Part shown: positions 1-64,000 of the stretch, piece after piece | Position numbering within the stretch: the stretch's first letter is position 1 | Layout of the letters: every line of letters begins with the position of its first letter | NCBI GenBank assembly: GCA_964019335.1 | Contig: OZ025736.1 | Location: 186,001 to 250,000 of the forward strand | Direction of reading: 5' to 3' | Length of the DNA: 64,000 nucleotides | From: Diplonema japonicum | Taxonomy: Eukaryota; Protista; Euglenozoa: Diplonemea | Notes under the pieces: generated by a model | Told to the model about the DNA's origin: nothing | What the model saw: the letters and a program-made list of their open reading frames with translations, nothing else | Database searches by the model: none | Made by a program: the position numbers and the translations under genes

Positions 1-845
1 CATGTGTAGTGTAAATGGTACTGTTGTGTGTGTATTCGCTGCAGGGTGAAGCAAAAGTATATTGAAAGAAAAGAAAGCGTAATCGATCTACTCAGGTGAC
101 TCTATCTACTTAGCCGGTCGCGAGGAAAGCAGAAGAGAGGACTGAGTGGCGCCGGGATTGCGTTCAGAAGACAAGGCAAGGGAATGCAACTCGCTTCAAA
201 CCAGCATGGTTTCTTCTATTTCGTCTTTCCCCCCCCCCCCCTTTTTTCCCCTTCCTTTTCCTTCCTCTTTTTTTCTCTTTCAAATGTAATTTGAGTAAAT
301 GATAAGAACTAGTCATCCCTGTGTAAGAATTAATTCTACTTCATTAGGATTTACATTGTTTTTTTCTTCTTCTTCTACCTCCCGCACTTCTTTTTCTTTG
401 CTCAAACGAAAAAACAACAAGTTCAAAACAACTCCCCCCCCTCCCCTTTTCTTCTCTTTTTTTTCAGTGAAGAAAAATCGGACATTGGCACGTTTGTCTA
501 GTGGCTTTATGGTTCGATACTGCGAAAGGCAGAAACGGCCAATAGATACTCCGGATGAGCTCATATTGTAATAACTCTCGGATTCTTTGCTCCCTTTGTT
601 CTTTTTTTGTTTCTTTTTCTCGTTCTAGTAACACGTTTAACAGTCAAAATAAGGAAGAATTTATGGAAAGAAGTATTAGATGGAAGTTCACCGACACATT
701 AAGTTCAAGGGGGGGAGGCAGGGACAAAACAAAACGAAACATTATGAAATGAAGGTGTCAAGTCAATGCGAGCAGTCTGCCAGCCGAATGGATATGGACC
801 GGGAGGGCATCACCAACTGGCTGAGCCTGCAGTGCACTGAAAATA

Positions 846-935
846 GAAAAGAAAAGAAAAGAAAAGAAAAGAAAAGAAAAGAAAAGAAAAGAAAAGAAAA
901 GAAAAGAAAAGAAAAGAAAAGAAAAGAAAAGAAAA
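846..935. repeat. (GAAAA)n microsatellite; a polypyrimidine tract on the minus strand
   Basis: Perfect pentamer tandem array read directly from the sequence. Confidence 0.95.
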
Positions 936-1032
936 GAGCACACCCTCAGCTTCTCGTCAAAAAGAAGAAAAAGGGGCCGCAAGACATCCAACAAAGGAAC
1001 TTGTTTCCCTTCACTTGACCTTAAGAAAGATG

Positions 1033-2544
1033 TCACCTAACGGACTTGGTGGACGTTAAGGGACAGACCTTCACAGTGGCAGTGGTGGCAGGGGCGGGGG
1101 CAGAAACAGGGAGTCCTCTCCATGATATCCCGAAGCGTGGTGGTGAGGGGGGCTCGTAACCTATGTACGCGTCAACATCAGGTGCTTCGTACATATTATC
1201 GCAGGATTCATGTGCAGGATTGGGCACAGTGATTGGGGAGAAGTCATCCATGTTGATGGCAGTGTTCACAAAGGAAGGGGGTGCAAGATTTTCTTCTGCA
1301 TGGTTGATGGACTGGTCGGTGGTATCCGCATTCGCACTGCCAGCAGCCCATCTCGCGTCATCGTGAAGCAATTTGTTCCCACAGCAGAGTAGGTGCGCCA
1401 CAAAAGAGCCCTTCAAACCCTTGTAAATCCACACCTTTCTCTCATCGTACAAAAATATGACCAAATCAATCACAAATTTCAGCAAAATCAGATTCATTGA
1501 AACAATGGAAAGATTGCCTGCCCACAGAGCAGACCAGTGGTCCGTGGGGTGGTTCATTCCTATAGCTACCACAATAAAACATGCCATCACCAGCTCCACT
1601 GTTACAATAACTGTCTCGAACGCGTTCTCATACGGAGCTATGTACGGGCGGGAGATGACCAGGACAAGAAGGAATAACAAAAGTAAGCAACACACAATAA
1701 TACCCTTCACTCTGCATTGGTTATATGTCTCTGGCTCATATGCCTCTAGCATTCCCAGCGCAGCGGTGAATATAAGCTCTTTGAAAAGGAACTCCTTTGC
1801 GTGCCTTGCATAGCCGTCGTATACCAACCTGTGCAGCTCCTGCCACGATTCGTCAAGGAACCCGTCGTGCACCGTCCAGCGCTTCTTCCCCCAGAAGAAC
1901 CATCTCATCCAGCTTTGCTCTACAGTCACCTTCTCCACGCTTGTGTGGCCTTCCGCTGTGTGAGCCACCCAAAAAGCGTACACGGGAAGTCCTAATCCGA
2001 GAAAAATGAGGTTAGCACCCCCTAACACCTTGTACCCTGCTGTGCTGTACAACAATGCAGCGCTACAGCTCATGGCGACGCCCCCATACAGGAACGCCGC
2101 GGGGATCAGCAGCCACCCGAAGTGCGCTCTCGCCCCCAAGTAAGTTAACTTCAGCCCATCTCTCTCCATTTTCCGCACCTTCGCCACATTGATGTCATTG
2201 AAGTCTCTCGCCTCCTCCTTCGCTTTCAAATATACAATGAAGGTACACAACAGCCCGATGGCTAAGCACAATGCTTGCAAAATGATGCCTCCAAGCACGG
2301 CGCCATTCACTTCCTCTTGGTCGGGGTCGTCTCCTAATTTCAATTGTAGGGGATTCACAAGCCTGTCGAGCTTTGTGGGTCCATCAGAGGGGCAGTACAT
2401 TCCTTGGGTGAGGAGGGCAACACGCATCATGGACCCTCCGGCTGTTGGCGACACAGGAATAATTGCTGAGACACCGAGAACCGCCGTAGTCCCAACCAGT
2501 GAAATAGTTTCAATCTCCTCCTTGTTCGGAAAGTCGGGGGTCTG
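1033..2544 (-). CDS. Multipass membrane protein, C-terminal part (5' end lost in assembly gap)
   Basis: About 500 aa open frame from the gap to a stop at 1033, with ~9-10 hydrophobic segments, YDGY and RPY motifs and a Pro-rich tail. The PANPQTRK N-terminus in the ORF track is a microsatellite/gap artefact. Confidence 0.8.
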   Translation of the reverse strand, partial: QTPDFPNKEEIETISLVGTTAVLGVSAIIPVSPTAGGSMMRVALLTQGMYCPSDGPTKLDRLVNPLQLKLGDDPDQEEVNGAVLGGIILQALCLAIGLLCTFIVYLKAKEEARDFNDINVAKVRKMERDGLKLTYLGARAHFGWLLIPAAFLYGGVAMSCSAALLYSTAGYKVLGGANLIFLGLGLPVYAFWVAHTAEGHTSVEKVTVEQSWMRWFFWGKKRWTVHDGFLDESWQELHRLVYDGYARHAKEFLFKELIFTAALGMLEAYEPETYNQCRVKGIIVCCLLLLFLLVLVISRPYIAPYENAFETVIVTVELVMACFIVVAIGMNHPTDHWSALWAGNLSIVSMNLILLKFVIDLVIFLYDERKVWIYKGLKGSFVAHLLCCGNKLLHDDARWAAGSANADTTDQSINHAEENLAPPSFVNTAINMDDFSPITVPNPAHESCDNMYEAPDVDAYIGYEPPSPPRFGISWRGLPVSAPAPATTATVKVCPLTSTKSVR

Positions 2545-2744
2545 NNNNNNNNNNNNNNNNNNNNNNNNNNNNNNNNNNNNNNNNNNNNNNNNNNNNNNNN
2601 NNNNNNNNNNNNNNNNNNNNNNNNNNNNNNNNNNNNNNNNNNNNNNNNNNNNNNNNNNNNNNNNNNNNNNNNNNNNNNNNNNNNNNNNNNNNNNNNNNNN
2701 NNNNNNNNNNNNNNNNNNNNNNNNNNNNNNNNNNNNNNNNNNNN
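2545..2744. other. Assembly gap (200 N)
   Basis: Run of N. Confidence 1.
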
Positions 2745-3022
2745 GGGTGGTTTGCGGGTTTGCGGGTTTGCGGGTTTGCGGGTTTGCGGGTTTGCGGGTT
2801 TGCGGGTTTGCGGGTTTGCGGGTTTGCGGGTTTGCGGGTTTGCGGGTTTGCGGGTTTGCGGGTTTGCGGGTTTGCGGGTTTGCGGGTTTGCGGGTTTGCG
2901 GGTTTGCGGGTTTGCGGGTTTGCGGGTTTGCGGGTTTGCGGGTTTGCGGGTTTGCGGGTTTGCGGGTTTGCGGGTTTGCGGGTTTGCGGGTTTGCGGGTT
3001 TGCGGGTTTGCGGGTTTGCGGG
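2745..3022. repeat. (GGGTTTGC)n 8-bp tandem array abutting the gap
   Basis: About 34 near-perfect units read directly. Confidence 0.97.
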
Positions 3023-3025
3023 CTT

Positions 3026-4090
3026 CTAAACACCGACTTTTCTTTTTAAATTCAAGTCGACAGATTCTAGTTTTACGCACCCCTCCAAGAAGCCATCACC
3101 AATGGAAGAAAGATTTGTCAACGTATTCAAGTCGATGGTTTCTAGTTTTTCGCACCCAAACAAGAAGCGATCACCAATGGAAGAAAGATTGGTCATCGCA
3201 TTCAAGTTGATGGTTTCTAGTTTTTTGCACCCATCCAAGAAGTAATCACCAATAGAAGAAAGATTGGTCATCGCATTCAAGTTGATGGTTTCTAGTTTTT
3301 CGCACCCATCCAAGAAGCCATCACCAATGGAAGAAAGATTGGTCATCGCATTCAAGTCGATGGTTTCTAGTTTTTCGCACCAAGACAAGAAACCATTACC
3401 AATGGAAGAAAGATTGGTCAACGCATTCAAGTTGATGGTTTCTAGTTTTACGCACCTAAACAAGAAGCCATTACCAATGGAAGAAAGATTGGTCATCGCA
3501 TTCAAGTTGATGGTTTCTAGATTTTTGCACTCATATAAAAAATTTTCATCAATGGTGGAAACATTGGGGAGGATGAGATCAACAGACGTCAGGTGGTCGC
3601 ACTCTTCAAGAAACCCAGAGCCTATCCTTGTAACACAGCCTGTGGAGTCGGTGACAACGAGGAACCGAAGTCCAGAAGGAAGGACCGTCGTCTTCATGGA
3701 CAAGACTTCGACAGCTGGCGAGTTCCCCACCTCCACCACCAGAACCAGCTCAGGGTCAGCTGTCACAAGCCCCTCAAGCTCTGAAACCACTTCTGAGCTC
3801 TCAAGCTCCTCCAGCTGAACGGTTCTCATGTTCGCCTCCACATGTACCACGCTGCCCTCCACGAGCCCAAGTTCCTGGATATCTTCACCCCCGTTCCTGT
3901 CCAGGACCTCTCCCTCCCAAACCAGTTCGAACTTGCCTTCGAGTAAACCAGCAGCACACCCCGCCTTCTTGTACAGGATCCCCACCGTCTCCTTCCCCGA
4001 CACTTCCACATCGTGAACCCCACCTCCCGTCTTCACGAACACTGTCATATCGTTCACCTCTTCACCTGATCCCTCTCTCTTTCCATTCAT
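3026..4090 (-). CDS. Ubiquitin-like domain + BspA-type leucine-rich repeat protein
   Basis: N-terminal MTVFVKTGGGVHDVEV...LVWEGEVL...LGLVEGSVVHV resembles ubiquitin. The C-terminus has ~7 copies of a 24-aa repeat (LSSIGDGFLxGCEKLETINLNAMTN) with a 72-nt DNA period. Confidence 0.85.
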   Translation of the reverse strand: MNGKREGSGEEVNDMTVFVKTGGGVHDVEVSGKETVGILYKKAGCAAGLLEGKFELVWEGEVLDRNGGEDIQELGLVEGSVVHVEANMRTVQLEELESSEVVSELEGLVTADPELVLVVEVGNSPAVEVLSMKTTVLPSGLRFLVVTDSTGCVTRIGSGFLEECDHLTSVDLILPNVSTIDENFLYECKNLETINLNAMTNLSSIGNGFLFRCVKLETINLNALTNLSSIGNGFLSWCEKLETIDLNAMTNLSSIGDGFLDGCEKLETINLNAMTNLSSIGDYFLDGCKKLETINLNAMTNLSSIGDRFLFGCEKLETIDLNTLTNLSSIGDGFLEGCVKLESVDLNLKRKVGV

Positions 4091-4704
4091 GTTCTTTTGG
4101 GTTCGTTTTTTATTCTTTTTTTCTAATGTATTTTCCCTGTGTGCTTTGTCTCGAAGGCTGCAGGAGTCAAATGAAGAAGAAGAACCTCTAGAAAATAAAA
4201 AAACCTACTGTGAAACGAACATCTTCAAGAAAAAGGTGACGAATAACTATTTATTAAATGAAAATGCATTATTTCAATGCTTATCAAGGGGTGAATTTAA
4301 TAATAATAATAATAATAATACCTTTGTATTTATATTGTTCAGTTTTAATAGGTTGGTCTGGGGATTTAGTGTACTGTATAAATGTACTTTTTTTCGGATT
4401 TTGAACCCAACTTGGGACTTTTTACAGAACAATACAAAACTCGATCTATTTTTGCGGTGCGCTGGTTGGTGCCCACCGTGGACGGGGGATCCTACACGTG
4501 CCTGTCACCACAAAAGATTATTTTTATTATTTTTGGCTTCTCTCCCCTATACTCCAAATAAACATGTTGCTCCATGGCTTCTTGACTGCTCATGATCGGT
4601 ACACATTGCAGGGGCTTCAACAGGCTCCTCTCTCCCCAGCCGCCAGGCAGGCAGTGGAGGAAGTGATGTCCTGCTTGGAGGCAGTGATGGGTGAATCCTA
4701 ATTA

Positions 4705-4868
4705 GGACTAGACCAGACTGGACCAGACCAGACCGGATCCGGCGTGAATTTCGACCCAATTATGCCAGACTGACCGGACTGACCAGACTGACCAGGCTGG
4801 ACCAGACCGGATTGGACTGGACTGGACTGGACCGGACCGGACCGGACCAGACTGAACCAGACTGGACA
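4705..4868. repeat. Degenerate pentamer array (GGACT/GGACC/AGACC)
   Basis: Read directly. Confidence 0.85.
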
Positions 4869-5493
4869 AGATACAACCACAACACCACATCCCCCCTTTT
4901 TTTTTGCTGTGGAGTTCAAACGTATAAACAGATGTCTACAAGAAAAGATGTTACACAGGTACTGAGAGACGACAACAACAACAACGAGAAGAAGAAAAGA
5001 AAAAGGAGCAACAGTACTGGTTCCTGTTCGTCTTCATCTTCCTCCTCAAAGCCATGTGCCGCTACTAACATTGAAGAACTACTCAGTCAAAAACCCGAAT
5101 GTGGCCCTACTTTAACCTGCACCCAGAAGAAAACTGGGCTTTCTCAGTCCGCGATGTTGCAGTTCATCAGTGGCAAAGGTAGGAGAAAGAAAAAAAAAGA
5201 AAAAAAGGCATTGGCAGTACATTTAAAGCATTCTTTTGGGAAACCGGTGGTAAAAACATGATACCAACTGCAACTGACGAGGCAGTGGCTTGGGATGGTA
5301 CGATTGTTGGTGTCATTCCTGAGATTGCAGCTGCTTGTGTATATGAGCAGGAGCCTGGAATCATTTTCCACTTCCCTCCCAAAACTGTGGACGAACGAGT
5401 GTACCGCCTTGTAGAAGTTACCTCAACCAACCCCAATCACCTTTCTGAGACGGAAGCAAAGCTGAGACGGAAGCAAACCTTCCAACAATGCCC

Positions 5494-6017
5494 ATGAGAA
5501 GGGGGGCACCAGGTATCTCGCCACCGTCCCCCCTCCTCATGACCATTGTGGTCTCGGCTCCGTACGAGAGGACTAGGACAATCGGTCCCAGCCTCGCGTC
5601 GTCCTTGTGGGCGGCAATCCCACAACCAGACTTGTACTTGTTGACAAGTACCTGGTTGGGGACCACCTTGAGCCCTGCGGCGGCGGCCACCTCCCTCACC
5701 CCCCCCTCCGCCCCCCCTGGGATCCCCGTGGTGGGGCGCACCTTGGCGTTCGTCCCCTCCCACCGGTACCCGTATTGGAGGGTCTCCCTCCCTGAGTTCC
5801 CAGACAGGGCCTCCCACTTTCCTGAAAGCAGGGCTTTCGGGAAGGCAGGGGCCGGGCCCGTCCTCAACCCGGGAGGGTGTTCACCATACACCAGTACCCA
5901 CCCCGTGGCTGCGGCAGGGGCGGCTGCGGCGGTCTCAGTTGCGGCGATCAGGGCGGCAGGGTCGGCTGCGGCGTTCAGGGCGGCTGGGGCGGCCGTGGCT
6001 GTAGCAGCGGCGGTCAA
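5494..6017 (-). pseudogene. AlkB-like 2OG-Fe(II) dioxygenase fragment, C-terminally truncated
   Basis: RETLQYGYRW...NQVLVNKYKSGCGIAAHKDDARLGPIVLVLSYG contains the HxD motif. The distal His and RxxxxxR are absent; the frame shifts near 5525 (YLVPPFS in another frame) and homology then stops. Confidence 0.7.
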
Positions 6018-6112
6018 AACCGCGATTTTTTTTTTCTAAAGGGGGGTGGGGGGATCTAGGGGGTGGGGGTGGGGATCGGACGCAGCGGCAAACCCAGGCA
6101 GAGGCGGCAGGC

Positions 6113-6198
6113 ACCAGCAGAACACGCACGACCAATAAAGTACAGAAACTGACACGCCAACCAGCAGAACACGAACGACCAATAAAGTACAGAAACTG
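6113..6198. repeat. 39-nt direct repeat x2 (ACCAGCAGAACACG[C/A]ACGACCAATAAAGTACAGAAACTG), 47-nt period
   Basis: Copies at 6113-6151 and 6160-6198 differ by one mismatch. Confidence 0.9.
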
Positions 6199-6496
6199 TA
6201 GCATTAGAATCGTTGGTCAGAAGAAAAGGTTGTCTCGATTTTAGGGGTGTCATGCGGTGTCTGACACAGTGGCCACCGTTGTGAAGCTTCGCCCGAGATC
6301 CCGTGGAAAGCACCGCCGAGGGGCCAATCAAGAAAGAGTGAATTTACAAGACGAAACATGCGAAGCAGCGGTAATGTGTGCATCCTCTGTTTCCGCTTTG
6401 TCAAAGTGGTGGCGTAAGGGTACCGCCTTGAAAGGCGTCGGGGCTTGAAACTGGTTCCCATCCCTCGTGCTGTTCCCACTCTGGTTCACCGTCCCA

Positions 6497-7835
6497 TCAC
6501 CGCAACACGTCAGCTTGGGCGCCGCCCCAGGAACAACGAGGTCCCAATGAGGTCCGCAAGGTTGACCGTGGGGTAGGTGTAGCTGGCCCCGTGCGGGAGG
6601 TCCGTGATGAGGTGCATGCCGCGGATGGTGACGGGGTCGCTGAAGTAGCTGGGGACCCTTCTCCCGTCCAAGGTCTCCCGCTGAAGGGCAGCGTCCCGTA
6701 CAAGCTCATGTCCTCAGCGGACGACGCGGGGACATAGACCGTGTCGTTGATCGCTGCCTTCGGGACCTTGTCGTAGCCGTGGTCGTCTTGCCACAGGGCC
6801 CACATCCTGTCCACGTTTGCGTAGTGCACGAAGAAGAGCGGGTCGTCGGGGCTCAGGTACGACCCCATCTCACCCCCCGATAAAGATGTGCGGGGCCGCG
6901 TGAGGGTCCCTCCAAGGCAGGGCGGAAGTCCCCGAATTCCGCGTTCGAGGTGATGATCGCCGACATCTCCATCGCCCCCACCGGAAGACCCGCCCCACCT
7001 CCTTGCCAGGCACTCCTGGTCCGACGCCGTCCAACCCGCCGCCTCCCTCCGTCACGATACCGGCCAGCGTTCCAAAGGTCTTCGCACGGAAGGGGGTGCT
7101 CAGGCTCCTCCGCGTCGTCCCTCTCCCAGTCCCAGTACGGGACCGTCACGCACTCGAACCCGGAGAGGGAGCGCAGGGCGTTCTCGTACCCAATCAAACC
7201 AACGGTGCCAGGGAAGGAAGGCGGACGTCCAGTGCGCGTACCCTCCGTTGTTCCGGTGCAGCTGCGAGAAGTCGTGGTAGTCGGAGGTCTTTTCTGAGTG
7301 GAGCGTCCGCACCGCTTCGATGTAATGCTCCCTCTCCGCGCACGACAGCATCGACCACCCCTTCCTCACACGAGATTCGCAGGCAGAACCAGGCTTGGGA
7401 GTGGGTTCAGGAGTCGGTTCAGGAGTAGGCTTAGGAGTCGGCTCGGGGGTAGGTTCAGGAGTGGGCTCAGGGGTAGGTGCGGCGTCGGCTCGGGTCCAGT
7501 AGCCGGTTTGGGAGTCGGTGCGGGGGTGGGCTCCGGAGTCGGTGCAGGTGTGGGGACAGGGGTGGGAACAGGCGTAGGAACAGGTGTGGACGCGGAAGGG
7601 GCATCGGTCTCTTCATACCCGTCACCGCACGTGCAGCACGCTTCATCTGCAACCCACTCGTTCCTGTACGAGTTCCCTCACCAACACCTCCAAGACCAAC
7701 TTCCGTACCATTCACAAGCGCGACATGCGCGACGATCTCGTGCCACACCGCCCCATCAGAGAGAGTCTTGTCGACACAGGCACCATCTGCAGCTAGCAAG
7801 GTGCCCAGACATATGACAGCAAGTAAAATTTTCAT
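6497..7835 (-). pseudogene. Secreted tyrosinase (type-3 copper protein) pseudogene with signal peptide, Cys-rich domain and PT/PEPT linker
   Basis: Fragments in different frames: MKILLAVICLG..., EACCTCG, (PT)n, RVRKGWSMLS...HWTSAFLPWHRWF, YENALR...VPYWDW, HAAPHIFIGG, SPDDPLFFVHYANVDRMWALWQ. Many frameshifts. Confidence 0.85.
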
Positions 7836-9217
7836 TTTGGGTATTTATAAGTAACCTGTGAATGAGTTTAGGATGCAAAAAATAGCTTAAAAAGAATAGT
7901 AGCTAGCCCATCACGTAGAGGGGCGGTAGAATTTATATAAAGAAAAGCCTCAGAAATACCCTTGCTCAACAGTACTGATGTGTGCCATCTCGAATGACTG
8001 TTGTGAATGGAGTCGCGATTCTCCAAACAGAGAGGGAAAAGGAAAGTGAATCGAAGTAGAAAAACAAAACGACGAAAACTGAAAAGGGAAGAAAAATAGA
8101 GCGATGGTAAAGAGGGAAAGTCTCACTTGAGGACAAGTTCCACCCAAATAAATACTGCAAAACAAAAAGTGCCAGACAGAACAAAAACCTGGACGTTTGT
8201 CTGTCAGGCATTTTTTGTTTTGCAGTAATAGGAATAGTGGGATTGAAAGCACGTAGTGTCACAAAATGAGATGAATTTCTATTTTTCCATGACATGTAAA
8301 AATACGCGGCATGCTTTTCTTTCATTTCCCTCGGATCCGAGATGCATGCATGTTAGTTCTGTCTACCTATAAGGCCTGTGATCGAGCAGGAACCCGTCGC
8401 ACCAAAGCTCCAGCATGACCCGCACTGACCTTGATTCGGGGGTCACCACCCCCTTCGTCCTCGGCTTGCTGGTGTCCGTCCCGTGCTGCATCGCATACTG
8501 GTGTCCAACCGAACCTCTTCTACCCACTGCCACGGAGAGCTACCCTCTTCTTATCGACACCCCCAATCGCAATAAGAACCATGGTCCACGGCAAAGGGTC
8601 GCAGTGAGGAGGCAGAACACTACCGCATGGCGCCCGAGGCCTCCCCGTCAACACGGCCTCAGCAAGAGTGCTGTCCCATCCGTGACACCATGATGTTTGG
8701 GCTTCACCTCTGTGACGCAACCCTCACACTGAAGGAAACCTGCCATCTCCGCAAGAGCCTTCCCGAGCTCTCCCGAGAGAGTCCTTCTTGGTGTATGCAC
8801 GGAGGTACCCCCCGAATAGGGTGAGAGTACGACCACCTGCTTTGTCGTCTCAAAGTAGTCATGGCAGGAACCAGGTTCCAATGGCATGTGCTGCCCTTTG
8901 CTCGTACTTCTACCGACGTGTCCCACGGGTCCATATTTAGTTGTAGATAGGGTGGCTGTTGTGGATAGGTGTCGCATGGACAACGAAGCAAGGATGCAAG
9001 AAGAAAGATGCAGCAAAGACACTAATGTTGGCAGCCACTTATCTTGGCGGATACAAAGGTGGCGGACTTCTGGCTCAAGTGAGAAAAGAGAGTTACAAAA
9101 TAAACCCCGCCATTAGTGGCGATAGGGGGTTGGGAATTTCCAAGCAAGTTAGCTTTTTTTCTTCTTTGCTAGTCATGTCTCATGTAAAAAAAATCGTGCT
9201 ACTCAGAGAAAGAAAAA

Positions 9218-9253
9218 GAAGAAGAAGAAGAAGAAGAAGAAGAAGAAGAAGAA
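9218..9253. repeat. (GAA)n microsatellite
   Basis: Read directly. Confidence 0.9.
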
Positions 9254-9727
9254 TGATGTACTTTGTAAATCTTCGAAAAGACTGTTGTACTCAGCGATCA
9301 ATCGTAAAGTGTGTTTTCCTCTACCCAATTTCCAAGAAAGATTTGCGTTGCACTGCAACAACAACAGTCAGGCGACTAACGCAAGGAACACGCCCCATGA
9401 ACGGTTCCTCACGGGCCTGTGGACCATAGTTGCTGCTGCATTGTGGCATTCATATCCCCGCTAGCTTTTCTAAAACTCCACCGGCCGTTTTCAGGGGTGG
9501 ATAGAGATGGGAAAAAAATCAGACCTTTTAAGCCTGAAAAAAAGAGAGAAAAAAAAAGGAGTCTCTACGTCGGTCTCCTTCCACCCAGCGTAGTTACGAC
9601 ATCCATTTTGGCAGGTGCATCTGCAAGTCGTCCCGAGCTGTCCTAAAGTAGGTGCTTGCTCCTGGCAGCGATACTGTGCTCTGGGGTACGATTGTGCATC
9701 TTGAATATCGCGTTCTTTTCAGTTTAA

Positions 9728-11446
9728 CCATTAAAGGACGGGGGTTTTTGGGCAAAAAAAAGGTCACCATCAACTTTTTTATTTTCTAAAATTAAAACAT
9801 CCTCGAGCTGCAACCATAGAACGACGCTTGTGTAAAAGAAAATACATCACCCAGGAGGGACAAAAAACACCCCCAGACGCCCCTCAAAGGCCCTGGGAAG
9901 TGAATAGAATAAGGAATTGAAGTGAAATTTATTGTAAAACCCCACCCATAGGTTAGACACTTCCTTACTTTTTTCGCTTGGGCCTCGGAGTGCTAGGGGG
10001 GGTTTTGCTTTTGGGACTTGGCTCAGATGACGACCTGGGGAGAAGGGTATGTGTTTGGAGACGCTGGTACCTTAGGCGTTCCTTCGGTGTGGCCGGGCCT
10101 CCAGAGGGGGTAGATTGGGGTGGGTAAACCACTGGTTCGTGATTGTCCGCAAAGCAAGCTGGGCACAGATGCACGTTACAAGCCTTGCAGATGAGGATAG
10201 TTTGCACCCGGACCCCCAAAACACGCATGTGGTGTGTGCATTGTCTTGCTGCATCCAGTTTTTTGGACCAGTGACCTTTGGTGAAGTCGCGCCTGGCATC
10301 TTCCCGGGCCCCTCGGTCCCCATTTCAGAACGGGTGCTTGCTGGGCGGTTGTTTCCGGACTGGCGCATAACAGTCGAAAAGCTGTTGTCGCTCATCGCGA
10401 ACCCGTTTTTGGGCCTGCCTAGGCCTACTTGCTTCTTCACTGGGGCAAGATTAGGTACATTCTGGCGGTTTTCTCGGATTGTTACCACCATTGACTGGAC
10501 TTTCCTCGGATTGTTTCCACCACAAACCCGATTCCCACATCTGTTGTACAAGGGTAACGCCAGTATAGAAGTTATTGATGCCGGGGTACAAGGGGAACGC
10601 TACCGATGCCGAGCCATCCACCAGGTGGACACGAATAGTGGCATCGACAAGTCACGTGGGGTGCGCTTTCAGACTGAGCACGACGTTCACTTCATGTCAA
10701 GCAAGACGCCATTGAAGACACCGCAGGAGATACGGGAGAACGTTGTAAGAGCTTTCATTGTCACGCTCGAGCTGCAGGACAAGAAGCTCGAAGCAGAGCT
10801 CCGCCGCCGAGACATTCTGGTCGCCATGTTGTGGTATTTCACGCTTTTACAATGGTATTAGCACTGCGGACAGTAGATCGACAAGTTGAACACGACCCTG
10901 TGTCAGATCCTGTCCGGTGCACAGCCTCACCTGTCCTCTTTGCAGGCTGGAATACTCTGAAGCGATGCCTACCGTGTGACTTGATCATACTCTCATCAAT
11001 GATCGATTCTCCGGGGGAATAGTGTTGCAGACAGGTAGGGGAGCAAGAATCTTATTTTTTGCAACCTGTCTGTCTCTTCACCCCTCCAAAATGCAACGAC
11101 CGCTGTAAGCGCAAAAGCAGTAACGTTTCATTACATTTGCCGCCAAAAAAAGGTGTGGCGAGGGCACAAATGGTCGGCCAGTGATCCCATCGTCAGTGAG
11201 AATGTCCCCTTAGGCACTCCCGAACTCGTCTGAATCAGTACTGCTCATATGAGCTTTCGTGCCACCAAAAACTGGTTTCGAGGGTGTTTTTGGAGGTTAA
11301 TCTAGGGGCCAAAAGTGATTTTCGATGGAAAAGAAATCGCGGAACTAGGTCATTCTGTGCAAGGGTAAGGGTCTATGGTACTTGATGCCTATACAAAAAT
11401 TTTAATTTTTTGATCGCTAGATATCTAGCGCTTCGTCCTTTAATGG
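9728..11446 (-). mobile_element. Defective piggyBac-family DNA transposon (element A)
   Basis: Perfect 13-bp TIRs CCATTAAAGGACG (9728-9740) and CGTCCTTTAATGG (11434-11446), each flanked by TTAA. Minus-strand remnants include IIDESMIKSHGRHRFRVFQPAK, INNFYTGVTLV and the C-terminal CKACNVHLCPACFADNH. Confidence 0.92.
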
Positions 11447-11571
11447 TTAAAGGTCTATTGTGCTTCAACGGTGGGTGGTCGTCCTTGTTCTTTTCTCAAC
11501 AATGTCCTGGTGCAGTACACGAAGCATCGCAGTCTCTGCTGACTGACCGCCTTAATAGAATAAAATATTAA

Positions 11572-12941
11572 CCATCTATCAACGAGCGTCTATATATAGA
11601 CGATTTGAAAAAAAATCTTTTACGCAAAGGGCTTTCAATGCAATACGGCCCGGCCCTTTCTTGCCGGCGGGGTCCTGAAAATATGAAAAAATAAACTAAA
11701 TGCTGCCCTAACTTAACAAGAAAATGAAAAAATGAAAAAAAACGCCAGCCCAAATTTACCCTTAAAAATCACTTCAAAAAAAGGCGCCCGGAAAGAGGCT
11801 GGAAGAGGACGTTATGAGTGATGGCAGCACTGATGGCTCATCCCTATTATTAATATTGCAATATTATTATGCAATTTTGATACAAACAGTGATTCTGATA
11901 CGAATTCGACCGATTCCGAGTCACAGCAGGGTGATTGGACGGCAAAGCCGGAGCAGTTGGAAGGCATCCGGTTTCGTGAAGATCGAAATCCTTGTGGACC
12001 CTGTTTTGACATCAAAGGCTCAATGCCATACCATATATTCTCCAAATGCTCGTCCCAAACGTTATTCGGGTCATAACTTCGAACAATGTGGCAAATGCGG
12101 CTAAAAAAGGTGTCTCCCTGGATCTCGATGCTGCTTCTCTGCATACCTTCCTAGGTGTCCTTTTGTCGATGGACTTGGATATCAAGCCAGATTATTCTGA
12201 TTACTTAAAAGTGGCCCCTAAAAGTATTTTTGTACTTGTTAGGTAAATCTCTGGCGAATGCTTGGCTTGTTTGGAAAGAAGCCTTGCCCCCCAACGCCCT
12301 GAGTACGAACGACAGTGGATTTACGCCTTTCAAAGAGGCAGTCATCGAGGGCTACTAGGGAGGCAGTCTAAACAACAGATAAAGTCAACTACAGAGCAGG
12401 CTGCCCCAATACCATGCCCCGAAACACAGAACGAGTGCTCTGAGACCCCAATGCGCCGTGACAGTACCTTCTGGGACCATTTCCCCGAAAAAGTAGTGCA
12501 ACGTGCGGTGCAAGCATTGCAAGTCGAAAAGACCCCTATTTCAGTGTTCAGCCTGCTTGGTACAACTTTGCGTGACTCCGTGCTTCAAAGACTACCACCT
12601 TGCCGGGGATACCCCCAGAAACCCCTCCCGGGGTCAAAAAAGAAGTCCCCCAGCCCTGGGGCACATACGAACCGCGTCAAGAAAGCCTTAAATAGCTTTT
12701 TATAGAATTTTACAGTCGATTTTTTTTGACTTGTTTTTTGTATCCCCTCTCGGGCACTTCAGGAACGATATTTTTGACAATGTTGTGGGGGTGGACCCTG
12801 CTGTGGGCACCCTCTCTCTAGAATTGGGACATCTGGAGGCATTTCCGGGGGCATATAGCCCCGGCGTTGCGCTGGAATAGCTTTTTTTGAAGTTTTGAAA
12901 ATTTACCCCCTGGTGGGCAAAAATGGTCCGTTGGTAGATGG
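11572..12941 (+). mobile_element. Internally deleted piggyBac-family DNA transposon (element B)
   Basis: TIRs CCATCTATCAACG (11572) and CGTTGGTAGATGG (12929-12941, 1 mismatch), both TTAA-flanked. Plus-strand remnants are LHTFLGVLLSMDLDIKPDYSDY and RCKHCKSKRPLFQCSACLVQLCVTPCFKDYH; the catalytic core is missing. Confidence 0.92.
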
Positions 12942-14291
12942 TTAAAAAGAATATGGTAAAAGCTTGTCGTTTTTTTTTTTTTTTTTTTTTTCCACTTGTT
13001 ATGTTTTTCGCTCGAGTAAGAGAGGAGAACATGCAATGCCTGCGAGGAGTAAAATCCTTTTCTCGGCACAAAAGGAGGTACAAAAGCTTATTGATCATAT
13101 TGGTTTTTTTTGTTTTTCTTCTTTTTTTCCCCAGAATATAAAAGTAAGGAAAGGGGGGGGGAGAAAAATAAGGGAGCAACCGCTTTCCTCTTTTGGTTCA
13201 AAAAGAAACGTGTCTTTTCATACAAATGAGCTTTCAATGAAAGAAAAAAAGGATTTCGAAACACACAAACAGAGAAAACCATTCTTTTGTAAGAGTGGCA
13301 GCCATCATATTACTTAAGAAAACCTACCGCTTTTTCTTTTTTCCTTCCTTTTTTTAAAAAGCTCGGACAAAGAAAAGGGAAGACAAACAAGCGTAGAAAA
13401 ATGAAAAATTTAAAATTCCTTTTGCTCGACACACAACGGGGGGGAGGGGAGGGGGGAGAAAGAAAAGGAAGAATAAATATTTTTAAGCGTGTCGCATGTA
13501 AATTCTGACCAGTTACCTCAGGGCAGTCCTCTCTGGTAAACCAGTCGATCACCGTGCCTGATCCTGATTGGCTCTGGTCGGCTAAACCCTACACGACGAG
13601 TGCACATGGAAAACAGAATTAAAAAAAAAAAAGGGAAAAAAAAAATTTTCCCTCCTTTAGAAAAACTGGAAATCTCTTAATTTTGTTCGGGAAGAAGGGA
13701 GTCCTGGAAACAAAAGTGTCCCTCTTTTTTGTTTTAACAATATTATTGTCGAGACTAAAAACTAGTTGATGGCAGCGTAATGAGCTATTTTATTAGGTAA
13801 AATTCCGCTCGTGCGCACAAACAAATGGAGCGCCAAACTAGTTTTTCTTTTCTTTTTTTTTGCCTTTGCTTTGAGTATGCCGCGGTCTTTTCCTTCTCCT
13901 TTCTTCCTCTCATTACCAAATGGGGAATTCTAGGAAACGTGTCCCGAAAGAAATTGCGTTTTTTTTCTTCTTTTTGTTTTTTGAATCTGCTGTACTTTTC
14001 GGAAAAATTAAGAGATTTCCAGTATTTCATTCTTTCTTTCATTCTTTTTTTTGTTTTTTTTTTTTGTTTTTTTCTTTGTTTGAATTCCTAACATGTGCCG
14101 TCGCCCACTTTTTAAGCAGCTGAATCATCAGCCAGCGAACGAGACCATGCAGAAGGTGAAATCATACCTCCAGAAGGAACACCACAAAAAAAAAACTCAA
14201 AGTACAGGACAAGCCCCCCGCCAAAAAAAAAAAGCAAAAAAAAGAAGAAAAAAAAAAGAGAGAGAATAAAGAAATTCACTATTGATTACGA

Positions 14292-14816
14292 CTACTCTTT
14301 TGAGTCGGACGGAGGGTCCCAGGAATAGGGATCATGGCTGTACACAGGGGTTTTTGATGGTTCAATGTCGCGATCTGTGTCACTCCCTGCGGTGGAAGGC
14401 ATTTCACTCCCTGTGGTGGAAGGCATCTCTGCCGCCACCTGCTGCTCTATATCTCGTATCTTGTCCAAGGTGTTCTGCGACACCTTTCCATCGTACATCT
14501 GTGCTATGTCACTGCCGTGCCGCCTCACCCGTGCCTCTAGAGACAGTTTTTTGTCGTAAATGTGCAGTCTTTTGCATCCTTCCCCACTGCACCCTTCCCC
14601 TGACCGGAATTCTTCACACCTCAGACACCCCCAAACCATGTCCACCATTGCTCGCCACTGCTTCTGGCACACCCTGCACCTTAATGTCATTAGTCCCTTC
14701 GCGACCCTGACGTTGTCCCAGTCGTTGTGCCCGCAACACCTCTTCCCAAGCGCGTTTGTTACTTGCTTCGTCGTGAAGCTCTTCGCAGGCCTGGCCCCCC
14801 CAGCGGGCCCCGACAT
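14292..14816 (-). CDS. Small zinc-finger protein (CxH...CxxC knuckle + CCCH-like finger)
   Basis: CGHNDWDNVRVAKGLMTLRCRVCQKQW followed by CEEFRSGEGCSGEGCKRLH. The start is taken at MSGPAG, after a pyrimidine tract. Confidence 0.8.
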   Translation of the reverse strand: MSGPAGGARPAKSFTTKQVTNALGKRCCGHNDWDNVRVAKGLMTLRCRVCQKQWRAMVDMVWGCLRCEEFRSGEGCSGEGCKRLHIYDKKLSLEARVRRHGSDIAQMYDGKVSQNTLDKIRDIEQQVAAEMPSTTGSEMPSTAGSDTDRDIEPSKTPVYSHDPYSWDPPSDSKE

Positions 14817-15620
14817 GACGACCTTTGGTGGTTTTATGCAGGTGTGCTGAAAAAATAAAGAAGGAAAAATAAGAATTTTGGTCATCAGGCAAAGAGGCGC
14901 ACCCTCCAATGGGCTTTTTCTTTATTTTTTTTTTATTTTTTATTTTTTTTCTTTTTTACTAGCGTAGTAGGTCTAGTAGGTCGGAGAGTAGAAACAAAGA
15001 AGAAGAACAAAAAAAAAAAAAAAATGGGGCTTTGATTGCAACACTAGGTGGCGTTAAGCGTGCAATGAAGCACGAACTACCTACTTGATTACAGGGGGCG
15101 CTCCTCGGCCGAGCAGTAGCTTCTTCTGCGTTCCGCGTCGTGTCCTTAATGCGTGCGGTGTGCTCAACCCTAGCCGGGGCGTCCCGGGTAACCAAGATTC
15201 TGCGCTCGTGCAGTTTGCTGCCTGTTCGTCACCCTGAGCATCTGCGTTACGTTCTTCCACTCGGGCGTACCGGTGATGACCGACGAGGAGGTCAACAGCG
15301 AACAACACATCTGATGTACTTCTTATATTTCCATGTTATCCCCACCACCTTCAAAAAAAAACGAAGAAAGCGAAGCGGTACCCAACGGGTTCCATGTTAA
15401 CATCAAACTAAAAAAAGGGGGTTAAAAAACGTTAGTAATACACCTGACAGGCGGGGTGGTTTAATAATCTGAAAAAACTCACTTCTTTTTTTCGCTCGAG
15501 CAAGACGGGCAGAAGAAATTCAACAAAAACCTAATGGGAAAAAAAAATAAAAATAAAAAAGTATCTCTCTCCCTCCTTTTTTTTTTTTTCTTTTTGCCCA
15601 ATTGCACAAAGGGGGGCAAT

Positions 15621-15809
15621 TCACTTAATACCCAAAACCGGTTTGGGGAGCCTGTCCGCCAAATATCACTGAAAATAGTTTTTATTATATTTTGGAGGCA
15701 GCCGAACAGGCCCTACTATTCTTACTTCCCAAAAAGACAAATCCCGAGGGAGCTGTGTGCACAGTGAAGGCAGGCATTGAAGCCAGTTTTCAGTTTGGGT
15801 ACTAAGTGA
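15621..15809. mobile_element. Possible MITE (189 bp, imperfect 16-bp TIRs)
   Basis: TCACTTAATACCCAAA (15621-15636) matches the reverse complement of TTTGGGTACTAAGTGA (15794-15809) at 15/16 positions. No clear TSD. Confidence 0.35.
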
Positions 15810-16560
15810 TTACCACAAATAAAAAAAAGGGTTTACAAACTTCAGCATCATGAATGCAGCGAAAAAGTGAGCAAAAAAGTGTGCAAAAAAATAGTTCGTT
15901 ATGACTACATGTCTTTGTTGTTCGCACGAGCAAAAAAGGTTTTTAAAAAGCTGCGAAAGTTTTTTGCTCGGCACAAGTTGCATATAGTTATAAAATCATT
16001 TTTGAAAGATAAATAATGACTGTAAATATTTGTAACAAAAAAAAAAGAAGAAGAAAAAAAAGCAATCGCAGTTTTGTAAACCACTGTGCTTTTTTTTGCA
16101 CATAACAATATTCACCTTTTTCTTTTTTCGAATCAGCCCTTCGGGGGTCATTGACCATTTGTAAAAAAACTTTTTTTCTTGCCCCAATCCATCGTTACCG
16201 CAACCCAAAGAACTGAAAAAGAAAACACCCAAAACCCGGTAATTTAGGAACCACTTGGAAATGCCAGGCTTTCAGGAGCCTCGCTTCGTTCCGGTTGCGG
16301 ACAGTGTTACATATAAGGTGCGGCCTCTTAAGACTGGTCTTCAGCCTGTCCTGTGTCTTTGGTGGCGAAGATCGGTCCCCTTGCAAAGCCGATCTTTTGT
16401 GAGCCTGTGCACGCGGGCACTCCTAAAGCTGGTGTAAAAAAAAAAGAGAAAAAATCGATCGTTTAGCGTAAAAGTGAAACAAGTCAAACGGCGCTCAGTA
16501 CGACCAGTCGGCTCCATGGGGTGGGGTGTTTGTAGTCAAACGACACATTGGAGTGTTCTT

Positions 16561-16825
16561 ACCTGTGCGGCGCCACCTTGTCCCCGTTTCCTCGCGGTAG
16601 GGTGAAGGCATCGTTTTCTTTTGCCGAAGCATGTGTGTGATCCGCGTTACCCCTGTTTTAGGTCTGCCTGTGCCTAGGTGACAGTGGCTCTGCCGCTTGG
16701 TAGTAGAAAGCTGATGACAGCCGGCCAAGGTTTGCAAAGCACGTCCCTGACACAGACTCCCCTGAAATAACTCGCTTAAGGGGAGGTGTCGCACCTAAAC
16801 CCGGCCAAAGTTCTTGCCGCTCCTT
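16561..16825. repeat. Dispersed intergenic repeat, copy 1
   Basis: Shares collinear blocks with 22940-23168: ACCTGTGCGGC, TTCCTCGCGGTAGGGTG, GCCGAAGC, CCCCTGTTTT, ACAGCCGGCCAAGGTTTGC, CACAGACT, GGGAGGTGTCG, GCCAAAG. Confidence 0.85.
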
Positions 16826-17109
16826 ATTGGAATAAAAGAAAGAATTCGATAAAAGTTTCAGTGTGCAGGGGGTGCTCGCTGTTTCAAAAAAGAAATTCAC
16901 ACTACTGGTGGCTGTTGGAGAAAAGTGGTCCACAAAAAGAACAAAAAACAAAGAACAATAATAGAGCATCAAAGCGGGACCCCCACAACAAATAAAAAAA
17001 GGGATTCTAGAACAAAGCTACAAGAAATTAAGTAGGAACCACCTTGTTACAGGTGCTGATCAACTACCGGTTGCCTAAGTATGCTTGTTGAATTAGAGAA
17101 AGATGAGAC

Positions 17110-17112
<3 letters not shown>

Positions 17113-17202
<90 letters not shown>

Positions 17203-17205
17203 GGG
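17113..17205. repeat. (TG)n microsatellite followed by a G run
   Basis: Read directly. Confidence 0.95.
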
Positions 17206-17252
17206 ATCGTTCGAAGAAACCCCTGTTATCACACATTTTCTTTTGTTCTTTT

Positions 17253-19115
17253 TCAGCTGATGCTATTCTCAGCAGCAGCTTCCGTTCGATTAGAATTGAT
17301 GAGTTCGTTCCGCAAGTCCAACGTCCAGACGTGATCCTGAACACGGTCAGCACTGTTCGACAGGTAAGAGTAGAAACTAATTATGGTGTCAACAACTGTT
17401 CGCACAGTAGACGTGTACACGCAGATCTTAAACAACACAACGGCTACGCCCTCATGTTCTGTAGCAGACACGGGTGATGGTGCATAGTAGTAGTGCACCC
17501 CCTTGAACAACAATGCCCCACCCTGAATGGCCCACGATAGTACATCAAAAACCGTGTCCTGCATCCTGTTGTGCGGCCTCAGGTACGCAATGAATGCAAT
17601 ATGGTTGAGCAACAGAACAGAAGAAGCGACCTTCGGGTGCCCGCAAGCGGCGTACGAATCAGGCTGCAGCTTATGAAACGCTGCCAGTATCACCACCACA
17701 GCCATCTCCACGAAGTAAAACCACACGCATGAAGGCTTGTACATCGAAAACACGGTGCCGTATCTTTGCACCACCTTCGAGTCCTTTTCTGTCGACACCC
17801 ACTGCCCCGGGCCCAGCATCATCTGGAGCGCTCTTTTATCCACAGCATCATCCTTGAAATACACCATCCTGCGATCTCGAACAGCTATTAAGATCAACAG
17901 TCCTATCGATACTGCAGCTGAGGCAGCTACCACAACCCCCAGCATGCCTGTCGCAGTCAGTTGCATTGACACTGGGTGGAACAGCAGCTCGGTAAAGCCA
18001 AGTGTGGTGCCTTGGTAGAGGAATTGAAAGAGGAAAAATGCGCCCGATGGAAACCGCAGAACACCCCTTACGTCGGTACCCTTGAACCTTTTAAACCTCT
18101 CGAGAAGGACGACAAGTAACACATTTGCTGCCAACCACACGGCGCACAGGAAGAAGTTGCCGTAAACAATGCCGGCGGCTTGTGAGTCGAAGATGACCCA
18201 CGTCGTTGGGTGCAGTGCCCACGGAAGGTCGCCACCGTGCTCGACCCTTGTGTTCAGGTAGTTCAGTTCACACGGAAGCAAGAACAGCAGCGTTGACATC
18301 GTATTGTGAGGACGCGCTGAGAGCGCAGCACCTATCATCGTCGCGGTGGAAAATGCCCCCAAATCGCCGACTTCCTTATACCCGTAAATCGAATTGTTCG
18401 TGATGCCGTACAGCGATTCGTTCCTACCCGCCAACTCAAAGATGCCTTCAGGTGCTACGAGCGTGCCGACCTCCTCGTTTTGATCAACTGTGTATATGGC
18501 GGTTTCGTTGTAACTGAGCAGCACTGTGCGAGACGTTAGTTGGACCGCAGACCTCAAGCGCATCATCTTTGAATTCAAATAATATGTTTTGATGCATTCA
18601 GAAGGGTGGCTTGCGGTGCGTACCCTCGGGATCGGCACTGGGTACTTCCTGCAGGAAAAAGCTCTTTCGACAACAAGCCAATATACATCCCAGTCCTCCA
18701 AATTGACGGGCTGCAGCCATTGTGATGCATCGCCGAATATTCGGAGCTTGTGCTTATATATGGACAGGTGCCAGCACACAGCGGGAATTCTAGCCAATTG
18801 ACTTGATCTGCCCAAAACTATGTCTAAGAGGTGGACAGTGCAGCTGTGTTCCCCGGTGTTCTGCTGTGATGCCACATACAGTATCACAGTTTCATTCAAC
18901 CATAAACAATCCACGACATCTCTTTCTTCCTCAGAGAGATACGCCACATCGCCTTCACTGGTGTACACGCCGAGGCCACTTCCGAACACTGCTATGTATT
19001 CTACTTGACTCACACATATGCCTCTATGCGGTGTGATTGTCGATGGGGTAAGTATGGCTGGGCTCCATGCACATGAAGCATAGGGAAGCACGACAAGCAA
19101 CGCAGCGAGCCTCAT
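17253..19115 (-). CDS. Signal peptide + extracellular beta-rich domain + multipass membrane domain (same family as 1033-2544)
   Basis: Signal peptide MRLAALLVVLPYASCAW, then a C-terminal multi-TM region with VYGNFFL, RFPS, RYGTVFSMYK and RPH motifs parallel to the first gene. Confidence 0.8.
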   Translation of the reverse strand: MRLAALLVVLPYASCAWSPAILTPSTITPHRGICVSQVEYIAVFGSGLGVYTSEGDVAYLSEEERDVVDCLWLNETVILYVASQQNTGEHSCTVHLLDIVLGRSSQLARIPAVCWHLSIYKHKLRIFGDASQWLQPVNLEDWDVYWLVVERAFSCRKYPVPIPRVRTASHPSECIKTYYLNSKMMRLRSAVQLTSRTVLLSYNETAIYTVDQNEEVGTLVAPEGIFELAGRNESLYGITNNSIYGYKEVGDLGAFSTATMIGAALSARPHNTMSTLLFLLPCELNYLNTRVEHGGDLPWALHPTTWVIFDSQAAGIVYGNFFLCAVWLAANVLLVVLLERFKRFKGTDVRGVLRFPSGAFFLFQFLYQGTTLGFTELLFHPVSMQLTATGMLGVVVAASAAVSIGLLILIAVRDRRMVYFKDDAVDKRALQMMLGPGQWVSTEKDSKVVQRYGTVFSMYKPSCVWFYFVEMAVVVILAAFHKLQPDSYAACGHPKVASSVLLLNHIAFIAYLRPHNRMQDTVFDVLSWAIQGGALLFKGVHYYYAPSPVSATEHEGVAVVLFKICVYTSTVRTVVDTIISFYSYLSNSADRVQDHVWTLDLRNELINSNRTEAAAENSIS

Positions 19116-19314
19116 CCCGCACACACCATATCCGCTTCCTACGAAAGGTGGGACATTAAAAAAGAAATGAACGAAAAAGAAGAAGAAAATTATGAGGAAA
19201 ATAGACTGCATACTAAGAGGGGAAGAAGAGAGAGAAAGCTAGCCAAAAAAAAAGGTCGCAGTCACACACCTGCTGTTTTTTAAAGGCTGCATACCGGTGT
19301 TTCCTAAATAGTTT

Positions 19315-19785
19315 TTAGAGCAAGGACATGGAAGAATCTATGGTAGACCAGGGCTTTGTCTCTGGTGTTCCATTCGCCTTTTGAGATTGAATAACTAGGG
19401 GGCTTTTGAGGTTCATTTTATCGATCTGGGCCGCAAGCTCAGCAGGTATGCTGGACCCCCTGCGTGGCACTGACGTGGCACGAGTGGGTGGCGGCGGTAG
19501 TGGCGGTGACGGCTGAGGGCGGGAGGCCATCGGCGGCTTTGGTGCAGGTGGAGGTGTCAATTCTATTGGAGAGCATCGATCAGGAAGGTTGTCGTAGTCA
19601 GTCAGCACTTCATCGGAGGCAGTGCTCCCAGTGCGAAAAACAAAGCTCATCTTATCTATTGTTACGCCTCCTGTTGAAGTCCCCTTTTCAGAGGACGCGC
19701 ACACCGGCTGCATCGGCTTTCCTGTCTGAGAATTCTTGTTCGAAGGCCTAGTTGCATTTACATGGTGCCCAGAGCAGTTCCCCAT
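19315..19785 (-). CDS. Small Pro-rich protein with a predicted N-myristoyl/palmitoyl motif (MGNC)
   Basis: 156-aa ORF starting MGNCSG, with PPPAPKPP and PPLPPPP motifs. Confidence 0.65.
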   Translation of the reverse strand: MGNCSGHHVNATRPSNKNSQTGKPMQPVCASSEKGTSTGGVTIDKMSFVFRTGSTASDEVLTDYDNLPDRCSPIELTPPPAPKPPMASRPQPSPPLPPPPTRATSVPRRGSSIPAELAAQIDKMNLKSPLVIQSQKANGTPETKPWSTIDSSMSLL

Positions 19786-20407
19786 TTCTTTTTTTTTCTT
19801 TTTCTTTTTTTTTTGTGTAAACCTGTTCTTAATCGAAAACAGAGAAGAATCTTTTTTATTAAAAAAAAAAAAAAGGAATAAGAATGAAAACCTGAACCGA
19901 CAAAAGTATTTGAGTAAAACTTTCAAAAATAGGGGGCGCACAGACACGCACGCATGAGAGTGAAAAAAAAAAGGGCGAAAACCCACCCTTTTTTTTTTCT
20001 AATCTCTAATGCCTTACAATCGCTTTTTTTCTTCTTCTTTTTCTTTTCGTTCTCCGGTCGCTTCTAATAGTCTATTGTGGAAACTCCGTATTCCTGTAAC
20101 GATGCCGGGCAAAAAAAAAAATAGTTTGGCGGCTACTCATTTAGAAAACGTACTCAAATAAAAAAAAAGAAAAAAGAAAAAAGAAAGTCTCCCTGGCCAG
20201 TCCGGGGAAGAACTAGAAGTAAGAAAGGAGGGTCCCCCCCCTGAAAAAAAGAAAAGAAATATCACATCTCAACACACGATGCTGCACTTCGTGCACCTGC
20301 ACACGGAGCCCTCATACAGGGCGTACAGCGTTGTGCGGAACGAAACACGACGAGGACGAGCATTGTGAGCCGAAGAGAAAACACTATGTGAGCTGAGCGG
20401 TAAGATA

Positions 20408-21010
20408 TCAACACTTGCACCTGGAGGCACTTCGGTTAGAACTAAGAGTTATTGTCTCCGGGGCTTTTTCGCCTTGCGGCGGTGCTGTTTTAGCTTTCGC
20501 GCGGATCCTGATCTTCTTGGCTATGTTTTCAAAGAGCTGTTCGATGTCGTCGCCAGTCATTGCAGACACAGCTGTGTAGAAAGCATCTATTTGCTCAGCA
20601 CTGTCTCTCGCATCACTGTCCAAAACCTTCCTTTTATCCTTCATATCTGCCTTGTTACCCACTAAAGCCACCACCACATCCTTGGGTGCATGCTGTTCTA
20701 CTTTGCTGTGCCAGCTTTTAGCCTTGTCAAGCGACCCCGGTGATGTCAGATCAAACACCAGCACCACTGCCGCTGCTTCCCTGAAGTACAAATCCACCAA
20801 GGAATGGTACGCCTCCTGTCCCGCCGTGTCCCACAAGCAGAACGACACGTCCTCCTCGTCCACTGTGATGGTCTTGTAAGCACATGACGATCCTACCGTT
20901 GTCCTCGTCTTCTCATTGAACCTGTTGTTTATGAAACGCGACACGATGCTAGTCTTGCCGACGTTCATCTCACCTACCATTACGACCTTCTGGTGTTGCT
21001 TTATCGCCAT
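20408..21010 (-). CDS. Rab-family small GTPase (Rab5/21/22-like)
   Basis: GEMNVGKTS, WDTAGQE, GNKAD and SAM motifs; C-terminal CKC prenylation motif. Confidence 0.95.
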   Translation of the reverse strand: MAIKQHQKVVMVGEMNVGKTSIVSRFINNRFNEKTRTTVGSSCAYKTITVDEEDVSFCLWDTAGQEAYHSLVDLYFREAAAVVLVFDLTSPGSLDKAKSWHSKVEQHAPKDVVVALVGNKADMKDKRKVLDSDARDSAEQIDAFYTAVSAMTGDDIEQLFENIAKKIRIRAKAKTAPPQGEKAPETITLSSNRSASRCKC

Positions 21011-21107
21011 GCTGCCCAATTACCTGTAAATGCTCTCCTTCTGGTACAAAGCAAAGTACGAATACTATAAAAATTCTACGTTTGTAAAAAGTGTGCGTGG
21101 CCTATCC

Positions 21108-21923
21108 TCACGAGCTGTCCGTTGAGCTGTCCGTTGAGCTGTCTGTTGAGCTGTCTGACCCTAGATCCTCGATGTCCTTGTAGTGCGCGCACAGGGTGGT
21201 TGCCTTGCATTCATTGCATTTAGGGTTTCGTGCAAAGCACATTGTCTGCCCAAAGCCCACGAGTACCTTGTTGATGGACCCCCAGTATGCCTGAGGTAGC
21301 CAAGACTGAAGTGCAACCCGTGTTTTCTCCGGGTTGTTGGTGTTCACCCATTTGAACCTATTGCAGATGCGATGCACGTGCACATCAACACCTATGCCCT
21401 CCGTCTTCCCAAGCCCCACCTGCATGAAGAGGTACCCCATCTTGGGACCTACCCCGGGAAGCTTCAGGATGTCATCTATGGTAGTAGGAGTGTCGCCGTC
21501 GTACTTTTCAAGGAGTATGTCAGCAACCTGCTTTATGTACTTCGCTTTGTTGTTGTAGAACCCCACGCCGTAGATTATCTTTTTCAGTTCTTCTTCTGAC
21601 GTGCCAGAAATGGTGTTGAGGTTTAAACCGTGGTTCTTCAGTCGTTCCATTGCCGCGGCTGTCACCTTGTCGTTGGTCTGTGAACTCAACATTAATGCTA
21701 CTAGCTGCTGGAATCTGAACACCTTCGGTGGGGCCTTCTTGTCGGCAAGCATGTGGCACCCCATGGTGTCCACGGGCGCCTCCACGCCTACCCGCATCTT
21801 TTCAACTGTTTTGTATAACTTCAGCCAGTCCTTTGGTTCTTCCTTGCTTACCGGCAACTTTGCACACTGCCTCTTCGCAGCATTGGTTGCCGCCAGTTTG
21901 CCTGCCTCACGTTTCCTAGACAT
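21108..21923 (-). CDS. NTH1: Endonuclease III homologue (DNA glycosylase/AP lyase)
   Basis: APVDTMGC, LMLSSQT, HhH motif LPGVGPKMG, VDVHVHR and the 4Fe-4S motif CFARNPKCNECKATTLC. Confidence 0.95.
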   Translation of the reverse strand: MSRKREAGKLAATNAAKRQCAKLPVSKEEPKDWLKLYKTVEKMRVGVEAPVDTMGCHMLADKKAPPKVFRFQQLVALMLSSQTNDKVTAAAMERLKNHGLNLNTISGTSEEELKKIIYGVGFYNNKAKYIKQVADILLEKYDGDTPTTIDDILKLPGVGPKMGYLFMQVGLGKTEGIGVDVHVHRICNRFKWVNTNNPEKTRVALQSWLPQAYWGSINKVLVGFGQTMCFARNPKCNECKATTLCAHYKDIEDLGSDSSTDSSTDSSTDSS

Positions 21924-22939
21924 AATACACTGCAAAAGGGTACTGTTGCAGAGCATGGGGCATCATAGGGTCGAAGCCGCTAGTGAGAAGCAGGAAATAC
22001 TAAACGAAATGAAGCAAAAGGTGAGGGGGATTACTAAGAGTGAAAAAAAAGTGGACAAAAAAGAAGAAAACATAGCAGAAAGACAAAAATGGGAATAAAT
22101 TTCCATGGGCGCAGAAACAAATAAAAAAAGACGAAACATACATGCGTGTGGCGCAATTCAGGATTAGAGAAAGGGTAGATGGGGAGATGGCTGAAGACTG
22201 CACCAAGGAACAGGAATAATAAAAAATAAAAATAAAAGTGAAATTAGAAAAAGCTTAGGCATTTCCTTGATTAAAAGTAAAGCAATGGGAGATCCTTTTT
22301 CCCCTTTTTTTCCCCCCTCCCCCACACTTTTTTTTGGTTGCAATTTGCCTTTGTACAGCCGTGATGAAGACGAAACGAAAAAAAATAAGAAAACAGGGCT
22401 GACCCACAAATATCAGTCAACGACCTAAATAGAATACATACGAAGGGAAGGTGGATAAACTTAACAAAAAAAAAAAACACAAACAAAGAAGCACTTCAAG
22501 CTCTTCTTGACATTTCTCAATGTGGCAAAAGAGAGACTGAACGGAAAATGGGAAGCAAGGGGGGAAGCAGACGGGAACACGTGATACGAAAAAGAGCGTA
22601 AAACGAGCCTCAAATTAAATCCAGTTCTGTGTCAGCTGACAAACACCAGGAAGCAATTCGACATGGGAACGGATCTTTCTTCTTTCCTGCAGAAACAACG
22701 AGCCGAACTTCCTCATGAGGCTTGTCAGTGACACTGCGAATTACAATAATACTGCAAAAATGAAAATTGCCGGACTGTTTTTTCTCTTTTTTTTGGCGTC
22801 CGGACTATTTTTTCCTGCCACTGGAGGAGCTTTTTGAGCATCCGGGAATTTGTCAGTCCGACATTTTCCACTTTAGACAGTAATAAAGAGGAAGAAAAAA
22901 ACGAGGAAAATCTCAAGGTGCAACAAGTCATTAAGTATA

Positions 22940-23168
22940 ACCTGTGCGGCTCCACCTCTCAGACAGACGTGCCTTTTCCCTGCTTCCTCGCGGTAGGGTG
23001 GGGAAGGGGCTCTTTTTCTTCGCCGAAGCCAAATGCGATCCACAATGCCCCTGTTTTGAAAGGTCTGGCAACAGCCGGCCAAGGTTTGCTTCCCCTCGAC
23101 CCTAGCACAGACTTGCTTAACGGGAGGTGTCGGCACTCACCTAGACCCAGCCAAAGGTCTTGCTCCTT
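22940..23168. repeat. Dispersed intergenic repeat, copy 2
   Basis: Diverged homologue of 16561-16825 in the same orientation. Confidence 0.85.
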
Positions 23169-23593
23169 GAGGAAAAAAAAAACGCCTTTTTCCTCTTATT
23201 TGTTTCGTCCCCTTAACGCGGTTAAGCCTGCAGAATAAGAGAACATGGGGTATGGGGAGAGTAGGTACGAAGGGGAGGAGACCTAAACCTTAATAGAATA
23301 AGGTTAGTGGACCAAATCTTTTTTATTTTATTTTTTTCCCTCTTCCTCCTTTTTTTCATTTATCGTTTCGGTCGTGTGCTCTAAATGCTCCAATCTCAGC
23401 CCATGTGGATCGAGATGTCTGAGCGGGGAGACAACGGGTGGAAAAGCTTTGTGGCAGGGGATTCAGTGTGTCTGCTGCCTGTCTGGTCTTGAGCCGTGCT
23501 AGAAAGAAGACCTTTAATGGACTCCCTCGTCTGTGCCTGGCTGTGCATCATGTGTAGGGCAGTGTATCGTGCCATCCTGTGTGGTGTTATTTT

Positions 23594-26500
23594 CTATTTC
23601 TTCCCCCCATACCTAGCGAAACTCAACAGCCTTCCGTAGTAGGCACGGAGGATGCCAAGCGTGGTCACACTGTACATCCTATCGAACACCTGTGCAGTGT
23701 TGTTGTGTGTCATGGAACATACCATGGCCTTCAGTTGTGACACTGCGAACTCCTTCAGCACTTGTGTCTCGTCCTCGAACTCCCTGCTGAGCTCGAGGAA
23801 ATCTTCTCTTGTTAAAACGTACAGTTCGCAGGGAGACCTGGCAAGCAGTGTGGACAGTGACACGTAGCTCCTTATCAAAGACATCCCACCAAAGTGATCG
23901 CCCTCCGTAAGGTGCGCGGCCACCTGATCGTTCTCGTTGATGATCGCAATGTCACCTGTCGACACAAAGAACATGCTCCCCACCATTTCCCCGTACTGCA
24001 CAATGCACTCGTCGTCCTCAACAGATCTGGAAGTCAGCAGCGAGGCAAACTTATCGAGGAATGTAACGTGTCCTTTCAAACCCGCAAACAGGTTGATCTT
24101 CTTCAGAAGATCTTCGATCAGGAATGATCTGAACCTCTCGCGGCCTATCTGTTCTATCTGTTTGGACTGCTCGGGGAACTGCTCCATCACACGGCGGAAC
24201 TGCGTCTTGCTCAGCGTGAACAGATCGACGTGCGTCTCGGCCACGATCGACGCAGTCCTCCTCGTGTCGAACAGCATCACTATTTCACCGAAGAAGTTCC
24301 CTTCCTTCAGTGTAAACACTGTCTCGCCCTCTATTTTGACACCAAGCTCGCCTTGTGCCACGAAGAACATCTCTGTGCCCACCTCACCCTTGGTCACTAC
24401 TTCTGACTGTGGAGGATGCGACTTCGGCTCCAGCGAGCCTACTACTTCTCTTATGAAGTCGGGATCATCAGCACACGCAGCGAATAGGGGTACTTTCTTC
24501 ACAATTTCTTCCAACCTAATCTTCTGCAGTTTATCTGCAGCCTCCGATCTCACGGCTGCGATGGCTTTAGGGAACATGGCTTCTGCCTCAATGAACGAAG
24601 CTTTCTTCAACCTGTAAGCCGAGCAGTATGTCAGTGCTTTTACAGTGGCGGTGCGTCTGCAGTCATGCAGCAGGGCAATTTCTCCCAGCGCAGAGCCTCT
24701 GTGACAAACGTATGTGATCTCCCCTAGCTTGTCATTGTAAATACCCATCTCGCCTGCCATAATGAAGTACATGGAATCACCCTCGTCGCCTTTTGACATC
24801 ACGATCTCGTCCTTGCAGAAAGTGACCGACTCGAGCATGGACAGCATGTAGTGGAGGAAGGCAGGGTCATTCCTGCTCGCTTCCTTGAACATCGGCACCC
24901 GTGACATGGTCTCTCCGCCCACTGTCCTTTCGATCTGCAAGCCTATCTTGTTAGGGAGGTCCTCCATAACCTCATCTATCCTGCCCAGAAGGTTCCGTGA
25001 AACCCAAAAATCGTGGTGTAGATAACCCCTGATTTCAGTCACGAACCCTCTTGGCAGTGGCATTGACGTTGCCTTGCTGATGTAGCCCAACACATCGGAT
25101 ACCTGGTTCGACTTGATGCGCCACTTCTCGCTGTCTGACGCATTATCGCTGATCAGGTTTGCAATGGTTGCAAGCACCGTGGCGTACACTGCAACACCAG
25201 CGAAGGCGGTCAGCAGGCAGTAAACAGCCTCGAGATCGGTCTGTGGCATGGTTTTCCCGGGTCTGCCCATCCCCACCATCGACTTCACGGAATAGTCGTA
25301 GGCAAGGAAATACTGAGTTGAGATATCGCCTGTGTACACTTCCCGCACTGCCGAAAATTTGAACCCCACCTCTTCCCCCTCGTAAAAGTGCAAGGCGAGG
25401 AACACGCATGCAAAGTAGTGTGTGATCAAAGTGAAAGCCCACATGGTTCGCACAGCACGTATCACGAGCGGATGGGCAGCGTACAGCATCTTGAAGCACG
25501 AAGAAAACATCACATCAGAGTATCTCATTAGCAGAAGTTTGTTCACTCTCCATAGTGGGGACACGATGACTTCCTCGTGCCTCCATGGGGAAGTCGTGGA
25601 TCCCGAGTGGCTGTAGATACCAAGACCGATGATTTCGAGTGGCAGGGCTATCATCAGGTCCCACCAGAAATAAGTTCTGAAGTACCTCCTAGCAATACTA
25701 GTTGGGTTGGTGACGAGCAGGCCTCGATCCTCGTATGGCCTTGTGAACCTCAAACCGATTTCGGCCCAAAACATGAGATCGACAACCAAGTCTATGACAA
25801 CAGTGGCAAGCGAAGCAGGGGCATCGAGGCCGATTCTGGACGGGATCATTATGAGTTGATACAGAGAGTACAGGAAGATGAGTGGTGCCCAGAAACGATC
25901 GAAGTGCTCAAATCTTTTGACGATCTGATCCACAGACTCCTGTTCACTTGTCTTGTACTTCACAGTCTCTGTATCAAGCTCCCAGCTCTCGAAGTCTGTC
26001 ATCACGCTACCCCTCTGATGCGTTTCATGGCTTTCGTCCCGCATTGGTTGAGTCTCCTTGTCACCTTCATCGTCTGGTATGATGGACAGCCTGGCGCGCA
26101 GCGCGGCGGACGCGTAAATCGACTTCTTGCTGCTTTTCCCGATGGACGATTTCCGCTCGCTCCCAAAGAGAGACAACGACGACTTCCGCGAGGTTTTCTC
26201 AGTTCTCGGGGAGTGGTGGAATGGGATGTCATTCTTACAGATGTTCGGCAGGGTCCGCCTGCGAGACATGGAATGAGGTACAGATGGGGGCATCGCAGCC
26301 ATATTGGACATCATCGGCATGTTGGCCGTGCTCATGTGGAGGGGCGGAAGGGATTCCCGCCTGTCGTTCGTGAAGTCCAGCTTGGGGACTGACGGAGGGG
26401 ACAGCTGGCCGTCTTCGGGGGTTTTTTCAGGGGTCGAGACACATGTAGGTGACACTGGCGGGCTGGAATAGTGAGACGGCGGTGAAGGTGCCACCTCGTA

Positions 26501-27037
26501 ATTTTTGAAAGATTCCTTAAAGCGGACGAGAGAGCGCTTGCGGTTCAGTGGGGGGAAGGGGGGAGGCGGTGGTGGTGGGCACGGCGGGCCAGAAGGCAGG
26601 CGGCGAAGAGACAAACAGTGTGGGTCGAGCTCCAAGGGAAGCGAGGTAGTGTTTGGCGACACTCTCACGACAGCTGCAGTGGATGGGGATTGGTTGGGTG
26701 CCGGGTGCGAAGCACGTCTGATCAATGGCCGCTTCATGGCACTTTTTATTTGGATGTGTGAGACCGAGCGACCCAGACCTTTCCGCAGAGGGCGGTTGGC
26801 TGCCATCTCCACCGATAGCAAAGACTGCTCACGCCGTAGCTGTTCGCCCTCAGAGTCGCTCTCACTGCTCACCAAAGATGGACTCGCATCGGAAAACTCT
26901 TCAAGATGGACAACGCACTCATTCCTGTATACTTGCAGCCATCTAATCGTCTCGTCAAGACTCTTGAACTCCAACACATCAATCAGACCCTTCAATATCG
27001 GGGCCGCTAATGCTGCTTTCCTTCTTCCTTCATCCAT
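23594..27037 (-). CDS. Cyclic-nucleotide-gated-like cation channel with three tandem CNB domains
   Basis: 6-TM region (IARRYFRTYFWWDL...PLE), a C-linker, then LGEIALL..CRRTATV, FGEIVML..TRRTASI and FGGMSLI...STL cassettes. Start taken at MDEGRRK. Confidence 0.92.
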   Translation of the reverse strand: MDEGRRKAALAAPILKGLIDVLEFKSLDETIRWLQVYRNECVVHLEEFSDASPSLVSSESDSEGEQLRREQSLLSVEMAANRPLRKGLGRSVSHIQIKSAMKRPLIRRASHPAPNQSPSTAAVVRVSPNTTSLPLELDPHCLSLRRLPSGPPCPPPPPPPFPPLNRKRSLVRFKESFKNYEVAPSPPSHYSSPPVSPTCVSTPEKTPEDGQLSPPSVPKLDFTNDRRESLPPLHMSTANMPMMSNMAAMPPSVPHSMSRRRTLPNICKNDIPFHHSPRTEKTSRKSSLSLFGSERKSSIGKSSKKSIYASAALRARLSIIPDDEGDKETQPMRDESHETHQRGSVMTDFESWELDTETVKYKTSEQESVDQIVKRFEHFDRFWAPLIFLYSLYQLIMIPSRIGLDAPASLATVVIDLVVDLMFWAEIGLRFTRPYEDRGLLVTNPTSIARRYFRTYFWWDLMIALPLEIIGLGIYSHSGSTTSPWRHEEVIVSPLWRVNKLLLMRYSDVMFSSCFKMLYAAHPLVIRAVRTMWAFTLITHYFACVFLALHFYEGEEVGFKFSAVREVYTGDISTQYFLAYDYSVKSMVGMGRPGKTMPQTDLEAVYCLLTAFAGVAVYATVLATIANLISDNASDSEKWRIKSNQVSDVLGYISKATSMPLPRGFVTEIRGYLHHDFWVSRNLLGRIDEVMEDLPNKIGLQIERTVGGETMSRVPMFKEASRNDPAFLHYMLSMLESVTFCKDEIVMSKGDEGDSMYFIMAGEMGIYNDKLGEITYVCHRGSALGEIALLHDCRRTATVKALTYCSAYRLKKASFIEAEAMFPKAIAAVRSEAADKLQKIRLEEIVKKVPLFAACADDPDFIREVVGSLEPKSHPPQSEVVTKGEVGTEMFFVAQGELGVKIEGETVFTLKEGNFFGEIVMLFDTRRTASIVAETHVDLFTLSKTQFRRVMEQFPEQSKQIEQIGRERFRSFLIEDLLKKINLFAGLKGHVTFLDKFASLLTSRSVEDDECIVQYGEMVGSMFFVSTGDIAIINENDQVAAHLTEGDHFGGMSLIRSYVSLSTLLARSPCELYVLTREDFLELSREFEDETQVLKEFAVSQLKAMVCSMTHNNTAQVFDRMYSVTTLGILRAYYGRLLSFARYGGKK

Positions 27038-27378
27038 GTATCCTGGTGGGAAGGAATTACTTGGGGCGTATTTCAATAGCAATGCAATACAAACTTTTAG
27101 GAGCTTATAAGAACTATAGGCTAATGGAAGAAAATAAAAAAATAAAAATAAAAAACTATTTTGCACATTTTCCTCGAGGCAATCTTTTTCTTTTTTTTTT
27201 CCTTTCTTTTTCTTTGTGTATTTACGAGGCAACTTGGAAAAGCTACCGAACGAAAAAAAGCAGTCTTCGCACCCCCTCCCGACCACAATTTCGTTAGTCA
27301 CTAATACAGAAATGCCAAATAACAATAATGAAATGTACGTGCTGTGTGACTAATATAAAAATAATTTTTTACCGCAGC

Positions 27379-30300
27379 TCATTTACTACAGGCTTCTTCT
27401 CCGACGGAGGACAAGTGCGAGCCGTTCTCAGGCCTGTCTGCCTTCTCGTTGCCATGTGCGGGAGAGCCGCTGACGATGTTGTCTTCCACTTCGTTGTCGG
27501 GAACAACGTTCGACTTTGCCTTTGCGATCTTCGACTGCTTTGACACTCTTCTCTGTTTTCGTCGCCACGCTGCAAGGATCTTCTGCGTCGCGAAGTAGTG
27601 CGCCACCATCAGGTACTCATCGCCTTTCCATTGTGTGGCTTGCACGAACTTCTGGATCCCCATTGCATCGTTCAATGAAATCTGGAACAGCTGCTTCGAC
27701 AGCGACTGCACCGCATCCTCGTAGCGCACCATGAGCTGCGTGAAGGTGAAGACTTCCAAGCTCCTACATACCTGTTCGTCTATGGGCATGGCAACGCGCA
27801 TCAAGAACCGCAATAACCACAAATCTGTCACTTCGCACTGTGTGAGCTTGTCACTCGTGCACCACACTCTCATAATCGTGATAAAGGCGTTCTGCGTGAA
27901 TTGGGATTAGGTTGCAAACACGTACCGCTCTAACCCTTCCGGTGGCAAGCGGGTCAAACCTCAGCCACCTGGCCCTGAAGTTGTCCATCAGTTGCAGCTG
28001 TTGGGGAGGAGGGAGGTAAGAAAACTGTATTGTTCACCCACTACCTTGTCGTTGGTCTTCAACCAACCCTCAGCTTTGAGTCCAGTCCAATTCGCCTCGT
28101 CAGAGTCCTCCTCCTCGTCTTCCGCGAGATTATTGAACTCGTCTAACACAATTGTGATGAACAGGTTCAACAGTGCGAAGGAACCTACAGTTAGCGTGGT
28201 TGGGCAAGCGGTTGCATACCAACTAACATGAAGAGCACAAAGTATGGAATGGCAGCCACGGTGCCACAGGTGTTGTCAGCTTCACTGCACTGTGAGTTGT
28301 CCTCAGTGGCCATGCAGCCGTCCATCACATCGGTCCACGTTTCGGTGGTAGCCACCCTGCGGAGTGTTTGCTGGTTCACATTATTCCATACTGGTACAAT
28401 GTTATCAAGGCATAAGGCACGTTCTTGAAGTTGGTGTATTCCGTGAGCCCCTGGTTGCCTGGTATAGTGATAGAGCCGAAGAGCTCGACACCTACTACAC
28501 CGAAGATGAAAAAGGTCACCACAAGCAGGAGTGACACGTTGCCTGAAAATGATTATGCGGCACGTCTTGGCATACCAAGCGACGGCAGTGCATGGACTAA
28601 GGTGCCGAATAACTTCTGCAGGTTCTTGGCCCTTTTTATTAGCCGAAACACCCTGCCAATCCTCAGCACACGTAACACGTTCAGGCCAGGTCCCCCAACA
28701 AGAACACCCACCCATGCCATGATCACCAGGATGAAGTCAAATTTATTCCAGTCGTCCCTGTAATTGGTGGTACAAAAAAAAAACACATACCTAAAGTACT
28801 TCTTTCCACCATGCGCAAAAACCTTAACTATTGCCTCAACTGTAAATGCTACGACAAAGAACCAATTGCCAGTCCCGAGCAGGGAATCAAAAAAGGCAGG
28901 CTGTTTGTAGTGCTTCAGGCACATGATGAAGACGTTCAATATGATGAGGAAAGTGACGGTGTTGTCGAAGAACGGATGGATGGCAAGGTGGAAGCAACCT
29001 GTCCTGAAGTAAGTCAGCAGCATCGTGAACTTTGAGGGCGGCGCCATTGATATCTCGAAGCTCTCGTCTGTGTTGCCCCATATCATAGCTGTCCCACTGC
29101 AGTTGCGCTGCCCATCTACTAGTCTGCCTTCGATACTGCCCGAGTTCCCTGACACATGCAGCGACATCTCTCCGCGTGGTCCATAAACACCCCGTTTTAC
29201 ACTCACGGGTTCTACTCTCTTGAAGATAGTCCACTCGCCCACCACTCCAGCGCGTATTGCGAGCTCTAATGGATGTTTTTGCCCCTTGTAGGTGAAGAAC
29301 CCTGTGTAACGTACAACCTTGGGAACTAATGGCATTGGTGTCAGTCTTGTGTGAGACAGCATTTTGTTTGCCCTGACCCATTTTCTCTGGGCTGTTGTCA
29401 TCAAGATGCTGCCCTCCTCTGCAGCCTTGCTGCTGGTGAAGACCTCTATCAGCATACCAACGAAGAGGTTCATCGCAAAGAACTGTCCGACTACAACAAA
29501 CAAGCAGAAGAAAAGGGCGTTAATAGGGTTGGCGTTCCTCTTCGGGTTCAGGTCCACGCCCCTGGCGTCGATGCCGCTGTACATGATGACCGCCCATCCC
29601 TCGCCTACCGCTATTTCGAATAGCGTCAGCATTGATGCACCCAGGTTGTCGAAGTTATATCGCAGTTTGTGCCATGTTCTGTTCGAGGTCACGTATGAGG
29701 AGCTCCATGCTGTTTGCACCTCAGCCTCATAGACACCGACGCACTCAGCACGTGAATTGACATCTGCATCATTACAATAGTAGAAGGTGCCCTTGTACAG
29801 CTGCACGGCTATGATGCCGAACGACAGCCAAAGAAACAAACACACAACCGTAACATTCGCCAATCCACTGAGTGCCCTAAAGAGAGACGTGATGACCACA
29901 CGAATGCCCTCAGAATGTACAACTAGTCTGATTGTGCGAAGCGATCGGCACAACTTGAGCTCTTTTATGCCAATGCCTGCAAAAGCAGTGATGACCACAA
30001 ACATATCCATCCTATTCCATACACCCATCGAAGAGGGGCCGTCTGAGAGGCCTGATCTTTCGCTCGCCATGTGCGTCAAGTAGGCTTTCCGTATGCCGTC
30101 CGGATCCTTAGCCTCGTAAAGTCCCATTACGATGACCTTCATCATGCATTCTATGGTGAAGAGTGTTGTGAAAGTTATGTCGCCCAGTTCCAAGATGCTT
30201 CGCGTGCTTGAGCTGACCTGAGGGTGATCGACTGCCAGAAAGACAACATTGGCAAAAATCACTGTAAGGACCGCGAGGTTGAACAGGGGGTGCATCACAA

Positions 30301-33300
30301 CACTTGCCACCGCCAGACGCAAGGGATTCGTTCGCTCCAGTTCAAAAAAGAACAGCGACTTCCCGTGCAAGTCCCATGCGTCGGCCTTCTGCTCAGGTGT
30401 CATGTCTCTCATTGCACGAGCTTCGCCAAAACAATAGTGGTCAATGCGTCCTATGAAGGCCATCACCAAGCCACCACTCATGCGGGAAGGCATCGTCTGA
30501 GCCGATGAACAAGGCGCGCACACATCGTCTAATGGATGAAGTGCCACCGCCGCTTCGTGTATACTTTGTATGTTTATCGAAATCTCGTTTCCTGCATTCT
30601 CAAGTTCTTCAGCTTCCTTCGTTCTCATGAACTCATCTATCAAGATGGCTATGAACAGGTTGATCAACATGTAGTTCCCGAAGATGAACAACGGCACGAA
30701 GTAAAGAAATGCGGCAGCGTTCTTCTGCATCGCCTGGCTCATTATGGTTGCCCAGCTCTCCCCCGTGATCACAATGAAGACGGTCAAGAAGCTCTCCCAC
30801 AAGGAGTTGAAATTCGCACGGCTGTCTGGGGGGTAGGAGTTCTCGAAGAGCTGCAATCCAAGAATCCCGCATATAAAAATGAACAGTAACATGATCAGAA
30901 ACAGATAAGCCACAGCCACGACAGAAGCAATGATTGTGAGAAGAAGCTGTCGCAGCGTAGGGTACTTTCCAAGTAAGCGCAGCATGCGGGCCATCCTGAA
31001 GATCCTGAAAGCACTAAAATTGCTGCCCCCGCCGCCAGATAAACCTGTGAGCGCCAACTCAGGAATGGAGATCATCACCAAGACGCAGTCAAAGGTGTTG
31101 TAGCCATCTAGCTTTCGTCTGACAACAGTTGCATTCTTTCTGTTATCGCCCACCAGGGCAGGTATGCTGTCGCGATACTGCTCTGTAAAGTAATCCACAA
31201 GACCCAAGCCCAACCACTTAATGAGCATCTCGCAGATGAAGATAAACGAGCATGTCAGGTTGGTCCAGTTGATGAAGTCTTCTAGGGCACGTGGTGCATT
31301 GTGGTAATCCAGTGTCATCACAATCACATTGAAGCATGTCACAAAGAGCATGAAATGGCTGAAATAGGCGTGTTGCACGAAGAGCTTCACCTTCTTTCGC
31401 ACACTAGAGAGCAAGCTGGTGTTCACCTCTGCGACGGACGACTGCGCAACAGAATGATCGATACTGCGCTTTCTACTCGGATTCAAGTTCCTTATGCTTC
31501 GAGTACTTTGCCGTCTGTCCATGCCCAGGGAGGGTGTCAAAAACGTAGCTGATTGCCGCCGCCTTCTACTTCCTTCCTTATCACTTGCCGTCTCAATATC
31601 GTCATGCTGCTCCTCCACCTGGCCAAAGGCAAACGCCTCCTCGTTGTCGCCCTCTTCGGGTTCCTCGCCTTCAACTTCCGCGTCGTTCTCGCAAGGTTCT
31701 TCGACAACGGCTACTTCAGGGTGTGACGATCCGCTGGACTCCAACTCCCAAGCACCAATCTCATCTTCTCCCTTCTGGATGTCGTCTTCTTCTATCTCTG
31801 CCTGGACTTTTGCTCTGTAGTACTCGAGAGAAAGCACAGCTAGGAACAGGTTGATGCAAAAGAACGCTCCAAACAGCGTGATGAGCAGGAAATATATCCA
31901 GACGCCCCAGCCCATAGCGTTCTGGACATTGTGCATGTCTGCAGGCCAGTCATCCAGACTGATTACCTTGAACACTAACAAAGAGGCAGAGTAGAATGTA
32001 TCGAAGTTAAGGACAGAGTCTTTGAATAGTGAAGTATGCACAGTGCAGGTGGGTGACTGTGTGCTGCCGTGTGTACTGCTGCATTGTCGGCCGACCGAAG
32101 ACGACGTGCTGCAGGGCGCAGAGGTATCATTCAGGTACAGGCAGCTGTCTTCATTGCAGTTCGTGATGTTCCAACCTGTGCTGTTGATGGAATCTGCAGA
32201 GAAGTAGCACCTCTGGTGCAACTTGCCTTCGAACAACTGCACACCAACAATGGCGAAGATCACTAGAAGGAAGGCCAAGAGAAGGAACACATCGCGCATG
32301 CCTGGAAGGGACTGTATGAGGGCGTTCATGATGCTCTTCATTTGCGGGACACGGTTAACCACTCTCAGCGGTCGCGCAACACGCAGCAAACGCAGCACGC
32401 TGTAATTCTGCACACCAGGCGCCAATGAGACAAACCCAGTCATCACCACAACGAAGTCCATCTTGTTCCAGTAGCTTCGCAGGTAGGAATGCGGGTGCAT
32501 CACAAACCCCAACGCGATGATCTTCAGAAGCATCTCTACAGTGAACGCAGACTGAAAGGCTATTTCAGAAACTTGCAAAAACTTCTGTATTTCATTGTTC
32601 CCTCTTGTACTAGGTATGTCCAAAGCCAGTGTTATGGAGTTTGCCATGATGATGAGTAGCACCGCACGCTCAAAGGCGGTGGAGTCAATGACCCGGAAGA
32701 CCTTGTAGCGTATGTTGCCACTGCAGGTTCTGGTATCGCCGCTTAAAATGAACAGTGAAGTAGTGCCGGTGTTGAACTGATTGCTGGGAGGGGCCCCCGG
32801 TCGCGACTGTCCAGGGATGGTTTGGGCCTTTTTCAAAGAAGATATCTTGGTCGGCAAAGAAGGCCTTACCATAACGCTTGCCTGCTTCACGACATCAGCA
32901 AGCTGGGCGCTGGGAGTAGGCTGCAGTGGGTGCGGGGATACATCCAGGGCTGTACGGGATTTCGACAATTGTCTTACTAGCTCATCACGCAACTGCAAGG
33001 CAACCTGTCCTACAGGCTTGTCACCGAAATCTTCACCCGTCCACCCAAAATCGCCATCTTCAAGGGCAGCATGCACAACCTCACCATCTGCTGAGTTCAA
33101 AGCTGCAGAAACAATGTCTCTCAAGCAAATATCGGTGTGCTCCCCTGCTGTATCCAACGCGTTGAGCAGCTCCTGCAGTGCATCAGTTGCCCGCCGTATC
33201 TCATCTTCTTCTGGAAGCAGAATAGACGCTCTTCGCTTTCGCACCGGTTCCTCAGGAGATCCATCACCTTCTGTATCTGGTCCTCGGTTGGGTAAGGACA

Positions 33301-33301
33301 T
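27379..33301 (-). CDS. Four-domain voltage-gated Ca/Na channel alpha subunit, spliced at its 3' end
   Basis: Four S4 segments and pore loops SLDDW, TGESW, VGEGW and TTETW. Removing introns 28758-28790, 28543-28575, 28357-28391, 28185-28219, 27998-28044, 27892-27925 and 27736-27771 gives a continuous domain IV, an EF-like WLRFDP and an IQ-like tail. Confidence 0.93.
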
Positions 33302-33419
33302 CCTTCATTACTGACATATGGAACTCCGGCGTCTTTCTTTGTTCTGTGTATATTTGTCTGTGCGTGTTATAAGCTATTTGAATGCTGGATGGAAGAAGAA
33401 AAAAAAGAACTACATAATA

Positions 33420-33746
33420 TTATCTAAACAAGCTCCTACGGTGGGTGTCTCTACGTAACCATTCCTGTTTCTGGTGTGAATACTCGGCAGCGGCTAATAG
33501 GACTTCCAAACCACTTGATATATAATAGTGCTTTAACAGATTGAGCCCTTTATACGAGGTGGTGTCTATGGAGTCAGATTGTTCCTCAACTTCGACACGT
33601 CCATCTTGCTCCAGTACTTTCCCCCCTAAGCGGATCTCGCAGGTCCCCCTTGGCGCACCTACTGGGGGTGTCACGATGTGCCGTCGGCGTCCTGTCCCCG
33701 CCAAAATCTTTCCGCCAATTCTTATTTCCGGTCCATTTGTATTCAT
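33420..33746 (-). CDS. Small hypothetical protein (108 aa)
   Basis: ATG ORF filling the space between two genes on the coding strand, with an internal repeat EIRIGGKIL / EIRLGGKVL. Confidence 0.55.
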   Translation of the reverse strand: MNTNGPEIRIGGKILAGTGRRRHIVTPPVGAPRGTCEIRLGGKVLEQDGRVEVEEQSDSIDTTSYKGLNLLKHYYISSGLEVLLAAAEYSHQKQEWLRRDTHRRSLFR

Positions 33747-33828
33747 AACCTTTTTGCTAGTTTTCTTTTATATTCTTACAGGTAACAGATAGCAAGGTGG
33801 TAAAAAAAAACAATACAACATTAATACA

Positions 33829-36045
33829 TCAGTCCGTCGTAGATCCCTCAGACGACTGCGGTGAAGGGGGCACAGGTGAGGGCGAGGGTGAAGGCGGCGA
33901 CGAAGGTGCTTCGGGCGACATGAGTAGCTTCTTTTTTGAAAAGGTGTTCTCCTTTCGAGACCTCCATCGCTGAGATGCTGGTGACAAAGTGGCTTGAGAC
34001 TTTGCGATGGCGGCCTGCAGGAGGTGTATCTGTTCATCCTGCTCGGACACCTTCCTATTTGCCACGCTTAACCTCTCTTGCAACTCAACGGCCATGTGTA
34101 CATACTCGTCATCGGGAGCGGAAGGTGTGGCTGACCTTGCTCTTGCTTGCGACTGGTACTGTGGTGCAGCCCCTTTCCCACGCTCCAAACACTTGGTGCA
34201 GTTTGCTGACTCCAAAGATAGGGCATCCTCCCTTAAGAATATACCGTGCATGGGTTCGCATTTGAAGTACTCCTTCCAACCAACAGTACCAGTGTGCTTC
34301 CCTACGGGATCGTCAAGTGCGACGCCCGCCCAAATGCCAGGTGCGAACTCCGTTTTTCCAATGTACTTCACGACACCTGTCCTGTGGCTGCCTTGCAGCA
34401 CTGTCGATACACGGTCGCCATCACCTAAAGGTCTCTCGAGCGTGTCCTGCTTCATCACACCGCGTTGCGGCGACACTGATCTTGCCTTCCCATCCACAGA
34501 GAAGGGGTGCTTTACCTCTGATGCTACTTCCAATCTCCCAATCTTTCTCTCGAGACACCGTATGGTGCTGCGCTGCGCTGTTGTCGTCTCCTTGTGTCGA
34601 GTGCTGAGCGCCGCGTATTTCTGCTGTATGTCAAAAAGCTTGCACTTCGTTTCCTCGTGCTCTTGAGATGTTTTAAACAGCTTGGCGCGCAGCTTCGTGG
34701 TTGCTTCCACCTCTGCTGCATGATGGATTGCCGACTCAAGTGCTGATGTATCTGCAGCCTTGTGCTCTGCCCCAGGTGTTTTCAGACGTGACCCCATCTG
34801 CAGCTGCTTCTGTAACTCGGCGACTTCTTTCGTCAATCGCCATGTGTCATCCTCTGCAGATTGCTTACTCGCCTGCAGCACCCTAATGGCTTCTAAGACC
34901 CGTACATCTGTTGTGTCGAGAAAGTCGATAATCTCGGCACGCCGTTTCACAAGGCCGTCACGCTCTTTCTCAGACAGGTGCAACCTCTGCTTCAGATTAC
35001 GTAGTTCTAGATGGCCCTCACGGAGCTGGTCGACCAACGGTTCTGAAGACTCTGTTAGCCTTTTGACCTCCTGTTCGAGCTGCTGCTCTCGTGTTTTGAG
35101 ACCGGTGTAGCGTCGTTGCCATTCTAAAGCTGCGTTAGCAGACACCTCGGCTTCGGTGTTAAGCTCTGTCTGCTCGATGGTGTTCGCACCCTGCATACGC
35201 GTTATCTGAGCTTCTAGCTGTGCGATCTGCTCTTCCAACCCGTTGACGTAGCTCACGGTGTCAGCGGGGGCCGACTCTTCGTTTATCTTCCACATCTGCC
35301 GTGCGCCCGCAAGTTGCTTCATAGAAGAGGACCTGCTCCGCGACTGGACTTCCTCGTTCTTTGCAGCGGGTTTCGCAACAGGTCGTGCTGCCACCCGTCT
35401 TGTGGCGATCGTCGGTGGCTTCAGCACCTCGAATTTATACCAAGCAGGTTTGGCCAGTTTCAGCATGTTCCTGAGCATATTTGAACCCTCCACACGCTTG
35501 CTGCCGAGCCTCGCACCATTGGTGTGGTGTGCGTAGACAGCGAACAGCACCTTCTTGAAGGCTGCGATCTTGTCGACACTTGCTGTGAACATGATGTCGT
35601 ACTGCTGCGGAACGATCAACCCCACGCTTGTTTCTGTAAACAGCACTTTTTGTATCTGAGTTGCGAGAACACCCCTGTTGATGACGCCTATCTTAGGGTT
35701 GGCCTGGTACACACCTTTGTCGCCAACAATGATTATTCTTTTCTGCGTCATGGGAAGCCTGCCTTGTTTCTGAACCTCTTCAAAAAAGTAAATCGCACGC
35801 GCATTGGTGCCGCTCTCAAGCAGTGACCTGCGCTCTGACGCGAACACCTTGTGATACTCCTTGGAGATTTCGCTTATGTCAATGTACGGTTGCCTCGTGA
35901 AGGGGTTCACTTCGTAATCTGCGGGGTCTTCATGGTCACTGGCTATGTACGCTGATTGCGGCTGGTTTTCCTCTTCCTCTTCATCCTCTTCTTCCCAGTC
36001 CTGGTCTTCCTCGGGCTCCATGATGCTTACTGAGCGCCCAGACAT
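33829..36045 (-). CDS. Myosin-TH1/PH-like + coiled-coil + CAP-Gly protein
   Basis: CAP-Gly GVVKYIGKTEFAPGIWAGVALDDPVGKHTGTVGWKEYFKC, a long coiled coil, and an N-terminal QKRIIIVGDKGVY...LIVPQQYDIMF. Confidence 0.85.
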   Translation of the reverse strand: MSGRSVSIMEPEEDQDWEEEDEEEEENQPQSAYIASDHEDPADYEVNPFTRQPYIDISEISKEYHKVFASERRSLLESGTNARAIYFFEEVQKQGRLPMTQKRIIIVGDKGVYQANPKIGVINRGVLATQIQKVLFTETSVGLIVPQQYDIMFTASVDKIAAFKKVLFAVYAHHTNGARLGSKRVEGSNMLRNMLKLAKPAWYKFEVLKPPTIATRRVAARPVAKPAAKNEEVQSRSRSSSMKQLAGARQMWKINEESAPADTVSYVNGLEEQIAQLEAQITRMQGANTIEQTELNTEAEVSANAALEWQRRYTGLKTREQQLEQEVKRLTESSEPLVDQLREGHLELRNLKQRLHLSEKERDGLVKRRAEIIDFLDTTDVRVLEAIRVLQASKQSAEDDTWRLTKEVAELQKQLQMGSRLKTPGAEHKAADTSALESAIHHAAEVEATTKLRAKLFKTSQEHEETKCKLFDIQQKYAALSTRHKETTTAQRSTIRCLERKIGRLEVASEVKHPFSVDGKARSVSPQRGVMKQDTLERPLGDGDRVSTVLQGSHRTGVVKYIGKTEFAPGIWAGVALDDPVGKHTGTVGWKEYFKCEPMHGIFLREDALSLESANCTKCLERGKGAAPQYQSQARARSATPSAPDDEYVHMAVELQERLSVANRKVSEQDEQIHLLQAAIAKSQATLSPASQRWRSRKENTFSKKKLLMSPEAPSSPPSPSPSPVPPSPQSSEGSTTD

Positions 36046-36097
36046 TGCCTTTTTGTGAATTCTGCAGCAAAATAATAACAGAAATATGAAGTGTGAT

Positions 36098-37012
36098 CTA
36101 AAAAGGTGTCCTGGAAAGGATGCTGTATCGTTCAAGCAAGTCGCGATGCCTCGCCTCCACCACACGCAGCGCAACCCTCTCGTTGCGCTCGTTCTCTTGT
36201 GTCTTCTTTCTACCGAGCTCTTCTATTCGTAGTGTCTTCACTGCGAAAATCTTGCAGAGCTCAATCTGCTCTTTGGGCTGTATGGCCCTGTTGACGGGAG
36301 ACACAGTGTGATGTGACACAAAGATACTTTCATGTGTCCGCCGCCATTTATTACTTTGCACCTTTCGTCTGCTTGCTTCACGCCGTGGTGCTTCGCGCAT
36401 CAATTGCACTTCGAGCTGCAGCATTGAAACCAGGTGGGTGCTTTTGAATCCTTTTCTAACAACAGGAGCGGCGACATGCTTCTTCGGCGAAAGGAAGCTT
36501 GTGGGCAACGGTGTCCCTGCGTAGCAATCGTCAAGGTCCCAGGGGGATGAATCAACGGTTTTCTGGGGGAGGAAAAGGGTCATGCCATCCACTTCAAGCT
36601 GCTTCCCGAACATCCAGCTTCCGTTGGCATCCCTTCTGCGAAGCCCCTTCACATCCCTGTTATAGACAGAGGGTGCAGTGGTGCACACGTGGTGCTTGAA
36701 TATATACCGACCTTTGTGTGCATCACGCAGCCTTCCTATCAGTGCGTTCTCTTCAAGATATTTGATTCTCTTCTGTGATTTGTCTGGCTTCCCGCCTGGT
36801 ACCGTCAGCTTGTTCAAAAGAGGTATGAGATTGAGCTTGTATTTCACGATCAACTTCGGAGCCAGCTCGTCCAAATCTGTGCTCTCTCTAAACAGAGAAT
36901 CCTTCGCACCAGTGCTCAGCAAGCGCTGCAGGTCATCCGCTGCCGTACTGCTCTCCAGCTCCTCATTCAGCCTGCTCCGCTCGTCATTCCCCCTTGGGGG
37001 CACTGTCAGCAT
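36098..37012 (-). CDS. Hypothetical protein
   Basis: About 304-aa ORF from MLTVPP, in the gene array after a pyrimidine tract; no domain recognised. Confidence 0.7.
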   Translation of the reverse strand: MLTVPPRGNDERSRLNEELESSTAADDLQRLLSTGAKDSLFRESTDLDELAPKLIVKYKLNLIPLLNKLTVPGGKPDKSQKRIKYLEENALIGRLRDAHKGRYIFKHHVCTTAPSVYNRDVKGLRRRDANGSWMFGKQLEVDGMTLFLPQKTVDSSPWDLDDCYAGTPLPTSFLSPKKHVAAPVVRKGFKSTHLVSMLQLEVQLMREAPRREASRRKVQSNKWRRTHESIFVSHHTVSPVNRAIQPKEQIELCKIFAVKTLRIEELGRKKTQENERNERVALRVVEARHRDLLERYSILSRTPF

Positions 37013-37399
37013 CGCTGCGATGAATTCGCAAGAGAAGTAGCCACTGAAAAAAAAAGAAGGGGGGGGGGGGAAGGAAAATGAAACCAATAGCATACAATCA
37101 AATGTGGAACGTGGAAAAGAGGGGGGAAGGGAGTTTCTTTTGTTTGTGCAATAAAAGAGATTACTTGTAGCGCACAACGCTGCCTAACATTATTTTTTTT
37201 TTTGAAAACAAAAAACTCGATAACAAGTGCTCCTGTTCATCATAAAAAAAGGAAAAGGGGAGGGAGGGGGATATATGTCAAAAAAAAGGGGTAAAAAAAA
37301 ACAACAAGGAATAAACTGCCAGAAGATGGCACACTGACCTTTTATAGTAGAGGGGGTAAGGTCTTTGGGGGTAGTACAAACAAAGTTTCGAAGCTGTGT

Positions 37400-38536
37400 T
37401 TAGTAGTACCTATGAGGACTACCTTTCAGAGGGCTCTCGTAAACGGCTGCACGGTACGGGCTGCCGGTCAAAGGGCTGGATACACGCGGGCTCACCGCCA
37501 AAGCGTCCCTGTAGGGGCTGCCTGTAGCCACTGTGCGGTATGGGCTGCCTGTGGTCACTGTACGGTATGGGCTGCCTGTCAGGGGGCTACCAGTCAGAGG
37601 ACTGCTGGCACGCACAAAGCGCTGCGGGGATTGCGAGTTTGACAACGCACGGCGTTCGCAAGCCAGCTCGTAGTTTGCCGCCAGCTGGCTGTCGATATCA
37701 GCCTGGGCAGAGCAGACGTTGGAAAGTGAATGCGCGTGGACAGAAGCCTGGGCACTCAAGTCAGCAGCCACCTCAGCACGAGCTGACGCAGAACTTGCAA
37801 GCGCGGAACCGTGCCTTGCGTCGGAAGCCGCCAACTCTGCTTGTGTGGACTCCAGCCTCAAACGCTGCGCAGACCTGCTTGCAGCATCTGCTTCGGAGAA
37901 GCTCCTCCCTGCTGCAAGTGATGAGGACGCAGAAGCTGCGCTGGCTGATGCGGCAGCAGCTCTGCTGACAGACGCGCTCGACAAGTGTTGGTCAGCACTG
38001 TTTCTCAAGATGCCGGCATCCGTGGCGGCAGCAGAGGACCTCCCGAAGGCATGCGCGGCATCCATTCTGTCGAGGTGCGAGTGGAGGTGCGTTGGTGCAT
38101 AAAAGCTCCTGGCACCAGCTGCGTGCCCAAGTGATGATTCAAGGTGCGACATGTGTGCTGCGTGCTGCGAGTGCCCGCCAAGCACAGCGGCATTTACATC
38201 GTGGATAGATCCCTGTGCGGCTGCACTAGCCGCCGCCACCTGCAGATCCCTGCTTCTTGTGCTCTCAACCAGACCATTCTGCTGATGAGCCAGCCCGTTT
38301 CTGGCCTCGATGTCGGCATTGATACGAGCAGACGATGCACGCTGCCCCTCAAGAACCGCTGAAGAGGCGAACTGGCTCGACCTCAGGCGCTCTTCAGATG
38401 CAACAAGACCTTGGTTCCTTGCATTTTCCGCTTCAATGGAAGAGACAGCGGCCGCATCCCTTGCCTTTGCCTCGGCAATGAGCCTGTCAGTGTACATGCG
38501 CGGCGACCCGGGGGGTGACTGGCGGATGTAGGACAT
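37400..38536 (-). CDS. Ala/Ser-rich helical protein with C-terminal GSPYR/GSPLT repeats
   Basis: 378-aa ORF with tandem (T/G)SPYRT/SPLT repeats at the C-terminus. Confidence 0.8.
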   Translation of the reverse strand: MSYIRQSPPGSPRMYTDRLIAEAKARDAAAVSSIEAENARNQGLVASEERLRSSQFASSAVLEGQRASSARINADIEARNGLAHQQNGLVESTRSRDLQVAAASAAAQGSIHDVNAAVLGGHSQHAAHMSHLESSLGHAAGARSFYAPTHLHSHLDRMDAAHAFGRSSAAATDAGILRNSADQHLSSASVSRAAAASASAASASSSLAAGRSFSEADAASRSAQRLRLESTQAELAASDARHGSALASSASARAEVAADLSAQASVHAHSLSNVCSAQADIDSQLAANYELACERRALSNSQSPQRFVRASSPLTGSPLTGSPYRTVTTGSPYRTVATGSPYRDALAVSPRVSSPLTGSPYRAAVYESPLKGSPHRYY

Positions 38537-38634
38537 TTTGTAAGTTTGCTATTTTCCTGAGGATGGGACATCCGCAGCTGGTTGAAGCAAGTTAAAAAAA
38601 AAAAGAAACTGAGGTACTAATAAAATAAAATGCC

Positions 38635-39644
38635 CTAAAGATCTTCACAGAACTCATTGGCGGGGGAATGGCGCGGGTGCTTCCGCGACTTAAACCTCAA
38701 CATGGTGCTGATACGCTCGTTGTGTCCATTGGACAAAAGCTTCTTACCCCTCGATCTGCGCAAACTGGATGTCGTGGGCAGGCGGTTACGGAAGGATCGG
38801 AACACGTGCCGACGGAGGCCTGCGTTGTTGCCTACCTTGTGTTGCGGGGATCCCACCCGACGGGCCCTGCGGAACACCATGTGGAAACCAATGTCCTTGA
38901 TAGGTTTCAACTCGTTCCTCCTGTTCGAGTATGGGTAGAAGTCCAGGTTGTCAATCTCGCGCTCCTTGAGCTCCGCTTCCATGTGCAGAAAGCGTTCAAC
39001 AGGGTCATGCATGATGCGCCGCCTTTCAGGTCTTGCTAGGATGTCAGCGTACCGCAGGAGGATCTGCTTGCCAGCTGCGATTACAGCGTTGCGCTTCTCG
39101 CTATTGAGCTGCCGCATGTTTTGTTTGAAGTTTTTGCGGAGGATCCTGGACAGGCGGGGCCGTGTTTCCTCCGGCATCTTGAAGAGAACTCTCCAGAAAG
39201 CCCTGTAGAGTGCAATGGAGGACCTCTTGCTGACCTGTTGCGACTGGCCTGGTGTGGTTGAGGACCACCCCTCTGCGTCGTACCCGATTACGCCATTGTA
39301 GGCGGCACCCTGCCTGGCATCGATGATCTCTGTGCCCCGTTTGGGGAGGTAGCTCGGGGCCATCATGGAGTGGCGCTCACGAACCTTGTACTTCGGCATG
39401 TTATCCGCATTGGCCATGTCCTCCATGGACCTCTTGTGGCCTGCTGATGACGACGTCCATTCCGCTTCTTCAAACCTGCGTTTTTTTTAAAAACAAGAAA
39501 AAAAAGTGATTGACATACATTTGAGCCTCAGCTACATTCCTGCCCGTCATCCTTGTTGTGGTGTACGTGTTTACCGACTGGTTCTTTTGCCCACTGTGGA
39601 ACTTCTTATGTTTCTGTATTTAAAAAAAAAAGTTTTTAGTTTTT

Positions 39645-39677
<33 letters not shown>

Positions 39678-39806
39678 CATCCACACCTCAGCGTACTCTG
39701 GCGTTCTCTTGACACGGTAATTAAAATCATCCTGCTCGTCTTGTCCAATCACGATTCTTCTGACCTGCCGCCTCACGGCTCCTGCTGAGTACAAGCATTT
39801 CCTCAT
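38635..39806 (-). CDS. LYR-motif protein, probably mitochondrial; 3 exons
   Basis: IALYRAFWR...ILRKNFKQN LYR motif. Splicing GT-AG introns 39614-39686 and 39476-39518 extends the frame to MRKCLYSAGAVRRQVRR, an Arg-rich presequence-like start. Confidence 0.8.
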
Positions 39807-40600
39807 ATGTACCCGCCACTACCTGTTTTTTTTTCTCTTTTTTTAGATTCAAAAAAAGTGCAGTAGTAGCCGAAAAAGAAGGTAATACAGGGGGCAGGAA
39901 GGAACGGGACAGGGGGGGTGAGCATTCTTTTTTTTTCCTCTCCCTTCTTTCTCGTTTTTTTAAAGTACCCCATGTCTCTTATGGAGGTGAAAGTAAGAAC
40001 GCCCCCTAAGAAGCGAAAAAAAAAAAGGAACACAGACAACACCCCCCTTTAGTAAAGTTTAAGAGGCGAAAAAAAAAACTTTGATCTTTTAACGCCAAGG
40101 CCAGCCTTGGAGCTGAATAATACTTCTTTCAAATTTCTGAATAACTATAAAAAATCTTCTTCCGAGCGCTTCACCCTGTCCACCCTGATCTTCGCATTAT
40201 AAATGGTTACAAGTGTGAATAATAACGGCGTTTAGCTCCTAGGCTGGTAAGCGCTCTAAATAAAACGAAAAAAAGGAGAACTCCTGAGAGGTTACTAGTT
40301 AAAGCAAACCCGGGGAGAAAAAAAGGAAGAAAAACGATAAGACGGACACTGCCACATTTTCTAAATGAAAGGGGAAGAGGGGAGTGGAGAGGGGGAAAAA
40401 AAAAGAGCCAATAATCTCGGCCGCGACGTGTTATCTAAAAAAAAAAAGAAAAGAAAAACCTGACCCTTTATATCTCTTACCTACTAGTAACTTCTTTTTT
40501 TTTTTTTTCCTTCTTTTCGCAAAACCAGAGCGGGCCCCCATGTGAAAAAATATCAACAACAAAAATATATGCGGAGAAAAAAAAAACGCAGCATTCTAAT

Positions 40601-43600
40601 CTACTTTGTTTTCTCGGCCAGGGACTCTTGAAGAAGCTCTAGGCCGGGGGTTCGCCTCGGAGACGAGAGGAGTAGCATTTTGATACCGTTCTTTTTGTTG
40701 GGGTCAATCTTGTAGCCGGCCTGGTGCAACAGGTTGAGTCCACGCATCTTGGACCTTGGAGACGAAAGCCTCAGAACCCGGAGGCCATCAGCCTCATACT
40801 CCTCTGCGTTGACCCCGCACTCCTTCACGGCATGGTGCATCTCTTGCGTCAGGTGCAGGTCCAACGGCTTATTCTCGAACTTCCTTATCTTCTGTTGCTC
40901 TTGCGTCCTCCTCATCATCTCCTGTGGGGTGGGTGCAGCCTGCACCAATGACATTAACCCCCCTGCCTTCTCCGCACCCCCTGCCTCACCTATCATCGCA
41001 GCAACATAGAAAACAGGCTCCATCCTCTCTTCAAAAGACTTTCCCGGTGTTCCTACAGGTGTTTCAAGATGCGACATGCTCCTGTCTGTCTCGGTGCACA
41101 GATCTATCGATTTCTCGTATCCAATGTCTAGCCCGTTAATCAACTCCTCTTCGCGATGCGTGTGTACTGTGGGTGTTGCGTAAGTAAGATTGAAAGAAAG
41201 TATACCTTCGTGTCTCACAGCCTCCATGGGCACTGTCGGGGCAGTGGGCACAAGCTCGGGCTGCGAAGCAACGCTCCCACCGTGTTCAGACTGAACAGTA
41301 GGTTGTTGAGAGGACGTGCTTGTGTTGAGAACAGGCGGTGCCACCGGTGCTGGTTGAGATGTGGTGCTCGCATTCAGCTCGAGCTGGCTGTGGACTGATG
41401 TCGTGCTTGTTTGAAGTGCTGGCTGCGATGTAGCAGAAGGCACTCTCGAATGGGGCTGCGACGAGGTGCTGGTATTCAGAGCAGGCAGCTCGGATGCCTG
41501 CGAATTGCCGGCGTTTAAAGCAGTCCGGCTGCTGACTGACGTCACGCTCGCTTGAAGAGCAGGCTGTGATGAGGTGCTTATATTCAGAGCGGCTTGACTG
41601 TGAACAGAAGGAACCTGCGACGTCACACTCGCCTGAAGTGCAGGTTGCGAAACTTCCGACAGGACCCTCTCAAGCTGATGAGAAGATGTGCTGGTGTTCA
41701 GTGGCTCCACAGGCATTGGTTGCGAAGTCACACTTGCATGAAGTGCCGATTGCGACGAGGTGCTTGCGTGCATAGGTCCAGCCGTACTTGTGTTAAGGGC
41801 AGATTGGCTGTGTACCGAAGGTACCCTTTCCATTTGCTGTGATGTCACACTCGTTTGAAGTGCCGGTTGCGAAGAGGTGCTTGCATGCATGGCCGCCTGT
41901 TGGCTGTGAACAGATGTCACACTTGCTTGAAGTGCCGGTTGTGAGGTTGTCGATGGCACCCTCTCAAGCGCTTGTTGAGATGAGGTGCTGGTGTTCAGTG
42001 CAGGCGCTAGCTGTGACGAAGTGCTTGTGTTCAGTAGGGCTTGACCACTAACTGATGACACCCTTTCCATCTGTTGGGACGTCACACTTGTTTGAAGCGC
42101 AGGCTGCGAAGTGACACTCCCATGTGCAGACGGCACCCTTTCTAACGGTTGCTGAGAGGACGTGCTGGTGTTTAAAGCAGGTTGCGAGGGTATGGCTTGC
42201 TGGCTATGAACACTCGTCACACTTGCCTGGAGTGCAGGCTGCGAGGAAGTTGAAGGGACCCTTTCAAGTGGTTGAGAGGATGTGGTGGTGTTTAGCACGG
42301 GGTTTACAGGTGCAGGCTGTGACGAGGTGCTCATGTTCAGACCAGATTGACTGTGCACCGAAGGTGCCTTTTCCATTTGCTGGGAAGTCACACTTGTCTG
42401 AAGTGCTGGTTGCGTCGAAGTGCTTGCGTGCATGGCCGCCTGTTGGCTGTGAACAGATGTCACACTTGCTTGAAGTGCAGATTGAGATGAGGTACTGGTA
42501 TTCAGAGCAGGCTCACCAGGTGCTGGTTGAGACGAAGTACTAACATTGAGAGCGGATTGGTTGTGAACCGAGGGTGCCGAGTGTGATGTCACACTTGTCT
42601 GAAGTGCAGGTTGCGAGGTTGCCGACGGGACCCTTTCAAGCTGCTGTTGGGAAGATACACTGGTGTTCAACACAGGTTCTACATTCACACTTGCTTGAAG
42701 TGCCGGTTGCGAAGAGGTGCTCGCATGCATGGCTGCTTGCTGGCTGTGAACAGATGTCACACTTGTTTGAAGTGCCGGTTGCGACGAAGTGCTTGCATGC
42801 ATGGCCGCCTGTTGGCTGTGAACAGATGTCACACTTGCTTGAAGTGCCGGTTGCGAAGTTGTCGATGGCACCCTCTCAAGCGGTTGCTGAGATGAGGTGC
42901 TGGTGTTCAGAGCAACCTCTTGAGGAACACTCTCGTGCCCTCCATCATCGCTGCTGCTGTAGATCTCACGTTCGATCTCGACAACAACAGGTTCCTCATC
43001 AACAGCCTCTGTCACAACGCCAGGTTGAGCACCTTCGACGACCTCAAGTGCAATGCTAGAAGGAGGCTCAGGGTACCCCGCAGGAACCTTCATCCTGTTC
43101 ATGGCCTTAACAGCGAGCAAGCCAGCAGCCATCTTGAATCCAGTTTTCCTCTGTTCTTCCGATCTGGCAGAAGTGTGTGACACCGCACTGCTGTGTGCAA
43201 CAGGATCAGCAGCCTGGCTGTGGACGGATGGTGTCTTCTCCAGATGTGCGGGCTGAGAAGAAGTACTTTCATGCAACGAGGGAACAACGGACGGTACCCT
43301 CTCCAGTGGCTGTTGGGAAGGTGTATTAGTGTTTGAAACATGGCCCGCTGACTGCGAGGCAACACTCCCAGGAGCGGATGGTACGGCGGGTTGTGATGTT
43401 GTTGATGGGACCCTTTCAAGTGGTTGCTGGGATGAGGTGCTGGTGTTCAGGGGTCCAGCCGTACTTGTGTTCAGAGCAGATTGGCTGTGCACCGAAGGTA
43501 CCTTTTCCATTTGCTGTGATGACACACTCGTTTGAAGTGCCGGTTGTGACGAAGTGCTTGCATGCATGGCCGCCTGTTGGCTGTGAACAGATGTCACACT

Positions 43601-46573
43601 TGCTTGAAGTGCCGGTTGTGAGGTTGTCGATGGCACCCTCTCAAGCGGCACAGATGAGGTGCTGGTGTTTAAAGCAGTTTGTGCAGGAACTTGGCTTTCC
43701 GAATGCGTAACACTTGTATGTTTGGTAACTTCCTTCTCATCATCGCTGCTGCTGTAGATCTCACGTTCGATCTCGACAACAACAGGTTCCTCATCAACAG
43801 CCTCTGTCACAACGCCAGGTTGAGCACCTTCGACGACCTCAAGTGCAATGCTAGAAGGAGGCTCAGGGTACCCCGCAGGAACCTTCATCCTGTTCATGGC
43901 CTTAACAGCGAGCAAGCCAGCAGCCATCTTGAATCCAGTTTTCCTCTGTTCTTCCGATCTGGCAGAAGTGTGTGACACCGCGCTGCTGTGTGCAACAGGA
44001 TCAGCAGACTGGCTGTGGACGGATGGTGTCTTCCCCAGATGTGCGGGCTGAGATGAAGTACTGTGTACTGAACCCACGCTTGCCTGAAGCCCAGGTTGCG
44101 AAGTTGTTGATGGGACCCTTTCAAGTGGTTGCTGGGATGAGGTACTGGTATTCAGAGCAGGTTCAATAGGTGCTGGTTGAGACGAAGTACTAACATTGAG
44201 AGCGGATTGGCTGTGAATCGAGGGTGCCCCCTCCATTTGCTGTGATGTCACACTTGTTTGAAGTGCCGGTTGCGAAGAGGTGCTTGCGTGCATAGGTTCA
44301 GCCGTACTTGTGTTCAGAGCAGATTGGCTGTGTACCGAAGGTACCCTTTCCATTTGCTGTGATGTCACACTCGTTTGAAGTGCCGGTTGCGAAGAGGTGC
44401 TTGCGTGCATGGCCGCCTGTTGGTGAACAGATGTCACACTTGTTTGAAGTGCCGGTTGCGAAGTTGTCGATGGCACCCTCTCAAGCGGTTGAGAAGCACT
44501 CTCGTGCCCTCCATCATCGCTGCTGCTGTAGATCTCACGTTCGATCTCGACAACAACAGGTTCCTCATCAACAGCCTCTGTCACAACGCCAGGTTGAGCA
44601 CCTTCGACGACCTCAAGTGCAATGCTAGAAGGAGGCTCAGGGTACCCCGCAGGAACCTTCATCCTGTTCATGGCCTTAACAGCGAGCAAGCCAGCAGCCA
44701 TCTTGAATCCAGTTTTCCTCTGTTCTTCCGATCTGGCAGAAGTGTGTGACACCGCACTGCTGTGTGCAACAGGATCAGCAGCCTGGCTGTGGACGGATGG
44801 TGTCTTCTCCAGATGTGCGGGCTGAGAAGAAGTACTTTCATGCAACGAGGGAACAACGGACGGTACCCTCTCCAGTGGCTGTTGGGAAGGTGTATTAGTG
44901 TTTGAAACATGGCCCGCTGACTGCGAGGCAACACTCCCAGGAGCGGATGGTACGGCGGGTTGTGATGTTGTTGATGGGACCCTTTCAAGTGGTTGCTGGG
45001 ATGAGGTGCTGGTGTTCAGGGGTCCAGCCGTACTTGTGTTCAGAGCAGATTGGCTGTGCACCGAAGGTACCTTTTCCATTTGCTGTGATGACACACTCGT
45101 TTGAAGTGCCGGTTGTGACGAAGTGCTTGCATGCATGGCCGCCTGTTGGCTGTGAACAGATGTCACACTTGCTTGAAGTGCCGGTTGTGAGGTTGTCGAT
45201 GGCACCCTCTCAAGCGGTTGCTGAGATGAGGTGCTGGTGTTCAGAGCAGGTTCCACAGGTGCTGGCCGCGAAGACGTGCTGGTGTCCAAGACAGGTCCTG
45301 CTTGATGCGAAGCAACTGATGGGGGTTTAGCCAGAGAAGTCTGTGTTTTACGTGCTTCCTCCAGCTCAGCTTCAAGAACGGGGACTCGCGCCGCAATGCT
45401 GCGTGCCACTTGTATCTCATCCTCAAGGCTGGGGATTTGTGCAGCTGCAAAGCGTGCTTGCTTGACTTCTTCCTCAAGAGCAGGAATTTTCGCCGCTTCC
45501 TCTCGCAGTGATGGCACCTGTGCAGCCTGTGCCTGTAGTTCGACATTTGCAATTTCCAGTTGTCTTATACATTCCCTCAATTCCTTTTCTGTAGACAGCC
45601 CATCAGACTGCTGTGTTTGCTGTTCACCAAGCTTTTTTTCAAGGTTCCAAACTTTAGTTTTTTCTTGCTTCAGTTGGAAGGCGAGCTCCTCTATTTCGGA
45701 CACCTTCCTCTGCACGTCGTTCTCCTTTGCGTTGAGCCTGTTAAGCTGCTCCTGCTGCGACGTGTTGATGGAACGCATCCTGTCGAGCGTTGCGTTCTGC
45801 GATTTGATAGTGGACTCCGCTGCAAGCAACTCTGCTGGTTTCTTGGATTCGAGTCTACCTAGCTCCTGCTCCATTTCGAGTGCTTTTATGCGCTCTTTCG
45901 CGTTCCAAAGCTCTTGCTCTTTGTCTTCGCTTCTAGCCTGGTCTAGCTGTGTGCGTAACTCTGAGACCAGGTCTGTCAGTTTCGAGATGGCTTCGGTGGA
46001 TGATTTTTCCTGCTGCTGACGCGGCGCGACGACAGGTGGCGCGATCTCCATTTCGCTCCTTGGACTCACCACTGCATCGGGGGCGTAGCTGTTAAGCGTC
46101 TTTCGAAGTGTGGCGGTTTCTTTCCTCAGCTGCTCGGTCCTGGACTTCATGTCGGCGACCTCCTTGATCTTCATGGCGTGGCTGCCCATTCTGCCCTGCA
46201 AAGCGTCATTCTCAGCAGCGTCATGGTTTTTGACAGGTGTGATAGGCCCCGGACGCTGGCCCGGAGGTGATGTTCTCTGGGGCCACGCACCAGCTCCTCT
46301 GTGGTACTGGGCAAGTGCCGGCTTAGATGCTGGCATGTTAGCAACAGGAGAGTGTTCCATTGACGAAAACACAGGACGGTCAATCGGTCTGCGCGGTATT
46401 GGGCTCACTCGCGGATTGGCGTTGACATTATGTGTGGGGGCAGGAGAGGCTGCAAGAGGGCTACGTGCTGCATTGGCCCAAGAGTGGTTCATGGTTGCCC
46501 TCCTTGTCGGCGACAGGGGCATCATGGTCTTAGACACAGGGGTGCCTTTTAGGTATGGATACTGCGAACTCAT
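40601..46573 (-). CDS. Giant Ser/Thr/Gln/Pro-rich repeat protein with an N-terminal coiled coil
   Basis: About 1990-aa ORF from MSSQYPYL, with ALNTSTSSQP/ALQTSVTS/LERVPS micro-repeats and three copies of a longer module. Confidence 0.88.
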   Translation of the reverse strand: MSSQYPYLKGTPVSKTMMPLSPTRRATMNHSWANAARSPLAASPAPTHNVNANPRVSPIPRRPIDRPVFSSMEHSPVANMPASKPALAQYHRGAGAWPQRTSPPGQRPGPITPVKNHDAAENDALQGRMGSHAMKIKEVADMKSRTEQLRKETATLRKTLNSYAPDAVVSPRSEMEIAPPVVAPRQQQEKSSTEAISKLTDLVSELRTQLDQARSEDKEQELWNAKERIKALEMEQELGRLESKKPAELLAAESTIKSQNATLDRMRSINTSQQEQLNRLNAKENDVQRKVSEIEELAFQLKQEKTKVWNLEKKLGEQQTQQSDGLSTEKELRECIRQLEIANVELQAQAAQVPSLREEAAKIPALEEEVKQARFAAAQIPSLEDEIQVARSIAARVPVLEAELEEARKTQTSLAKPPSVASHQAGPVLDTSTSSRPAPVEPALNTSTSSQQPLERVPSTTSQPALQASVTSVHSQQAAMHASTSSQPALQTSVSSQQMEKVPSVHSQSALNTSTAGPLNTSTSSQQPLERVPSTTSQPAVPSAPGSVASQSAGHVSNTNTPSQQPLERVPSVVPSLHESTSSQPAHLEKTPSVHSQAADPVAHSSAVSHTSARSEEQRKTGFKMAAGLLAVKAMNRMKVPAGYPEPPSSIALEVVEGAQPGVVTEAVDEEPVVVEIEREIYSSSDDGGHESASQPLERVPSTTSQPALQTSVTSVHQQAAMHASTSSQPALQTSVTSQQMERVPSVHSQSALNTSTAEPMHASTSSQPALQTSVTSQQMEGAPSIHSQSALNVSTSSQPAPIEPALNTSTSSQQPLERVPSTTSQPGLQASVGSVHSTSSQPAHLGKTPSVHSQSADPVAHSSAVSHTSARSEEQRKTGFKMAAGLLAVKAMNRMKVPAGYPEPPSSIALEVVEGAQPGVVTEAVDEEPVVVEIEREIYSSSDDEKEVTKHTSVTHSESQVPAQTALNTSTSSVPLERVPSTTSQPALQASVTSVHSQQAAMHASTSSQPALQTSVSSQQMEKVPSVHSQSALNTSTAGPLNTSTSSQQPLERVPSTTSQPAVPSAPGSVASQSAGHVSNTNTPSQQPLERVPSVVPSLHESTSSQPAHLEKTPSVHSQAADPVAHSSAVSHTSARSEEQRKTGFKMAAGLLAVKAMNRMKVPAGYPEPPSSIALEVVEGAQPGVVTEAVDEEPVVVEIEREIYSSSDDGGHESVPQEVALNTSTSSQQPLERVPSTTSQPALQASVTSVHSQQAAMHASTSSQPALQTSVTSVHSQQAAMHASTSSQPALQASVNVEPVLNTSVSSQQQLERVPSATSQPALQTSVTSHSAPSVHNQSALNVSTSSQPAPGEPALNTSTSSQSALQASVTSVHSQQAAMHASTSTQPALQTSVTSQQMEKAPSVHSQSGLNMSTSSQPAPVNPVLNTTTSSQPLERVPSTSSQPALQASVTSVHSQQAIPSQPALNTSTSSQQPLERVPSAHGSVTSQPALQTSVTSQQMERVSSVSGQALLNTSTSSQLAPALNTSTSSQQALERVPSTTSQPALQASVTSVHSQQAAMHASTSSQPALQTSVTSQQMERVPSVHSQSALNTSTAGPMHASTSSQSALHASVTSQPMPVEPLNTSTSSHQLERVLSEVSQPALQASVTSQVPSVHSQAALNISTSSQPALQASVTSVSSRTALNAGNSQASELPALNTSTSSQPHSRVPSATSQPALQTSTTSVHSQLELNASTTSQPAPVAPPVLNTSTSSQQPTVQSEHGGSVASQPELVPTAPTVPMEAVRHEGILSFNLTYATPTVHTHREEELINGLDIGYEKSIDLCTETDRSMSHLETPVGTPGKSFEERMEPVFYVAAMIGEAGGAEKAGGLMSLVQAAPTPQEMMRRTQEQQKIRKFENKPLDLHLTQEMHHAVKECGVNAEEYEADGLRVLRLSSPRSKMRGLNLLHQAGYKIDPNKKNGIKMLLLSSPRRTPGLELLQESLAEKTK
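42928..45217. repeat. Intragenic segmental duplication: 42928-43648 ~ 44497-45217 (1569-nt offset), plus a partial third copy at ~43738-44050
   Basis: Near-identical DNA; identical alternative-frame ORFs recur at a 1569-nt offset. Confidence 0.9.
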
Positions 46574-46652
46574 AATCAAACCCTGTGTTCGTAATGTAAT
46601 GTAATGTAATGCAATGCAGCACACGCCGCTAAAAGAATAACTCTAGTGAAGG

Positions 46653-47657
46653 CTACCGTTTAGTTTCTTTGAGCTTGATGCACATTTTCTGATATTCGAG
46701 GTGAGTGACCTCTGTTCCTGCAATGTCCAAATCCCGCAGGAGCTGCTGGACGTGAGGGGAGAACTTAATCTTTTTGAAACCTGCGGCGGTGAAGGCAGCG
46801 GGTAGGTCTACAATGCTGATCATGCCAGTGCCTGCTAGATCAAACATCATGAAGGCAGCTTGTTGCTTAGGAAGGTCCTTGTTACAAGGAAGGTGTGTAG
46901 GGCGGGGGGGGAGGGCGCTTGGCTCGAAAGATTGGTCATCTTCTTCAGCTTTTTCATCCTCCCCTTCGCCTTCGGAGAGTGGATCAGGGAGGGCTTTGTA
47001 GACTTTTCCACCTTCCTCATACCCCGGGAAGCCAGTGTACTCACGTTGTCGTGAAATGGACTTTTGTGCATTTTTTGCATTTTGTTTGTAATTCATGATG
47101 CTCTCATAGTGGTCGCACACTGCATGGAACTCCGTCAACGTGAGAGACGCTCCTTTGGGGATTCCAAAAGCCGACAATGCTAGGTCGCAGTGCTCCGTGG
47201 CGCCGGAGTACCCGGCTGCCTCCATAGCCGTGCCAACTTCAAAAGCCCAGACCCTGCCTTTGTCATCAAGGTCAAACATCTGGAATGCAGCCTGCCTGTC
47301 GACAACGCTTACAGACCGCAGAGGTACTCCTTTAGGCGGTGAAGGCTGCACGGGTGCCGCAGGGACTATAACTGTCCTGTTTCTCTTCTGCTGTGCTGCC
47401 GCGAATTCATCTGGGAACATCCCACCTTTGTTTTGAGTACTCCGAGCTACTTCTTGCCTCCTCTGCTCATCTGCGAAATTCTGTCTCAAATGATCTGGTA
47501 AGGGCTGCGTTGGGTGCGACGGCATCTCGTATTTTGAAGGCGACGCGTGGGCGACCCTTGTCTGCACCCTGGGCGAGCCAACCGCCTCCTTGTACTCCCT
47601 CGCTAACTGCTCCACTCTGCCCCAGTCCATAGGGGTCATGCTCCCATATCGTTCCAT
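46653..47657 (-). CDS. EF-hand domain protein
   Basis: AFQMFDLDDKGRVWAFEV and AFMMFDLAGTGMISIVDL EF-hand-like pairs; start MERYGS. Confidence 0.8.
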   Translation of the reverse strand: MERYGSMTPMDWGRVEQLAREYKEAVGSPRVQTRVAHASPSKYEMPSHPTQPLPDHLRQNFADEQRRQEVARSTQNKGGMFPDEFAAAQQKRNRTVIVPAAPVQPSPPKGVPLRSVSVVDRQAAFQMFDLDDKGRVWAFEVGTAMEAAGYSGATEHCDLALSAFGIPKGASLTLTEFHAVCDHYESIMNYKQNAKNAQKSISRQREYTGFPGYEEGGKVYKALPDPLSEGEGEDEKAEEDDQSFEPSALPPRPTHLPCNKDLPKQQAAFMMFDLAGTGMISIVDLPAAFTAAGFKKIKFSPHVQQLLRDLDIAGTEVTHLEYQKMCIKLKETKR

Positions 47658-47779
47658 CCTGCAGCGTGATACATACTGAACAGCTACAAAGTAATACGCG
47701 GAAAGGAGTGCTTCTGATCCGAGCACTGGTTTAGTATCTCTCTACACTATGGGGGTGGGGGAGCGGGGCAATGATATGA

Positions 47780-49823
47780 TTAGTTATTCTTCTGCTTCAG
47801 AATCATCGAGGCAACACGCTCGCCGATCATGAGCTCCGTTGCTGTGCCGGGCGCCTGTCAAGTGTGTTGAGTGAGAATGCAGCATACCGTGAACGGGAAT
47901 GGGAGGATGGACGAGTCTGCAATGCGGAGAGACTTTGCGCCGCGCAAGGTGAGGTCCATGGGGTCAACCACCGAGGTTAGGGTTTTGCCTGTTTTGATCT
48001 TTACGTGTTTTTTGCATGATACCTTCTGTTACTACCAAAGGCGCCATGGAGCACGTGCCCACCGGGTTGTTGAAGGGTTGGGCATGGCTCTTCATATAGT
48101 CCACAAGGTACTCCTCAGTGTCAATCTCATCCTGAATAGCTTTCAAGCCCTTCAGATCATCTTCAGGCATTTCACGAGAGTTCAGTCGGGCAATAGCTCT
48201 CCTCCCGTACATGAGATCCACTGCGTCTGTCATAGATGTCTTCTTTAAGAGCTCCACGTCCACCGCCTCCCTCTGTGTGAGGACGCGCTTCAGGGGGTCG
48301 GTGTTGGCCATCCTCCTGAGCAACCTGACGACAGGTACCGTTTGCTTCAGGTCATCGTCATTCCTCAAGTAGCAGCAATCCACCTTTATTTCCTTCCCGT
48401 CTACCGACACCTCGCCATGCAGTGCCGATGGTGGATATCTCTGGGCACCGGTCACATTAAACTGCATGGCCTCGTTGAACCTCGCAAGGTTCATGCTGAT
48501 GCCACGCCTTTGAAAGTCGAACCGCTGGAACCCACCGCTTGAAGCGATCCCCACGCAGTGGTCGTGCTGCACGTTCTTCATCTCCTCAGCGACCTTGCCA
48601 GCTTCGATCACTTTCGAGCTCCATGACCCCGTCAGCCCGTTCACTTTCGCATTCAAGTACATCAACGTATCCACAGGGAACGAAAGCACGGGACCGTGCC
48701 CGGACAGTTTGTACGCCAAGTGGTGCATCAAAGAGTGGATGTTGCAGGAGTCGAAAGAAACTCCGTTCCTTGTCTGATAGATAATAGGCACTTGCAGCAA
48801 GTCACGCAAATTCTTCCCCACACCCTTGTTCTCCACCACCTCACCCTTCTCGCTTACCCCCGACCTCAGTAGGATGGCCGCAGTACCTACAGCTCCTGCA
48901 CATAAGATGACTTCTTCTGTGCAAGCAGTTTGGTTTTCCCTGCCTGACCTGTCAGTCCATGTCACGCCAACGGCCTTGGTGCCGTTCCACTTAATGGCCT
49001 GTACAGTGGCTTCCGTGCGCAATGTGAAGTTCTTCGTACCCAAGATGGGCCTGATGAAGGCAGTGGCGGGTGAACACCTCATCCCTTTTTTGTCCACAGC
49101 AAGCTGGGCAGGACTGATACCATTGGTGTCTGGCTTGTTGCTGTCTAAGTTTTTCAGAACACCAACGTCGGAGGCGCTGTCTGCGGCAAGTTTCCCAATA
49201 GGGGACCTCATTGGTGTAAATGAAGTGCGCAGGGGCCCTGATATATTGTGGTTTTTATCGTCGAAGACAGAGGACCCCTCCGACTTCAGGAAGAAGGGTA
49301 GGCAGTCAGCGTAGGACCAGCCTTTGACGCCGATCTTCTGGAGGGAATCCAGCTCGTGCTTTGAAGGGCGCTGGTATATGCTTTCGTTTATGCTGCCGGA
49401 CCCGCCGAACACCTTTCCGTTGATCCCAATGAGCTTCCTGTCCTTGAGGAGGCTCGATGTCGATGTGTGACACCAATCGATCGCTGTGTGGGCCAAGCTG
49501 TTGGTGTATGACCCGTAATACGACATGTCGTGCAGATTGTCGTCCTGCCCTGCCTCAAGCAGAAGCACTTTTTTACCCTCCTTCACCAACCGATGCGCGA
49601 CCACACATCCACTTGCACCGCTCCCAACAACAATGTAGTCATAGCTGCCGTGCACCGTTGTCTTGTGCAAGCCGGTGTATCTCTTCCATGCCCATCTCAA
49701 ACTCCAAAACAGTACAACAACTGCGGCCATGCCATATATCATGTAGTCTTGCATGTCCCTCTCATACTGCTGCTTCTCCGTCAGTGCAGTGCTCTCGAAA
49801 AAACTTGAGTAGCTTCCACCCAT
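47780..49823 (-). CDS. GMC oxidoreductase-like flavoprotein with an N-terminal TM anchor; 2 introns near the 3' end
   Basis: YDYIVVGSGASG, GKVFGGSGSIN, LCAGAVGT and GVGKNLRD motifs. Splicing 47989-48022 and 47855-47887 restores SVVDP...LRIADSSILP...LMIGERVASMI*. Confidence 0.92.
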
Positions 49824-49924
49824 TTTAATTCCGCCTTCCTGTTTCTTTTGTCTGTTATATTATTCCCAAAGACTCACGGTTGCTCTTAAAAGAATAAGAA
49901 GTAACAAGCGGAAGTAGCACTCCT

Positions 49925-51484
49925 CTATTGCGGCGCCTTTCGCCTTCGTGCCCTCATGATCTGCGCTTTACTTTTCGGTGTCCCAGGGTTGGCGTTGTTA
50001 GTGGTAGCGGGTGCTGCTGTCGTGTTCAGATTGGCGCCTACAGTGGGAGTAGTGGCTACAGCAGGAGTGTTGGTTGTGCTTTGCTCATTAACAATAGGCA
50101 CAGTCTTGTACGGCGGTGATAGTGTGCTGATGTGAGGTGACTGTGGTGCCAGTGGTACATGGGGTATGATGGGGCACAAAGGCTTCGCTGGTGTCTTCGC
50201 TGGTGCCTGCTTTACAGGTGTGTGCTTTGCCGACATTTGTTTGGAGGTTGCCTGAGCCTCATCATTCTCAAGACTCTGGCTCTGACTTGATTGTGCCGCG
50301 GTATTTGCTGTGCCTTGTTCGACTCTCTGCCTTTTGGGTGCCGGCTGCAGCGTCTGCTGAGGCGTCCGCGACAGTCCCGACAAGGGCCTTCTCCTTGGAG
50401 GCTTGGGAGGTTCGTCCGATGCCACGGCGTGGACGTACCTGCATGTCGCCCCGTTGGTGCAGCTGCCCTTCTTCGAAAAGTAACGACACAGCACGTCGTC
50501 TTGTGTGCCTTTTCTTACAACCTTCCAGACATTGTTGCACACCATGCACAGCAGCTGCAACCTGCATCGCCCATTCGCCGTCTCCGAAGACTGGACCTTC
50601 CACTTCGAATGGTCACAAGGCGCTCTGTTGGCATCGCATTCCTTCACGCCCTCCGTGCTGATGATCACCGACTTCCCTACCATCCCAGTCGTGGCCGCTT
50701 CAGGAACTAAAGTAAGCGGAGGGTGCGACCAGTGTGACGAGTACCTGAAGATCAACGGCCTTCCACCTGTGATGACCTCACCGAAGGCCAGCTCATTCCT
50801 GGTCTCTTTGTCGCAGTAGGAAGTCAGATACTTGCTCATCAACCGCGCATCGACCTTGCCCGCCCTTCCTTTGATGTCTTCTTTTGTGAGCTTCTTCAGC
50901 ACGTAGTCACCTTCGTAGCTTTCGTCGTTGCTGTTAAGATAGCAAGGGAAGGGCCCCTTGCGAACTCTGATGAACACAACATAGTAAGGCTCGAAGGGTG
51001 CGACGGGTGTGTGGACAGGGAGGAGCATTACAGTGACGAGGCCGTGACTGACACTGGGCCAGAATCTGTCGAGGGTGGAAAAGAAGGGTGTGAGGAAGCT
51101 GTGGAGCTGTGATGGGTGCGTGTTCAGCGGGATTCCTTGAATGATTCCGTCACTTTCGATGCCTAGCAACAAGATGCCGCCGGAAGTGTTGAGATATGAA
51201 CAGACCCACTCTTCAGCGAGGGAGGCAAGCGCATGCCCCCATAGCTCAGGCTCGTCAGGGTTGAAACACCCGAGCAGCCTGTAAGGAGGCATCTCGACGT
51301 CTTTCGGGACAGCCAGCTTTGTGTGCAGCAACATCTTCATATTGAAAAACCTCTCAGCCACTTTGTCATGTACTTCATACTTTTCTTCCTCTTCCTCATC
51401 ATCGCTCTTTCCCTTCGGCTCTTCGATGCTCTCCGTGACTCCAGAGGCCGAAGTTGAGGTCTCCTCGTCGCTGCTGTCTACCAT
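49925..51484 (-). CDS. Schlafen/AlbA-2-like domain + CxH..CxxC knuckle + CCCH zinc-finger protein
   Basis: WVCSYLNTSGGILLLGIESDGIIQGI (AlbA_2 core), CDHSKW...LCMVCNNVW and CRYFSKKGSCTNGATCRYVH. Confidence 0.8.
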   Translation of the reverse strand: MVDSSDEETSTSASGVTESIEEPKGKSDDEEEEEKYEVHDKVAERFFNMKMLLHTKLAVPKDVEMPPYRLLGCFNPDEPELWGHALASLAEEWVCSYLNTSGGILLLGIESDGIIQGIPLNTHPSQLHSFLTPFFSTLDRFWPSVSHGLVTVMLLPVHTPVAPFEPYYVVFIRVRKGPFPCYLNSNDESYEGDYVLKKLTKEDIKGRAGKVDARLMSKYLTSYCDKETRNELAFGEVITGGRPLIFRYSSHWSHPPLTLVPEAATTGMVGKSVIISTEGVKECDANRAPCDHSKWKVQSSETANGRCRLQLLCMVCNNVWKVVRKGTQDDVLCRYFSKKGSCTNGATCRYVHAVASDEPPKPPRRRPLSGLSRTPQQTLQPAPKRQRVEQGTANTAAQSSQSQSLENDEAQATSKQMSAKHTPVKQAPAKTPAKPLCPIIPHVPLAPQSPHISTLSPPYKTVPIVNEQSTTNTPAVATTPTVGANLNTTAAPATTNNANPGTPKSKAQIMRARRRKAPQ

Positions 51485-51941
51485 GTTTGCTGCGAACTTA
51501 AGTGTGAAAAATAAGATTGGAAGAAAAAAAAAAAAGAAAAAAATCGGAGAGGATAGACAAGTGAGTAAGCAAGATGTGCCCTTCATTCTCCTCTTACAGC
51601 AAGATCCCCTTGCTATTTGCCATTGAGTAACTATCACGAGAAGTAGCAGTAGTCAGCGCATGGCAATGTCAGTGTGTGGTTAGTGGTGACAAGAGCCTCG
51701 TGAAGGACCCAAGCGCAGTTCCTTCAAGAGGTCCATTTGTCACAAGGGGGGGAGGGGGAGGGGGAGGCAGAGGGGGACATTAAAAAAAGAGCAAAATAGC
51801 TTGCTATTAAGAATGAAACAAAAAAGTAAAAAACCGCACACTATTGGTGCTCATTTCTTTTTCTTTTTTTCCTTTTTTTTTGGTTACAACAAAACAAAAA
51901 AGATAATAAATAAACTAAAATAAAGAAGAAAAAAAAAAACA

Positions 51942-54191
51942 TCACTCATCTTCGTCCTCGGCAAGAAAAACATTAGCTTGACTTCTGTTTAATATTGTCT
52001 GCAGCAGCAACCTTGTCATCGATGCCTCTGTGCTCGGCATTCCGGATACCTGTGTAGTGGTAGTGCAGAGCTTCAAGCATACCTTCGACATCACCAGACC
52101 ATGCCTACCTTCATAGTACGCAAGCTTCTGTCTTTGCGGGCCACACACATGGCTTACGAACTGCCACCCCACTTCAGAGTCGCACTGCTTGCAGTACAAC
52201 GGTGCCACCTTCATTCGCCCCTGCGCTAAAAACTGAACTGTAACCGGGCCGGTCCTGCAGCTTCCCTCCTCGACGGCATTAATGTACGTGGCTGCCTCGC
52301 TTCTCATGGAGCCCTCAAGCTTCCATCTATGTCTGGTTGACAGGATCTGATCTCTCCTACAAAGCACATTGCCACAGGCCTCGTTTGCACACTTCAAAAC
52401 CTGTTCGTCCTCTAGTGGCGGTGCGGGGTCCGTTCTCAAGTACGCATTGCACAGCAAGTATTTCCCCACCCACGACTCTCCTGCTTGCCTCTCAGGCGGT
52501 TCCGTTACAAAAGTCACACCCAGTGCACGCCTGCATTTCTTGCACTGAACATCCAGCACGTCAGCACCAAGGCACAACGCGCTGCAGTACGTCAGCGACG
52601 GGTCTGCATGCACGATGTTCTCGGTGAGCTTCGCCAGCAACACACCACTGCCGTCATCCAAGTCAAGGCATCCGCCGATAGAGGCGGTGTCCACTGCATT
52701 GAACTTCTGAGCCACAGGCAGCCCGCAGCATTTGCTATAGTACACCTCTTCCCTGGCTGCCTGGACCCGTCTCTCACGTTCTTCAATCTGCGTTCTCTCT
52801 TTACTCACAAGCTCCTGTTGTTCCTCCACGGACAACAGCTGCCCATACCTCACGCGCAGCTTCTTCACAATACTGAACGTGCTCTCGCTATCTTTTTTCA
52901 CTAAACACAGATCGCTCTCCACCGGTGTCACAAGCACACCTCCTATTTTCAGCAATCTGACGATGTCACCCAATCTTTGCTCTGGGCACGATGCCCCGCT
53001 GTGGATCTTGTCGTAGCCTGCTTTATGCTCCTCAGGTAGCGCTGCAAGCAAACGGTCGGTGTCTGGAACAGAGAAGGCATTTGACGTAAAAACGCTGATG
53101 CTGCTCAGGTCAGGATGCGGCAGGGGCTGGTCGCTCACCTTCAGAGCGCTGAAGTTTCCACAAGACAGTGTCGTGCCGTCCCATCTAAGTGTGTAAGTGA
53201 GGGGGACCCATGTGAGCTGATCCCACATGTATCTTGTGCTGAGCACCTGGTTCTCCTGCAGGGAGATGTCAACATAGGCTGCAGTGTCGTCCGCAGCGTG
53301 CAGTGACCCTTTGCACAAGGTGGTAGTCTTTCCTCTGTTGGGCCAATGGAACCTGCCTCTGAAGGATAGTAGAGTATCTCTGGAGTCTATGAACAAGTAG
53401 AACTGGTGTCCGTCGTGTGACCCCGCAAACACTGTGCCCGGCAGCAGCTTCCCCATCGGTGTCGGCGCCATGTGCTCCTCCCTTTCTTTGCGTGCTGCGT
53501 GGACCCTCCTGTTCTGCACTGCTATATTGCGTTTCGCGAAGGCTGTCACCGTATCTCGTATATCGATGGCGTGCACTGTGCCCTGTTTTTTAACAAGCTG
53601 CGATGCGAATGCAGCAACAACACCGCACCCTGTGCCAATATCTAGGAAGGCCTCACCTTGTTTCAGGCCCAGTTCTTGCAGGCAAAAAACATGTAAGTGT
53701 GCTGCTGAAACATTGAACTGCAGTAGTGAGACTTGCAAAGGGTGGTGTGTGACGTAAGCCTGTGCCCTGTGCTGAGGTGGAACGAACTCACCCCGTGGAA
53801 GCTGCAACATCGCTAGCTCGAGATCCGCGTCTCGCAGGCTGTGCTCGTCAAGGTTTTTAAGGTTTGTAACTAGTTCGGAGTTACTGCAGCTTCTGCTTGC
53901 AACCATGCGTATTTCAGAATGCAGTAGTTGGCTCTGTATCTCTGCTACTGCAGCCCTTCTCAGTTCGTAGTGCTCTGGGCGCTTCTGCATGATTTCGGCT
54001 TCCAGTTCCTCCTCCACTCTTTGGGGTATCTTGCAAAGGTGCTTCCTGTCCAAGGGGCACGTCAAGGTTCCATCAGCCATCGAAAACCACCGCTGCAAAC
54101 AGTGGCAGCAAAAAGTATGTCCACATTCGGACCTCACAGGCTGAAACAGCAGCTCGTAACATATGGGACACAGATATTCGTCATTATCCAT
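51942..54191 (-). CDS. RING finger + PCMT/PCMTD-like methyltransferase (split by an insertion) + two Yippee/Mis18-like domains
   Basis: RING: CPIC..CGHTFCCHC..CPLDR. PCMT-like: NVSAAH..FLDIGTGCG..HAIDI and YDKIHSGASC..LLKIGGVLVTPV. Yippee-like: CCG...DVQCKKCRRALG and CANEAC...LYCKQCDSEVGWQF...YYEGR. Confidence 0.85.
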   Translation of the reverse strand: MDNDEYLCPICYELLFQPVRSECGHTFCCHCLQRWFSMADGTLTCPLDRKHLCKIPQRVEEELEAEIMQKRPEHYELRRAAVAEIQSQLLHSEIRMVASRSCSNSELVTNLKNLDEHSLRDADLELAMLQLPRGEFVPPQHRAQAYVTHHPLQVSLLQFNVSAAHLHVFCLQELGLKQGEAFLDIGTGCGVVAAFASQLVKKQGTVHAIDIRDTVTAFAKRNIAVQNRRVHAARKEREEHMAPTPMGKLLPGTVFAGSHDGHQFYLFIDSRDTLLSFRGRFHWPNRGKTTTLCKGSLHAADDTAAYVDISLQENQVLSTRYMWDQLTWVPLTYTLRWDGTTLSCGNFSALKVSDQPLPHPDLSSISVFTSNAFSVPDTDRLLAALPEEHKAGYDKIHSGASCPEQRLGDIVRLLKIGGVLVTPVESDLCLVKKDSESTFSIVKKLRVRYGQLLSVEEQQELVSKERTQIEERERRVQAAREEVYYSKCCGLPVAQKFNAVDTASIGGCLDLDDGSGVLLAKLTENIVHADPSLTYCSALCLGADVLDVQCKKCRRALGVTFVTEPPERQAGESWVGKYLLCNAYLRTDPAPPLEDEQVLKCANEACGNVLCRRDQILSTRHRWKLEGSMRSEAATYINAVEEGSCRTGPVTVQFLAQGRMKVAPLYCKQCDSEVGWQFVSHVCGPQRQKLAYYEGRHGLVMSKVCLKLCTTTTQVSGMPSTEASMTRLLLQTILNRSQANVFLAEDEDE

Positions 54192-54275
54192 CTTCCTGTT
54201 GTGAGTGTGGAATGAACGCATGTTTAGTGAAAAATATGAAAACTAAATGCTGAGCACAGAAGTACTAGCTTGTTG

Positions 54276-57200
54276 TTAAGTGACGCAATTGTGCGTGTGT
54301 CGCATCCAAGCGGCCAACGGCTTAAGCTTGCCGGGGAAGAGGGGGCTGTGCTGCTTTGTGTCGGTCATTGCAGCCTCACCGCTGTAAGAACTCGAGAGGT
54401 CAACAGGGCTTTTGTTACAGAATGGAGGTGTAGGGATTGGAGGGAGTGTTGCTGCCAAGGAGTGCTTCGAGAGGGCGTTCAACAGTGCAACTCTAGTAAC
54501 AGGTGTAACAGACGTGAGCGATACGTCCACAGCTTTGAGGCTGCAATGTGTTTTTAACACTGGAATGAGCTCTGCTGCTGTCGTGTCTGTGATACCAATG
54601 TTGTTACTCAGATTCAAGCTTGAAAGGGTGATATTTTGCTGCAGAGCACGGCATGCAGCACCCATCTCGCTGTCGGCGATGCCTGTGTTGCTCATGTTCA
54701 CAGCTGTCACAGTACTGTTCTCCCCCAAGGATCTGAATAGCGCTTCCACCTGATCATGGGTAAATCTCACGTTGCTGAAGTCCAACGAATAACCGCACCT
54801 CTTGTTGCCGCTTAGCACACCGCAGCACTTGGACACTTTTATTGTCATGTCCTGCGTGTCGTCCCGCAGCGTGTCCAACACGTCCTGCAGGCGCATGTCT
54901 CGAACAACAGGTTCCGACACCAACCGCATGACCCTCGGCTTCTTCATGTCCCAGCTTTTGCTCACATCACATTGCATATCAATGTTCCTCATCTGACACT
55001 TCATCGCAAGCTTCTGTGCACTGACACTTGTGCCTATCGACGTCGATCTCCTCCTTGGCCTCGTCTTCGACACAAGCAACTTGCAAAACTGATGGCTCAT
55101 GTTTTCAAGCAGGAGGCGTGCTCTCTCTTCCACGGATTCGATTTCCCGTCTCTCCTTCGTGCCGTCATTTCTCACCATCTTGAAAGCGTTTTTGAAGTAC
55201 ATTCTTATAACCTTCTTTCGTCTAATCAAGATGTCCCTCCACTCCTGTGTTGCCTGTCTGACTAGCCTGCATTTGGTTACAGCAAATGCATGCTTAAGCC
55301 CCCGCAGCTGTCTGTAATGCGCTGCTTTCAATGAGCTGTTGTGGCTGGTCGTCTTCTCTGCTGCCAAGCGCAACCATGTGCCCACAGCTTTTTCTTCGAT
55401 GAAATACCGTTCTCTTGTTTCTTCCTTACAGAGCACGGAGACAGTGGTCAGTGGAAGTGGGGTAGTATACTTCAAGTGTAGCAGCTGCTTGACAGTAGGG
55501 TGGTCTTGGTAAGTTTCCAGTAAGGTGCTCCTTGCAGCGTTTTCTACTATTCGAAGTTCTGAAAGTTCGGTGCTGTGTTGTGTGATGATGTTGCGAACGT
55601 TCAGTTGCAGAAGTCTCTTTTTGTACTGCAGCAGCTCGTGTTGCAAGCGGAGCCGACACTTCTGGTTGAGCCATTTTCCTTGGATCACGTACGCGGCAGC
55701 CTCCCTCTTAGAACTGTACGTTCGCCAGACGTGCTGAACGATGATAGCACTACCGATGCGCACAGCTTCGTGCATTTCAATCCTGCGGGCCTCTGCATGG
55801 AGACCATGGATTTTTCTTGCAGCATGTGACTTGACCATGCACTGGATGGTGACGCATGCTGCATCCTTGATTCTTCGCTCGGAGGACAATGCCAGCCTCA
55901 TCAAGCCACTCCTCCCCACACGGTTGAGCAGCCTTATCGCATGGTGCTCTTTCTTCAATTCGCGTAGGTGTGCAGCGTATGATTCGCGCAGGATCCCCCT
56001 GAGTATGCAGCCCTTGCCTGCCTTCTGCAGCACCAGACCTGCAGTAGCTTGCAACATGGCCCTCATCAGATTCTCGTCTCGTTTTCTTCTCAGCACTAGT
56101 TCTTTTAAGCTTGCTACTTGTCTTCTCCAGCACTGCAGTACTAACACAGCCTTTCCCACTATCCTTCTTCTAGCCATCAACTCATGCCTTTCCCGCATCC
56201 CTCTTCCAAACCTTTGCATGGCAGCGGCAGCACGGTTGTTGGCTTTATAAACACATTCTTTGTATTGTCTCTTCAGATGTTCTCTTCTTTCCCTTGCACG
56301 TTGCCTGCCTGTGACGCCCCGTACGATCTTCTGGATGCATGTCGCCTGGTGGTTTACGAACAACATCTCATGAGCTAATGCTGCGGCCGTTCGTTTTTTC
56401 GCTACCTGTATTCTTGCACTAGACCGTCTAGCCATTCTTTGGATCACACACGCTGCCCTGCGTCGGAGAAGAACCAAACCGCGAAGATGACTCCTGAGGC
56501 TATGTATACATGCATGCACAACCAGCGCAGATCGGTGGCGCATACGCAAGGTTTCTGCCATAGCAGCTCTGCTAAAAGCTTGTAGGCCAACAACCTGCGC
56601 CTCCAGCCTGTCCTGTCTAGTCTTGAGAGCATACTTCCTCCCGGCATGCCCTCTCCATACTCTTTCTATCTCTGTCGCGTTTCTTGATAACATCCTCTCG
56701 TGCTGCATCTTCTTCACAGCAGCTTTCGACATGACACGTGCCACGTGGTGCCTGTAGGCCCACTGTATCTTCTGCGCACATTCGTCTTCAATGAAGATGA
56801 TCTTCCTTTGCCGCATAAAACGCGCTTTTCGCAGAATCACTACTCTCCCCTGTGCAGACCACATTCTTGCAGTCCTTTGTAGGAAGACTGCTTGCCTATT
56901 ATACCATTGCAAAATAGCTTTCTTGATCTCTTGCTTAGACTGCCTTTGTCTGCTGAATGCCTGCACCACTATTGCAGCATGCTCTTTGTGAGCCATGCGC
57001 TCCAACAGGTCTTCGTAGTCGCACTCCACGGATTGCTTGCTTACTCGTCTCGACCTCAGCTTCCTTGCCAACGACAGACGAAAGAACCTTTGCATTGTGG
57101 CAACACTAATGGTGGCTCGTGACGCAGCGGCTTCCTTAGCGGCCATCGCCACGCAGTCTGCATGCTCGCGTGTGATAATAAAGCGGGCTTCCTCTTCAGC

Positions 57201-60200
57201 GGCCTCGTGCTCATCTTGTTCCTGCTGCCTTATGCTGTGGTAGGTGAGGAACAAGTTGGTCAACAGCCTGGCCTCCCCGGCGATCGTAACTTCTCTTCTG
57301 TGGCACTGCTCCCAGCTGGCCATTGCAAGGACTTGAATTTCGTGCCATCTTCTCCTACTTGAGTACATCACCGCAACCCTATGTCTTTCTTCGAGGGATT
57401 TGTTTTCATTTGCCCGAAGCAACAAACACTCGCTGCTTTTAGAACCCCAGACTTCAGAGAGGCCGCTGTGCTGAAGCGTCACCATGGCGTCTCGTTGCTC
57501 GCGCTCTTCGAGCTGTGTGTCAAACAGTTCCTGCTCACACATGATAGCTTGCCTTCCCTCAGCGAACGAGGCCGCTAAGCTAGACAGTCCGCTCAATTGA
57601 TCTGACGTGAAACTGTCGCGTTCCACCTGCTCTTGTAACAGAAAGAGCTGTTCTTCTATGCTGCAGCTTTCACTTCGCATGGTGAGCCATGTGCTGTGGA
57701 GTGCCACAAGGTTGTCGTCCCATAAGTTTGTGCGAGACAAGGCCTCATCACCTTCGGCTTCTTTCAATTTACTTCCCAGCAATGTGCTCCACTCAGCATT
57801 CACCACTAACTCCCTACCCGCAGCCTCTTCGACACACAGCACCTTTTGCTCTTCATTTCGTCTCATGTTGATACAGGCCACCACAATGCCCTCGACGCCC
57901 TTCTCATGATCGTCTTCAAGGAATGACCTGCTATTTCCCTCATTCACCACAATCGTGAGCCGCATAGCCTCCTGCAGTATCACATGTACGATGTGAGATG
58001 CCTTCTTCGCCACAGGGGACCATTCTTCGGACTCTTTTGAGATTAAAATACCCCGGGAAATGTTTTCGATCACCTCCAACTTGTGCTGCAGGACCGCGTA
58101 GTACCCTGACCAGAACCCCGCATCGCATGGTGCCCTCTCAGCCTCATCGGCAGCAGTTATCTCTGTTCTGACCACCCTTTCGCTCACCACAATAGCATTT
58201 GTAGTGTAGTAGTTGCGTAGTTCTGTCCTGTAAATGTCTTGCTCCATGGTAATGAAAGACCTTGCCTCTCCTTCGACGCCTTCCTTGTCTGCCATGGTGA
58301 CTACGTGGCGCGTCTCAATGTGCGTTGTGAGGAGTGTGCACCGCAACACGTCTTCGGATCGCGACACCTCACATCGCTCTGTCTCCTCCTCCTTGCTGAA
58401 CTCTCGCAGTATCGCACACAGCCCCGCCTCGTTCAGTGACGTTGCCTCCCGCGACACAATCATCTCACGTGCGCCACGCTCGATCCTCTGCACTGTAAGA
58501 CGCTTTCTCGCCTCGGTTCCTAATATCTCGGTGACTTCTTCTCTTGAACCCTCGATGATCCATGTGCTCCACTGCTCCTCCAGTTCGTCCTTCCACTCGC
58601 CTATCAAGTACAACCTACCGTCCTCTTCACCTTGCAGCAATAGGCTTCTGTCGTTGTCAGGGAACGATGAGTCCAGAATACTAACCAATCTCGAGTGCTC
58701 ATTTCCTATCGCTGCCTCCCGCTCCGCGGCCTCATCGTCCAGCATCTGAATGCGCAGTAAGTGGAACCGTTCTAGAAGCTCTTCTATAAAGGCAGCTGAG
58801 AATGCGGACTGCTCTTCAATCACCACGAATGCTGTTGCTTCACTTGCCCGACACAACACACGGCCTTTGCTCTCTGTGATACACAGGCTTGCAACCTCCA
58901 CGTGGAGCAGGTGTAGTGTGTGATCTGCTTGGATCTTGCTGAGCATAGAGTGGTTTTGAACTTCAATGGCACCACGCGACAGCACTTCTTGGTGTGGCGT
59001 CCACATGACCTCCAAGGATACTCGCAACATGTTCCACTTGCGTTGTTCCTCTTCGGCGATACCTCTGTTGACCCACCAGTGCCTGCCCCACAGCCCGTAC
59101 CCTCTGCTACGTTCTTCTAGAAGTTCCACAGTTTCTATGTTTTCATGGTTCCTCAATTCCCGCAGGTACTCGTCCACCTGCTCGTCGTGTCTGCTGTGCA
59201 TGGCTTCCTTTTCAGCTTCTAGCAAGTTGCGCAACGCCACTCTCGCCTTGGCCTTCTCAGGCCCTTCTGTAAGTTCGTTCCTCAATGCCAATTCGTTCAG
59301 CAGCATAGCGTGTCTCTTGTTCATGTCGTTCACCTCTTTTGTCATGCCCTCCTTCCGCATGAACTCTTCCCTCTTCAGAAGAAGGCGCTCCTTCCATTCC
59401 TTGTGTATGGCGTCTCTGGTGTTGTGGATGTCTTCGTAACCTGCGACGATGCCTTCCCATTCTTCGTCGAACTGCGCGGCGATTGCTGTCCTGGCATAGT
59501 ACTCCGCCTCGTGCTGCGTTTCTGCTAGTTCAGCATGCTCGTTCTCAACACTCTTCCTCTCCATGTGCTGCCGAACCAGCACCTGGATCTGCTCCTTCTG
59601 CTTCTCCCTTCCCTTGTACCCTCGCCATATCCTCTGCACCATGATGGAAGCAGCTTCAGTCACAGCACCTTCCTCCAGGTCATCTGCGCTACAGAACACG
59701 ACAGACTGCTCAGCCTCCAGAAGCAGCTTGATCCTACTCGCTTCCCTTTCGTACAAGCCACCTGTAGCGCAGTCCCTGCAATTATACACAATGGATCTGA
59801 TGTACAGAGCGCGCAACTTGTGCTTCACAGTTGCGAGCGGTAGCAGGGCTTGAAGGGTCTCCAGGGTGCTGATGTTGAGATGCTGTGCAATGATAGATGC
59901 GGACTTGATGCTAATCAGCCTGATGCACCTGACGAGGAGGAACAGGGTCGGGGGCACTGTCACGTCCTCTGTGGTGCCCAACGTCAACACCATGTTGTGC
60001 AGCAGGAAGGGCAGCGTGCTGGCAAGGGATGCAAGGTGGTCGTGGAAGACAGCACCGTTGTCATCGTGCGTTGTGAGCGCCAGGCACAGCTCAAGGAGCT
60101 CAGTGTAGAGGGCCGTGTAGACGGGGTCTTGCATCGCTGCGTCTTGTGCCGCCAGTGAGCTCAGCAGTATTGCCACAGCGCAAGGTATCTTTGCACCAAT

Positions 60201-61091
60201 AACGCACTCCTTACCAAAGTGCAACACCACCTTCCGTACGCTTCGCACTGCGTTGTACATCGACAGCAGAAGATGCTCTTGAAAGCTTCCTACCACTTTG
60301 AAGTAATCATGGGCTGCTACGTGCGTGGCTCCAAAACGCAGAATGGTGTCGAGAAGCCGAAGTGCGTCACGTCCGACAAGGCTGTCGGGGGTGCTGCCTC
60401 CCATGGCGGTGACAATGCAACAGTAGGCAGATGTGTAGCCCAGCGTGCTGAGCGCGTCTCCGTTTTCGATGAGGGTTCTGATTTCGGGTTTGGTGTGGAG
60501 GGCGGCGAAGGTCATGAAAGCCTGTCTCTTGACAAAGGTGTGTGCCTGGCTGTTGAGGAGGGCGCCGAGGAGGAGGATGTTTTCCTTGTTGGGGTGCTTT
60601 ACAAAAGAGCTGCAGCATTTGCTGAAAACACCTTCTGAGGAGAGAACAGAACTGGCGTGCGGGCTGTGCCGTGCGAGCTGGGCGACGATCTCGAGAGAGA
60701 CACTCGTTTCAGTGCACAGCAGCTGCGAGGCCTTGCACCTGAGGAGCGCATCCACCTCGTTCTGAGCAAGGGAAGGACGACGCAAGACAAGCTCAGAGAG
60801 AATGCCGTCCACGTGCATGGTGTGCTGTGCATGAGCTGCTGTGAGGCGTTGCAGGAACTCTGCATCCTTCAGAATGCGGGAGGCGGAGGCACAGTCCTTC
60901 TTGCAGCATTCGTGTATTATATCCAGAGTGAGGGACACAGCATCAGTTTGCTTCACCCCTCCAACACCTTCTCCGGAGTGGAGCTTAAACAACTCAACGC
61001 TTGCTTCCAGCTCATCTTCATCAGTTATGCTCCCAGTGCTCGAGCTTTCCCTGCTCGAGCAACTACTGGCTGAGGGCTTCGAGTGCGGCAT
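54276..61091 (-). CDS. Giant multi-IQ calmodulin-binding protein with helical N-terminus, coiled-coil repeats and C-terminal RI-like LRRs
   Basis: 2271-aa ORF with many IQ-like motifs (VQRIWRGYKGR, IQKIVRGVTGR, IERVWRGHAGR) and terminal LxxNxTLxSLNLSNN repeats. Confidence 0.88.
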   Translation of the reverse strand: MPHSKPSASSCSSRESSSTGSITDEDELEASVELFKLHSGEGVGGVKQTDAVSLTLDIIHECCKKDCASASRILKDAEFLQRLTAAHAQHTMHVDGILSELVLRRPSLAQNEVDALLRCKASQLLCTETSVSLEIVAQLARHSPHASSVLSSEGVFSKCCSSFVKHPNKENILLLGALLNSQAHTFVKRQAFMTFAALHTKPEIRTLIENGDALSTLGYTSAYCCIVTAMGGSTPDSLVGRDALRLLDTILRFGATHVAAHDYFKVVGSFQEHLLLSMYNAVRSVRKVVLHFGKECVIGAKIPCAVAILLSSLAAQDAAMQDPVYTALYTELLELCLALTTHDDNGAVFHDHLASLASTLPFLLHNMVLTLGTTEDVTVPPTLFLLVRCIRLISIKSASIIAQHLNISTLETLQALLPLATVKHKLRALYIRSIVYNCRDCATGGLYEREASRIKLLLEAEQSVVFCSADDLEEGAVTEAASIMVQRIWRGYKGREKQKEQIQVLVRQHMERKSVENEHAELAETQHEAEYYARTAIAAQFDEEWEGIVAGYEDIHNTRDAIHKEWKERLLLKREEFMRKEGMTKEVNDMNKRHAMLLNELALRNELTEGPEKAKARVALRNLLEAEKEAMHSRHDEQVDEYLRELRNHENIETVELLEERSRGYGLWGRHWWVNRGIAEEEQRKWNMLRVSLEVMWTPHQEVLSRGAIEVQNHSMLSKIQADHTLHLLHVEVASLCITESKGRVLCRASEATAFVVIEEQSAFSAAFIEELLERFHLLRIQMLDDEAAEREAAIGNEHSRLVSILDSSFPDNDRSLLLQGEEDGRLYLIGEWKDELEEQWSTWIIEGSREEVTEILGTEARKRLTVQRIERGAREMIVSREATSLNEAGLCAILREFSKEEETERCEVSRSEDVLRCTLLTTHIETRHVVTMADKEGVEGEARSFITMEQDIYRTELRNYYTTNAIVVSERVVRTEITAADEAERAPCDAGFWSGYYAVLQHKLEVIENISRGILISKESEEWSPVAKKASHIVHVILQEAMRLTIVVNEGNSRSFLEDDHEKGVEGIVVACINMRRNEEQKVLCVEEAAGRELVVNAEWSTLLGSKLKEAEGDEALSRTNLWDDNLVALHSTWLTMRSESCSIEEQLFLLQEQVERDSFTSDQLSGLSSLAASFAEGRQAIMCEQELFDTQLEEREQRDAMVTLQHSGLSEVWGSKSSECLLLRANENKSLEERHRVAVMYSSRRRWHEIQVLAMASWEQCHRREVTIAGEARLLTNLFLTYHSIRQQEQDEHEAAEEEARFIITREHADCVAMAAKEAAASRATISVATMQRFFRLSLARKLRSRRVSKQSVECDYEDLLERMAHKEHAAIVVQAFSRQRQSKQEIKKAILQWYNRQAVFLQRTARMWSAQGRVVILRKARFMRQRKIIFIEDECAQKIQWAYRHHVARVMSKAAVKKMQHERMLSRNATEIERVWRGHAGRKYALKTRQDRLEAQVVGLQAFSRAAMAETLRMRHRSALVVHACIHSLRSHLRGLVLLRRRAACVIQRMARRSSARIQVAKKRTAAALAHEMLFVNHQATCIQKIVRGVTGRQRARERREHLKRQYKECVYKANNRAAAAMQRFGRGMRERHELMARRRIVGKAVLVLQCWRRQVASLKELVLRRKRDENLMRAMLQATAGLVLQKAGKGCILRGILRESYAAHLRELKKEHHAIRLLNRVGRSGLMRLALSSERRIKDAACVTIQCMVKSHAARKIHGLHAEARRIEMHEAVRIGSAIIVQHVWRTYSSKREAAAYVIQGKWLNQKCRLRLQHELLQYKKRLLQLNVRNIITQHSTELSELRIVENAARSTLLETYQDHPTVKQLLHLKYTTPLPLTTVSVLCKEETRERYFIEEKAVGTWLRLAAEKTTSHNSSLKAAHYRQLRGLKHAFAVTKCRLVRQATQEWRDILIRRKKVIRMYFKNAFKMVRNDGTKERREIESVEERARLLLENMSHQFCKLLVSKTRPRRRSTSIGTSVSAQKLAMKCQMRNIDMQCDVSKSWDMKKPRVMRLVSEPVVRDMRLQDVLDTLRDDTQDMTIKVSKCCGVLSGNKRCGYSLDFSNVRFTHDQVEALFRSLGENSTVTAVNMSNTGIADSEMGAACRALQQNITLSSLNLSNNIGITDTTAAELIPVLKTHCSLKAVDVSLTSVTPVTRVALLNALSKHSLAATLPPIPTPPFCNKSPVDLSSSYSGEAAMTDTKQHSPLFPGKLKPLAAWMRHTHNCVT

Positions 61092-61656
61092 GTCAGCCTG
61101 AAGGCAGGTGTCAAGGAGAAAGATATGCCAACCGGTTCAAATAAAAGGGAAAAGAGAGAGGGAAGGAAGAAAATATAAGTAAAAAAAAAAAAAAAAAAAA
61201 AGGGAAAAGACAAGAGAAAGGGAGGGAGAAGAAGAAGAAAAAAAAAAGTTTGTAAAATTTTTGTAAGAAAAAAAAAAACCTTTTTTTTTTTTTTTTTTTT
61301 CCAGTGTGTATTTTTCGTTGTTCTCTTCAAAGAACTTTTTTTTTTTTTTTTTTTTTTGCGTTGCAGTTATGTGTCGGGGGTGCTCACACGAAAAAGGGGG
61401 AAAAGGGGGTAATTGGGTACCCTCCGCAGCGGCGCAGTCGTTGCCCTGGTGAATATGGTGACGATTCACGTCAGAACACAGTACACACCACTTCACCATT
61501 CCCCGTCTTTAATAAAAGAAAAGAAAAGAAAAGAAAGAAAAGGCTAATATTCTGGGTCGCCTTATTTTCTTTTTTCTCTCCTTCAACAATAAGACATATT
61601 TCTTTTTTCTCATTTTTTTTTTTTTTTCCGCAACTGAACATACCTAAAAAAAAACA

Positions 61657-61688
<32 letters not shown>

Positions 61689-61898
61689 GCCCTAATAAAA
61701 ATTCGGAAAAAAAAAAAGAAAAGAAAAAAGAAAAAAGAAAAAAAACAAGAGAGGTGAACGTGTATAAATAAAAAGGGGGGGACAGGAAATTTGGAGGAGG
61801 AACAGAAGAAGGGGATGTAAAACAAAAGAAAAGGAATAACTTTGAATTTTTCTTTTGTATTTTTTTTTTTTAAATTCTCTTTTCCTCCCCTTCAACTC

Positions 61899-61931
<33 letters not shown>

Positions 61932-62594
61932 CCCGGTCCTAATGCCATCATAAAGAAAAAAATAAGCGGAAAAAAGTAACATAGACCAGACTCCAGCAAC
62001 AACCCGAATCGCAGAGGGCAAGTGCATGAAAGGAATGGAGAATAGTATTAAGGTAGAGGAATAAATAAAAAAGTCGAAAGAAGAAAAGAGAGAAAAAAAG
62101 GAAATAGAAGAAATATATCACAATTCAGGACAGCTCAGGGCGTGCCTCCCTCTTTTTCTTTTCCCTTTTTCTTTTGAAAAGTACATTTGTTGCAATAAAC
62201 TAGACAAATTTTAAAGGTTCAAGGTTCATGTTTTTCGCACTCCCAAGCTAGTCCCGCGGCTTTTTTTTTTTTTTTTTCTTCAAATAATAATTTAAAAAAA
62301 AAAAAACATTTAAAAAAACGTTGGGTGTAGAATTTCTTTTTTTTTGGAACAGAAAAAAAAAAAAAAAAAAAAAAAAAGAGAGACATTTAAGGGTACCTGC
62401 GGTATGTGGCAGGACGCCTGAAAAAAAAAAACAAAAAAAAAAAAGGGTATTGTGGAGAGAAAAAAAAATACAACGTTTGTTTTTCTTTTTTTCTTTTTTA
62501 TAAAGCTTCATTCATTCATTCTTGCAAAGGTGGTATGCTAACCACGGTCTTTTTTTTTTTTTTTTTTTTTTCTTTTCCCTTTCCCCGTTTGCCC

Positions 62595-64000
62595 TCAGTT
62601 CTTAACGAACCTTATGCTGCAGTTTCCACCATGACCCATACTGATGACCTAAAAAAAAACGGTAAAGAAAAAAAAAAATCAAACACACCGAGTGCCCCTT
62701 CACAACTTCATCACCAGCAATGAAAACCTCCACAGACTCATCACGAGCAGGATAAAGCATGGTGTAAAGAACCTGGTTTCTCGCCGCCACCACCACCTTA
62801 CAGTGCTGAGTGGGCTTCGTCCACGGCGCCGTTCTATATAAAAGATCCTCCTGTATCTGTTTAAGCGAAGCCTTGATGGCAGGCCTCTTGGGGTAGGTGA
62901 TGCACAATGTTGGCACTGGGCTCAGCCCTGCGACCTTGTGGTACCCTGCCATCGTGTGCAGCCCGATACTTATGAGCTTTGTAACGACAGTGTCGCTGTC
63001 ACCGTGAACAGCTACCCTGGCAACAGGGTGCAGTCCCCGCGGCCCTGCCACAAGGATGTTAATCCCCTTGAAGGTGACGCCTTGCCTCGAGCTGATGCAC
63101 ACCATGTCATGTGCTTCAGTCAAGATGGGCTGCTTGGTCCCGTGTACAAGCCTCACACACACACCATCGCTGGTCAGTGACAAGTCGTTGCTGTTATCTG
63201 TTTTGTAGCTAACGAGCACCTTGTCCCTGCAGGCCAACAGCACCTTGTTGTACGTGGTGGAGTGCCCCTTCGCCTCCAGTGTGAAGCTGTCGACCACATC
63301 GCATGGGTCGTGCCTCCTGGGCATCAGAAGCTTCCTGTTGGGGTACCGGAGCAGGGGTGTCCTGTTTCTCTTGATTCTAACAGGCCACCTGGCGCACCTG
63401 GAGTATTGCTTGATGCCTTCTGGTGTGTTTAGCATGCATGTGGAGCCGAAGTGCACGTTGCCCTCCATGTCGGAGATGTACACGATGTCCGAGTGGTCGC
63501 GGATCACAAGGTCTGGTGTGGGCACCTCGTCGAAGATGCCGCCACAGTCGTCGTCGTCGCGCAGGACGACCCGCATGCCCTCATTGGTGGGCATCATGAC
63601 GGAGTGCGCGTACCTCACGTTCCCATCCTTGTCCACGACGTACGCCACCTCCGTGTCTGCGTTCTTGTACTTGTCGTACTCCTTCTGCAGCATTGTGATC
63701 TTGTGCGCTGTGCCGTCTGCAGCCACGTTGAACACATCGATCTTTCTCTTGCGGCACACCTCAGTCTCGCAGACGGGCTCCTTGCACCCCAGCCATGTGA
63801 TCAAGGGGTGGTCGTCCCACTTGATTGTGAGGTTCGGTTCGCAAAGCCCTTTGATAGGGACGGCAAGGGGCGACCTGCGCAGCGACACAATCGGCACCTC
63901 CGTGATGCTCGGCCCGTCCGGACACCACTCCTTGTCTACGAGAAACCTGCTTACGAGATGCCCCTTGTCGTCGCCGATGATGTTCCTCACGGCGGGGAGT
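62595..64000 (-). CDS. Hypothetical protein, 5'-truncated by the window edge; probable 40-nt intron at 62649-62688
   Basis: Long open frame. The GTGTGT...polyT...TTAG segment translates as an implausible CLIFFFLYRFFL; removing it gives SVISMGHGGNCSIRFVKN*. Confidence 0.72.

What the first reader, a model, noticed from the sequence alone, without database searches (positions are those of the whole stretch)
51942..54191. RING-PCMT-Yippee-Yippee fusion: candidate single-chain 'damaged-protein' E3 ligase
Seen: one uninterrupted ORF joins a C3HC4 RING, a protein-L-isoaspartate methyltransferase-like domain with an intact SAM motif I (LDIGTGCG), and two zinc-binding Yippee-like domains. Known: PCMT/PIMT recognises isoAsp damage; animal PCMTD1 is a Cullin5 adaptor; YPEL5 associates with the CTLH/GID ligase; and the cereblon CULT domain, which shares the Yippee beta-tent fold, binds C-terminal cyclic imides. 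Inference: this is a Rosetta-stone protein that couples recognition or methylation of isoAsp/succinimide damage directly to ubiquitination, without a cullin. I do not recognise this architecture as characterised.
Basis: partly seen in the sequence, partly recalled or inferred. Interest (0 to 1): 0.85.

Follow-up and report, generated by a model that had tools for sequence, protein, structure and literature searches.

The report
RING–isoaspartate-reader–double-Yippee ubiquitin ligase
A marine protist (diplonemid) gene really does encode one protein that joins a ubiquitin-ligase RING finger, a non-canonical copy of the enzyme fold that recognises age-damaged (isoaspartyl) proteins, and two Yippee-type zinc domains; it belongs to an undescribed family found across Euglenozoa and probably tags damaged proteins for destruction, though no function has been tested.

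Summary
CDS 54191→51942 (minus strand) is expressed as one spliced-leader mRNA.

Domains:
- RING, which is C3HC3D rather than C3HC4.
- A complete PIMT fold (Z 27.5) with SAM motif I intact, split by a ~120-aa β-rich insert of unknown fold.
- Two β-tent domains. The first resembles Mis18 and bacterial cereblon (Z 13–14). The second resembles YPEL5 (Z 13.8, 1.6 Å, 28% identity).

The same architecture occurs in 12 representative proteins from diplonemids, euglenids and prokinetoplastids. A shorter version occurs in Cyanophora.

The PCMT-like domain is not the repair enzyme, which the genome encodes separately. It carries Asn where PCMT1 has Thr and PCMTD1 has His, and it lacks the GDG motif. Its best solved match is PCMTD1. 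Its nearest sequence relatives are mostly fused to BTB, SOCS-box or RING modules.

Best reading: a cullin-independent RING E3 whose PCMTD-like domain reads isoaspartyl damage. This is inferred, not shown. The cereblon-style cyclic-imide idea is not supported, because neither β-tent domain has the three-Trp cage.

I found no paper on this architecture. The scan's only other note is this same stretch.

The parts
54196..54197 (-). AG acceptor for spliced-leader trans-splicing; the mRNA body starts at 54195, giving a 4-nt 5' UTR (GAAG) before the ATG
   Evidence: The run X9 contig ends at 54196 with a 20-nt loose end. Its reverse complement is TACAGTTTCTGTACTTTATT. That sequence plus G occurs 214 times elsewhere in the genome, 0 times in the control, and not at this locus. 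Local sequence ...CACAACAG|GAAGATG.
51942..54191 (-). Whole coding region (ATG 54191 to stop 51942-51944), two exons, 738 aa
54045..54170 (-). RING finger, C3HC3D (C8 C11 C23 H25 C28 C31 C45 D48) with I10, W35, P46 and R49 after the last ligand
   Evidence: Pfam RING models; PDB RING matches including TRIM, BRCA1 and TRAF6; conservation in A1; residues checked
53892..54044 (-). Helical linker after the RING (residues 50-100)
   Evidence: Helices at the start of model m7304022f1886; the family profile aligns residues 1-104 with RNF8 and RNF168 RING-plus-helix chains
53460..53891 (-). PCMT-like fold, N-terminal part (residues 101-244): LPRGEF, pre-motif I N160-V-S162-A-A, motif I L183-G190, post-I D210, long helix
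   Evidence: Pfam PCMT 83.7 bits; PIMT and PCMTD1 alignments; fold Z 27.5
53124..53459 (-). Inserted beta-rich domain (about residues 245-356, eight strands) between the helix after strand 2 and strand 3 of the methyltransferase fold; fold unclassified
   Evidence: Model pLDDT mostly above 90; recognisable by phmmer in P0001-P0007 and P0009; no Pfam family; nothing useful from the atlas or PDB sequence search
52830..53123 (-). PCMT-like fold, C-terminal part (residues 357-454): strand 3 with S-N371-A-F in place of GDG, Y393-D394-K-I-H, motif III GGVLVTPV, post-motif III VRYGQL
52755..52829 (-). Charged helix linking the methyltransferase fold to the beta-tent domains (residues 455-479)
   Evidence: H366-385 in the model
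52419..52754 (-). Beta-tent domain 1 (residues 480-591), Mis18/CULT-like; Cys at 488, 489, 550, 553; only one Trp
   Evidence: Model pLDDT 94.3; Mis18alpha Z 13.8, bacterial cereblon Z 13.0, CRBN Z 12.5 on model residues 5-116; Pfam Yippee-Mis18 18.1 bits alone
52083..52415 (-). Beta-tent domain 2 (residues 593-703), Yippee family; C601, C606, C667, C670; G-W676-Q-F678
   Evidence: YPEL5 Z 13.8, rmsd 1.6 A, 97 aligned, 28% identity on model residues 118-228; YPEL5 by sequence E 0.019; Pfam
52050..52082 (-). 33-nt GT..AG intron, in frame, no stop codon
   Evidence: Skipped in contigs of runs X9 and X1 and kept in X4 and X5; the 11 residues are absent from P0001 and P0002; sequence
51942..52049 (-). 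Exon 2: conserved tail (35 aa, GMPSTEASMTRLLLQTILNR then acidic end) plus stop

Best explanation
This is a single-chain, cullin-independent RING ubiquitin ligase.

The N-terminal C3HC3D RING recruits and activates an E2~ubiquitin. The central domain is a complete protein-isoaspartyl-methyltransferase fold. I expect it to hold S-adenosylmethionine and to work, like human PCMTD1, as a reader of L-isoaspartyl (age-damaged) sites rather than as the repair methyltransferase. Damaged proteins would then be ubiquitinated in cis-coupled fashion.

The two C-terminal beta-tent (Yippee-type) domains pack into one rigid unit. I expect them to act as a second binding surface, for a substrate feature, a partner protein or self-association. 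The ~120-aa beta-rich insert has unknown function.

Shown here: the gene structure, expression as a single mRNA, the folds, the motif states, the phyletic spread and the fusion partners of related domains. Inferred: E3 activity, SAM binding, isoAsp recognition and the role of the beta-tent pair.
For: Expression and gene structure:
- One SL-capped RNA contig covers the whole CDS.
- Single transcripts with the same architecture exist in Diplonema ambulator, Lacrimia, Euglena, Urceolus, Papus and Apiculatamorpha.

RING:
- It has the expected ligand spacing.
- The residues that, from general knowledge of RING E3s, contact and activate the E2 are present: I10, W35, P46 and R49. W35 is nearly invariant and P46 and R49 are invariant in the family.

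PCMT-like domain:
- PIMT fold at Z 27.5 (rmsd 1.8 A, 203 of 207 residues), against Z 14.6 for the next methyltransferase family.
- G186, G188 and G190 are invariant and D210 is nearly invariant.
- The family profile's best solved match is PCMTD1 (2e-32). Its C-terminal half scores 54 bits there against 17 bits for an archaeal PIMT.
- PCMTD1 binds isoAsp peptides and proteins only with AdoMet bound and does not methylate them (PMC12590147).
- The domain shares the signature N-[IV]-S-A-P, LD[IV]GxGCG and NxF...YDRIH with the PCMT-BTB proteins.
- Of the 76 nearest non-family relatives, 47 have BTB, 6 a SOCS box and 4 a RING. This sub-type of the fold has therefore been joined repeatedly to E3 modules.
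- The same genome has a separate canonical PIMT (TVSAPHMHA, GDA, HVGAAAP; 204.8 bits).
- The family's PCMT domains form one clade (SH-aLRT 95, quick tree). Its branching groups named diplonemids, prokinetoplastids and euglenids separately.
Against: - No biochemical data exist for any member.
- The Ser that binds the isoAsp carboxylate in PIMT is Thr in two family members and lost in the D. papillatum protein (VVPPA), so isoAsp reading may not be universal in the family.
- The channel residue is Asn, neither the Thr of the active enzymes nor the His of PCMTD1, so activity cannot be read from sequence.
- The insert and the two beta-tent domains have no assigned role. Either could be the true substrate receptor.
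- The deep branching among the N-, H- and T-type PCMT domains is unresolved.
Confidence: 0.55

Rival explanations
1. The central domain is an active isoaspartyl methyltransferase. The protein both repairs (methylates) damaged sites and ubiquitinates those it cannot repair, acting as a repair-or-destroy triage enzyme.
For: Complete PIMT fold; intact motif I and post-I acid, S162 retained, YDKIH and motif III conserved. Asn is smaller than the His that blocks the AdoMet-substrate channel in PCMTD1 (PMC12590147).
Against: The Thr needed for activity in PCMT1 is replaced, and mutating that Thr to His in PCMT1 abolishes most activity. Motif II GDG is replaced by SNA/xNxF, as in non-catalytic PCMTD1 (GNC). 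NCBIfam PIMT equivalog scores are far below their cut-offs (77 against 282). A canonical PIMT is encoded elsewhere in the genome.
Confidence: 0.15
2. The PCMT-like domain is not an isoAsp reader. It is a SAM-binding regulatory or scaffold module, or a methyltransferase for another substrate. The beta-tent pair and/or the beta-rich insert choose the substrates of the RING.
For: Pre-motif I varies within diplonemids (NVSAA, TVTAA, VVPPA, YMSPA). The tandem beta-tent unit also exists as a separate gene in this genome and in D. papillatum, so it works as a module of its own. Beta-tent domains carry a ligand groove in all known families (PMC4287342). The insert is conserved in the family.
Against: Outside diplonemids the family keeps N-V-S-A-P and V-R-[YF]-x-x-L, the two substrate-lining motifs of PIMT. 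The recurring fusion of this fold to BTB, SOCS-box and RING modules without beta-tent domains points to the PCMT fold itself as the receptor.
Confidence: 0.2
3. The beta-tent domains read C-terminal cyclic imides or succinimide intermediates in the way cereblon's CULT domain does.
For: Domain 1 superposes on bacterial cereblon and CRBN CULT domains at Z 12-13. Domain 2 keeps the W and F equivalent to CULT W99 and Y101 (PMC4287342).
Against: The three conserved Trp that form the CULT cage are absent. Domain 1 has one Trp, away from the cage position, and Val at the GW position. Domain 2 has two Trp, only one of them at a cage position. Domain 2 is closer to YPEL5 (28% identity) than to CULT.
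Confidence: 0.05
4. The RING is not catalytic (a structural or interaction zinc finger) and the protein is not an E3 ligase.
For: No activity data. The eighth ligand is Asp in 10 of 15 aligned members.
Against: From general knowledge, Asp as the last ligand is compatible with active RINGs such as the TRAF6 type. The E2-contact and linchpin positions are conserved across the family.
Confidence: 0.05

Closest known systems
Human PCMTD1 (CRL5 substrate receptor; PDB 9oma/9omf; PMC12590147)
   Same: PIMT-like fold with intact AdoMet motif I and post-I. Motif II Asp is replaced by Asn (GNC there, xNxF here). It is the best solved match of the family profile (2e-32), especially in the C-terminal half. 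The fold is coupled to a ubiquitin-ligase module.
   Different: PCMTD1 uses a SOCS box to dock on Elongin BC, CUL5 and RBX2. This protein carries its own RING and has no SOCS box. The channel residue is His there and Asn here. This protein also has a ~120-aa insert and two beta-tent domains.
PCMT-BTB fusion proteins of algae and other protists (e.g. Tetraselmis UniRef100_A0A061S9V0, Pleodorina starrii GLC34352.1); uncharacterised
   Same: Same N-[IV]-S-A-P, LDxGxGCG and NxF..YDRIH signature in the PCMT-like domain. These are the nearest sequence relatives outside the family.
   Different: They have a C-terminal BTB/BACK module (a presumed CUL3 adaptor) instead of an N-terminal RING. They have no insert and no beta-tent domains.
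Canonical PIMT / PCMT1 (EC 2.1.1.77)
   Same: Same fold: Z 27.5 to Pyrobaculum PIMT and Z 26.7 to human PCMT1. LPRxxF, SA(P/A)H, motif I and motif III are present.
   Different: T-I-S-A-P is N-V-S-A-A here. GDG is lost. The fold is split by an insert. The score is far below the equivalog cut-offs. The organism has its own canonical PIMT.
YPEL5 / Yippee family (PDB 8qbn, CTLH-WDR26 partner)
   Same: Domain 2 matches at Z 13.8, 1.6 A and 28% identity. It has two Cys pairs, the GW.F motif and an (E/Y)GR/K motif after it.
   Different: Here the domain is part of a 738-aa multidomain protein and paired with a second beta-tent domain. The first Cys pair is Cx4C. Two of the four predicted Yippee cage positions differ (A-T-Y-I-N here, A-[YF]-L-F-N in Yippee).
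Cereblon CULT domain and Mis18 Yippee-like domain
   Same: Beta-tent fold of domain 1 (Z 12.5-13.8). Cereblon is also a ubiquitin-ligase substrate receptor.
   Different: No tri-Trp cage, no Lon-like domain and no DDB1-binding region. The first CxxC is replaced by an adjacent CC in Euglenozoa.
TRAF6-type C3HC3D RING
   Same: Last zinc ligand is Asp (C-P-x-D). PDB sequence matches to TRAF6 RING.
   Different: No TRAF zinc fingers and no TRAF-C domain. The comparison of the Asp ligand rests on my own knowledge of TRAF6.

Membership tests
RING-type E3 ligase | Eight zinc ligands in cross-brace spacing | tested here: met
   C8 C11 C23 H25 C28 C31 C45 D48. Pfam zf-C3HC4_4 35.9 bits against cut-off 30, zf-RING_UBOX 33.5 against 25.2. 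The eighth ligand is Asp in 10 of 15 members and Cys in 5.
RING-type E3 ligase | E2-contact hydrophobics and the linchpin basic residue after the last ligand (criteria from general knowledge) | tested here: met
   I10, W35 (nearly invariant), P46 and R49 (both invariant).
RING-type E3 ligase | Ubiquitin transfer with an E2 | not testable with these tools
   Needs an in-vitro ubiquitination assay.
Protein-L-isoaspartate O-methyltransferase (PCMT1/PIMT) | [quoted passage not shown] | tested here: met
   Z 27.5, rmsd 1.8 A, 203 of 207 residues of 4o29. Z 26.7 to human 1kr5. The next family scores Z 14.6.
Protein-L-isoaspartate O-methyltransferase (PCMT1/PIMT) | AdoMet motif I and post-I acidic residue | tested here: met
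   LDIGTGCG with G186, G188 and G190 invariant; D210 nearly invariant.
Protein-L-isoaspartate O-methyltransferase (PCMT1/PIMT) | Catalytic-type signature T-[IV]-S-[AQ]-P and motif II GDG | tested here: not met
   N160-V-S-A-A and S-N371-A-F here. The canonical type is seen in the genome's own PIMT and in P0124, P0135 and P0140. NCBIfam PIMT equivalogs score 77.3, 69.5 and 64.8 bits against cut-offs 282, 159 and 188.
Protein-L-isoaspartate O-methyltransferase (PCMT1/PIMT) | isoAsp methyl-ester formation | not testable with these tools
   Needs an enzyme assay.
PCMTD1/2 (SOCS-box PCMT-domain proteins) | PCMT-like domain closer to PCMTD1 than to PIMT | tested here: inconclusive
   By profile, PCMTD1 is best (115.9 bits against 101.9). 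By single sequence and by fold, the PIMTs are slightly better. The tree leaves the deep order unresolved.
PCMTD1/2 (SOCS-box PCMT-domain proteins) | His at the AdoMet-substrate channel (H-[LI]-S-A-P) | tested here: not met
   Asn160 here. H-type proteins form their own clade.
PCMTD1/2 (SOCS-box PCMT-domain proteins) | C-terminal SOCS box (BC box and Cul5 box) | tested here: not met
   No SOCS_box match in Pfam. The C-terminus is two beta-tent domains.
Yippee/Mis18 (PF03226) | Profile match above the curated cut-off | tested here: met
   30.8 bits against 26.6 on the C-terminal 228 aa, two stretches. 24.8 bits, below cut-off, on the whole ORF. Homologues P0007 and P0158 score 35.4 and 29.7 bits.
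Yippee/Mis18 (PF03226) | Beta-tent fold | tested here: met
   Domain 1: Mis18alpha Z 13.8. Domain 2: YPEL5 Z 13.8, rmsd 1.6 A. Model pLDDT 94.3.
Yippee/Mis18 (PF03226) | Two Cys pairs for the apical zinc | tested here: inconclusive
   Domain 2 has C601/C606 (Cx4C; CxxC in most relatives) and C667/C670. Domain 1 has C488-C489 adjacent (CxxC in P0006, P0011 and P0077) and C550/C553. Zinc binding itself was not tested.
Yippee/Mis18 (PF03226) | Predicted aromatic cage Y43, F45, W82, Y84 of Drosophila Yippee (PMC4287342) | tested here: inconclusive
   W676 and F678 are present in domain 2. The other two positions align with T and I (alignment). Domain 1 has Val at the Trp position.
CULT domain (cereblon) | Three conserved Trp forming the ligand cage | tested here: not met
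   Only three Trp occur in the whole 224-aa C-terminal region (residues 574, 623, 676), and only W676 is at a cage position (definition from PMC4287342).

The most novel reading that the evidence does not exclude
The protein is a multi-reader damage ligase. The PCMT-like domain reads, or even methylates, isoaspartyl sites. The rigid beta-tent pair reads a second spontaneous modification in its groove, for example a succinimide or cyclic imide, or methionine sulfoxide, given the fold's kinship to CULT and MsrB. One polypeptide would then integrate several kinds of protein ageing into ubiquitination. Together with the widespread PCMT-BTB proteins, this would mean that isoAsp-directed degradation is an ancient, pan-eukaryotic arm of proteostasis.
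Probability: 0.12. Interest if true: 0.85.

Novelty: new variant of a known kind. Interest (0 to 1): 0.6.

Why it matters
Ubiquitin ligases that recognise non-enzymatic protein damage are only now being defined. PCMTD1 was shown to bind isoAsp in 2025.

This family shows that the same reader fold has been wired to the ubiquitin system in at least three ways: SOCS box, BTB, and a RING in cis. The RING version dates back to the common ancestor of Euglenozoa. Because it needs no cullin, adaptor or separate RING protein, it is a compact system for testing biochemically whether isoAsp is a degron. It also links the functionally obscure Yippee fold to protein-damage surveillance.

Tried and rejected
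- The search for homologous proteins with the whole ORF and with the family alignment returned only two diplonemid transcripts, because its word prefilter was saturated. The exhaustive representative search was needed to find the family.
The unnamed representatives P0003, P0006 and P0009-P0012 could therefore not be assigned to organisms, and presence in trypanosomatids could neither be shown nor excluded.
- The insert stayed unclassified. It has no Pfam family. Atlas feature scores were at most 0.78, in the noise range. The wide fold search of the 386-aa model was filled by methyltransferases.
- A PDB sequence search of the insert gave apparent hits to the designed 'Cake' propellers (E down to 4e-13). 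These come from one 20-residue stretch (…FAGSH, a WD40-like SGSxDG resemblance) matched to every repeat of the designs, and no single stretch passes. I rejected this as an artefact.
- The careful tree did not finish. Only the quick tree is reported, and its deep nodes are open.
- Literature searches for Yippee with isoaspartyl or isoaspartate, and for isoaspartyl with BTB, found nothing relevant.
Exon 1 (703 aa) and the unspliced ORF were searched by reference. Exon 2 (35 aa) was only compared within alignments.
Full report
**Organism and context.** Earlier notes of this scan name the genome as very probably Diplonema japonicum. My data agree with a diplonemid. The closest homologue (66-67% identity) is a Diplonema ambulator transcript. 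The mRNA carries the diplonemid-type spliced-leader tail. The gene lies in a same-strand run of long ORFs. Upstream is a 2271-aa ORF with no Pfam match that ends 80 nt before our trans-splice site. Downstream is a CCCH zinc-finger protein.

**Gene structure.**
- The mechanical ORF is 51942..54221 on the minus strand, 759 aa.
- Contigs of public run X9 behave as RNA. One 2647-nt contig begins with 20 letters that are not in the locus. Their reverse complement is TACAGTTTCTGTACTTTATT. The contig then runs from 54196 through the whole ORF.
- That tail plus G occurs 214 times elsewhere in the genome and never in the reversed control, as expected of the spliced leader and its genes.
- The acceptor AG is at 54197-54196.
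- The same contig, and one from run X1 (a close relative with scattered substitutions), skip 33 nt. Read on the minus strand, this is GTATGC...ACACAG, 52082..52050. Contigs of X4 and X5 keep it.
- The 11 residues it would encode are missing from both diplonemid homologues.
The mature protein is 703 + 35 = 738 aa. Residue numbers below are mature numbers.
Exon 1 and the unspliced ORF were used by reference.

**RING.**
- Pfam RING models pass their cut-offs.
- The ligands are C8, C11, C23, H25, C28, C31, C45 and D48. The finger is therefore C3HC3D, not C3HC4. Asp fills the last position in 10 of 15 aligned members and Cys in the other five.
- From my own knowledge, the TRAF6 RING has the same Asp. 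TRAF6 is among the PDB sequence matches.
- The positions that in characterised RINGs touch and activate the E2 are present: I10, W35, P46 and R49, the basic residue right after the last ligand. W35 is nearly invariant and P46 and R49 are invariant.

**PCMT-like domain.**
- Pfam PCMT scores 83.7 bits in two stretches.
- An AlphaFold2 model of residues 90-475, built on a 20-sequence alignment, has pLDDT 92.8 and pTM 0.90.
- Aligned against about 48,000 representative chains, it matches PIMTs at Z 27.5 (4o29, rmsd 1.8 A, 203 of 207 residues), Z 26.7 (human PCMT1) and Z 20.6 (PCMTD1). The next methyltransferase family reaches Z 14.6. The whole PIMT fold is there.
- The fold is interrupted between the helix after strand 2 and strand 3 by about 120 residues that form eight beta strands. 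This insert is recognisable by phmmer in P0001-P0007 and P0009. It has no Pfam family, no credible PDB sequence match and no useful atlas neighbour.
- Motif states:
  - Motif I LDIGTGCG has all three Gly invariant in the family.
  - The post-I Asp (D210) is nearly invariant.
  - LPRGEF, Y393-D394-K-I-H, motif III and V-R-Y-x-x-L are present.
  - Pre-motif I is N160-V-S162-A-A where active PIMTs have T-[IV]-S-A-P.
  - Motif II GDG is replaced by S-N371-A-F.
- The PCMTD1 paper reports that a Thr-to-His change at a channel residue blocks the AdoMet-substrate channel, that the same change in PCMT1 largely abolishes methylation, and that PCMTD1 binds isoAsp peptides and proteins only when AdoMet is bound (PMC12590147). 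The paper text I read gives no residue number. Placing that residue at the T of T-I-S-A-P, which aligns with H of H-L-S-A-P in PCMTD1, is my reading of the alignments.

**Three sub-types of the fold.** Among the 150 best hits of an exhaustive search of 1.84 billion representatives, the signatures sort cleanly:

| Type | Signature | Members |
|---|---|---|
| T | T-I-S-[AQ]-P, LE[IV]G, GDG | short canonical enzymes |
| H | H-[LI]-S-A-P, LN[ILV]GSG, GNC…YDR[IV]Y | PCMTD1-like |
| N | N-[IV]-S-A-P, LD[IV]GxGCG, NxF…YDRIH | the window protein, its family, and the hits that carry BTB (55 BTB proteins among the hits; nearly all show the N signature) |

- A Pfam scan of the 76 nearest non-family hits found BTB in 47, a SOCS box in 6 and a C-terminal RING in 4. 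Named examples of PCMT-BTB come from the green algae Tetraselmis and Pleodorina.
- The family profile's best solved match is PCMTD1 (2e-32). A much stronger C-terminal half drives this: 54 bits against 17 for an archaeal PIMT.
- The genome also encodes a canonical T-type PIMT (204.8 bits; TVSAPHMHA, GDA, HVGAAAP) on another contig. The window protein is therefore not the cell's repair enzyme.
- A quick maximum-likelihood tree of the PCMT cores places all 14 family members, plus one fragment, in one clade (SH-aLRT 95). Named diplonemid, prokinetoplastid and euglenid members fall into separate groups within it. Deeper relations among the N, H and T types are unresolved, and the careful search did not finish.

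**C-terminal domains.**
- A model of residues 476-703, built on 33 sequences, has pLDDT 94.3 and pTM 0.88. The two domains are therefore predicted to pack in a fixed arrangement.
- Foldseek's best matches are YPEL5, Mis18, bacterial cereblon, MsrB3 and CRBN.
- Re-alignment with ranges shows two separate matches. Domain 1 (model 5-116) matches the Mis18alpha Yippee domain (Z 13.8), bacterial cereblon (Z 13.0) and CRBN CULT (Z 12.5). Domain 2 (model 118-228) matches YPEL5 (Z 13.8, rmsd 1.6 A, 97 residues, 28% identity).
- By sequence, the pair passes the Pfam Yippee-Mis18 cut-off (30.8 bits). Domain 1 alone reaches 18.1 bits. YPEL5 is the only PDB sequence hit (E 0.019).
- Domain 2 has both Cys pairs (C601/C606, C667/C670) and the G-W676-x-F678 motif.
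- Domain 1 has C550/C553, but an adjacent C488-C489 where three relatives keep CxxC. It has Val at the Trp position.
- The CULT family is defined by three conserved Trp that form the ligand cage (PMC4287342). The whole C-terminal region has only three Trp (574, 623, 676), and only one is at a cage position. Cereblon-like cyclic-imide binding is not supported.
- The predicted Yippee cage (Y43, F45, W82, Y84) is half kept in domain 2.
- A separate 330-aa gene in this genome encodes just such a tandem beta-tent pair, with an N-terminal MGTVCCC motif. D. papillatum also has stand-alone versions. The pair is therefore a module in its own right.

**Distribution.** Twelve 50%-identity representatives share the full order RING, PCMT-N, insert, PCMT-C, beta-tent 1, beta-tent 2.
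- Named sources:
  - Diplonemids: Diplonema ambulator, Lacrimia lanifica, and D. papillatum (KAJ9470935.1, auto-named 'Protein-L-isoaspartate O-methyltransferase').
  - Euglenids: Euglena gracilis and Urceolus cornutus.
  - Prokinetoplastids: Papus ankaliazontas and Apiculatamorpha spiralis.
- A 609-aa Cyanophora paradoxa protein has a RING, a PCMT fold without the insert, and Yippee-like sequence. It may be a relative or a gene-model artefact.
Trypanosomatids therefore remain unassessed.

**Mechanism.** I commit to a cullin-independent RING E3 whose PCMTD-like domain, loaded with AdoMet, reads isoaspartyl damage and presents the bound protein to the RING-E2~Ub (confidence 0.55).
- Steps shown: gene, mRNA, folds, motif states, conservation, and the fusion statistics of related domains.
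- Steps inferred: E2 recruitment, AdoMet binding, isoAsp specificity, and any role of the insert and the beta-tent pair.
- Rivals, described in their own sections: a catalytically active repair-plus-ligase enzyme; substrate choice by the beta-tent pair or the insert, with the PCMT fold as a SAM-binding scaffold; cereblon-like imide reading; and a non-catalytic RING.

**Novelty.** I found no paper describing RING-PCMT-Yippee or PCMT-BTB proteins in the searchable library. The D. papillatum genome paper mentions neither isoaspartate nor ubiquitin. The kind, a PCMT-fold substrate receptor of an E3, is known from PCMTD1. This is a new variant of it, with its own RING, an insert and a beta-tent pair. 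The scan's index holds no other note of this architecture apart from this same stretch.

Noticed in passing
window 52050-52082 (minus strand): A 33-nt GT-AG intron, in frame and without a stop, lies 105 nt before the stop codon. It is spliced out in two RNA-type assemblies. This is far shorter than the D. papillatum introns described in PMC10161547, whose median is given only as below 1 kb. How common such mini-introns are in this genome was not examined.
   Followed up: partly
G000:C96:62998-63441 (L002:1468-2460, minus strand): A paralogous 330-aa gene encodes only a tandem beta-tent (Yippee-like) pair behind an N-terminal MGTVCCCPG motif that looks like an acylation signal. D. papillatum has similar stand-alone proteins (KAJ9436489.1, KAJ9437212.1).
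   Followed up: partly
proteins P0014-P0160 (not in the window): There is a large, apparently undescribed family of PCMT-like domains fused to BTB/BACK: 55 of the hits carry BTB. Named examples come from Tetraselmis and Pleodorina. They share the N-[IV]-S-A-P signature with the window protein. A few relatives instead carry a SOCS box, a C-terminal RING or a protein kinase domain.
   Followed up: partly
G000:C113:41426-42052 (L003:1471-2265, minus strand): The genome's canonical PIMT repair enzyme (T-V-S-A-P-H-M-H-A, GDA, HVGAAAP).
   Followed up: yes
window 54276-61091 (minus strand): A 2271-aa ORF with no Pfam match. By eye it is rich in IQ-like basic repeats and has a leucine-rich C-terminus. 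Its stop codon is only about 80 nt upstream of the next gene's trans-splice acceptor.
   Followed up: no
window 49925-51637 (minus strand): The downstream gene encodes a CCCH zinc finger (29.9 bits) with a weak Schlafen AlbA_2-like region (22.7 bits, below cut-off).
   Followed up: no
window 51700-51947: The 3' UTR region is low-complexity: T/A runs and a C-rich tract (CCCCTCTGCCTCCCCCTCCCCC...). The reads tool skipped it as repeat, so the 3' end of the mRNA could not be placed.
   Followed up: no
proteins P0007, P0010, P0012 (not in the window): The prokinetoplastid member P0007 and the unnamed P0010 and P0012 carry an extra N-terminal segment of about 70 residues before the RING that is conserved among them. 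Pfam did not name it in P0007.
   Followed up: no
protein P0077 (Cyanophora paradoxa, not in the window): A glaucophyte protein has a RING, a PCMT fold without the insert, and Yippee-like C-terminal sequence. It could mean the architecture is older than Euglenozoa, was transferred, or arose twice.
   Followed up: partly
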